Assembly: GCA_003647715.1 (NCBI GenBank)
Contig: QMNJ01000003.1
Span: 1-32,438 of the forward strand
Origin: Candidatus Coatesbacteria bacterium
GTDB lineage: Bacteria; RBG-13-66-14; B26-G2
Direction: 5' to 3'
Length of the DNA stretch: 32,438 bases
Position numbers and translations under genes: made by a program
Notes under the pieces: generated by a model
The model's input: only the letters and a program-made list of their open reading frames with translations
The model's database searches: none
What the model was told of the DNA's origin: nothing
Shown: in pieces, positions 1 through 32,438 of the stretch
Layout: the number at the start of each line of letters is the position of its first letter
Numbering within the stretch: the first letter of the stretch is position 1

Positions 1-687
1 CCTCTTACCGTTAGCATATATCAGAAACTCTATACCCATCTTACCATATTTATTAAGTAAGGTTTTATACTCCGAGTCCATCGGGTCTAAAGCCCTCTCA
101 GCGGCAGGAGTTCTAACTGGAACTACCAATGGTATCTCTTTGGTAAACAGGGGCTCTTCTATTTCTATCAGTTCTTTCTTCTTGAGAACCTTTGCTATCT
201 CTTTCGCTTCTTCTATGTCAATCCCCAGGTTTGCTGATATGTCCCTTATTGACCTGCCATCACGAATGTTGGAGAGAAACCTCCACTCATCACTGTTGAT
301 TGTAACATCAGTAGATATCTCTGATGTCTTTCGCCATATCATTGCTCTTGGTGACAGCTCCTCCTCCAACTCCTCTTCCTCATCTACACTATGCTTCCTC
401 GCATAAGAGACCATCTCATCTATGGTTATGTCTTTAATGTTTACTTCATCTACCTTCTCACGATTGATGAACTGATACTCTCCCTCATTTACATTTATCA
501 ACTTTACAAATGCATCCTTACCGTAACTATCGTTAAAACTGGCATATAAAACTCTGCCGTTTTCAAATGAGATTTTCCCCTCGCCATTCTCTGTCTTGAT
601 TACTAATATACCCGTCTCTTCAAGGTCAGCAATCACCTTGATTATCTTCTCAACAGATTCCTCTTCTATGCTACCCCTTATCTCCAT
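1..687 (-). CDS. DUF4388 (PATAN-like) domain protein with a winged-HTH-like region; partial, runs off the left edge
   Basis: Not in the ORF track. My manual translation from the ATG at 687 is open for 229 codons to the edge: MEIRGSIEEESVEKIIKVIADLEETGILVIKTENGEGKISFENGRVLYA...GKDAF...EGEYQF matches the DUF4388 pattern. An acidic linker follows, then EWRFLSNIRDGRSIRDISANLGIDIEEAKEIAKVLKKKELIEI (wHTH-like). Confidence 0.75.
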   Translation of the reverse strand, partial: MEIRGSIEEESVEKIIKVIADLEETGILVIKTENGEGKISFENGRVLYASFNDSYGKDAFVKLINVNEGEYQFINREKVDEVNIKDITIDEMVSYARKHSVDEEEELEEELSPRAMIWRKTSEISTDVTINSDEWRFLSNIRDGRSIRDISANLGIDIEEAKEIAKVLKKKELIEIEEPLFTKEIPLVVPVRTPAAERALDPMDSEYKTLLNKYGKMGIEFLIYANGKR

Positions 688-871
688 TTCTATCAAAAAA
701 ACCTAATCATCTCAAACTCACTTCTAAATACCACCAAAATACTTTGTAAGTTTGACAACTAAATATATCTATCTTTTAGAAACACTTATGTTTATTATAT
801 GAAAAAAATCCATATTTATTAAAACAAAAATATTTTCAATGCTTCCCTGGAGGTATAAACACTGCATTGGA

Positions 872-1510
872 CTACTTACTGTGTGTCAAATAATATGATA
901 ATCCTTCCATCTCAATGGAAAGGTCAACCTGGTTTACTTTTATACCATTTGAAAAGATACTTGGTAAATGTGCAAAAGATAGAATTGCCTTTATACCAGC
1001 ATCAATCAATTTTGCTACAATAATCTCTGCAACCTCTTCAGGGACAGTAACGATGCCCATTTCAATCTTTTTACTCCTTATTACCTTATCCATCTCATCT
1101 TGATGATAGACCCTTACTCCGCTGAACTCCTTCCCAACCTTTTCAGGGTCATTGTCAAATGCTGCTTCAATTATGAAATTCTGTTTTCTGAAGCCCTTAT
1201 AGGCGAGAAGCGCCCTGCCCAACCTGCCCACACCGACTAGAGCAACAGACCAATCTCTATCAATGCCCAATATGGTCCTAAGTTGACTCTTTAAGTGAGA
1301 AACAACATATCCCCTGCCCGGTCTTCCAAACTGACCATAATAAGTTAAATCCTTCCTTATCTGCGCCGCTGAAAAACCCGCTATCTCAGAAAGGTCTGCT
1401 GAGGATATTGAATCCACCCCCTCTTCCTCAAGATTACTAAGAGCCCTATAATATACACTCAATCTATAAACGGTGGTCTTGGGTATTCTCTTTTTCTCTT
1501 CCCCACTCAT
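872..1510 (-). CDS. rex: Redox-sensing transcriptional repressor Rex
   Basis: N-terminal IPKTTVYRLSVYYRAL, QIRKDLTYYGQFGRPGRGY winged helix, and Rossmann VGVGRLGRAL...AFDNDPEKVG; 212 aa. Confidence 0.96.
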   Translation of the reverse strand: MSGEEKKRIPKTTVYRLSVYYRALSNLEEEGVDSISSADLSEIAGFSAAQIRKDLTYYGQFGRPGRGYVVSHLKSQLRTILGIDRDWSVALVGVGRLGRALLAYKGFRKQNFIIEAAFDNDPEKVGKEFSGVRVYHQDEMDKVIRSKKIEMGIVTVPEEVAEIIVAKLIDAGIKAILSFAHLPSIFSNGIKVNQVDLSIEMEGLSYYLTHSK

Positions 1511-1523
1511 ACCTCAACAACAA

Positions 1524-1552
1524 ATGCTAATAACTATCAACATTCAAATCAA
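1524..1552 (-). promoter_or_regulatory. Putative sigma70 promoter of rex
   Basis: Minus strand: TTGATT (1552-1547), 17-nt spacer, TAGCAT (1529-1524), ending 13 nt upstream of the rex ATG. Confidence 0.45.
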
Positions 1553-1568
1553 GTGAAAAATTTAACAA
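1551..1568. promoter_or_regulatory. Putative Rex operator
   Basis: Minus-strand TTGTTAA-ATTT-TTCACTT versus the Rex consensus TTGTGAA-N4-TTCACAA (11 of 14 arm positions match, AT-only spacer). It lies upstream of rex and overlaps the predicted -35. Confidence 0.6.
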
Positions 1569-1600
1569 GTTATTGATGCTATAATAATTCATATATACCC

Positions 1601-2590
1601 CTATCTACCGAATAATCTGTCCACATCGCTTATAAACAACTTTGATACCTTCTCCCTCGCCTCTCTCATATCATCAGGTATCGCCTCTAATTCCTGCCTG
1701 TTAACAGGTCTCTCGCCCTTAAACTTCTTGTAGAATCTACCTGAACGAATGCTTTCCAGAAGGGAGAGCATCTTATCTCTTACCTCATCATCTATCAAAC
1801 TCTCCCCCGCTACCTTTCCACCATACAGTGCAGTGGTGCTTATCCTCCGCCTCATACCATCAATACCATATCTGAACATTAAATCAGCAATAGCCCTTAT
1901 CTCCTGCACTGTCTCAATATATGCCTGTTCTGGTGGATACCCCTTCTCAATCAGAACCTCAAACGCCCTCAAAGCGAGATAAGGAATGCCACCACATAGA
2001 ACTACCTGTTCGCTGAATAGGTCTAGCTCTGCTTCGGTCTTGAATGTGGTCTCAATGCATCCAACTCTCGCACAACCTAATGCTCCTGCATAGGCAAGGC
2101 ACATATCAAGCGCCCTACCGCTTGCATCCTGCATTACTGAAACCTTCGCCGGGAGCCCCCTCCCTGCCCTATACTCACTCCTCAGGGCATCTCCGGGTCC
2201 CATTGGACCTACCAATACAACATCAATATTGCTATCAAAATTCATGCCTTCAAAGTGAACCGCAACAGTTGAGGCAAAGACCACCATCGCCTTCTCCCTT
2301 AACCTGCCTTTCAGATATTTATTCCACACATCCATATGAAACTCATCGGGAATCAACATTGCAATAACATGCACCCTACCAACAACATCCTCAATCTTTC
2401 CAACTCTGAAGCCATCCCTGGTTGCGGTCTTCATCCTCTCAGAACCCTCCCTCAATGCAATCACTACCTTTACACCTGAATCACGGAGGTTCATCGCTTG
2501 TGCCTTCCCCTGATTGCCATAGCCAATCACCGCCACCTCCCGACCGGCAAGTGCAAAACTATCTACATCCTTCTCCCTATATATCTTCAT
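1601..2590 (-). CDS. ilvC: Ketol-acid reductoisomerase family protein (class I, divergent)
   Basis: IGYGNQG...NLRDSG Rossmann motif, LIPDE, DLFSEQVVLCGG and GYPPEQAYIE; 329 aa. Several conserved residues are substituted (see findings). Confidence 0.85.
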   Translation of the reverse strand: MKIYREKDVDSFALAGREVAVIGYGNQGKAQAMNLRDSGVKVVIALREGSERMKTATRDGFRVGKIEDVVGRVHVIAMLIPDEFHMDVWNKYLKGRLREKAMVVFASTVAVHFEGMNFDSNIDVVLVGPMGPGDALRSEYRAGRGLPAKVSVMQDASGRALDMCLAYAGALGCARVGCIETTFKTEAELDLFSEQVVLCGGIPYLALRAFEVLIEKGYPPEQAYIETVQEIRAIADLMFRYGIDGMRRRISTTALYGGKVAGESLIDDEVRDKMLSLLESIRSGRFYKKFKGERPVNRQELEAIPDDMREAREKVSKLFISDVDRLFGR

Positions 2591-3129
2591 AACGCACCCT
2601 CCCTGAAATCCTTCATCATCGCCCTATAGTAAACAGTAAGTGAATAATAACCGAATATAAGTGCAAGTATAGCCAATGGATAAAATATAACTCTTATATT
2701 AATTATGAAGGCGAGAACAGATAAGGAGGTTAGATTAATATACACCTTGCCATATAACATTGCCGACTGAACTTTTCCCATTGCTCTGATATATCTAATA
2801 GCAATATATATTGAGAAGCACTCCTTTACAATGAGAGCAATCACAAACCATGCCGGTAAATCTCTGAACACCATAAGAAAAACAATCAATGGATAATAAA
2901 GCATTTTATCCGCAATAGTGTCAAATGCTTTCCCGAACTCCGTTACCTGACCCAACCTTCTGGCTACTATACCGTCAAGAAGGTCGCTCAACAAAAACAG
3001 CCCGAATAATCCAATCACCACATACTCAGGTCTTCCTTCCATGAACACCGAATAGTATATAATGATTGGTATTAGAAAAACCCTGCCCAGTGTTATCAGA
3101 TTTGGAATGTTAAAAATACTCATTATCAA
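2587..3129 (-). CDS. pgsA: CDP-alcohol phosphatidyltransferase (PgsA-like)
   Basis: NIPNLITLGR and the signature DLLDGIVARRLGQVTEFGKAFDTIADK; hydrophobic. Overlaps the ilvC start by 4 nt. Confidence 0.8.
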   Translation of the reverse strand: MIMSIFNIPNLITLGRVFLIPIIIYYSVFMEGRPEYVVIGLFGLFLLSDLLDGIVARRLGQVTEFGKAFDTIADKMLYYPLIVFLMVFRDLPAWFVIALIVKECFSIYIAIRYIRAMGKVQSAMLYGKVYINLTSLSVLAFIINIRVIFYPLAILALIFGYYSLTVYYRAMMKDFREGAL

Positions 3130-3173
3130 TGGAATATAATAATAACAGAATTGCTCTTATATCAATTACAGAA

Positions 3174-3692
3174 CTACCTTTCATTTAATTTATTTCTGCC
3201 TTTCTTCCACGACCTCAAATACCTGTATATGACCATCAGAATAGCGGTCACAGGGACTGCGATGATTACGCCGATTACACCGAAGAAATGAGCCCCTACC
3301 ATCACCGCAATTACGACAAGAACGGGATGCAAGCCAACACTCCTCCCTAATATCTTTGGACCGATGACATAGGCATCAAGAACCTGAACGGTGGTGTATA
3401 AAGCACCAACAAGTAATAGCGACCTGATACGATGTTCAGCAAATAATGCAGATACCACCGCAGGAATAATACCTATCACCACTCCCAGGGTGGGTATGAA
3501 GTTCATCAACCCCCCGAAGTAGCCAATCCATAACGCAAAGGGTATGCCTATTAAGTAGAGACCCAGTGCAAGAATACTACCCTCAATAAGGCATATCAGG
3601 AATATACCCCTGATATAACCACTGATAACCCTCAATATGTTACGACCCAGTTCCTTTATATCCCTATTCTTGCTATGCAAATGTCCATTCAT
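3174..3692 (-). CDS. AI-2E family transporter-like protein, short (C-terminal half only)
   Basis: GYIRG, LMNFIPTLG, QVLDAYVIGPKILGRSVGLHP and GVIGVIIAVP are AI-2E motifs. Only 172 aa; SD-like GAGGG upstream of the ATG. Confidence 0.75.
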   Translation of the reverse strand: MNGHLHSKNRDIKELGRNILRVISGYIRGIFLICLIEGSILALGLYLIGIPFALWIGYFGGLMNFIPTLGVVIGIIPAVVSALFAEHRIRSLLLVGALYTTVQVLDAYVIGPKILGRSVGLHPVLVVIAVMVGAHFFGVIGVIIAVPVTAILMVIYRYLRSWKKGRNKLNER

Positions 3693-3856
3693 TTATCCCT
3701 CATAAATAAACTCTGGTTCACTATTAAATAACTTATTAAATTCATCCAATTAAATCCATAAAATAACTGCAAGTATTGTTAAGAATTAAAATTCATACAC
3801 TTAAAATGAAAGGATTTTTCATATTAATAAATTCAATCTCACAAGAACTTTTGTGT

Positions 3857-3885
3857 TTGACATTTTTCTACCTTTATGTTATTTT
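3857..3885 (+). promoter_or_regulatory. Putative sigma70 promoter
   Basis: TTGACA (3857-3862), 17 nt, TATTTT (3880-3885) with an extended -10 TG; followed by SD GAGGT (3896-3900) and ATG 3905. Confidence 0.6.
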
Positions 3886-3904
3886 AATAGATGCCGAGGT
3901 TATT

Positions 3905-4585
3905 ATGAAAAGATTGTTAATAATTATTCTCCTTTCTTACTTGTCCTTGTTCGCGGAACCCACTTCTATTAAGTTTCCATATTATACTGAACACGAAGAA
4001 CCACTACTACTACCTGACCAAGCAGATATGAGCTATCACAGTGACCCAGAGTGGTGGTGGACATTTGATGTTTCTAATTATGTTCCTGCTTGTTGTTTTG
4101 ACCCTGAAGGTGATTATGGCATCAACGAAGGATTTAAGATATTAACTATCGGTTTCATTGGTTTCCGTGAAGACGGCAATTGCACCATCTATATCCAAAA
4201 AACCAGTTCATGCGATGAACTTCCAACTGTAAACCCCGACGATGGGTGGAGCGATGCTGATTATGGACCATTCTACGGTCACATCAATGCTACATATCCA
4301 AACTACGACGACATAGATGTCAGTGAAGAGAACTGGTGTTTTGGCTATGGTCAACCATTCTGGTTGATGTATCACATTGAGAGTGCATCTCCACCACATC
4401 CGGGAAGCGACGATGGTAATAACTGGTCTGGACATAGTTATACATGGGACCCAACATCTCATGAATGGAAAGACAAACTTGGAACCCCTCCTATAGGAAT
4501 TGATTGGTGCATTCACTGTGTGGTCTTTTATCCCACATCTGTTGAAAATACTTCAATTGGTAAAATAAAATCTCTCTTCTACTAA
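3905..4585 (+). CDS. Secreted hypothetical protein (Trp/Asp/Pro/Cys-rich) with C-terminal TSIGKIKSLFY motif
   Basis: I moved the start from 3776 to ATG 3905 because of the SD GAGGT, the promoter inside the longer ORF, and the signal peptide MKRLLIIILLSYLSLFA. No recognisable catalytic family. Confidence 0.75.
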   Translation: MKRLLIIILLSYLSLFAEPTSIKFPYYTEHEEPLLLPDQADMSYHSDPEWWWTFDVSNYVPACCFDPEGDYGINEGFKILTIGFIGFREDGNCTIYIQKTSSCDELPTVNPDDGWSDADYGPFYGHINATYPNYDDIDVSEENWCFGYGQPFWLMYHIESASPPHPGSDDGNNWSGHSYTWDPTSHEWKDKLGTPPIGIDWCIHCVVFYPTSVENTSIGKIKSLFY

Positions 4586-4665
4586 ACATAATATATACGA
4601 ACGCATTATAAAGAACTCCAAAACCACTCTTTAAGTGAAGACCCTATTATTGAACAATTATTATC

Positions 4666-4693
4666 TTGACAGAAAAATCATTTTTATTATCTT
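4666..4693 (+). promoter_or_regulatory. Putative sigma70 promoter, near-leaderless
   Basis: TTGACA (4666-4671), 16 nt, TATCTT (4688-4693); the ATG is at 4702 and no SD is visible. Confidence 0.45.
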
Positions 4694-4701
4694 ATTAAAC
4701 T

Positions 4702-5814
4702 ATGGCTGCTGATGTTTTCTTTATACCCTTTGGCGCTTCAGGTAAAAATGGTCTCGCGAAAGGTATCAAAGCTATTCTTGAAAGGGCAGGACTCCAAAAG
4801 ATAGTGCTTGATGGCGAAATGGTCGCAGTGAAAACCCACTTAGGCGAGAAAGGAAATACCGCCTTCGTTAAACCCATATTCGTGGCTATGGTAGTCAGGG
4901 CAATCAAAGAGACAGGTGGAAAACCATTCCTTACTGACACGAACACACTATATGTGGGTAGCAGGGGCAACGCAATAAGCCACCTTGAAACCGCATACAT
5001 ACATGGTTTTCTACCCTATCCCGTGGGGGCACCTGTGATAATCGCTGATGGACTTAGGGGTAGCGATGGTGTAGAGATTGAAATAGATGGCAAGCACTTC
5101 AAAGTAGTTGAGATTGCCAAGCATATTTCAGAGGCGGACTCAATGGTGGTGATAACCCACTTCAAGGGTCATGACCTCACCGCCTTCGGTGGCGCTATAA
5201 AAAACATAGGAATGGGATGTTCAACCCGGAAGGGCAAGTTGAATATGCACTCAAATGTAAAACCATTCGTTGAGGAGGATAGATGCACCGGCTGTAAGTT
5301 ATGCACAAAATGGTGCCCGGTAGATGCAATAAAGATTGTGAACAAAAAAGCAATAATAGATAGTGATACCTGCATTGGATGTGCTGAATGCATCGGCGCC
5401 TGCCCCGAGAAAGCAATAAATATTATCTGGGATGCCGCATCCAACTCCGCACAGGAGAAGATGGCGGAGTTCGCAAGCGGTGTCTCTAAAGTGTTAAACA
5501 ATAAATTTTTATTCATTAACTTTTTAACTGAGATAACACCTGCCTGTGACTGCTATCCATTCAGCGGTGCACCTATCGTCCCGGATATTGGCATATTAGC
5601 ATCAAGAGACCCTGTCGCCATAGACATGGCTTCCTACGACCTGGTGAACAATCAACCAGGTTTAAATAGAGAGGTTCTTGGAGACGCAGTGGCTATAGGA
5701 GCAGACAAGTTCAAGGCGATATACCCGCACTTAGACGGTCTCATCCAGTTGAGGCACGCAAAGGCACTTGGACTTGGAAGCATAGAATATAACCTGATTA
5801 AGATGGAGGATTAG
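4702..5814 (+). CDS. DUF362 domain Fe-S protein with a 2x[4Fe-4S] ferredoxin domain
   Basis: VAVKTHLGEKGN, FLTDTNTLYVGSRGN, HFKGH...FGGAIKNIGMGC; two CxxCxxCxxxCP motifs; PACDC...PIVPDIGILASRDPVAID. Confidence 0.9.
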   Translation: MAADVFFIPFGASGKNGLAKGIKAILERAGLQKIVLDGEMVAVKTHLGEKGNTAFVKPIFVAMVVRAIKETGGKPFLTDTNTLYVGSRGNAISHLETAYIHGFLPYPVGAPVIIADGLRGSDGVEIEIDGKHFKVVEIAKHISEADSMVVITHFKGHDLTAFGGAIKNIGMGCSTRKGKLNMHSNVKPFVEEDRCTGCKLCTKWCPVDAIKIVNKKAIIDSDTCIGCAECIGACPEKAINIIWDAASNSAQEKMAEFASGVSKVLNNKFLFINFLTEITPACDCYPFSGAPIVPDIGILASRDPVAIDMASYDLVNNQPGLNREVLGDAVAIGADKFKAIYPHLDGLIQLRHAKALGLGSIEYNLIKMED

Positions 5815-5816
5815 AT

Positions 5817-6158
5817 ATGAGGTCTGCGATATTCACAGTTATTCTAATCATAGTAATAACTTTTCTATCCTGCGGTGATACAATTATACCTCCCAACACG
5901 GCAAAGAGAACGGTATATCTTGTGAGCGAGGAGGATATTACTGGCAGGGGCGGTTATATTGATATAGCAGAACTGGCTGGCATCACCGATGTGGATGGAG
6001 AAACCGAGATGCCCTGTATTATGGTTTATGGTGACAGAAGAAAATCAGATAGCTGGTCACCGTTATCACCACAATATTACAAACTTTATGAAGGGCAGAT
6101 ATGGATAGATTCTGAAGGCGGGGACTCGGAGTTTTATAGGATAGTTGTCATCAAGTGA
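5817..6158 (+). CDS. Hypothetical lipoprotein
   Basis: Hydrophobic N-terminus ending in lipobox FLSC (Cys19); SD GGAGG upstream; starts 2 nt after the previous stop. Confidence 0.7.
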   Translation: MRSAIFTVILIIVITFLSCGDTIIPPNTAKRTVYLVSEEDITGRGGYIDIAELAGITDVDGETEMPCIMVYGDRRKSDSWSPLSPQYYKLYEGQIWIDSEGGDSEFYRIVVIK

Positions 6159-6289
6159 TTTTGTTATTGGTTTAGACATTATCTTTATAATAGAATATAA
6201 AAAACTTGATTTGAATTGAATAAGATGGATGATAGTAATTTCTATCAGTGTGTATTATGTTTATATAATACAAATAGGAGGGATTCATT

Positions 6290-9256
6290 ATGTTTGGAAA
6301 GAAAGGGAAGATCTCGCCCGATGAGTTCGCCGACTTCCTTAATCAGTATTTTGTGGACTACTCTAACCTCCTGGAGAAGGGAGAGAACATAAGAAGCACC
6401 CTGGAGAAACAGATTACAAAAGGAAGTGAACTGGAAGAGAAGATAAACCGTCTTGAGAAAAGCGTCGCCGATAGCGAAGCAAGGATAAACTCAACCACCT
6501 CCAATGCAGAAAGCAGAATGAACTTCATCACCAGCAGGATAGACGAGGTATCCACAATTAAAACCGAATTAGAGCAATTGAAGAGAATCGCAGATGAAAT
6601 CAAGAACAAGGTTGATACATCTTTAGAGAAAGACCCGACCGAGAAGATTGAGCGAGCCAACGCCATACTTGACGACCTATCAGCCCGAGCGGTAATCATT
6701 GAAGAGCGTTATAAGGACATTGAAGAGAAGAGCAAGCGTTTTGAGGAAGTTCTGAACAGAGCCGATGACCTTACAGAAAGAGTAAACAATCTAACCCTGA
6801 CGCTTGACAACCTTAATTCCAAGTCGTCCCAGATTGAGAGCAAGACCACCACTTACGAAGATATCATTAAGCGTATCAGTTCGGACATAGAGCGAGTCAA
6901 CCAGGCGGTAGTGAAGACCGATGTCATTGAGGAGCGACTGGACAGCATTCTCAAGGATGTTAACAATGTTAAATCCCTTATTGACGAACTTCAGAGCGAT
7001 GCAAAAGATACCCGGACCTCAATGGACAAGGTGGAGGAAAAATTTGACCAGCTAAATAGAACAGCAGATACACTTCAGACAAGATTCAAGGATGACTTGA
7101 AGGATATTGAAACGAGGGTTTCAAATGCTTCCACAAGCATCTCTGAGCTGGAGAGCAGATTGAGGGACTTTGAGAGCGTAAAAGATGATATAAGCACCTT
7201 AACTAACCGACTGAGCAACATTGAGAACAGCGTGAACGATGCCTTTGATGTATTATCAAGGTTCAAAGAGGTGGAGGATAAATTAAATACTGTTGAGGGC
7301 AAACTGAACACTCTAAAGAATACATCAGATGAACTTACGGGAAAGACCGAGGAGGCGCAGAGGTCAGTGAGCAGTATATCTGAGAACCTCAACATCTATG
7401 GTCAACAGATTGAAACCTTTACTGGGCAGATAAAGGAGATAGAGAACAATATAAAATCAATTGATGAGAAGGTTGACAAATGGGTTCAGGCGAGAGACCT
7501 CTTTGAGGGCGTGGAGGATACTCTCATTGAACTACGGAAGATGAAGGGAGAAGTAGAGGCGTTCTACAACAGCATGCAGGACTACAAGACCATCTTTGAA
7601 AAGGTTCAAGATGAACATAGCCGGCTGAATGTTCAGATATGGGAGATTGAGAAGAAACTGACCGACATAGACGACAAGATTGTTAGCATCAATGAACTTG
7701 AAACGAAGATAAGGATGCTGGAGGAGAAGCGAGAGAAGCTAACAAGTGATATGAAAGTTCTTGAAGTATGGGAGTCCCGCTTAAAGGATGCCAGCAACTA
7801 CTCTGATGAAGTTGATGACCAGATGAAGAAGATTGAGAGAGGAATAAACCAACTAACCTCAAAGATAGAGTTCATTAGCTCTACCTCCGATGACATAACA
7901 CAATTGAAGGAGAAGGTGGATAGCATCATAAAGGAAAGAGATGAACTGCTTTCCACTGGAGACGACCTCAAGTCGCTTAAGAGCGAGATGGATTCAATTA
8001 TCAACAGATTAGAGCAATACACCCACAAGTTCCCCGAACTTGAGATGCAACAGAAGGGACTGGAAGCCAATCTATTTAATATTGAACAGCGTCTTGATGC
8101 GATAGGTCAGGCAGTGATAAGCGAGAGGGAATTTAACGAGAAATACAATGAGATTATGAACAAGCACTCAGAGCTTGCCAATGTCAAATCGCAGATTGAT
8201 GACTTATCCACTAAACTTGAGAATGTGAGGGACTACAGTGCTTTGTATCAGGAGGTTGAGAGCAGGATAAAACAGTTTAGTGCCGAAAAAGCTCATTTTG
8301 AAAAGTCGGTTGCTGACCTCCATTCATCATTTAGAGCCATAGAAGACGACTTCTCAAGAAAGGTGGCCGATTTCAACCGCGAGAAAACCCTGCTTGAAGA
8401 GAAGGAGCGAGATATTAGGTTCATCCGCAACAATGTTGACAACCTCTACAATCGCCTAAACGAGTTATCAGACCTCCGTGCAAAACTTGACAGAGACATA
8501 AACACCTTGAAGGACAAAGAACAAGACATACTCAGAATAAAAAGTGAAGTAGCGGAGATTGAGAAGATGGAGGCGGACACCAGAGCTATGATGGATACTC
8601 TGGTCAAAACCCGTTCAGAGATAAGTGCTTTTGAGAACGAACTTAAAAATATAAGAACCCATCAGGAGCAGGTAGAATCCACATCCAAGCAGATATCCCA
8701 GATGCTTGACGATGAGCATATTAGGATGAATGAGATGGTATCATTGAGGGATAGTTTCATAACCCTAAGAGCGGAAGTAGAGGAGAAACTAAATGAGCTT
8801 AAGGCAGACAGAAAGGTTCTGGAAGACAGCATTGAAAGGTCTAAGAAAGAAGTAAGTGCACTAATCAGGGAACTTGACGAGAAGAAGGACATTCTGGTGA
8901 CATTGAGAGACAGATTTGACTCCATCAACATGATTATGGATGATATCGACTCACGAACTGAGGAATTAAACGCCAACAGGGATGACCTTGAGAAGATGGA
9001 GAAAGAGATCAACCAGTTGACCACCAGGATGAAAGAAATAACCGAAGATGCAAGCAATATCAACCGGATGGAGAAGGATTTACACAGGATTGAGGAGAAG
9101 ATGAATGAATTGGTGGAGTTGAGGTCAAAGATACTCTCCGAATTAGACGAACTGAGAGCCAAAGAGGCAATAATCTCTGATTTGAACCACAGGATATTGA
9201 ACCTTGAGTCAAAGATGAGGTCATACAAATCTGAGTCAAGAGAGACAGAGGAGTAA
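6290..9256 (+). CDS. Large coiled-coil protein (988 aa) with no ATPase head, signal peptide or TM segment
   Basis: Continuous heptad-like pattern rich in E/K/D/L/I; only 3 Pro and no Cys seen; strong SD AGGAGG at 6276-6281; no Walker A, Walker B or SMC hinge. Confidence 0.85.
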   Translation: MFGKKGKISPDEFADFLNQYFVDYSNLLEKGENIRSTLEKQITKGSELEEKINRLEKSVADSEARINSTTSNAESRMNFITSRIDEVSTIKTELEQLKRIADEIKNKVDTSLEKDPTEKIERANAILDDLSARAVIIEERYKDIEEKSKRFEEVLNRADDLTERVNNLTLTLDNLNSKSSQIESKTTTYEDIIKRISSDIERVNQAVVKTDVIEERLDSILKDVNNVKSLIDELQSDAKDTRTSMDKVEEKFDQLNRTADTLQTRFKDDLKDIETRVSNASTSISELESRLRDFESVKDDISTLTNRLSNIENSVNDAFDVLSRFKEVEDKLNTVEGKLNTLKNTSDELTGKTEEAQRSVSSISENLNIYGQQIETFTGQIKEIENNIKSIDEKVDKWVQARDLFEGVEDTLIELRKMKGEVEAFYNSMQDYKTIFEKVQDEHSRLNVQIWEIEKKLTDIDDKIVSINELETKIRMLEEKREKLTSDMKVLEVWESRLKDASNYSDEVDDQMKKIERGINQLTSKIEFISSTSDDITQLKEKVDSIIKERDELLSTGDDLKSLKSEMDSIINRLEQYTHKFPELEMQQKGLEANLFNIEQRLDAIGQAVISEREFNEKYNEIMNKHSELANVKSQIDDLSTKLENVRDYSALYQEVESRIKQFSAEKAHFEKSVADLHSSFRAIEDDFSRKVADFNREKTLLEEKERDIRFIRNNVDNLYNRLNELSDLRAKLDRDINTLKDKEQDILRIKSEVAEIEKMEADTRAMMDTLVKTRSEISAFENELKNIRTHQEQVESTSKQISQMLDDEHIRMNEMVSLRDSFITLRAEVEEKLNELKADRKVLEDSIERSKKEVSALIRELDEKKDILVTLRDRFDSINMIMDDIDSRTEELNANRDDLEKMEKEINQLTTRMKEITEDASNINRMEKDLHRIEEKMNELVELRSKILSELDELRAKEAIISDLNHRILNLESKMRSYKSESRETEE

Positions 9257-9316
9257 TCAACTTCATATATTGTTGAGATACTAATAGTTAATCAACTGCT
9301 TTAGAAGGAAGGTTTA

Positions 9317-10096
9317 ATGGCAAGGGTTATCTCCATTGCCTGTCAGAAGGGTGGAGTAGGAAAGACGACGACTGCTCTAAATCTTGGAATATCCTTGAAT
9401 ATTCTTGGTAAAAAGGTACTACTTATTGACCTTGACCCACAGGGATGTCTTGGGATTGCCTTTGATATGGACCAGGACTCACTATCACGCGGAATATTTG
9501 AGATGGTAGTCAAGACCTGTGAACCAAAGGATGTGATACATAAGACCGGCATAAAATCACTTCATATTATCGCTAACAATGTCTGGTCAAATCCTGCAGG
9601 TGAGGCGATAAAGAAAGCAATGAGCAATCTACGAGTTCTAAAAAAAGCGGTAAATTCTCTGAGATGTGACTATGATTATATTATAATGGATTGTCCCCCT
9701 TCTATATTTGAGAACACCATAGCCGCAATATACTCATCCGACTCCGTCCTTATTCCTGTCCAGAGCGATTACTATGTGTTTATGGTGTTAGACCAGTTTC
9801 TTCAAACAATTTGTACCATAAAGAAAAGCATCAACCGTGACCTTGAAATTGAGGGACTACTACTCACAATGTTTGATAGTCGCCTTAAGTCATCCAGGGA
9901 GATACTTAAACTCTCATGGGAGCGATATGGTTCTCTGGTATTCAAAACAATAATTCCCAGGTCAACGGAGATAGCCCAGGTGATATATTCAAGAAAGCCA
10001 ATAAGTATATATCTCCCCAAACCATCAAGGGGAGCACTTGCATATCTGTCACTGGCAAGAGAACTGATACAGAAGCAACAGAAAGATAGAAGATGA
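9317..10096 (+). CDS. parA: ParA/Soj family ATPase (orphan)
   Basis: Deviant Walker A QKGGVGKTT, LLIDLDPQG, YDYIIMDCPPS, VLIPVQ, TMFDSR and IIPRS; 259 aa with no N-terminal HTH. Confidence 0.9.
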   Translation: MARVISIACQKGGVGKTTTALNLGISLNILGKKVLLIDLDPQGCLGIAFDMDQDSLSRGIFEMVVKTCEPKDVIHKTGIKSLHIIANNVWSNPAGEAIKKAMSNLRVLKKAVNSLRCDYDYIIMDCPPSIFENTIAAIYSSDSVLIPVQSDYYVFMVLDQFLQTICTIKKSINRDLEIEGLLLTMFDSRLKSSREILKLSWERYGSLVFKTIIPRSTEIAQVIYSRKPISIYLPKPSRGALAYLSLARELIQKQQKDRR

Positions 10097-10578
10097 TTGA
10101 GGGCAAAGCCATAATCCTTGGGAACAATATTGATACAGACCAGATATACCCTGGTAAATATCTGCCCATTACAGACCCTGTTGAGATGGCTCCACACGCT
10201 CTGGAGGGTTTAGCAGAGGACTACTCCGAAAAACTTAAAGGTGCAATAATCATAGCGGGTAAGAACTTCGGGTGCGGAAGTTCAAGAGAGCAGGCGGCTA
10301 TATCGCTTAAATATGCAGGTGTAAATGCAATAGTTGCGGAATCGTTTGCCAGAATCTTCTACAGAAATGCTATAAATCAGGGTATACTGCTATGCCAAGT
10401 TGATAAGAAACCAAAAGCTGGTGATGATGATATCATCAGTATAGATATTGATAACTCCGTCATCATCACACCCTCAGAAAAGGTGAACTTTACTCCACTA
10501 CCTCCCTTTCTTCTGGAGATAATCAACAGAGGTGGTCTCATAGAATATACCAGGGCAATACTCACTGAAGATGAATAG
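10093..10578 (+). CDS. leuD: 3-isopropylmalate dehydratase / homoaconitase small subunit (LeuD/HacB/DmdB type)
   Basis: NIDTDQIYPGKYL, GKNFGCGSSREQA and AESFARIFYRNAINQG; ATGA overlap with parA. Confidence 0.85.
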   Translation: MIEGKAIILGNNIDTDQIYPGKYLPITDPVEMAPHALEGLAEDYSEKLKGAIIIAGKNFGCGSSREQAAISLKYAGVNAIVAESFARIFYRNAINQGILLCQVDKKPKAGDDDIISIDIDNSVIITPSEKVNFTPLPPFLLEIINRGGLIEYTRAILTEDE

Positions 10579-10587
10579 ATAGTAGGT

Positions 10588-11631
10588 TTATAAATTAAAT
10601 CTATACCAGGACTTCTTGAGTTGGTGCAGATCTCCCCTGACAATCATTATCGTCGCCTTCAATATCCCAAAAACCTCCCCTAAACCATAAGATGTATGCA
10701 TAAGCATAGCGCTTAATCCTGTGAGAATACCCTTAACTATCCCATGCTTTCTCGCATTGTTTATAACAAATGCCAGAACTGTAGTGATATATAAGCCGAA
10801 TGGTAAAAAAGATAGAATGAGTGCCCACCACCCACCATAAATAAGTGAAGATACCACAAGCCCAGCAAATAGAATAAAGGATACAGGGAGAATCTGTCTC
10901 AATCTTAAAAAATGCGGGTGGAGATATAGAACTACAGGTTTATAGAACCCATAACCATACATTTGTTTAATGAGCTTGAAAAAACTTCCTCTGACAATAT
11001 ACTTTACAGGCAAGTCAGCAAGCACAATCATTCTCTTCCCCATCTCTCGCATCCGATAGTTGTGCTCTTCATCTGAATTCCTTGTAAGATATGGTATATA
11101 CTCTCCGGCGCTCAATAGGTCCTTCCTCCTATATAAACCAAAAGCAAGGGTGTCAACCAACCTGTCCTCCCGCATTGTCCTGAATGACATTCCAACTCCC
11201 ACAAATGATGACATAGTGATAGCAACTACCTCACCTATAAGTCCCTCCCCCTCCGAGACGAGACGACCACCAACCACATCTGCCCTGCCATCCATCATTG
11301 CAGATACAGTCCTACTTAAGTAGTTAGGTGAAAAGCGGGCATGACCGTCCAGGCGGGTCAATATCTCGCCTTTTATGTTCAGCACCCCCAGCGTCATTGC
11401 ATAGGGCACGGTCTTGCCCCTATTGTCTATAACCCTTATATCAATGCCTCTCCCGCAATACGACTTAACCACTTCCCTGGTATTATCATCGGACATGCCA
11501 TCAACCACCACTATCTCCATCCGCTCGTGGGGATAGTCCTGAGTGAGTATGCTCTCAATCGCACCACCAATGTATCTTCCAGCATTCCTCACCGGCATCA
11601 CAACCGATATAAAGGGAAAATCCCTCATCAC
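10588..11631 (-). CDS. Glycosyltransferase family 2 (ExoA-like)
   Basis: ISVVMPVRN, VVDGMSDDNT, RLDGHA, RNSDEEHNYR and KQMYGYG; C-terminal TM helices. Confidence 0.9.
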   Translation of the reverse strand: MMRDFPFISVVMPVRNAGRYIGGAIESILTQDYPHERMEIVVVDGMSDDNTREVVKSYCGRGIDIRVIDNRGKTVPYAMTLGVLNIKGEILTRLDGHARFSPNYLSRTVSAMMDGRADVVGGRLVSEGEGLIGEVVAITMSSFVGVGMSFRTMREDRLVDTLAFGLYRRKDLLSAGEYIPYLTRNSDEEHNYRMREMGKRMIVLADLPVKYIVRGSFFKLIKQMYGYGFYKPVVLYLHPHFLRLRQILPVSFILFAGLVVSSLIYGGWWALILSFLPFGLYITTVLAFVINNARKHGIVKGILTGLSAMLMHTSYGLGEVFGILKATIMIVRGDLHQLKKSWYRFNL

Positions 11632-12737
11632 AATCTACCACCAACCCTCAGATAGAAGTCCTGATATGACTTCACCATTGCATCCATATCATATGCTCGT
11701 TTCATATACTCCCTCCCCCGTTTACCCATTTCTTCTTTAAGCTGGTCATTATTGATAAGTGTTAGAATCTTATCCGCCAGTTCCACACAATTTCCCCTTT
11801 TGACAACAAAGCCGGATCTACCATCCATGACCAGTTCGGAATTCCCCGGAGCATCGGTCACCACACAGGGCAGACCACTTGCCGATGCCTCTAGTATAAC
11901 ATTGCACATACCCTCCGATATACTGGAGTTCACAAATATATCCATCGCATTATAGTAAGGCGCTGTGTCATCAACTCTACCGGTGAATATGAAGTTATCT
12001 TTAAGACCCCTTTGCTCTACCTCACTTACTGCCCTATCGTAATCAACTCCACCACCCACAATTAGGAACTTAACATTCCTCTGTCTTGAAACTACAATCT
12101 CTGATGCGGATATAAGCGTCCAGAAGTCCTTCTCTGGTCTGATATTCCCAACCCAGCCAATTACAACCTCGTCAGAACCGATACCAACCTCACCCCTCAA
12201 TTTATGTGCATCCCTGGGAGCAAATCTCTCTACATCAACCCCATTAACCAACACCTCTATCCTACCTTCAGGGATTAAATACTTTTTTGACACGGAATCT
12301 CTCAAACCGTATGAATTAACTGTTACAACATCTGCTAAGCGTTGACAAATCCTTAACAAAGCCCTTCTCAATATACTATCACCCCAATCTTCTCCCCAGA
12401 GTGATACAATAAACTTTGAGTTCAAATAAGAAAGGGAAGCGAGAGTCCCCCAGATTATTGCTGTTGATGAAATAAGATGAATAATGTCAGGTTCTATAAA
12501 ATGTAGTAAAGATGACAATTTCAACGCAAATAATGGGTCAAAACCAGGTGATTTATTTATTACATAATGATATTCCGGTAGTTCTCTTCTTTCATTTAGA
12601 CCTCTGTTAAGAGTAAGCAATACCGGATATATGAGTTCACTATTGAGACCATTGAGCATATAAAGTGTCTGCCACTCAGCACCACCCAGCCCTATCTCAG
12701 GCAAAAAAACCAGAACCTTTAATGGTTTTTTCTGCAT
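11628..12737 (-). CDS. Glycosyltransferase family 4
   Basis: GGAE, NGVD, GNIRPEKD and the E-x7-E motif SEGMCNVILEA. The start is more likely ATG 12737 (MQKKPLKV) than 12794. Confidence 0.88.
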   Translation of the reverse strand: MQKKPLKVLVFLPEIGLGGAEWQTLYMLNGLNSELIYPVLLTLNRGLNERRELPEYHYVINKSPGFDPLFALKLSSLLHFIEPDIIHLISSTAIIWGTLASLSYLNSKFIVSLWGEDWGDSILRRALLRICQRLADVVTVNSYGLRDSVSKKYLIPEGRIEVLVNGVDVERFAPRDAHKLRGEVGIGSDEVVIGWVGNIRPEKDFWTLISASEIVVSRQRNVKFLIVGGGVDYDRAVSEVEQRGLKDNFIFTGRVDDTAPYYNAMDIFVNSSISEGMCNVILEASASGLPCVVTDAPGNSELVMDGRSGFVVKRGNCVELADKILTLINNDQLKEEMGKRGREYMKRAYDMDAMVKSYQDFYLRVGGRL

Positions 12738-12797
12738 ATAATCATCAAAATAGTAAACAATTGAATAATATATTCCACTATGTAAAAATATCATAGA

Positions 12798-13823
12798 ATG
12801 AGAGAATTTCTCATCATTTTCTATATCTTTATCTTTCTAATAATAACCCTGAATATACATTCAGAAATAGATGAGATTAATGAATTAAACCTTAAACTTA
12901 CTGATGGTGTCTTAACTGATAGTAGTGTGAATACACTCCTTGCAAATATCAACTATGCGCTTGACAATGGGCTTACTGATAGGGCTGGGGAACTGGCTGA
13001 CTACCTTGATAACCATAAGCCGGTTAATTTACCTTTGAATAGCGAGTTAACCATAATAAAAGCAATATACTCAGAAGGGAATAAAAGTAGGTCAAAAGCG
13101 TATAGTATGCTCAAGAAGATTAAATCAACCATCAGTGATGAAGAAAAAGAACAATTTATAAAATTCATTCAGGATATATCTGTCACGCCCATAAAGAGGA
13201 GGATGGAGATTACGAAAATGGGTTTGAACCCTGTTGACAATTTAACAAAAGAATACAGAATTACTGAAATTATGGACCTCCAATGGTCGGTCAATATTAT
13301 ATGGCTCCTTAAGGATATGGATTCCTCGTCATTTATGGAAGCAAAGAATAATCTAATTGCAGAATTGGATAGAGAGAGAGAGTTTTCTATTGACTTCATA
13401 AACCAGTCATCCCCCCAGATAAGTGTAGAGAGGGCGAAAGATGAAGCATTCGCCGGTATTATTGGCTGGACTAGTGGGGACATAATTCCAGGCAAACTGG
13501 CTCATCTTATAGATGATAGAATGAACATAACGGGTTTTTCAATATGTATTGGACATCCCATAACATTCAAGAGTTTGAGCAGAGCACTTAAAGACCTCAT
13601 AGATTACTCTGAGCCGGAGATAGTTAAGGTTCTGGAATTTACAGAGGAGGACTACACAATTTACCGTTCGGTTGCCAGGGCGACAGCAAGCGTTAAGATA
13701 AGCATATCCCAAATTTTTACTCTTCTTGGATTGAACCCATACAGGTTCAAACCGTTCGTTCCAAAAGCCCCAATAATAGAAATAGAAGAGAAGAGAGAAA
13801 AAGACAAAGACCTTGGTTTATAG
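12798..13823 (+). CDS. Hypothetical exported or membrane-anchored protein
   Basis: 341-aa ORF with a hydrophobic N-terminus (MREFLIIFYIFIFLIITLNIHS); no family recognised. Confidence 0.65.
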   Translation: MREFLIIFYIFIFLIITLNIHSEIDEINELNLKLTDGVLTDSSVNTLLANINYALDNGLTDRAGELADYLDNHKPVNLPLNSELTIIKAIYSEGNKSRSKAYSMLKKIKSTISDEEKEQFIKFIQDISVTPIKRRMEITKMGLNPVDNLTKEYRITEIMDLQWSVNIIWLLKDMDSSSFMEAKNNLIAELDREREFSIDFINQSSPQISVERAKDEAFAGIIGWTSGDIIPGKLAHLIDDRMNITGFSICIGHPITFKSLSRALKDLIDYSEPEIVKVLEFTEEDYTIYRSVARATASVKISISQIFTLLGLNPYRFKPFVPKAPIIEIEEKREKDKDLGL

Positions 13824-13860
13824 TAACAATAATTTATTATATGGTATTATATAGGGAAAT

Positions 13861-14217
13861 ATGAAACATTATTTCAAAATTGTAATAATCTTTCTGGTCT
13901 CCACGATTTTTATTCTTACTACTGGGTGTAAGATAACTGCGGAGAAGCGAGCTGAAGCACTCAACAACTTTGCCCTTATGTGTGCAGACAAAGATGTATG
14001 GAAGGAGGCAGAATATCGCCTCAGGCAGGCAATAGATTTGAAACCTGAGGATGCCCGGCTCCACAACAACCTTGGTATAGTTCTGGAAGCACAGGGTAAA
14101 TTGAAGGAGGCACTCAATGAATACAAGAAGGCGCTCTCCATAGAACCAGATAATAAAATCATAAAAAGAAATCTGAAGGAGTTCATAAATGCACATAAAA
14201 TTGAGGTTGATAATTAG
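13861..14217 (+). CDS. TPR-repeat lipoprotein
   Basis: Lipobox LTTGC; TPR pattern AIDLKPEDARLHNNLGIVLEAQGKLKEALNEYKKALSIEP. Confidence 0.85.
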   Translation: MKHYFKIVIIFLVSTIFILTTGCKITAEKRAEALNNFALMCADKDVWKEAEYRLRQAIDLKPEDARLHNNLGIVLEAQGKLKEALNEYKKALSIEPDNKIIKRNLKEFINAHKIEVDN

Positions 14218-14917
14218 TATTGCTTTGGCTCTACTGCTGGTAACCCTATCTTGTCAGGGAACCACGAAGATAGTGATACCCATATCAGAGGAACCGATTA
14301 TTAAAGCAGAAGAAGGTAAGACCATCGCCATTATCCCCTTCACCGGTGATGATTACGATATTGATGCACTTAAGAAGGCATACACAGAGATATCAAAAGC
14401 ATTAGAGGTGAAGACCAACCTTGTAGTAATAGATAGAGATGAGGTGGAGAAGGAGTTAAAGTCAGAATCAATGAAGGAACTTAAACCGGGCACGAAACAA
14501 TATGGTTATGTTCTGGGCAAACTTCTGAGATGCGACTATGTTATCTATGGTGAACTCACCTTCTTCTCCGAGAGATATAGCGAACAGGGCTATGCACCAA
14601 ACGAAAGATACACAGCAGACCAACCATACGCACCGGAACTCTTGTTCGGACCAAGATATTCCATGTATGACTATGATATTGAAGTTAAATATACTCTGAG
14701 AATAAAACTTACCTGTATAAACATAAAAGAAGCAAAGGAGGTCTTCCACGAAGAGTTTGAAAACTCAATAAACCAATTATACAGCCCCCAAGAGCTTCCA
14801 ATAGACCTTCACAAGCTCTATCAGATATACTCATCACTATTATATAACATAGGTGATGAATTCAGAGAAAAACTCACCCCACATAATATCACTGGAAAGA
14901 GGTACGCCTTTGATTAA
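14189..14917 (+). CDS. Lipoprotein, CsgG/HfaB/LpoB-like fold
   Basis: Lipobox TLSC; pattern TIAIIPF...VVIDRDEVEKEL...LGKLLRCDYVIYGEL typical of the CsgG/TolB-N/LpoB superfamily. Confidence 0.65.
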   Translation: MHIKLRLIISIALALLLVTLSCQGTTKIVIPISEEPIIKAEEGKTIAIIPFTGDDYDIDALKKAYTEISKALEVKTNLVVIDRDEVEKELKSESMKELKPGTKQYGYVLGKLLRCDYVIYGELTFFSERYSEQGYAPNERYTADQPYAPELLFGPRYSMYDYDIEVKYTLRIKLTCINIKEAKEVFHEEFENSINQLYSPQELPIDLHKLYQIYSSLLYNIGDEFREKLTPHNITGKRYAFD

Positions 14918-17807
14918 AGGAAACTATACTTCTTCTGGATTTTCATTCATTCTAACAATTAATCTCGCTCTTCTTATGCTAATGGTTATAAATCCTTCTC
15001 ACTGCCTTGCAAGATACAAGGTGAATGATTACCCTTTCAACTGGAATAAATACACAACTGAACACTTCAATATCTATTTTTACGAAGAAGAGGGTTTCCT
15101 CCTTGATTATACAATAGAGGTTTCAGAGACAGCATATCAGAAGATTGCGAGAATTATTGACTTCTATCCGTCTAACAAGATTCCGGTTATAGTATATAAA
15201 TCACACCAGGAGTTTGAGCAAACCAATATCGTAGATATGCCTCTTGGAGAGGGTGTTGGAGGATTTGCAGAGATATTCCATAAGAGGGTGGTGGTTCCCT
15301 TTGATGGCAACATAGAACAATATACCAAGACCCTCATACACGAGATTACCCATGTCTTCACCTTTGAGATGTATTTTGGAGGTATGGGCAGTATATTCTC
15401 GGGTTCAATTATATATCCTGCTGAGTGGTTTATGGAGGGTCTCCCCGAGTTCATCGCCGACGACTGGACACCGGAGGGAGTTCAGGTATTAAGAGATGCT
15501 GTTCTCTCTGGCAAACTCCACAACCTGCGTGACTTAGATGATTTTGACCGCATACCATATAATGAAGTATATCTAGCATACAAAGAAGGTCAGTCCGCAG
15601 TTGAATACCTTGTGGATGAATATGGATTAGATTCGCTCACCGAGTTTGTTCATCAGATAAAGAGGACAGCATCAAGAGATGTTGATAAGGCACTCAAGAA
15701 ATCTATTGGTGTATCCCTCGATGAGTTCAATGAGGACTGGCAGGTATATCTAAAGCGGAAGTTCCTACCAGAGGTCAAGAGAAAAGAGCGACTGAAGGAA
15801 TATGGTGAACGATTGACCCCCTATGAGGAGATATATGATGGTAAATCCTACTTCGTCCCACAATTTACACCTTCGGGTGAACTAATAGTGGCTTTGAGTA
15901 ATCGTGGCAGATTCATTGACGCCTACCTGGTGAAGGTCAAGGACGGAGAGGTCATTGAGAACATAACCAAGGGGTTATCATACAGTTTATTTGACTATAT
16001 CTCACCTATGGACAATTCAATATCTATCTCTGAAGACGGCAACCTACTCACCTTTGTCGCCAGAAAGGGCACCAGAGACCGTCTTTATATTCTTGACATT
16101 GTATTCAAGAAAATTGTGGATGAATACGAACTCCCACTTGACGACATCTCATCCCCTTCATTTTCACCCGACGGCAATCATATCGCTCTGGCAGGTCTAA
16201 AAGATGGAGCCAAGAATATATATGTATTCAATATTAAATCAAATGAGCTCAAACGAATCACCAATATATCAGGTGAGGCAGGAAACCCAAAATGGTCTCC
16301 CGATGGCTCTAAAATCGTCTTCTCTGCTGAAACCACCACCGGGGAACACATCTTTGAGGTTGAAGTTAAAACAGGTAACATTGTTCAATTAACCTTTGGT
16401 GATTGGAACGATAGGTCGCCAGAGTTCTCACCTGACGGCAAAGAAATTATTTTTGTATCCGATAGGGGCGATTCCGTGATGGATATATATGTCTATAACA
16501 TTGAAAGTAAGATGTCCAGAAGAGTATCAAACCTATGGGTCGGCGCTGATAATCCAACCTTCAGTCCATCAGGAGATATGATTGCCTTCACTGGTATGGA
16601 GGATGGTGTATATCAGGTCTGCACAAAACGGCTCCCCCTACCCAACTACGGAGAGATATATGAAGAGAACCCCACTGGTGATGAGGAGGAATATGTTGTG
16701 CTTGAGACAGATGAGGAGACCTTTGAACATACAGAGAAATATGGAGTTGACATGGTTCTTGACTACGCTACCAGCAGTTTAGAATACACTACTGGCGGTG
16801 TTTTCAGAAACTATACAGAGATTGCCTTCTCAGATATCCTGGGCAATCATCGCTTTGATATCCTCTTTGACCTGACCAGCGTCTCAAGCATTGAAGATGT
16901 GGATGCAGGATTTCTCTACCACAATCTTGAACACCGCACTGATATGGGTCTCCTGGTCCAATCGTGGCGTGATTACTACGGTGGAACCAGACCAAAATAC
17001 TACTGGGAGCGTCTATCAGGGGGGGAGGCGCTGTTCTCGTATCCAATCACAACTGTGAATGCCTTCATGATAAACCCATTTTTCTATCATCGGAAACGGG
17101 ACATTTATGAAGAGAGACAGGGAACCACTGTGATGGTTCAAGAAGTGGAAAACAACCTCTGTGGTGTTGAATTAATGTTCATCAGGGACTCACGACTATG
17201 GGGCTACTATAATCCCACCAGCGGGGGCTATAATGCCTTCATCTTTGAACAAACCATACCCCTCCCCAAAACCAAAAGCGACTTACTATACACCAATCTT
17301 ATAATTGACCAGAGAAAGTATATTTATATGTCGCTAAGAAATAGTTTGGCACTCAGATTCGTCGGAGGAACTTCATTTGGCAGGGACCCGCAGAAATTCT
17401 TTGTAGGTGGTGGGTTCAGCATAAGGGGCTATCCATACTATTCATTCTACGGCACCAAGTTCTTCTATGCCACCGCAGAGCTCAGGTTTCCAATAATTGA
17501 TGCAATCTTCACCAGCATCCCTGAGTTCATAATAGGTGGTTTCAGAGGGGTATTATTCATAGATGCGGGAAGTGCCTGGTCAGGTCACAATGTAGAGTGG
17601 GATACAGGTAAGGGTGGTGACAAGTTCAGACCCTGGACAACTGTTGACGGCTTCCACCTACATCACATAAAAGCATCAATCGGGTTTGGTCTGAGATGGG
17701 CATTGTTCAGCTCGTTTGACCTGCGCCTTGACTGGGCATTTCCAACCGACCTGTCGTCAATCCATACTCCACCCTACATACATTTTTCACTCGGACCCTC
17801 ATTCTAA
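14910..17807 (+). CDS. Omp85/BamA-TamA family outer membrane protein with an N-terminal metallopeptidase (MA-like) domain and PD40/TolB-like repeats
   Basis: HEITH plus WFMEG zinc motifs; repeats PSFSPDG, PKWSPDG, PEFSPDG and PTFSPSG; barrel motifs SIRGY and FIDAG; C-terminal IHFSLGPSF. Start is probably TTG 14910 (SD GAGGT upstream) rather than 14853. Confidence 0.85.
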   Translation: MIKGNYTSSGFSFILTINLALLMLMVINPSHCLARYKVNDYPFNWNKYTTEHFNIYFYEEEGFLLDYTIEVSETAYQKIARIIDFYPSNKIPVIVYKSHQEFEQTNIVDMPLGEGVGGFAEIFHKRVVVPFDGNIEQYTKTLIHEITHVFTFEMYFGGMGSIFSGSIIYPAEWFMEGLPEFIADDWTPEGVQVLRDAVLSGKLHNLRDLDDFDRIPYNEVYLAYKEGQSAVEYLVDEYGLDSLTEFVHQIKRTASRDVDKALKKSIGVSLDEFNEDWQVYLKRKFLPEVKRKERLKEYGERLTPYEEIYDGKSYFVPQFTPSGELIVALSNRGRFIDAYLVKVKDGEVIENITKGLSYSLFDYISPMDNSISISEDGNLLTFVARKGTRDRLYILDIVFKKIVDEYELPLDDISSPSFSPDGNHIALAGLKDGAKNIYVFNIKSNELKRITNISGEAGNPKWSPDGSKIVFSAETTTGEHIFEVEVKTGNIVQLTFGDWNDRSPEFSPDGKEIIFVSDRGDSVMDIYVYNIESKMSRRVSNLWVGADNPTFSPSGDMIAFTGMEDGVYQVCTKRLPLPNYGEIYEENPTGDEEEYVVLETDEETFEHTEKYGVDMVLDYATSSLEYTTGGVFRNYTEIAFSDILGNHRFDILFDLTSVSSIEDVDAGFLYHNLEHRTDMGLLVQSWRDYYGGTRPKYYWERLSGGEALFSYPITTVNAFMINPFFYHRKRDIYEERQGTTVMVQEVENNLCGVELMFIRDSRLWGYYNPTSGGYNAFIFEQTIPLPKTKSDLLYTNLIIDQRKYIYMSLRNSLALRFVGGTSFGRDPQKFFVGGGFSIRGYPYYSFYGTKFFYATAELRFPIIDAIFTSIPEFIIGGFRGVLFIDAGSAWSGHNVEWDTGKGGDKFRPWTTVDGFHLHHIKASIGFGLRWALFSSFDLRLDWAFPTDLSSIHTPPYIHFSLGPSF

Positions 17808-17849
17808 ACAGTATAAACTATTGAAATCCCGCCACCTATGGAATTTCTC

Positions 17850-18995
17850 TCATTGGACCTCTTCTATCTCAACACAACTCTCACTCAGAAATGCTGATAT
17901 ATAATCATCCACAGGCAAAGCCCTCTCGGGCGTTAGAACGCCTTTATCCACCACCTTTCCCTCAGCAATAAACTTCGCCACCAGCACAGTTGGTAACGAT
18001 GTCCCCACCATCATTGCGGACAGACCCATGTCCTCATCTGGTTCAATTATGAATTTATACCTGAACTCGCAACTCTCCCCGCCACTCTCGCCCCTCGCCC
18101 ACCAATATACCAGAACCACATCATCCCCATCCTTTGGTAGATAATGCTCAAGAAGCGCTGAGAGAACCCTTCTCGGTGATGAATTAAGCCCTGATAATCC
18201 AATTACCCTATCTTCGCCAAGACCCAGATACTTAAGACCCTGCATCAATTTACAGTGCCCCCTATACCTCAGGGTCTTGTAATCTATTTCCCTCACACAG
18301 CCCTGATAGGTCTCTGGGAGTGTTGATGAACCACCAGAGGTATTAAACGCCTCCAGAACCCCATAATCACCACCAAACCTAACCTCCTCAATATCAGTAA
18401 GTGCCTCCACCCAGCATACATCACCGCCCCTGAGAACCTTACATGGCTCCACATATTCATTAACCAGACCATTCACCGAGAATACTATCTGATAATTAAA
18501 AGGAGGTACAGGGTCTATTGGCAATCCACCCACCCTTATGTGAACCTCGTCGCATCTATCAAATTCTGAGATTGCCTTCGCCACCAGGACATTGCTCAAT
18601 CCTGGTGCGAGCCCGCAATCGGGCACAATAATTACACCCGCCTCTCTGGCCCTATCATTCATTGCCAATTGAGACATTACCACATCATTGTTGCCCCCCA
18701 TATCACACATACTTACACCTGCATCTATGCATGCCTCAGTGATGGTCAGATTTAGGTAGTATGGAAGCGCACATATCACCGCATCAGAACCGTTCACAAT
18801 ATCAATAATGTCGCTCTTATCTATAATCGTTGTATTCAAGACCTCCACCCTTTTATCGGACACTACGCTCTCCAATTTGCTCAGCAGTATTTCATCCCGT
18901 TCCACAATCCTCAGATTAGTGGTCTCATCCCAGGAGAGGAGATATTCAGCGCAAGCGCCGCCCATCTTACCCGCACCTAATAGTGTAAACCTCAT
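17850..18995 (-). CDS. Saccharopine dehydrogenase / lysine 6-dehydrogenase family oxidoreductase
   Basis: LGAGKMG, ALPYYLN, PDCGLAPGLSN, VGGLP, EAFNTSGG and YKTLRYRGH. Confidence 0.88.
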   Translation of the reverse strand: MRFTLLGAGKMGGACAEYLLSWDETTNLRIVERDEILLSKLESVVSDKRVEVLNTTIIDKSDIIDIVNGSDAVICALPYYLNLTITEACIDAGVSMCDMGGNNDVVMSQLAMNDRAREAGVIIVPDCGLAPGLSNVLVAKAISEFDRCDEVHIRVGGLPIDPVPPFNYQIVFSVNGLVNEYVEPCKVLRGGDVCWVEALTDIEEVRFGGDYGVLEAFNTSGGSSTLPETYQGCVREIDYKTLRYRGHCKLMQGLKYLGLGEDRVIGLSGLNSSPRRVLSALLEHYLPKDGDDVVLVYWWARGESGGESCEFRYKFIIEPDEDMGLSAMMVGTSLPTVLVAKFIAEGKVVDKGVLTPERALPVDDYISAFLSESCVEIEEVQ

Positions 18996-19050
18996 AATAG
19001 AAGATTATAAGAATATTCAGTTGAAAGAATAAGTAAATTTTAATTATGCA

Positions 19051-20745
19051 TTATTTAATACATATAAATCTCATGGTGTCAGATGCTATCCCGTCGCTTA
19101 ACCTCAATACATAGACACCAGAATTGAAATTGTCAAGCAATATAGAAAACTCTCCCTCACCACCCGAGACATTAAAAACCCTCTTAAGCACCTTCCTGCC
19201 TGATATATCAAATATGTCAGCAGATAACACACCACAGGGTGAACTAAACATAACATCTATGTAATCATCTGAAGGTGATGGACTGACACTAAGTATCTTA
19301 ACTACACCAACCTCAGTGGGGATTTCTCTGTTTGCGCATTCACTTGAAAGCATCTCATTGCATAATGCATTCTCCACACTTATGATTCCGCTCCCCATAA
19401 GACCCTTTTCCCACTCCTCATCGCCAATCATTGGCTTCGTAGAATTATGAACTACCCACATAATCGCCTTGCCTCCGAGAGAGGGATTCTGCGCCTTTAT
19501 CAGAGCACACAGACCACTTACCTGTGGGGCTGACATAGAGGTTCCAGAGCGTGATACATAGATATGCTCGCCAAGGTAACGCCTGTAGGTGCTCATAATA
19601 GAGAATGCAGGTGCAGATACATCCACATTACTGCCATAAGATGAGAATATCGCCCTCCTTCCATTCATATCACTACCCGCAACACAGAAGGTATCACCCC
19701 TTGAGGCAAGGTAGTGAGAATACTCATCACCAGTATTTCCCACAGCCACAACAACAACCACACCCTTTGAGACGGCATAACTTACCGCAGCGCTTATCCC
19801 ACCCGAGTTTGATGAACTCCAGCTACAGTTAACCACACAAGCGCCCATATTAACAGCATAGAATATGGCTCTGGCGCAGAAATCCATCCTCACGAAGCCG
19901 TAGGGACCCCAGCCCCATCCAGCCCTCAACACCATTATCCTGGCACCCCAGCCCACTCCCGATACCCCCACACCATTGTCTGTGGTAGCAGATGCAACAC
20001 CGGCAACCAGCGTCCCATGCCCATACCAGTCCATAGGGTCATTATCCTCAATAAAGCAATCCTCATATCTGTCTCCCCTCACCCCGTGGACGAAGTCCCA
20101 GCCGATTATGTCATCAACATAGCCATTTTTATCATCATCAACACCATTATCAGGGACCTCACCATCATTTATCCATATAGAATTAATCAGGTCAGGGTGA
20201 CGATAGTCAACTCCCGTATCAATAATGGCAATTATGGGGGAGGCATCGCCGTGCTCATATATCCAGCCCTCGGGAGCGTCAATATCAACATACGATTCGG
20301 AATCAAGATACCACTGCTCGGAGAAGAGGGGGTCGTCGGGATAGATGGCAAACACTGGGCATACACCGATTCTCTCCACATGCTCAATACATTGGCAGGA
20401 GGAGAAGTCATTGATTACATCTTCCAGCCGGTGGAGGGGTGAGAACTCAACTATATAGTAGCCGGAGAGGTCAACAGATGTGTTAGAATACCTCTCAGAT
20501 GCTGGAAACTCCCTTTCAAAGCGGTATATACCATATTTACCAATTAGCCAATCAATCTCAGCAACACCCGTTTCCAGTTCTCCATTGTTAAATACAGGGC
20601 AGATAATATCCCTATATTCAGGGGCAATGTTAACCACAAAGCCATTTTCCACATATTGATTACTCATATCAGCACTTGAAGGCAAATAAAGGAATAAATA
20701 TGAAAGGATTATAAAGAGAGGAAGAACTGTCAACATTGTCTTCAT
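19051..20745 (-). CDS. Secreted S8 (subtilisin-family) serine peptidase with a T9SS-like C-terminal sorting domain
   Basis: Signal peptide; catalytic triad IIDTG / HGTLVAG / SGTSMSAP; NGVDDDKNGYVDD insert; C-terminal SPSPS...IFDISGRKV...SGVYVLRL...RFICIK. Confidence 0.9.
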   Translation of the reverse strand: MKTMLTVLPLFIILSYLFLYLPSSADMSNQYVENGFVVNIAPEYRDIICPVFNNGELETGVAEIDWLIGKYGIYRFEREFPASERYSNTSVDLSGYYIVEFSPLHRLEDVINDFSSCQCIEHVERIGVCPVFAIYPDDPLFSEQWYLDSESYVDIDAPEGWIYEHGDASPIIAIIDTGVDYRHPDLINSIWINDGEVPDNGVDDDKNGYVDDIIGWDFVHGVRGDRYEDCFIEDNDPMDWYGHGTLVAGVASATTDNGVGVSGVGWGARIMVLRAGWGWGPYGFVRMDFCARAIFYAVNMGACVVNCSWSSSNSGGISAAVSYAVSKGVVVVVAVGNTGDEYSHYLASRGDTFCVAGSDMNGRRAIFSSYGSNVDVSAPAFSIMSTYRRYLGEHIYVSRSGTSMSAPQVSGLCALIKAQNPSLGGKAIMWVVHNSTKPMIGDEEWEKGLMGSGIISVENALCNEMLSSECANREIPTEVGVVKILSVSPSPSDDYIDVMFSSPCGVLSADIFDISGRKVLKRVFNVSGGEGEFSILLDNFNSGVYVLRLSDGIASDTMRFICIK

Positions 20746-20779
20746 ATATCAATTATGCAGATTCTGATGTCAGAGTATG

Positions 20780-21748
20780 TCACTGATTATAAATTAGAGA
20801 TTTCATTATCTTCATCGTAGTCGGTTTGAAACCTGGTAACTCAAGATAGAATATATCACTCCCCCCCGCATATCCGGGTCTGTCGGATGACCATACCAAA
20901 TAATCACCCTCAAGTATTGCCAGCCCCCAGTCATTGAATTGAGAATTGATGGGAGCAGGAAGGCGAACCACAGTGGATATACCTTTCAATACATCCTCAG
21001 TGAAGTAGATGTCATATCCCTCGCTATCATCCCTGCCATCGGAGGACCAGAACAGACCAAACTCAGAAAGAAACGGGTATTTCTCATTCCCCGAAGTATT
21101 TATCAAAGGACCCAGATTGACCGGTGCTGACCACTTACTATCACTCCTCATAGAAAGCCACAGGTCAAGACCTCCATAGCCACCATTCCGGTTAGAGGCA
21201 AATATCAGAATTGTTCCATCATCATTTACGAATGGACAGACATCAACATAACTGGTATTTATACTATCACCAAGATTACTAACATCCCTGACTATCACCC
21301 TCTTACTGCCTCCAACCACTAACGCTCCATAGATGTCCTCACAGCCATACCCTCCCGGTCTATCAGAGTGAAAAAACAGTTTGCCTAAATCACTACTGTA
21401 TGATGGCGATGCCTCAACATATCTGGTATTCAAACCAGTCAGAGGAGTTCCTGATGTGCTCTTGATGAAAATGCTTTCCACCAACTCACCCTCTGCGCTC
21501 ATATCCGCCATACCACCAAATATGGTATCGCAGGAGACGAACCATATGTCCCAGTCGTATGGCTCATCGCCATACCCGGAGGCAGAATATATAAGCCAGT
21601 TATCAACCAAAGTGATACCACTTTCATTACCTGACCCGCTTATAATTGCTAAATTCGGCTTCACAGAATATATCTCATAGAACGAATAAGACATCACAGT
21701 TAGCGATGATAACAACATAAACAGAACTAACAATCTACAAACTTCCAT
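20780..21748 (-). CDS. Secreted PD40 (WD40-like) repeat protein
   Basis: Signal peptide; repeats LFFHSDRPGGYGCEDIY, LIFASNRNGGYGGLDLW, WSSDRPGYAGGSDIF and NLGPLINT. Confidence 0.85.
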   Translation of the reverse strand: MEVCRLLVLFMLLSSLTVMSYSFYEIYSVKPNLAIISGSGNESGITLVDNWLIYSASGYGDEPYDWDIWFVSCDTIFGGMADMSAEGELVESIFIKSTSGTPLTGLNTRYVEASPSYSSDLGKLFFHSDRPGGYGCEDIYGALVVGGSKRVIVRDVSNLGDSINTSYVDVCPFVNDDGTILIFASNRNGGYGGLDLWLSMRSDSKWSAPVNLGPLINTSGNEKYPFLSEFGLFWSSDGRDDSEGYDIYFTEDVLKGISTVVRLPAPINSQFNDWGLAILEGDYLVWSSDRPGYAGGSDIFYLELPGFKPTTMKIMKSLIYNQ

Positions 21749-21882
21749 ATATGAAATGATAGCATAACATATTCCATCATATTACATGATAATTAACAGA
21801 TACAATTAAAGTTTTATATCACCAAAGAAGCACAACTTCTGGTAATATTCTTAATAAGTATTATGAGGGAGGAATAATTGAT

Positions 21883-22815
21883 ATGAAACATATTGTAACC
21901 GGGGGTGCGGGCTTTATTGGTTCTCATCTCGTAGACCGATTGATTGATGCAGGTGATGAGGTAATGGTCATTGACAACCTCTCAACCGGCAAAAGAGAGT
22001 TTGTGAATGCAAAGGCGAAATTTATAGAAGGCGACATAGTGGATAAGGACATGATTGAAAGGGTCTATTCAGAATACAAGCCCGACTATCTCCATCACCT
22101 TGCTGCGCAGATAGATGTCAGATACTCGTTTGACCATCCTATCATAGACGCCCAAGTGAACATCATCGGCACCCTCAATCTTATTGAGTCGGCAAGGAGG
22201 TATAGTACCAGAAGGATTGTCTTCGCATCCAGCGGTGGAACGGTCTATGGTGAGCCGGATAGAAATCCTGTGCCTGAGAGTTATCCCAATATCCCTGTCT
22301 CTCCCTATGGAATGTCCAAACTTGTCTCCGAGAAATACCTGGACCTCTATAAGCGCCTTTATGGGCTTAATTATGTATCCCTCCGCCTGGGGAATGTCTT
22401 TGGACCCAGACAGAGTCCCAAAGGTGAATGTGGGGTCTTCTCCATCTTCGCTTTGAAGATGCTCAAAGGTGAGAGACCTACAATCTATGGCGACGGCACA
22501 GCGACACGCGACTACATCTTTGTAGATGATGTCATAGATTCATTCATTGCATCTCTTGATGAAAATATCCCCTCTGATTACTATAATATCGGTAGAGGGG
22601 AGGAAACATCTACGAAAGAAGTATATGACCTCCTTGCTAAAGTGGTTGGATACTCAGAAGAACCAATATATAGCGACCCCAGACCTGGAGAGGTTTACCA
22701 GATATCCCTTGATATTTCAAAGGCGAAGGAGAACCTAAAATGGGAGCCGAAGACCTCTCTTGAGGAAGGGGTTAGAAAGCTCATTGAGTATATAAAAGAG
22801 AAGGAATTTTACTAA
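21883..22815 (+). CDS. NAD-dependent epimerase/dehydratase (UDP-glucose 4-epimerase-like)
   Basis: VTGGAGFIGSH, HLAAQIDVR, SSGG and the YxxxK motif YGMSK; SD GGAGG. Confidence 0.9.
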   Translation: MKHIVTGGAGFIGSHLVDRLIDAGDEVMVIDNLSTGKREFVNAKAKFIEGDIVDKDMIERVYSEYKPDYLHHLAAQIDVRYSFDHPIIDAQVNIIGTLNLIESARRYSTRRIVFASSGGTVYGEPDRNPVPESYPNIPVSPYGMSKLVSEKYLDLYKRLYGLNYVSLRLGNVFGPRQSPKGECGVFSIFALKMLKGERPTIYGDGTATRDYIFVDDVIDSFIASLDENIPSDYYNIGRGEETSTKEVYDLLAKVVGYSEEPIYSDPRPGEVYQISLDISKAKENLKWEPKTSLEEGVRKLIEYIKEKEFY

Positions 22816-22828
22816 GGAGGGAAAAGAA

Positions 22829-23494
22829 ATGAAGATTGTATGGTTTGGTCACTCATCATTCAAGATTACCACACGAGACGATATCAGTATAGTTACTGAC
22901 CCATATGAGAGCGGGGCATTTGGTGGGGCACTCAACTATAAGCCCATTGACACTAATGCAGATATTATAACCATAAGCCACTCACATGCTGACCACAACT
23001 TCATCCAGGCGGTCAGTGGGAATCCGGAGGTAGTCAGGGAATCAGGCGAATACACCATCAAGGGCATAAAGATTATCGGACTTGACACATATCATGACAA
23101 AAGCAAGGGTAGAGAACGTGGCGAGAATGTTATATTCATATTTGAGGCAGATGAACTCAGAATAGCGCATCTTGGAGACCTGGGTTGCGAGCCATCACCC
23201 AACATCATAGATGTTCTGAAGGGCGTTGATATTCTAATGATACCAGTAGGCGGAACCTACACTATAAACGCGAAAGAAGCAAGAGACCTGATAGAGAAAA
23301 TCGCGCCCCGCATAGTAATCCCCATGCACTTCAAGACCGATGCAGTGGAATTCCCCATAGATAAAATTGATGCCTTCATAAGTGAATTTGGTAAAGACCA
23401 TATCAAGAACCTCAATACCAGCACCTACGACACAGAAACGGACGGATTTCCAGAGGAGACACAGGCGATAATACTGAAACCACTTAGAATGTAA
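22829..23494 (+). CDS. MBL-fold metallo-hydrolase
   Basis: WFGHSSF, TDPY, SHSHADH, HLGDLG, IPVGG and IPMH; SD AAGGAGG. Confidence 0.9.
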   Translation: MKIVWFGHSSFKITTRDDISIVTDPYESGAFGGALNYKPIDTNADIITISHSHADHNFIQAVSGNPEVVRESGEYTIKGIKIIGLDTYHDKSKGRERGENVIFIFEADELRIAHLGDLGCEPSPNIIDVLKGVDILMIPVGGTYTINAKEARDLIEKIAPRIVIPMHFKTDAVEFPIDKIDAFISEFGKDHIKNLNTSTYDTETDGFPEETQAIILKPLRM

Positions 23495-23509
23495 GTATTC
23501 AAAACCGCT

Positions 23510-24349
23510 TTGAGAGAGATTGACATATTGAAGGTCAAGCAGACAGTTTACTGTATGTTCCTAGAGATGAACAGGAGATTACCGAGGGATGTCTTCAATG
23601 TCATCAAATCCGCCCATAAGAGAGAGACACACAAGGTAGCCAGAACCATTCTGAAGCAGATACTTGATAATGCAGAAATTGCGGAGAAGGAGGGTCTGGC
23701 ACTATGTCAGGATACAGGGACTGCTGTTATCTATATTGAGAAGGGAGAGAAGGTGCTGGTGAATGGCAATCTTATAGAAGCGATAGAGGATGGCGTTGAG
23801 AAGGCATACATAGATGGCTTCTATAGAAAGAGTATGGTCAAGCATCCACTTGACAGGGTAAATACCAATAACAACCTGCCCGCATCGGTCCATATAGAGA
23901 TGGTTGGTGGTGATGATTTCGTAATTATGGGGATGGCGAAGGGCGGTGGGTCAGAGAACGCATCCAGGGTCTATATGCTCAATCCCACCACCACTGAGGA
24001 TGAGGTTGCAGATACTGTAGCAGAAGACCTCATTGAGATAGGAGGCAGGGCTTGTCCACCGTTATTTGTCGGCATCTGTATAGGCGGTGACCTCACACTG
24101 GCGCCCTCACGGGCAAAGCAACTATTATTCCGCGAGGTTGGAAAAAAATCGGGCGACCTAATCTCAGATAGAATTGCCAGCAAGGTTAAAGAGCGTCTGA
24201 ATAGAAGCGGTGTGGGTCCAATGGGTCTTGGTGGCGATACAACCTGCCTTGAGGTCTGGGCTGATGCCCTGCCCTGCCACATCGCATCCCTTCCGGTTGC
24301 GGTGAGCGTATGCTGTCACAGTTTGAGACGGGCAGTAGTGAGAATATAA
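23510..24349 (+). CDS. Fe-S hydro-lyase alpha subunit (class I fumarate hydratase / tartrate dehydratase alpha)
   Basis: CQDTG, KGGGSEN, ACPP, GPMGLGG and PCHIASLPVAV; TTG start. Confidence 0.9.
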   Translation: MREIDILKVKQTVYCMFLEMNRRLPRDVFNVIKSAHKRETHKVARTILKQILDNAEIAEKEGLALCQDTGTAVIYIEKGEKVLVNGNLIEAIEDGVEKAYIDGFYRKSMVKHPLDRVNTNNNLPASVHIEMVGGDDFVIMGMAKGGGSENASRVYMLNPTTTEDEVADTVAEDLIEIGGRACPPLFVGICIGGDLTLAPSRAKQLLFREVGKKSGDLISDRIASKVKERLNRSGVGPMGLGGDTTCLEVWADALPCHIASLPVAVSVCCHSLRRAVVRI

Positions 24350-24370
24350 TATAATGGAAATATCTTTGAA

Positions 24371-25690
24371 TTAAGAAGCGGACTCTTTCTTCCTCTCTCT
24401 GAATTCTCTGGATAGTTTCACTGCACACAGGGATGAGCACATTGAACAGGCATCTGTATCACTTAAGGGGCATCTATCTCTCACTTTCTCAACTATAAAG
24501 GGGTCAATCGCCTCTTCAGCCTGACGGCGCCAGTCAAGGTTTCTTCTTGCAATACTCATTCTTAAATCCCAATCCCCTGCACCAGACACACCCTTTGCAA
24601 TGTCTGCGGCGTGAGCGGCTATACGGGCTGAGATAACGCCGACCTTCACATCATCCACATTGGGGAGAGTGAGGTGCTCTGCTGGGGTCACATAACAGAT
24701 GAAGTCGGCACCATTCCATGCAGCTATGGCTCCACCAATAGCAGATGTGATGTGGTCGTAACCCGGCGCTATATCAGTTACAATGGGACCGAGAACATAG
24801 AACGGTGCTCCATCACATATCTTCTTCTCCAGGGACACGTTTGCCCCAATCTGATGCAATGGTATATGCCCTGGACCCTCAATCATAACCTGAACACCTG
24901 CTTCTTTTGCTCGCTTGGCAAGTTCTCCAAGAACAGTCAGCTCTGCAAGCTGAGACACATCAGTCGCATCCGCAATTCCACCCGGTCTCAAGCCATCACC
25001 CAAACTCAGGGTCATATCATATTTGAGCGCTATATCAAGAATTGTGTCAAATCCCGAATATAGTGGATTCTCCATCCCCCTCTTTTTCATCCATTTAATA
25101 AGATAAGCCCCGCCTCTACTCACCACCCCCATAATCCTTCTGCCAACATCTTCGCTGGACTTCAGGGTAACCCCACAGTGCACGGTAATGAAATCAATAC
25201 CATCTTCACCATGCATCTCTATGGTCTCATACATCTCATTGGGTGAGACCTCAGAGAAGTCAACACCCTCATCTGCACACTTAGCGATAAGGTCATATAT
25301 GGGCACGGTTCCCATTGGAACAGGACATTTCTTTCTTATCATACGCCTGATGGCACGAATATCGCCGCCCGTTGACAAATCCATCACCGTATCGGCACCA
25401 CTGGCGATTGCGGTATCAAGCTTCTTAATCTCTAACTCAGGGTCACATAAGTCCCTTGAGGTTCCTATGTTGGCATTAACCTTGGTTATCAGACCCTCAC
25501 CTATGGCAACCGGTTTTATTGCTCTACCTTCATCTTTATGCAGAAGATTGTAAGGAAGGACTACTCGCCCTTTAGATATTTTATCTCTGATGAATTCTGG
25601 TTCAACTCCCTCATACTGGGATGCTTGAGCCATCTCGGGAGTCACTTTACCTACCTGTGCTTTTTGAAGCTGAGTTGCTTTCTCACACAT
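24371..25690 (-). CDS. thiC: Phosphomethylpyrimidine synthase (short, anaerobe-type ThiC family)
   Basis: KVNANIGTS, MDLSTGG, GTVPIY, SRGG, SLGDGLRPG, EGPGH, PGYDHITSAIG, CYVTPAEH; C-terminal CSMCSSLC Fe-S motif. Confidence 0.88.
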   Translation of the reverse strand: MCEKATQLQKAQVGKVTPEMAQASQYEGVEPEFIRDKISKGRVVLPYNLLHKDEGRAIKPVAIGEGLITKVNANIGTSRDLCDPELEIKKLDTAIASGADTVMDLSTGGDIRAIRRMIRKKCPVPMGTVPIYDLIAKCADEGVDFSEVSPNEMYETIEMHGEDGIDFITVHCGVTLKSSEDVGRRIMGVVSRGGAYLIKWMKKRGMENPLYSGFDTILDIALKYDMTLSLGDGLRPGGIADATDVSQLAELTVLGELAKRAKEAGVQVMIEGPGHIPLHQIGANVSLEKKICDGAPFYVLGPIVTDIAPGYDHITSAIGGAIAAWNGADFICYVTPAEHLTLPNVDDVKVGVISARIAAHAADIAKGVSGAGDWDLRMSIARRNLDWRRQAEEAIDPFIVEKVRDRCPLSDTDACSMCSSLCAVKLSREFRERKKESAS

Positions 25691-25722
25691 TATTCACTCG
25701 TGCCTTTCTATCAATAACATAC

Positions 25723-26580
25723 TTAAAACTCTTCAATTAATAAGAAGGGTTCAGGGTCAATATATTTACCATTATATCTCACCTCGTAATGGAGATGAGT
25801 CCCTGTTGACCTTCCAGTGTTCCCCATATAGGCAATCAACTGCCCACGCTTGACCACATCCCCCACCTCTACTACATTGCCCTTATTGTGGCAATATGCG
25901 GTGATATACCCATTGCCATGGTCAATCTCTACAGTAAGACCATAACCACCTTTAAGCCCCGAGAATATCACTACCCCATCAGCAGAAGCAACTATCGGCT
26001 GTCCGCGCTCACCAACTATATCAATACCCCTGTGCATTTGAATTGTGTTGGTAAATGGTGACTCATAATAACCAAATTTCCTGTATATCCACCCTTTGGT
26101 TGGCTTCAAACTTGGGATTCTCCTGCTGTCATCACCCATATTCTTGACTCTTGAATATATTGTCTCTAACCTCTGCCTCATTGTCCTTGCAGACAACAAC
26201 GCCTCACCTATACTCATTTTCTCATACCTTTTCAGATTACCTTCATCTCCCCTCAATTTATCAAGCTGTAGCTTCCTCTCCACATCATCCTGTGCCAACC
26301 TTATCTCTGAAAGCTTTGACTCCAGCTCAGGTATGGTCTTCTCCATTATCTCTATCTTACGTTCTTTCTTCTCTTTCACCTCCTCAAGATAGGTAACCAA
26401 TCTGGCATCCACCAGCGAATGCGTATAACAATATATCAAATAACCGACACCTGAAACAAAGAGAATAAACCCGACAAGTATAATTATAAGCACAGGAGGT
26501 GAAATATAAACATTCTTAATTTCCCCTTCCTTCTCAGGGGCTATGATAACCTCAATCCCTCTCTTCTTTTTTTCTCTCAA
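25723..26580 (-). CDS. M23 family metallopeptidase with an N-terminal TM and coiled coil
   Basis: HRGID and GNTGRSTGTHLHYEV zinc motifs; TM at about residues 30-50; TTG start with SD AAGGAG. Confidence 0.9.
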   Translation of the reverse strand: MREKKKRGIEVIIAPEKEGEIKNVYISPPVLIIILVGFILFVSGVGYLIYCYTHSLVDARLVTYLEEVKEKKERKIEIMEKTIPELESKLSEIRLAQDDVERKLQLDKLRGDEGNLKRYEKMSIGEALLSARTMRQRLETIYSRVKNMGDDSRRIPSLKPTKGWIYRKFGYYESPFTNTIQMHRGIDIVGERGQPIVASADGVVIFSGLKGGYGLTVEIDHGNGYITAYCHNKGNVVEVGDVVKRGQLIAYMGNTGRSTGTHLHYEVRYNGKYIDPEPFLLIEEF

Positions 26581-26779
26581 ACTACTCCTTGCTTATAATT
26601 TACTGAACAAATAGAAAAATATCCATAAAACATCTTAATAACACTATATATTCTTTTAATTATATCACATACTCTACTGTCCATAAACTTAAAAAATAAA
26701 AAACAATACATCAAATAGATACATCTTTTAACATTAAATATTTGTCCTGTGATATTATTGGTTACTAATTTTGACTAAA

Positions 26780-28795
26780 CTACTGCATAAGGTTTCGCAT
26801 TCGTCTTAACATTTCTGCCTGCTCTTCTTCTGACTGCGGTGCTAATAATTCTTTTACATCCATCTTTACCTCAACCTTGTTTCTCAATGCAGTATAGAAA
26901 TCCATATAGATACCCTGTCTTATACTCTCTCTCATTGACTTGAGGGTTGAACTAAGATGCTTCTCAATCTCCTCATCAGTTGGTTCTTTAACTGATTTCA
27001 CTAATACGAAACACACACCATCCCTACAGCGAAGTGGCTTGCTTACTTTTCCTATCTCTAAATTAAATATGGAATCAAGTATTCTAAAATCATTACCTAT
27101 GCCAGGTGCACCCATTCCCTTTGATATATTTTCCCTCCTCTCTATCTTCTCTCCAGTCATTTCTGCAATATATTCAAGTGTCAACTCCCCATTCGCCCTG
27201 CTACGATTGATATTCTCAACCTCCTCAAGAGCAAGTTCAAACGCCTTCTCCCTCAATGCATCCTTCTCCACCTGCTCCCTCACATCCTCAATTCCTGCTA
27301 TCTCTGACGGCTTCCTGTCCATTACCTGAAACACAATGTAACCAGTTAATTGTGGTGGAGCGTAGGCAATACTCTGTGTGATGGGGAGAACTCTACCCAC
27401 ATCTCCAATATTTAGTTTAAATGCCTCGTTGGCGAGCGAGGGCATCCGCCCCAGCTCCTTGATAAACCCATCTTTTGAGAAGTAATCTGTCTCAACCACC
27501 TTCAAACCGAGTGTCATTCCCTCAACATCTATAGAATTTCCACCCTTAACTGATTCATATACTTCTTGTGCCTTCTTCTCAGCCCTCTCTTCCGCTATTG
27601 CACGCGTCAATATCTCCTTAATGTTCTCCTTCTGCTCATCATAAGGAGGGACATCCTCCTCCCTGAGAATTATATGATAGCCCTCCTCATCGCGGACTGG
27701 CTCTTTCGTGTATTCTCCAGCGTTAAGTTCAAGGGCATTCCTATCAAACTCATCTCCCCACTGACCTGGCATATAGAAGCCAAGGTCTCCACCAAGTGAC
27801 GAACTTGGGTGGTCAGAATACTTCTTGGCGAGCTCTGAAAAATCAGCCCCACTATTGAGTTCGGCAATCACCCTTAATGCCTTCTCTTTAGCCCTTGCAT
27901 CTTCTGATGGCGAAGCATCTTTGGGAACTGCAATGAGAATCTGTCTGGTATGTATCATACCCATATCAAGATAATCATTTTTGTGCTGTTCATAATAAGC
28001 CCTCATCTGCTTCTCACTCACTTCTATATCCTTTGCTATCTCGTTTATGTCAATATAAATATATTTAACCTTCACCCTCTCCGGCTTCCAGTATCTCTCC
28101 TTATGTTCCTGATAGTAAGAGATTACATCATCTTCTCCCAGTTTCACATCATCTTTATACTTTTCAACAGGTATCTTCACATATTCAATATCTGCTGTGG
28201 TTAAACTATCCCTTATAAGTTCTTCCACCTCTTTGGCAGAGATTCTGCTATTAGATGCAACAATATCAATAACAAAGGAACAAACCATCTCCTTCCTCAA
28301 GTTCTCCTCAAACTCTGCAGGGGTCATATATAACTCGCTGGCAAGCAACTCTCTATAGAGCTCTATGTCAAATTCACCCCCCCTCTGGAAGGCGGGAGAA
28401 GAAATTACCCTGTCTCTTATTACATCATCCGCAATCTTAATTCCCATTCGTTCAGCGATATTCAATAGTGACTGCCTGTATATAAGCATCTCAAGTGTCT
28501 TCTGCGCCGATATAGTCCTCAAATAGTTATCCATATCTTTCGTGATGTTCCCCTGATACTGCTTGCGCGCCTCCCTCAACCGAAGAGCATACTCCCTCTG
28601 CATCTCAATGAAGAACTCATCCCGCTTTATTGCTTCACCATCAACCTTGGCAATGGTAGAAGCTCTCCTCTCAGTAAATAATTTAATACCAGTTGAAGCA
28701 CCCCACAAAAATATCGCTCCAACAAATGCAATTATCACCACCCACATTATTGGTTTCATTCCCTCTCGTATTCCCCGAAGCATCTTACTTCTCAA
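26780..28795 (-). CDS. ppiD: PpiD-like membrane-anchored periplasmic chaperone (SurA N-terminal domain plus parvulin domain)
   Basis: N-terminal TM, IAKVDGEAI, PAFQRGGEFD, PERVKVKYI, HTRQIL...FSELAKKYSDHPSSSLGGDLG; 671 aa. Alternative start ATG 28783. Confidence 0.85.
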   Translation of the reverse strand: MRSKMLRGIREGMKPIMWVVIIAFVGAIFLWGASTGIKLFTERRASTIAKVDGEAIKRDEFFIEMQREYALRLREARKQYQGNITKDMDNYLRTISAQKTLEMLIYRQSLLNIAERMGIKIADDVIRDRVISSPAFQRGGEFDIELYRELLASELYMTPAEFEENLRKEMVCSFVIDIVASNSRISAKEVEELIRDSLTTADIEYVKIPVEKYKDDVKLGEDDVISYYQEHKERYWKPERVKVKYIYIDINEIAKDIEVSEKQMRAYYEQHKNDYLDMGMIHTRQILIAVPKDASPSEDARAKEKALRVIAELNSGADFSELAKKYSDHPSSSLGGDLGFYMPGQWGDEFDRNALELNAGEYTKEPVRDEEGYHIILREEDVPPYDEQKENIKEILTRAIAEERAEKKAQEVYESVKGGNSIDVEGMTLGLKVVETDYFSKDGFIKELGRMPSLANEAFKLNIGDVGRVLPITQSIAYAPPQLTGYIVFQVMDRKPSEIAGIEDVREQVEKDALREKAFELALEEVENINRSRANGELTLEYIAEMTGEKIERRENISKGMGAPGIGNDFRILDSIFNLEIGKVSKPLRCRDGVCFVLVKSVKEPTDEEIEKHLSSTLKSMRESIRQGIYMDFYTALRNKVEVKMDVKELLAPQSEEEQAEMLRRMRNLMQ

Positions 28796-29255
28796 CCTCC
28801 AGACCTATAATGTGTCTCATATCTAACTCTATTTTCAAAGTATTTCTGAAAAGTCCCTCACCCGCATCCCTCGCAAGATTATCTGCCCTCTTATTACTCT
28901 CCCTCTTAATATATAAAACTTCAATATCTAGACCCTTACTAAGGTCAAAATACCTCTTTACAAGCTCCCTTATTCTATCATTTTTTACCCGATACTCTCC
29001 ATTAATCTGCTTGGACATCAACTCACTATCAGTGTATATCTTTGCCTTTTTTGCACCCATTTGTTTTATTATCTCAACTGCTATCAGGAGAGAAATGTAT
29101 TCTGCCATGTTATTGGTGGTCTCGCCAATACCCGCTGAAAAGACACCAACTTCATTACCATCTCTATCTTCCACCAAAACACCAATCCCTGAGGGACCGG
29201 GATTTCCCTTTGAGGAACCGTCTATATAAATATTCAGTTCTCCTACATCATTCAT
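28785..29255 (-). CDS. rnhA: Ribonuclease HI (archaeal/Gram-positive-like subtype)
   Basis: IYIDGSSKGNPGPSGIG, TNNMAEY, TDSELMSKQING and RESNKRADNLA give all four acidic catalytic residues. Start is probably ATG 29255. Confidence 0.9.
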   Translation of the reverse strand: MNDVGELNIYIDGSSKGNPGPSGIGVLVEDRDGNEVGVFSAGIGETTNNMAEYISLLIAVEIIKQMGAKKAKIYTDSELMSKQINGEYRVKNDRIRELVKRYFDLSKGLDIEVLYIKRESNKRADNLARDAGEGLFRNTLKIELDMRHIIGLEVEK

Positions 29256-29973
29256 CCTTATGCTCCTCATCATCCTTATGATACAAGTAGCATGCACAGT
29301 TAGGACAGCGCTCTACGGTCTCACCTAAGATTACTCTATTAACCAACTGTGGTGGAAGATTGACAAAGCAGTTCTGACACACACCATCTACGACAATAGC
29401 AGTTGCTCTACCCTGGTTATGTTCTCTAGTTCTCTCATATCTGGAAAGTATCATCTTATCTATCCTGCCTGCCAATCTCTCTCTCTCTATCGTTAACTCA
29501 TCAATTGTCTTCTTCAATTCATTCTCACGCTGTTTAGAAAAGTCGCGGAAGGCATTGACATCCCTTCTTTTACTCTCAATAGAACCTTCTAACTTTTTAA
29601 TACTTTCTTCATAGTTATCTATCTCTTCCAGTAGCATTATTACCTCATCCTCAAGAACCGATATATCATTCCTGGTATTATCAATCTCTTTCAAGATAGC
29701 TGTATATTCCTCATTGGTTTTGACCTCAAACAATTGCTTCTGATACTTATTAAGAAGCGATTGTGTTTCTTCAAGATTTCTCTCTTTACGAATCCTCTGC
29801 CTTTTGGTCTCCTCCAACCTTGTTTTAATATCTTCAAGCTCCTCTTGAAGCGTCTTTAACTCGTTAAACTTTTTTGAGATTTGAAGGGGGAGATTTTCTA
29901 ACTCTTTTCTTGCAGTATCTATCCTGGTGTCTACTTCTCCCAGTGATACTATCAAGAAAAGAGTTTCGTTCAT
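29248..29973 (-). CDS. Coiled-coil C4 zinc-ribbon protein (DUF164/CT398-like)
   Basis: Long coiled coil with KTNEEYTAILKEI; C-terminal CQNC...CPNC. Confidence 0.9.
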   Translation of the reverse strand: MNETLFLIVSLGEVDTRIDTARKELENLPLQISKKFNELKTLQEELEDIKTRLEETKRQRIRKERNLEETQSLLNKYQKQLFEVKTNEEYTAILKEIDNTRNDISVLEDEVIMLLEEIDNYEESIKKLEGSIESKRRDVNAFRDFSKQRENELKKTIDELTIERERLAGRIDKMILSRYERTREHNQGRATAIVVDGVCQNCFVNLPPQLVNRVILGETVERCPNCACYLYHKDDEEHKDE

Positions 29974-31607
29974 CTTCGGAAAATCACCTTCTCAAAGAAC
30001 TTACCCACTCTATCTGGAAGGACAATGAGTTTGTATAAAACCCTATGCCTTCTCTCAAAATCGCTGGTGTCGAAAAACAGAGCGACAAATGCAACCAGAC
30101 AACCCAGGAATATTCCAAATAAAAATCCAACAAGAAGATTGAACTTCTTGTTGGGTGATACTGGGTCTTCATAAGCATACGGTTTATGCAGATACCTAAT
30201 CTGCTTTTCTACGGGTCTTTGTTGTATCTCTTCAATTTTCTGTCTTTCATACTCAGTTACAAGGACAGTATACACAGATTGTAGTTCTGTTAATCGCTTG
30301 GTCAGACGAGCCATTTCCATCTGCTCTTTAGGCATCTTTGATGTGATTTCTGCAAAGGTTTTCTCATAACTTGATATCTGGCTGTTGATACCCACAAGCC
30401 TTGATTTTATATTGCTTAAAACCATCTCATAAAATCTCTCCTTGAGATTCTTCAGCTCTCTCTCTTTATTTTTAACAGAGGGGTGTTTCTCAGTATATAT
30501 TGATTTCATCCTCGCCAGCTCTGTGCTTGCGGTATCAACCTGTGTCTTAAGAGAAGCAAGAGTAGGGTCATCAGAGACCAGAGGGATAGAAACACCGAAG
30601 GGGATATCAGTAACATCTATCTTATCCTCCACCAATAAGGTGAAGTATCTGTTAGAGAGGTCCCTCTGAATTTCAAGTGCTATCCTCTGTCCGGTCAATT
30701 CAGAGAGGATTGCAACCACCTCTGAAATAGCATCGCCATAATACAATGTTTTATGTTCTTTCTGATATTTAACCAGTTCATCCTGAATCTGCTCCATCTC
30801 CCTGTTTACCTCTTCTATCTCTTCTCCAAGTATCGCCAAACTTTCCTCCATAGATGAGAACTCATATTCCGAAGTCAACTTAAGGTATTTTTCAAGAACT
30901 AATTTCAGGATGTTTTTTGCTGTTATTCTATCTGTCCAATCAGCCGTTATTTCAATAATCCTTGGTCCTGGGTTCTTAGTAGTTATTGCAACATTACCCA
31001 GATATTCCAGCAATGCAAATTTATCCCACACACTAAACTCAATCTCATCACCCTTCTTGAAATCACCGGTTACTACAAATTTCAATCCGCCACCAGTATA
31101 TCTCTCACCAATCTTCCCACTGCCTACATATTCATCATCATTATAATAGACATTATAATCGCCACTATTATTTACAAACCTAATGGTGTATTCACCCGCT
31201 GAATTAAGTTTGTTTATAGATATAGGTCCCACAACATTCTCACCATATTCATCCTTAGGTATTTTACGCCTGTCAACATAGAGATTCAATTCATCTGCAA
31301 CACTCTCTAAATTCCGCAAACTGGTCATCACATATGTCTCAGTATCAAGCGCAGAAATCTCACCAAAACCGACCATAGACATCAACACATCAACCCCTGT
31401 GGATACGAAGCCAGGGGTCGGTCCAGTCGCCTGAGGAACCATAATAGCGGTAGTCGCCCGATACTTCGTGGTCATCATAAGAGTAGCCGCAACTGCACCA
31501 AAGGTAACCAGAATAGCAATAAAAAGAACAAGATATCTCCTGCTCCAGATTGCTTTTATATAATCTATTATGTTGAACCTTCTTTCATCCCGCATCTCTT
31601 TAGCCAT
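29970..31607 (-). CDS. Polysaccharide co-polymerase (Wzc/GumC-type) lacking the kinase domain
   Basis: Two TMs flank a coiled-coil periplasmic region; YTEKHPSV and PVSPNKK motifs; short C-terminal tail with no Walker motifs. Confidence 0.85.
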   Translation of the reverse strand: MAKEMRDERRFNIIDYIKAIWSRRYLVLFIAILVTFGAVAATLMMTTKYRATTAIMVPQATGPTPGFVSTGVDVLMSMVGFGEISALDTETYVMTSLRNLESVADELNLYVDRRKIPKDEYGENVVGPISINKLNSAGEYTIRFVNNSGDYNVYYNDDEYVGSGKIGERYTGGGLKFVVTGDFKKGDEIEFSVWDKFALLEYLGNVAITTKNPGPRIIEITADWTDRITAKNILKLVLEKYLKLTSEYEFSSMEESLAILGEEIEEVNREMEQIQDELVKYQKEHKTLYYGDAISEVVAILSELTGQRIALEIQRDLSNRYFTLLVEDKIDVTDIPFGVSIPLVSDDPTLASLKTQVDTASTELARMKSIYTEKHPSVKNKERELKNLKERFYEMVLSNIKSRLVGINSQISSYEKTFAEITSKMPKEQMEMARLTKRLTELQSVYTVLVTEYERQKIEEIQQRPVEKQIRYLHKPYAYEDPVSPNKKFNLLVGFLFGIFLGCLVAFVALFFDTSDFERRHRVLYKLIVLPDRVGKFFEKVIFRR

Positions 31608-31613
31608 AATAAT

Positions 31614-32306
31614 TTACCTCTGAAAAGTGTCATATACATTCCCGCTTCTGATTATCATACTCATTGCTGGAGTGACATTCTGAAGCACTTCATTCAATCT
31701 GGTCATCATGGTCTTGGGAACAAAGATGATATCACCTGGCTGTATCATAATGTTATCTTGCAGATTGCCTTCTGTCATTACCTCATCAAGATTGCAGGAA
31801 ACTAACTCTGGATTCTTAAGTCCACCCCTTATTACCTTGACATCATATTTCAGAGCAGTTCTAAGAAATCCTCCTGAAGATACTATTGCCTCCAGTATAG
31901 ATATATCCCTATTCAATACATATACACCTGGTTGTCTAACCTCACCACATATGATATACCTGGCATTTGCCACCTTTTCAACCGATACAATAACTTCTGG
32001 CTCTATTATATACTCACTCAACCTGCTCTGCAGTTCTTCCTCAAGCATAGAAGTGGTCATACCTGTAACTTTTATCCTCCCTACCAGATGGAGATTAATA
32101 GTTCCATCGCTATCAATAATTACCCTGCCACCTACAGGGTATTCTGTCTCCACTCCCTCGTGGGAGCTCATCGGTAAAATCGGCTCGAAAACAGGTAGAA
32201 CAGAGATATACAGAACATCCTGTGGTCCAAGAATATACTCTGAAAGACCCTGACCTGTTAATGTCATTGCGATAAACAACAATATACATACTGGTCTTAA
32301 AACCAT
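31614..32306 (-). CDS. wza: Polysaccharide export protein (Wza/OPX; Poly_export plus SLBB)
   Basis: YILGPQDVL, DGTINLHLVGRIKVTGMT, GEVRQPGVY and IQPGDIIFVP, followed by a Wza-like C-terminal helix. Confidence 0.85.
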   Translation of the reverse strand: MVLRPVCILLFIAMTLTGQGLSEYILGPQDVLYISVLPVFEPILPMSSHEGVETEYPVGGRVIIDSDGTINLHLVGRIKVTGMTTSMLEEELQSRLSEYIIEPEVIVSVEKVANARYIICGEVRQPGVYVLNRDISILEAIVSSGGFLRTALKYDVKVIRGGLKNPELVSCNLDEVMTEGNLQDNIMIQPGDIIFVPKTMMTRLNEVLQNVTPAMSMIIRSGNVYDTFQR

Positions 32307-32438
32307 AGCTATTATCCCCTTATCTCCAGAAAGACCTAATTACACCTCCTGGGTGCTTCAGGATAAGATTATACAATATGCTCATAATATTAATTTCTCT
32401 AAAATGCCTATTATCTATTGCTTTTTTTAACAATACTA

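Follow-up and report, generated by a model that had tools for sequence, protein, structure and literature searches.

Results

A coiled-coil gene and an orphan parA lie side by side

The stretch of DNA analyzed here, 32,438 nucleotides in all and called the window below, carries on its forward (+) strand an open reading frame at 6290..9256 that starts with ATG and encodes a coiled-coil protein of 988 amino acids. A co-oriented parA of 259 amino acids, also with an ATG start, follows 60 nt downstream (9317..10096, +). The open reading frames confirm the layout described in an earlier, sequence-only reading, which had interpreted the large protein as a scaffold positioned by this ParA. The coiled-coil gene is preceded by an AT-rich intergenic leader (6159..6289, +) with an AGGAGG ribosome site 5' of the ATG at 6290 and a weak promoter-like match (6229-6258, +; score 9/12); shuffled sequence yields such promoter-like sites at least as often. 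The spacer between the genes (9257..9316, +) holds the parA ribosome site GAAGGAAGG upstream of the ATG at 9317. A scan of the + strand from 4500 to 11000, spacer included, revealed nothing resembling a terminator, and the predicted RNA fold of the spacer was not more stable than that of shuffles (z -0.74). RNA-library contigs start at 6250 and 6323, cover the whole scaffold gene and continue over the spacer into parA; the three runs with spacer-bridging contigs all belong to a single study. These contigs all end at 9369-9372, with only one small contig lying deeper in parA. Given that these positions fall in the P-loop-coding stretch, which many parA genes have in common and at which assembly graphs fork, we read the stop as an assembly artefact and not as a transcript end. 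Absence of contig cover past 9369-9372 and upstream of 6250 carries no meaning.

The gene that follows parA is not parB, as had been noted, but a leuD-like gene (10093..10578, +) overlapping the parA stop by 4 nt, whose product, at 174.9 bits with TIGR02087 (cut-off 108.95), is a small subunit of the LeuD/DmdB type. It is context only and lies outside the conserved module; relatives have other genes downstream of parA. The pair itself was found adjacent and co-oriented in 14 of the 15 genomes of the class, the ParA of the fifteenth (G013) lying at a contig end. The gap between the genes measured 30-68 nt in 13 relatives' loci. Genes flanking the pair differ between genera, only the two genes being common to them, so the gene-neighbourhood comparison that had been proposed revealed a conserved two-gene unit. 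No third conserved gene pointing to a cargo was found at the relatives' loci, nor was a gene for a PomY-like second activator or a cargo adaptor conserved at the locus across genera. All linked genomes belong to one class, indicating that the linkage arose once and that conservation of the pair is partly inheritance. The literature searched contained nothing on this coiled-coil/orphan ParA pair, and the Coatesbacteria literature, judged by titles, nothing on cell organisation.

The large protein is a headless coiled coil of an unnamed family

The 988-residue protein contains three prolines (positions 10, 116 and 582) and no cysteine, and its pI of 4.82 is opposite to that of the ParA (9.3). 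Its highest 19-residue Kyte-Doolittle mean is 0.51, indicating that it has no transmembrane-like or signal-like stretch. A strong periodicity of 3.5 residues marks its hydrophobic positions (power 1.95, whereas no other period tried exceeded 0.39). A low-confidence AlphaFold2 model built on a 9-sequence alignment (mean pLDDT 56.9, pTM 0.25) predicted nine helices over residues 10-987 with short breaks and without a globular domain. Pfam matches were to generic coiled-coil families only. Identity with SMC, Rad50 or MukB was rejected, as only the coiled-coil parts of those models match (SMC 118 bits, cut-off 567) and the model shows helices only, with neither ABC ATPase head halves nor a hinge; the genome's true SMC, scoring 838 bits, is encoded on contig C122. 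Composition, hydropathy, HMM scores and model thus agree with the earlier description of a near-proline-free protein lacking head, hinge, transmembrane segment and signal, and no curated family explains it. We conclude that it is a cytoplasmic, acidic, segmented coiled coil, which would most likely self-assemble as a filament or scaffold. The idea of a tandem-repeat protein was dropped because self-BLAST (E<=1e-3) revealed no internal repeats. Structure matches from the ESM Atlas (TM 0.12-0.21 by query, 0.20-0.51 by hit row) were disregarded.

Two blocks stand out in the 9-sequence orthologue alignment. The central W-box (7502..7699, +; about residues 405-470) is the family's best-conserved block and its region carries the invariant residues L415, L446, W451 and E471. 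The second block (8906..8956, +; residues 873-889) reads R-x-R-F-x-x-I-x-M-I-M-D-D-I-D-S-R, with R875, M881, D885 and R889 invariant. The W-box places the protein in a large unnamed family of proteins of about 750-1200 amino acids, which we define in this analysis by collinear similarity that includes the box L-N-x-L-x-E...W-[ED]-[MI]; its hallmarks are this central Trp-containing box and an N-terminal F-[GS]-[KR] tip. Members occur in Gemmatimonadota, Acidobacteriota, Nitrospinota, Fibrobacterota and others, and the box is also present in proteins of the sister class. The 988-residue protein shares the collinear similarity, and hhalign aligned it with the ~900-residue family over 793 columns (probability 100%, E 1.8e-43). 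In NCBI and JGI records the relatives are called 'hypothetical protein' or carry generic automatic names; a search with the W-box region of relative P0131 yielded just 10 close proteins of the Gemmatimonadota type, each of them named in this way. A word-indexed homologue search with the whole protein gave nothing at E<=1e-10 and was swamped by generic coiled-coil candidates, making it uninformative. The full-length 1181-residue orthologues were not among the matches listed by a profile search of 1.84 billion representatives, and the top two matches of that search, unrelated giant proteins with many matched stretches, were set aside.

Loci of family members were also inspected for a neighbouring ParA, those of the genome collection being retrieved with the W-box and the second block as two search patterns. 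A ParA lay beside none of the members at 73 metagenome loci (within up to 4 kb) and none at the 19 genome loci outside the class, out of 29 genome-collection loci. In the sister class, ParAs lie on contigs other than that of the family member in 8 of the 8 genomes with a match. Members are mostly free-standing with variable neighbours. Since the family is widespread without a nearby ParA, its core function needs no dedicated ParA.

The N-terminal tip is basic in ParA-linked proteins

Residues 1-30 (6290..6379, +) consist of M-F-G-K-K-G-K, then S-P-D-E, and then the first helix. This tip is a dibasic, net positive version of the F-[GS]-[KR] tip that the whole family shares; all nine aligned sequences have K5, and residues 1-9 are non-helical in the low-confidence AlphaFold2 model. 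Tip charge was +1 to +3 in all 11 ParA-linked proteins and -2 to 0 in all 17 distinct unlinked tips, a contrast that sets two clades side by side and does not count independent events. Among the linked and unlinked proteins compared, the dibasic tip is confined to the linked ones; basic tips are also found in some relatives of unknown context. MFGKKGK had been proposed as an activating peptide or membrane contact. Its conservation is borne out, yet the motif is family-wide and also present in members without a ParA neighbour. As tip and family extend far beyond the ParA linkage, the tip is not a ParA-specific invention and, judged by its distribution, predates the linkage. It may serve as a membrane or self-assembly contact.

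The linked ParA is a second, orphan copy derived within Soj

The window ParA (pI 9.3) matched AAA_31 with 159.7 bits (cut-off 27) and CbiA with 79.8 (cut-off 25.4). It carries the deviant Walker A motif of ParA/MinD ATPases, Q-K-G-G-V-G-K-T-T, at residues 10-18, and Q10-T19, D38, D40, D125 and R189 are invariant among 22 aligned ParAs. The motifs that the sequence-only reading had singled out (KGGVGKTT, GCL, PSIFE, QSDYY, TMFDSR with R189, and IPRS) are all seen in the sequence and the alignment; the aligned parB-linked Soj proteins have GNA, PSLGL and QCEYY in place of GCL, PSIFE and QSDYY. Among solved structures it matches 8ray most closely (170 bits; a 'ParA family protein'), and the ParA/Soj structures 1wcv/2bek and 6iub are also among the best matches. 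The partition-ParA model NF041546 scored 93.7 bits against a cut-off of 180, leaving the protein outside the chromosomal ParABS grouping, and the MinD model TIGR01968 about 73.5-73.7 bits against 212.9.

The phylogeny that had been proposed set the linked ParAs apart from parB-linked Soj as a clade of their own (SH-aLRT 99; 18 rows, namely 13 linked proteins, 4 database proteins and 1 other), arising within the Soj radiation. The clade is marked by the motifs [SC]-Q-K-G-G, D-P-Q-[GA]-C and N-x-W-S-N and by an extended C terminus that is basic in most members. The extension measures 10-24 residues in 15 of 16 clade rows, the sixteenth (L009) being masked, versus 3-9 in six Soj proteins. Its Lys and Arg residues number 6-9 in the ten proteins of the family-f3 type and 3-4 in the window ParA, P0002-P0004, L008 and L018; in four of these (P0002-P0004 and L008) the extension is without net basic charge. 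No orthologue of the linked ParA was found in the sister class, whose best matches are at the level of Soj (35-39% identity).

The genome's soj-parB lies on contig C105, a contig other than that of the window ParA. The only ParB_N match in the genome is found there, adjoining another ParA, indicating that the window ParA is a second, orphan copy and not, as the earlier reading had allowed for, the only Soj. A soj beside parB was present in every genome examined (15 of 15 canonical soj loci, the window genome included), and the linked ParA adjoins parB in neither the window genome nor the 14 others. The earlier reading had also seen no parS. None is indeed present in the window, but the canonical 16-bp parS consensus, with as many as 2 mismatches allowed, had no match in the entire assembly either (1.62 Mb, 91.7% complete), so its absence from the window is uninformative. 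Among 25 genomes of the phylum, MinC (MinC_C) was found in none, and neither was MinD at E<=1e-40 or above cut-off. FtsZ, MreB and SMC are present in the phylum; CheW was looked for alongside them and not found.

Discussion

Comparison with known ParA partners

The pair is probably an undescribed system organising the cell interior, and the interpretation of a scaffold positioned by ParA is partly supported. In architecture alone, an orphan ParA/MinD-type ATPase with a coiled-coil partner, it resembles PomX/PomY/PomZ of Myxococcus xanthus. There the ATPase acts on the nucleoid and the partner forms filaments, as would be expected here too. Myxococcus is not known to have a Min system, and MinC and MinD were found in none of the 25 genomes of the phylum studied here. 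The short basic N-terminal peptides of PomX, ParB, SopB and MinE are described as sufficient to activate ParA/MinD ATPases, and that of PomX, positively charged, as both necessary and sufficient (PMC7993993). The linked scaffold tips are conserved and net positive (11 of 11), but the tip motif also occurs in unlinked members. Unlike the Pom system, the locus has no PomY-like gene next door and its neighbours are not conserved; almost the whole length of the scaffold is coiled coil, whereas PomX has an Ala/Pro-rich N domain and a C-terminal coiled coil; and the ParA is a recent Soj offshoot.

Long coiled-coil partners of Soj-type ParA provide a second comparison. Scy of Streptomyces and HubP are coiled-coil landmarks that interact with ParA, as are TipN and DivIVA. 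These landmarks serve a parB-linked ParA and are encoded elsewhere, whereas here a dedicated paralogue is encoded 60 nt downstream; TipN has transmembrane segments and HubP LysM and transmembrane parts, whereas the 988-residue protein has no transmembrane segment. With chromosomal Soj/ParA, the window ParA shares fold family, length, signature lysine, Asp residues and the Arg of T-M-x-D-x-R, and differs in lacking a parB neighbour, in its own clade, in its altered motifs and in its C-terminal extension. McdA-McdB is also an orphan ParA-type ATPase with an activating partner, which is sometimes partly coiled coil according to PMC9178275; McdB, however, is small and encoded among carboxysome genes, and the window has no carboxysome-gene context.

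Proposed mechanism and alternatives

We lean, by a little, towards the view that the ParA of this pair descends from Soj and is dedicated to a scaffold that self-assembles, its phylum being one without detected MinC or MinD. The window ParA would be a duplicate of the chromosomal Soj that lost its parB neighbour. Since its ATP-binding motifs and the arginines typical of Soj are retained, family knowledge leads one to expect ATP-dependent dimers on the nucleoid, and positioning over the nucleoid is suggested by these retained Soj-like residues only. In this class the scaffold would have turned into a client of the linked ParA. Either a ParA gradient might distribute or position the scaffold, the dibasic tip acting as an ATPase-activating peptide as in PomX, ParB and MinE, or the scaffold might anchor and sequester ParA as polar landmark proteins do. 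Since MinC and MinD were not found while FtsZ, MreB and SMC are present, we speculate that the cargo-level role lies in division-site or chromosome organisation.

The two genes might instead be neighbours without being partners: the scaffold would work independently of ParA, as a membrane-associated or self-assembling structural element with its hydrophobic-basic tip as contact, and the ParA would have another client (such as ParB-bound DNA or unlinked cargo), the two genes sharing no more than a transcript. The tip may resemble short N-terminal membrane-targeting helices, and the F-[GS]-[KR] motif is shared throughout a widespread family whose members mostly stand free among variable neighbours, while the ParA retains all Soj-like features. 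We nevertheless regard this as unlikely, if a serious contender, because the pair is tightly held in 14 of 15 class genomes amid changing surroundings, because the linked-ParA clade is limited to genomes with a linked scaffold and has no orthologue in the sister class, and because the dibasic tip is confined to linked members. A second segregation ParA, working with a distant ParB/parS beside Soj and held by the coiled coil as a pole or membrane anchor, appears quite improbable to us. HubP would be the landmark-type comparison for such an anchor, like TipN and DivIVA. Descent within the Soj radiation and the retained R189 and ATPase motifs accord with this explanation, as do the coiled-coil landmarks that hold a Soj-type ParA, TipN of Caulobacter and DivIVA, as described in PMC9178275. 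It is at odds with the changes in Soj surface motifs (GNA to GC[AL], PSLGL to PS[IM]..., with N-x-W-S-N added), with the low score against NF041546 and with a scaffold that has neither a transmembrane segment nor an obvious anchor.

That the large protein is a plain member of SpiroCoCo (NF047514, NF047515; LA_3659 family), and so nothing new, we consider highly implausible. SpiroCoCo is, like it, an uncharacterised long coiled coil and the best-scoring named HMM for the W-box family: the C model scored 145.8 bits against a cut-off of 125, is the top NCBIfam match of every relative tested, and had no match at E<=1e-5 to the genome's SMC or to another coiled-coil protein of the window. The N model, however, stayed under its cut-off (66.8 versus 75), and the N and C models hit overlapping parts (347-465 and 382-577) instead of following each other from N to C terminus. 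The best stretches in orthologues are scattered (24-214, 289-464 and 290-465), so the match is not collinear. The word SpiroCoCo was not found in the literature searched, making it only a name, and the hypothetical or generic names of the relatives also count against this identity.

Returning to a ParA dedicated to the scaffold, a bolder version can be put forward, although we doubt it as a whole. The W-box family (in Gemmatimonadota, Acidobacteriota, Nitrospinota, Fibrobacterota and the Coatesbacteria-type phylum) would be a widespread undescribed cytoskeletal or scaffold family, which in one class of a phylum without Min captured a duplicated Soj as its motor, giving nucleoid-guided division or chromosome placement independently of PomXYZ, with the tip as activator.

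ParA/MinD ATPases are bacteria's general means of placing chromosomes, plasmids, division sites and organelles, and every new partner reveals a further way of redirecting this motor. In the present pair, a recent duplicate of Soj is associated with a member of a large, nameless coiled-coil family from several major, mostly uncultivated phyla, to which no function is assigned. Both proteins look soluble and are small enough to be studied in vitro or with E. coli as host, so that the organism itself need not be cultured. If the partnership is true, it would provide the first functional handle on the W-box family, its linked and unlinked members would form a natural experiment on the evolution of activating peptides, and the pair would be a candidate for organising division in a phylum without MinCD.

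The scaffold and parA genes are adjacent across one class

The large coiled-coil protein (the scaffold; 988 aa, 6290-9256, + strand) is followed in the ORF listing, after a gap of 60 nt, by a ParA ORF of 259 aa (9317-10096, +), whose stop is overlapped by 4 nt by the gene of a LeuD/DmdB-type small subunit (161 aa; 10093-10578, +). Good ribosome sites precede both the scaffold and the parA ORFs, and a search of the + strand between these two genes revealed no terminator-like site. RNA contigs from three metatranscriptomic libraries of one study span 6250-9370, which takes in all of the scaffold gene and the spacer and enters parA by 54 nt, and a fourth library from another study yielded two short pieces; DNA carry-over is possible in such libraries and the contigs are no proof of a single transcript.

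Searching the large protein against 40 relatives recovered weakly similar long ORFs, and tblastn with the ParA placed a ParA immediately downstream in every locus of the same order and class. The scaffolds of these relatives are 952-1196 aa long, and 30-68 nt beyond each lies a co-oriented gene for a ParA of 260-272 aa. Combining the loci read with a whole-phylum ParA search, the pair is adjacent in 14 of the 15 genomes of the class, the proposed gene-neighbourhood check thus coming out in favour of the module; in the fifteenth (G013) a contig ends 21 nt from the start of the ParA gene. Only the scaffold and parA genes are common to the loci, their flanks varying between genera, and submitters label the public records of pair loci as Candidatus Coatesbacteria, Zixiibacteriota or simply bacterium.

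The remaining genes of the window, including ilvC, Rex, glycosyltransferases, thiC, an Omp85-domain protein and a SurA-like protein, are those of an ordinary chromosome, and GC content is even along the window; we therefore rejected a plasmid or mobile island. Several neighbouring genes deserve mention. The gene of the large (aconitase-domain) subunit does not lie beside the LeuD/DmdB-type gene, the sole Aconitase-family match of the assembly being a 650-aa frame on another contig (C63). Directly upstream of the module, a 113-aa ORF (5817-6158, +) has a lipoprotein-like N-terminus, with a hydrophobic stretch ending L-S-C; it had no family match and was not found beside the pair in relatives. 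The 172-aa ORF at 3174-3692 (-) matches the AI-2E transporter profile only at positions 177-326 of 327; the gene may be truncated or frame-shifted, or its start mis-called. The gene at 29248-29973 (-), adjoining Wzz and polysaccharide-export genes, encodes a protein with a CT398-like coiled-coil hairpin and a C4 zinc ribbon, whose CdsZ-like match is weak.

The linked ParA is distinct from the genome's Soj

Pfam AAA_31 matches the 259-aa protein at 159.7 bits, indicating a ParA/MinD-type ATPase. In the assembly of the window's genome (1.62 Mb in 196 contigs, 91.7% complete), contig C105 carries another ParA gene, with the one ParB gene of this genome immediately after it, and in 14 other genomes of the phylum a ParA 31-38% identical to that of the window adjoins parB. 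The ParA of the module is thus, as the sequence-only reading had supposed, an orphan copy, and it is not the only Soj of its genome. The canonical parS consensus had no match with up to 2 mismatches in the assembly although soj-parB is present; either parS differs in this phylum or the site lies in unassembled sequence.

The ParA keeps the signature lysine; D38, D40 and D125 are invariant, P-R stands at 214-215, and R189, the arginine of T-M-F-D-S-R, is invariant in all 22 aligned ParAs. In Soj these conserved positions act in ATP hydrolysis and in binding DNA without sequence specificity. The deviations from Soj that had been noticed are real, and the alignment shows some to be common to the whole clade of linked ParAs: D-P-Q-[GA]-C with C44 invariant, where Soj has N; [SC] ahead of Q-K-G-G, where Soj again has N; and an added N-x-W-S-N in which N88, W90 and S91 are invariant. 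The clade also has a C-terminal extension of 10-24 residues, counted in 15 of its 16 rows (the sixteenth was masked); six Soj have 3-9. K/R number 6-9 in the extensions of the ten f3-type proteins and 3-4 in those of other clade rows, four of which (P0002-P0004 and L008) lack a net basic one.

Phylogeny separated the two kinds of ParA. A maximum-likelihood tree (IQ-TREE quick search, LG+G4) of 50 ParAs (13 linked, 15 parB-linked, 6 further ones of the phylum and 16 database proteins from the best matches) placed every one of the 13 linked ParAs in a single clade (SH-aLRT 99), the parB-linked Soj proteins lying elsewhere. This clade also takes in four database proteins whose context is unknown and, on a long branch, a third ParA of G001, a relative of the same order. 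Since it sits within the Soj-like radiation, an origin by duplication of Soj would fit. The tool gave a long-branch warning for L067 (the third ParA of G001) and L008; the lineage of the window's own ParA is long (0.82), yet joined to three metagenome proteins of 70-72% identity. None of the 10 sister-class genomes has an orthologue of the linked ParA; the best matches there are the Soj of that class (35-39% identity) and a K-G-G-T-G-K-T-T ParA that is more remote.

That second sister-class ParA (L081-L085, in G015-G018) does not adjoin parB. At L067 50-2314 (contig C14 of G001), the ParA has D-L-V-T-D-G-G in place of the D-L-D-P-Q-G of others and lies 140 nt downstream of a gene for a 452-aa, very acidic helical protein; the two may be another ParA-partner pair.

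The scaffold belongs to an unnamed coiled-coil family

The scaffold contains 3 prolines and no cysteine, has a pI of 4.82 and lacks any hydrophobic stretch (the 19-residue hydropathy mean peaks at 0.51), while its hydrophobic residues follow a sharp 3.5-residue periodicity. Pfam finds generic coiled-coil families only; SMC and Rad50 models match through their arms only, far under cut-offs, and the real SMC of the genome is encoded elsewhere (838 bits). The description as a headless, nearly proline-free coiled coil without a transmembrane segment was sound. Self-BLAST detected no internal repeats, and AlphaFold2 with nine orthologues predicted nine helices, separated by short breaks, from residue 10 to 987 and nothing globular, at low confidence (pLDDT 56.9).

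The top named match of the scaffold, and of every relative tested, was NCBIfam SpiroCoCo_C (145.8 bits vs a cut-off of 125). As this model had no match at E<=1e-5 to the SMC of the genome or to another coiled-coil protein of the window, the likeness is more than generic. We did not accept membership, because the SpiroCoCo N-domain model scored under its cut-off, the regions hit by the N and C models overlap and the places matched differ from one orthologue to the next; the two may be distantly related. The word 'SpiroCoCo' was not found in the literature searched.

Aligning nine sequences, about 17% identical to the window's scaffold, nonetheless revealed three conserved blocks: an N-terminal tip, M-(A-P)-[LI]-F-[GS]-[KR]-K, with K5 invariant; a central box (W-box) around invariant W451; and a third block in which R875, M881, D885 and R889 do not vary. 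Searching the species-representative genome collection with patterns drawn from two of the three yielded 29 loci. Ten are of the linked type; the other 19 encode ~750-870-aa proteins of Nitrospinota, Tectomicrobia, Dadabacteria and unnamed MAGs, which have the box and different N-termini, and no ParA lies within their flanks. When 1.84 billion representatives were searched with the profile, 6071 matched at E<=0.001, of which many are expected to be generic coiled coils. The high-ranking ones include dozens of 870-920-aa proteins matching in one collinear stretch (profile positions ~210-1034), whose alignment has the same box (L-N-A-L-A-E-H-V...L-N-E-L-V-W-x-M-E) together with a C-terminal block and a tip akin to those of the scaffold. 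Comparing their profile with that of the scaffold gave a probability of 100% (E 1.8e-43, 793 columns), and by these similarities the scaffold is a member of a large unnamed family. The source records give 'hypothetical protein' or an automatic label as the name, the taxa named being Gemmatimonadota (Longimicrobiales), Nitrospinota and Fibrobacterota; in the ESM Atlas the neighbours form unnamed clusters, found most often in Gemmatimonadota, Acidobacteriota, Nitrospinota and Eiseniibacteriota, and sister-class proteins carry the box too. No ParA or ParB was found near the Gemmatimonadota-type subfamily in 73 metagenome loci with flanks of up to 4 kb, where neighbours vary and the gene looks free-standing. 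In the loci examined, ParA linkage is limited to one class.

Three Nitrospinota loci (L049, L050 and L057) have ~760-aa W-box proteins in a common neighbourhood, read by eye and not by HMM: pseudouridine synthase, glycosyltransferase, isopropylmalate dehydrogenase, aspartate-semialdehyde dehydrogenase, the W-box protein, nucleoside phosphorylase, HemL and enolase. In γ-proteobacteria the polar landmark gene fimV/hubP sits at about this place; the literature searched for such a neighbourhood gave nothing relevant.

The N-terminal tip and the possible role of the pair

The basic tip had been suggested as a possible activating peptide of the ParA or a membrane contact. Its conservation holds, but the idea that it exists for ParA is weakened: 41 of 49 full-length Gemmatimonadota-type loci carry M-A-(A)-W-[KN]-[LIV]-F-G-[RKH]-[DE]...L-P-A-E-L, clearly the same element as in the window, in the subfamily lacking a nearby ParA. 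Over eight residues from F, linked tips are dibasic with a net charge of +1 to +3 (11/11), whereas distinct unlinked tips have -2 to 0 (17/17), a comparison that contrasts two clades and not independent events; some relatives of unknown context have basic tips too. As described in PMC7993993, basic activating peptides have been shown for PomX, ParB, SopB and MinE. The charge contrast would fit a tip re-tuned into such a peptide.

FtsZ, MreB and SMC are present in the window's genome, in which CheW had no match. With control genomes behaving as expected, MinC was found in none of 25 genomes of the phylum (16 of them at least 90% complete), nor was MinD at E<=1e-40 or above cut-off. A Min-less phylum, with FtsZ, MreB and SMC in this genome, makes division-site or chromosome organisation a plausible job of the pair; the Min-less state does not discriminate, since the sister class, without the linkage, is Min-less too.

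Together, adjacency and a separate ParA clade support well a conserved, dedicated ParA-scaffold pair, the part of the original interpretation that stands; a tip specific to ParA does not. We infer that the tip may activate the ATPase, that the ParA may position its partner on the nucleoid and that the scaffold may form a filament. Without our claiming membership in either, the candidate pair would be most like PomX-PomZ or a ParA-landmark pair in its working.
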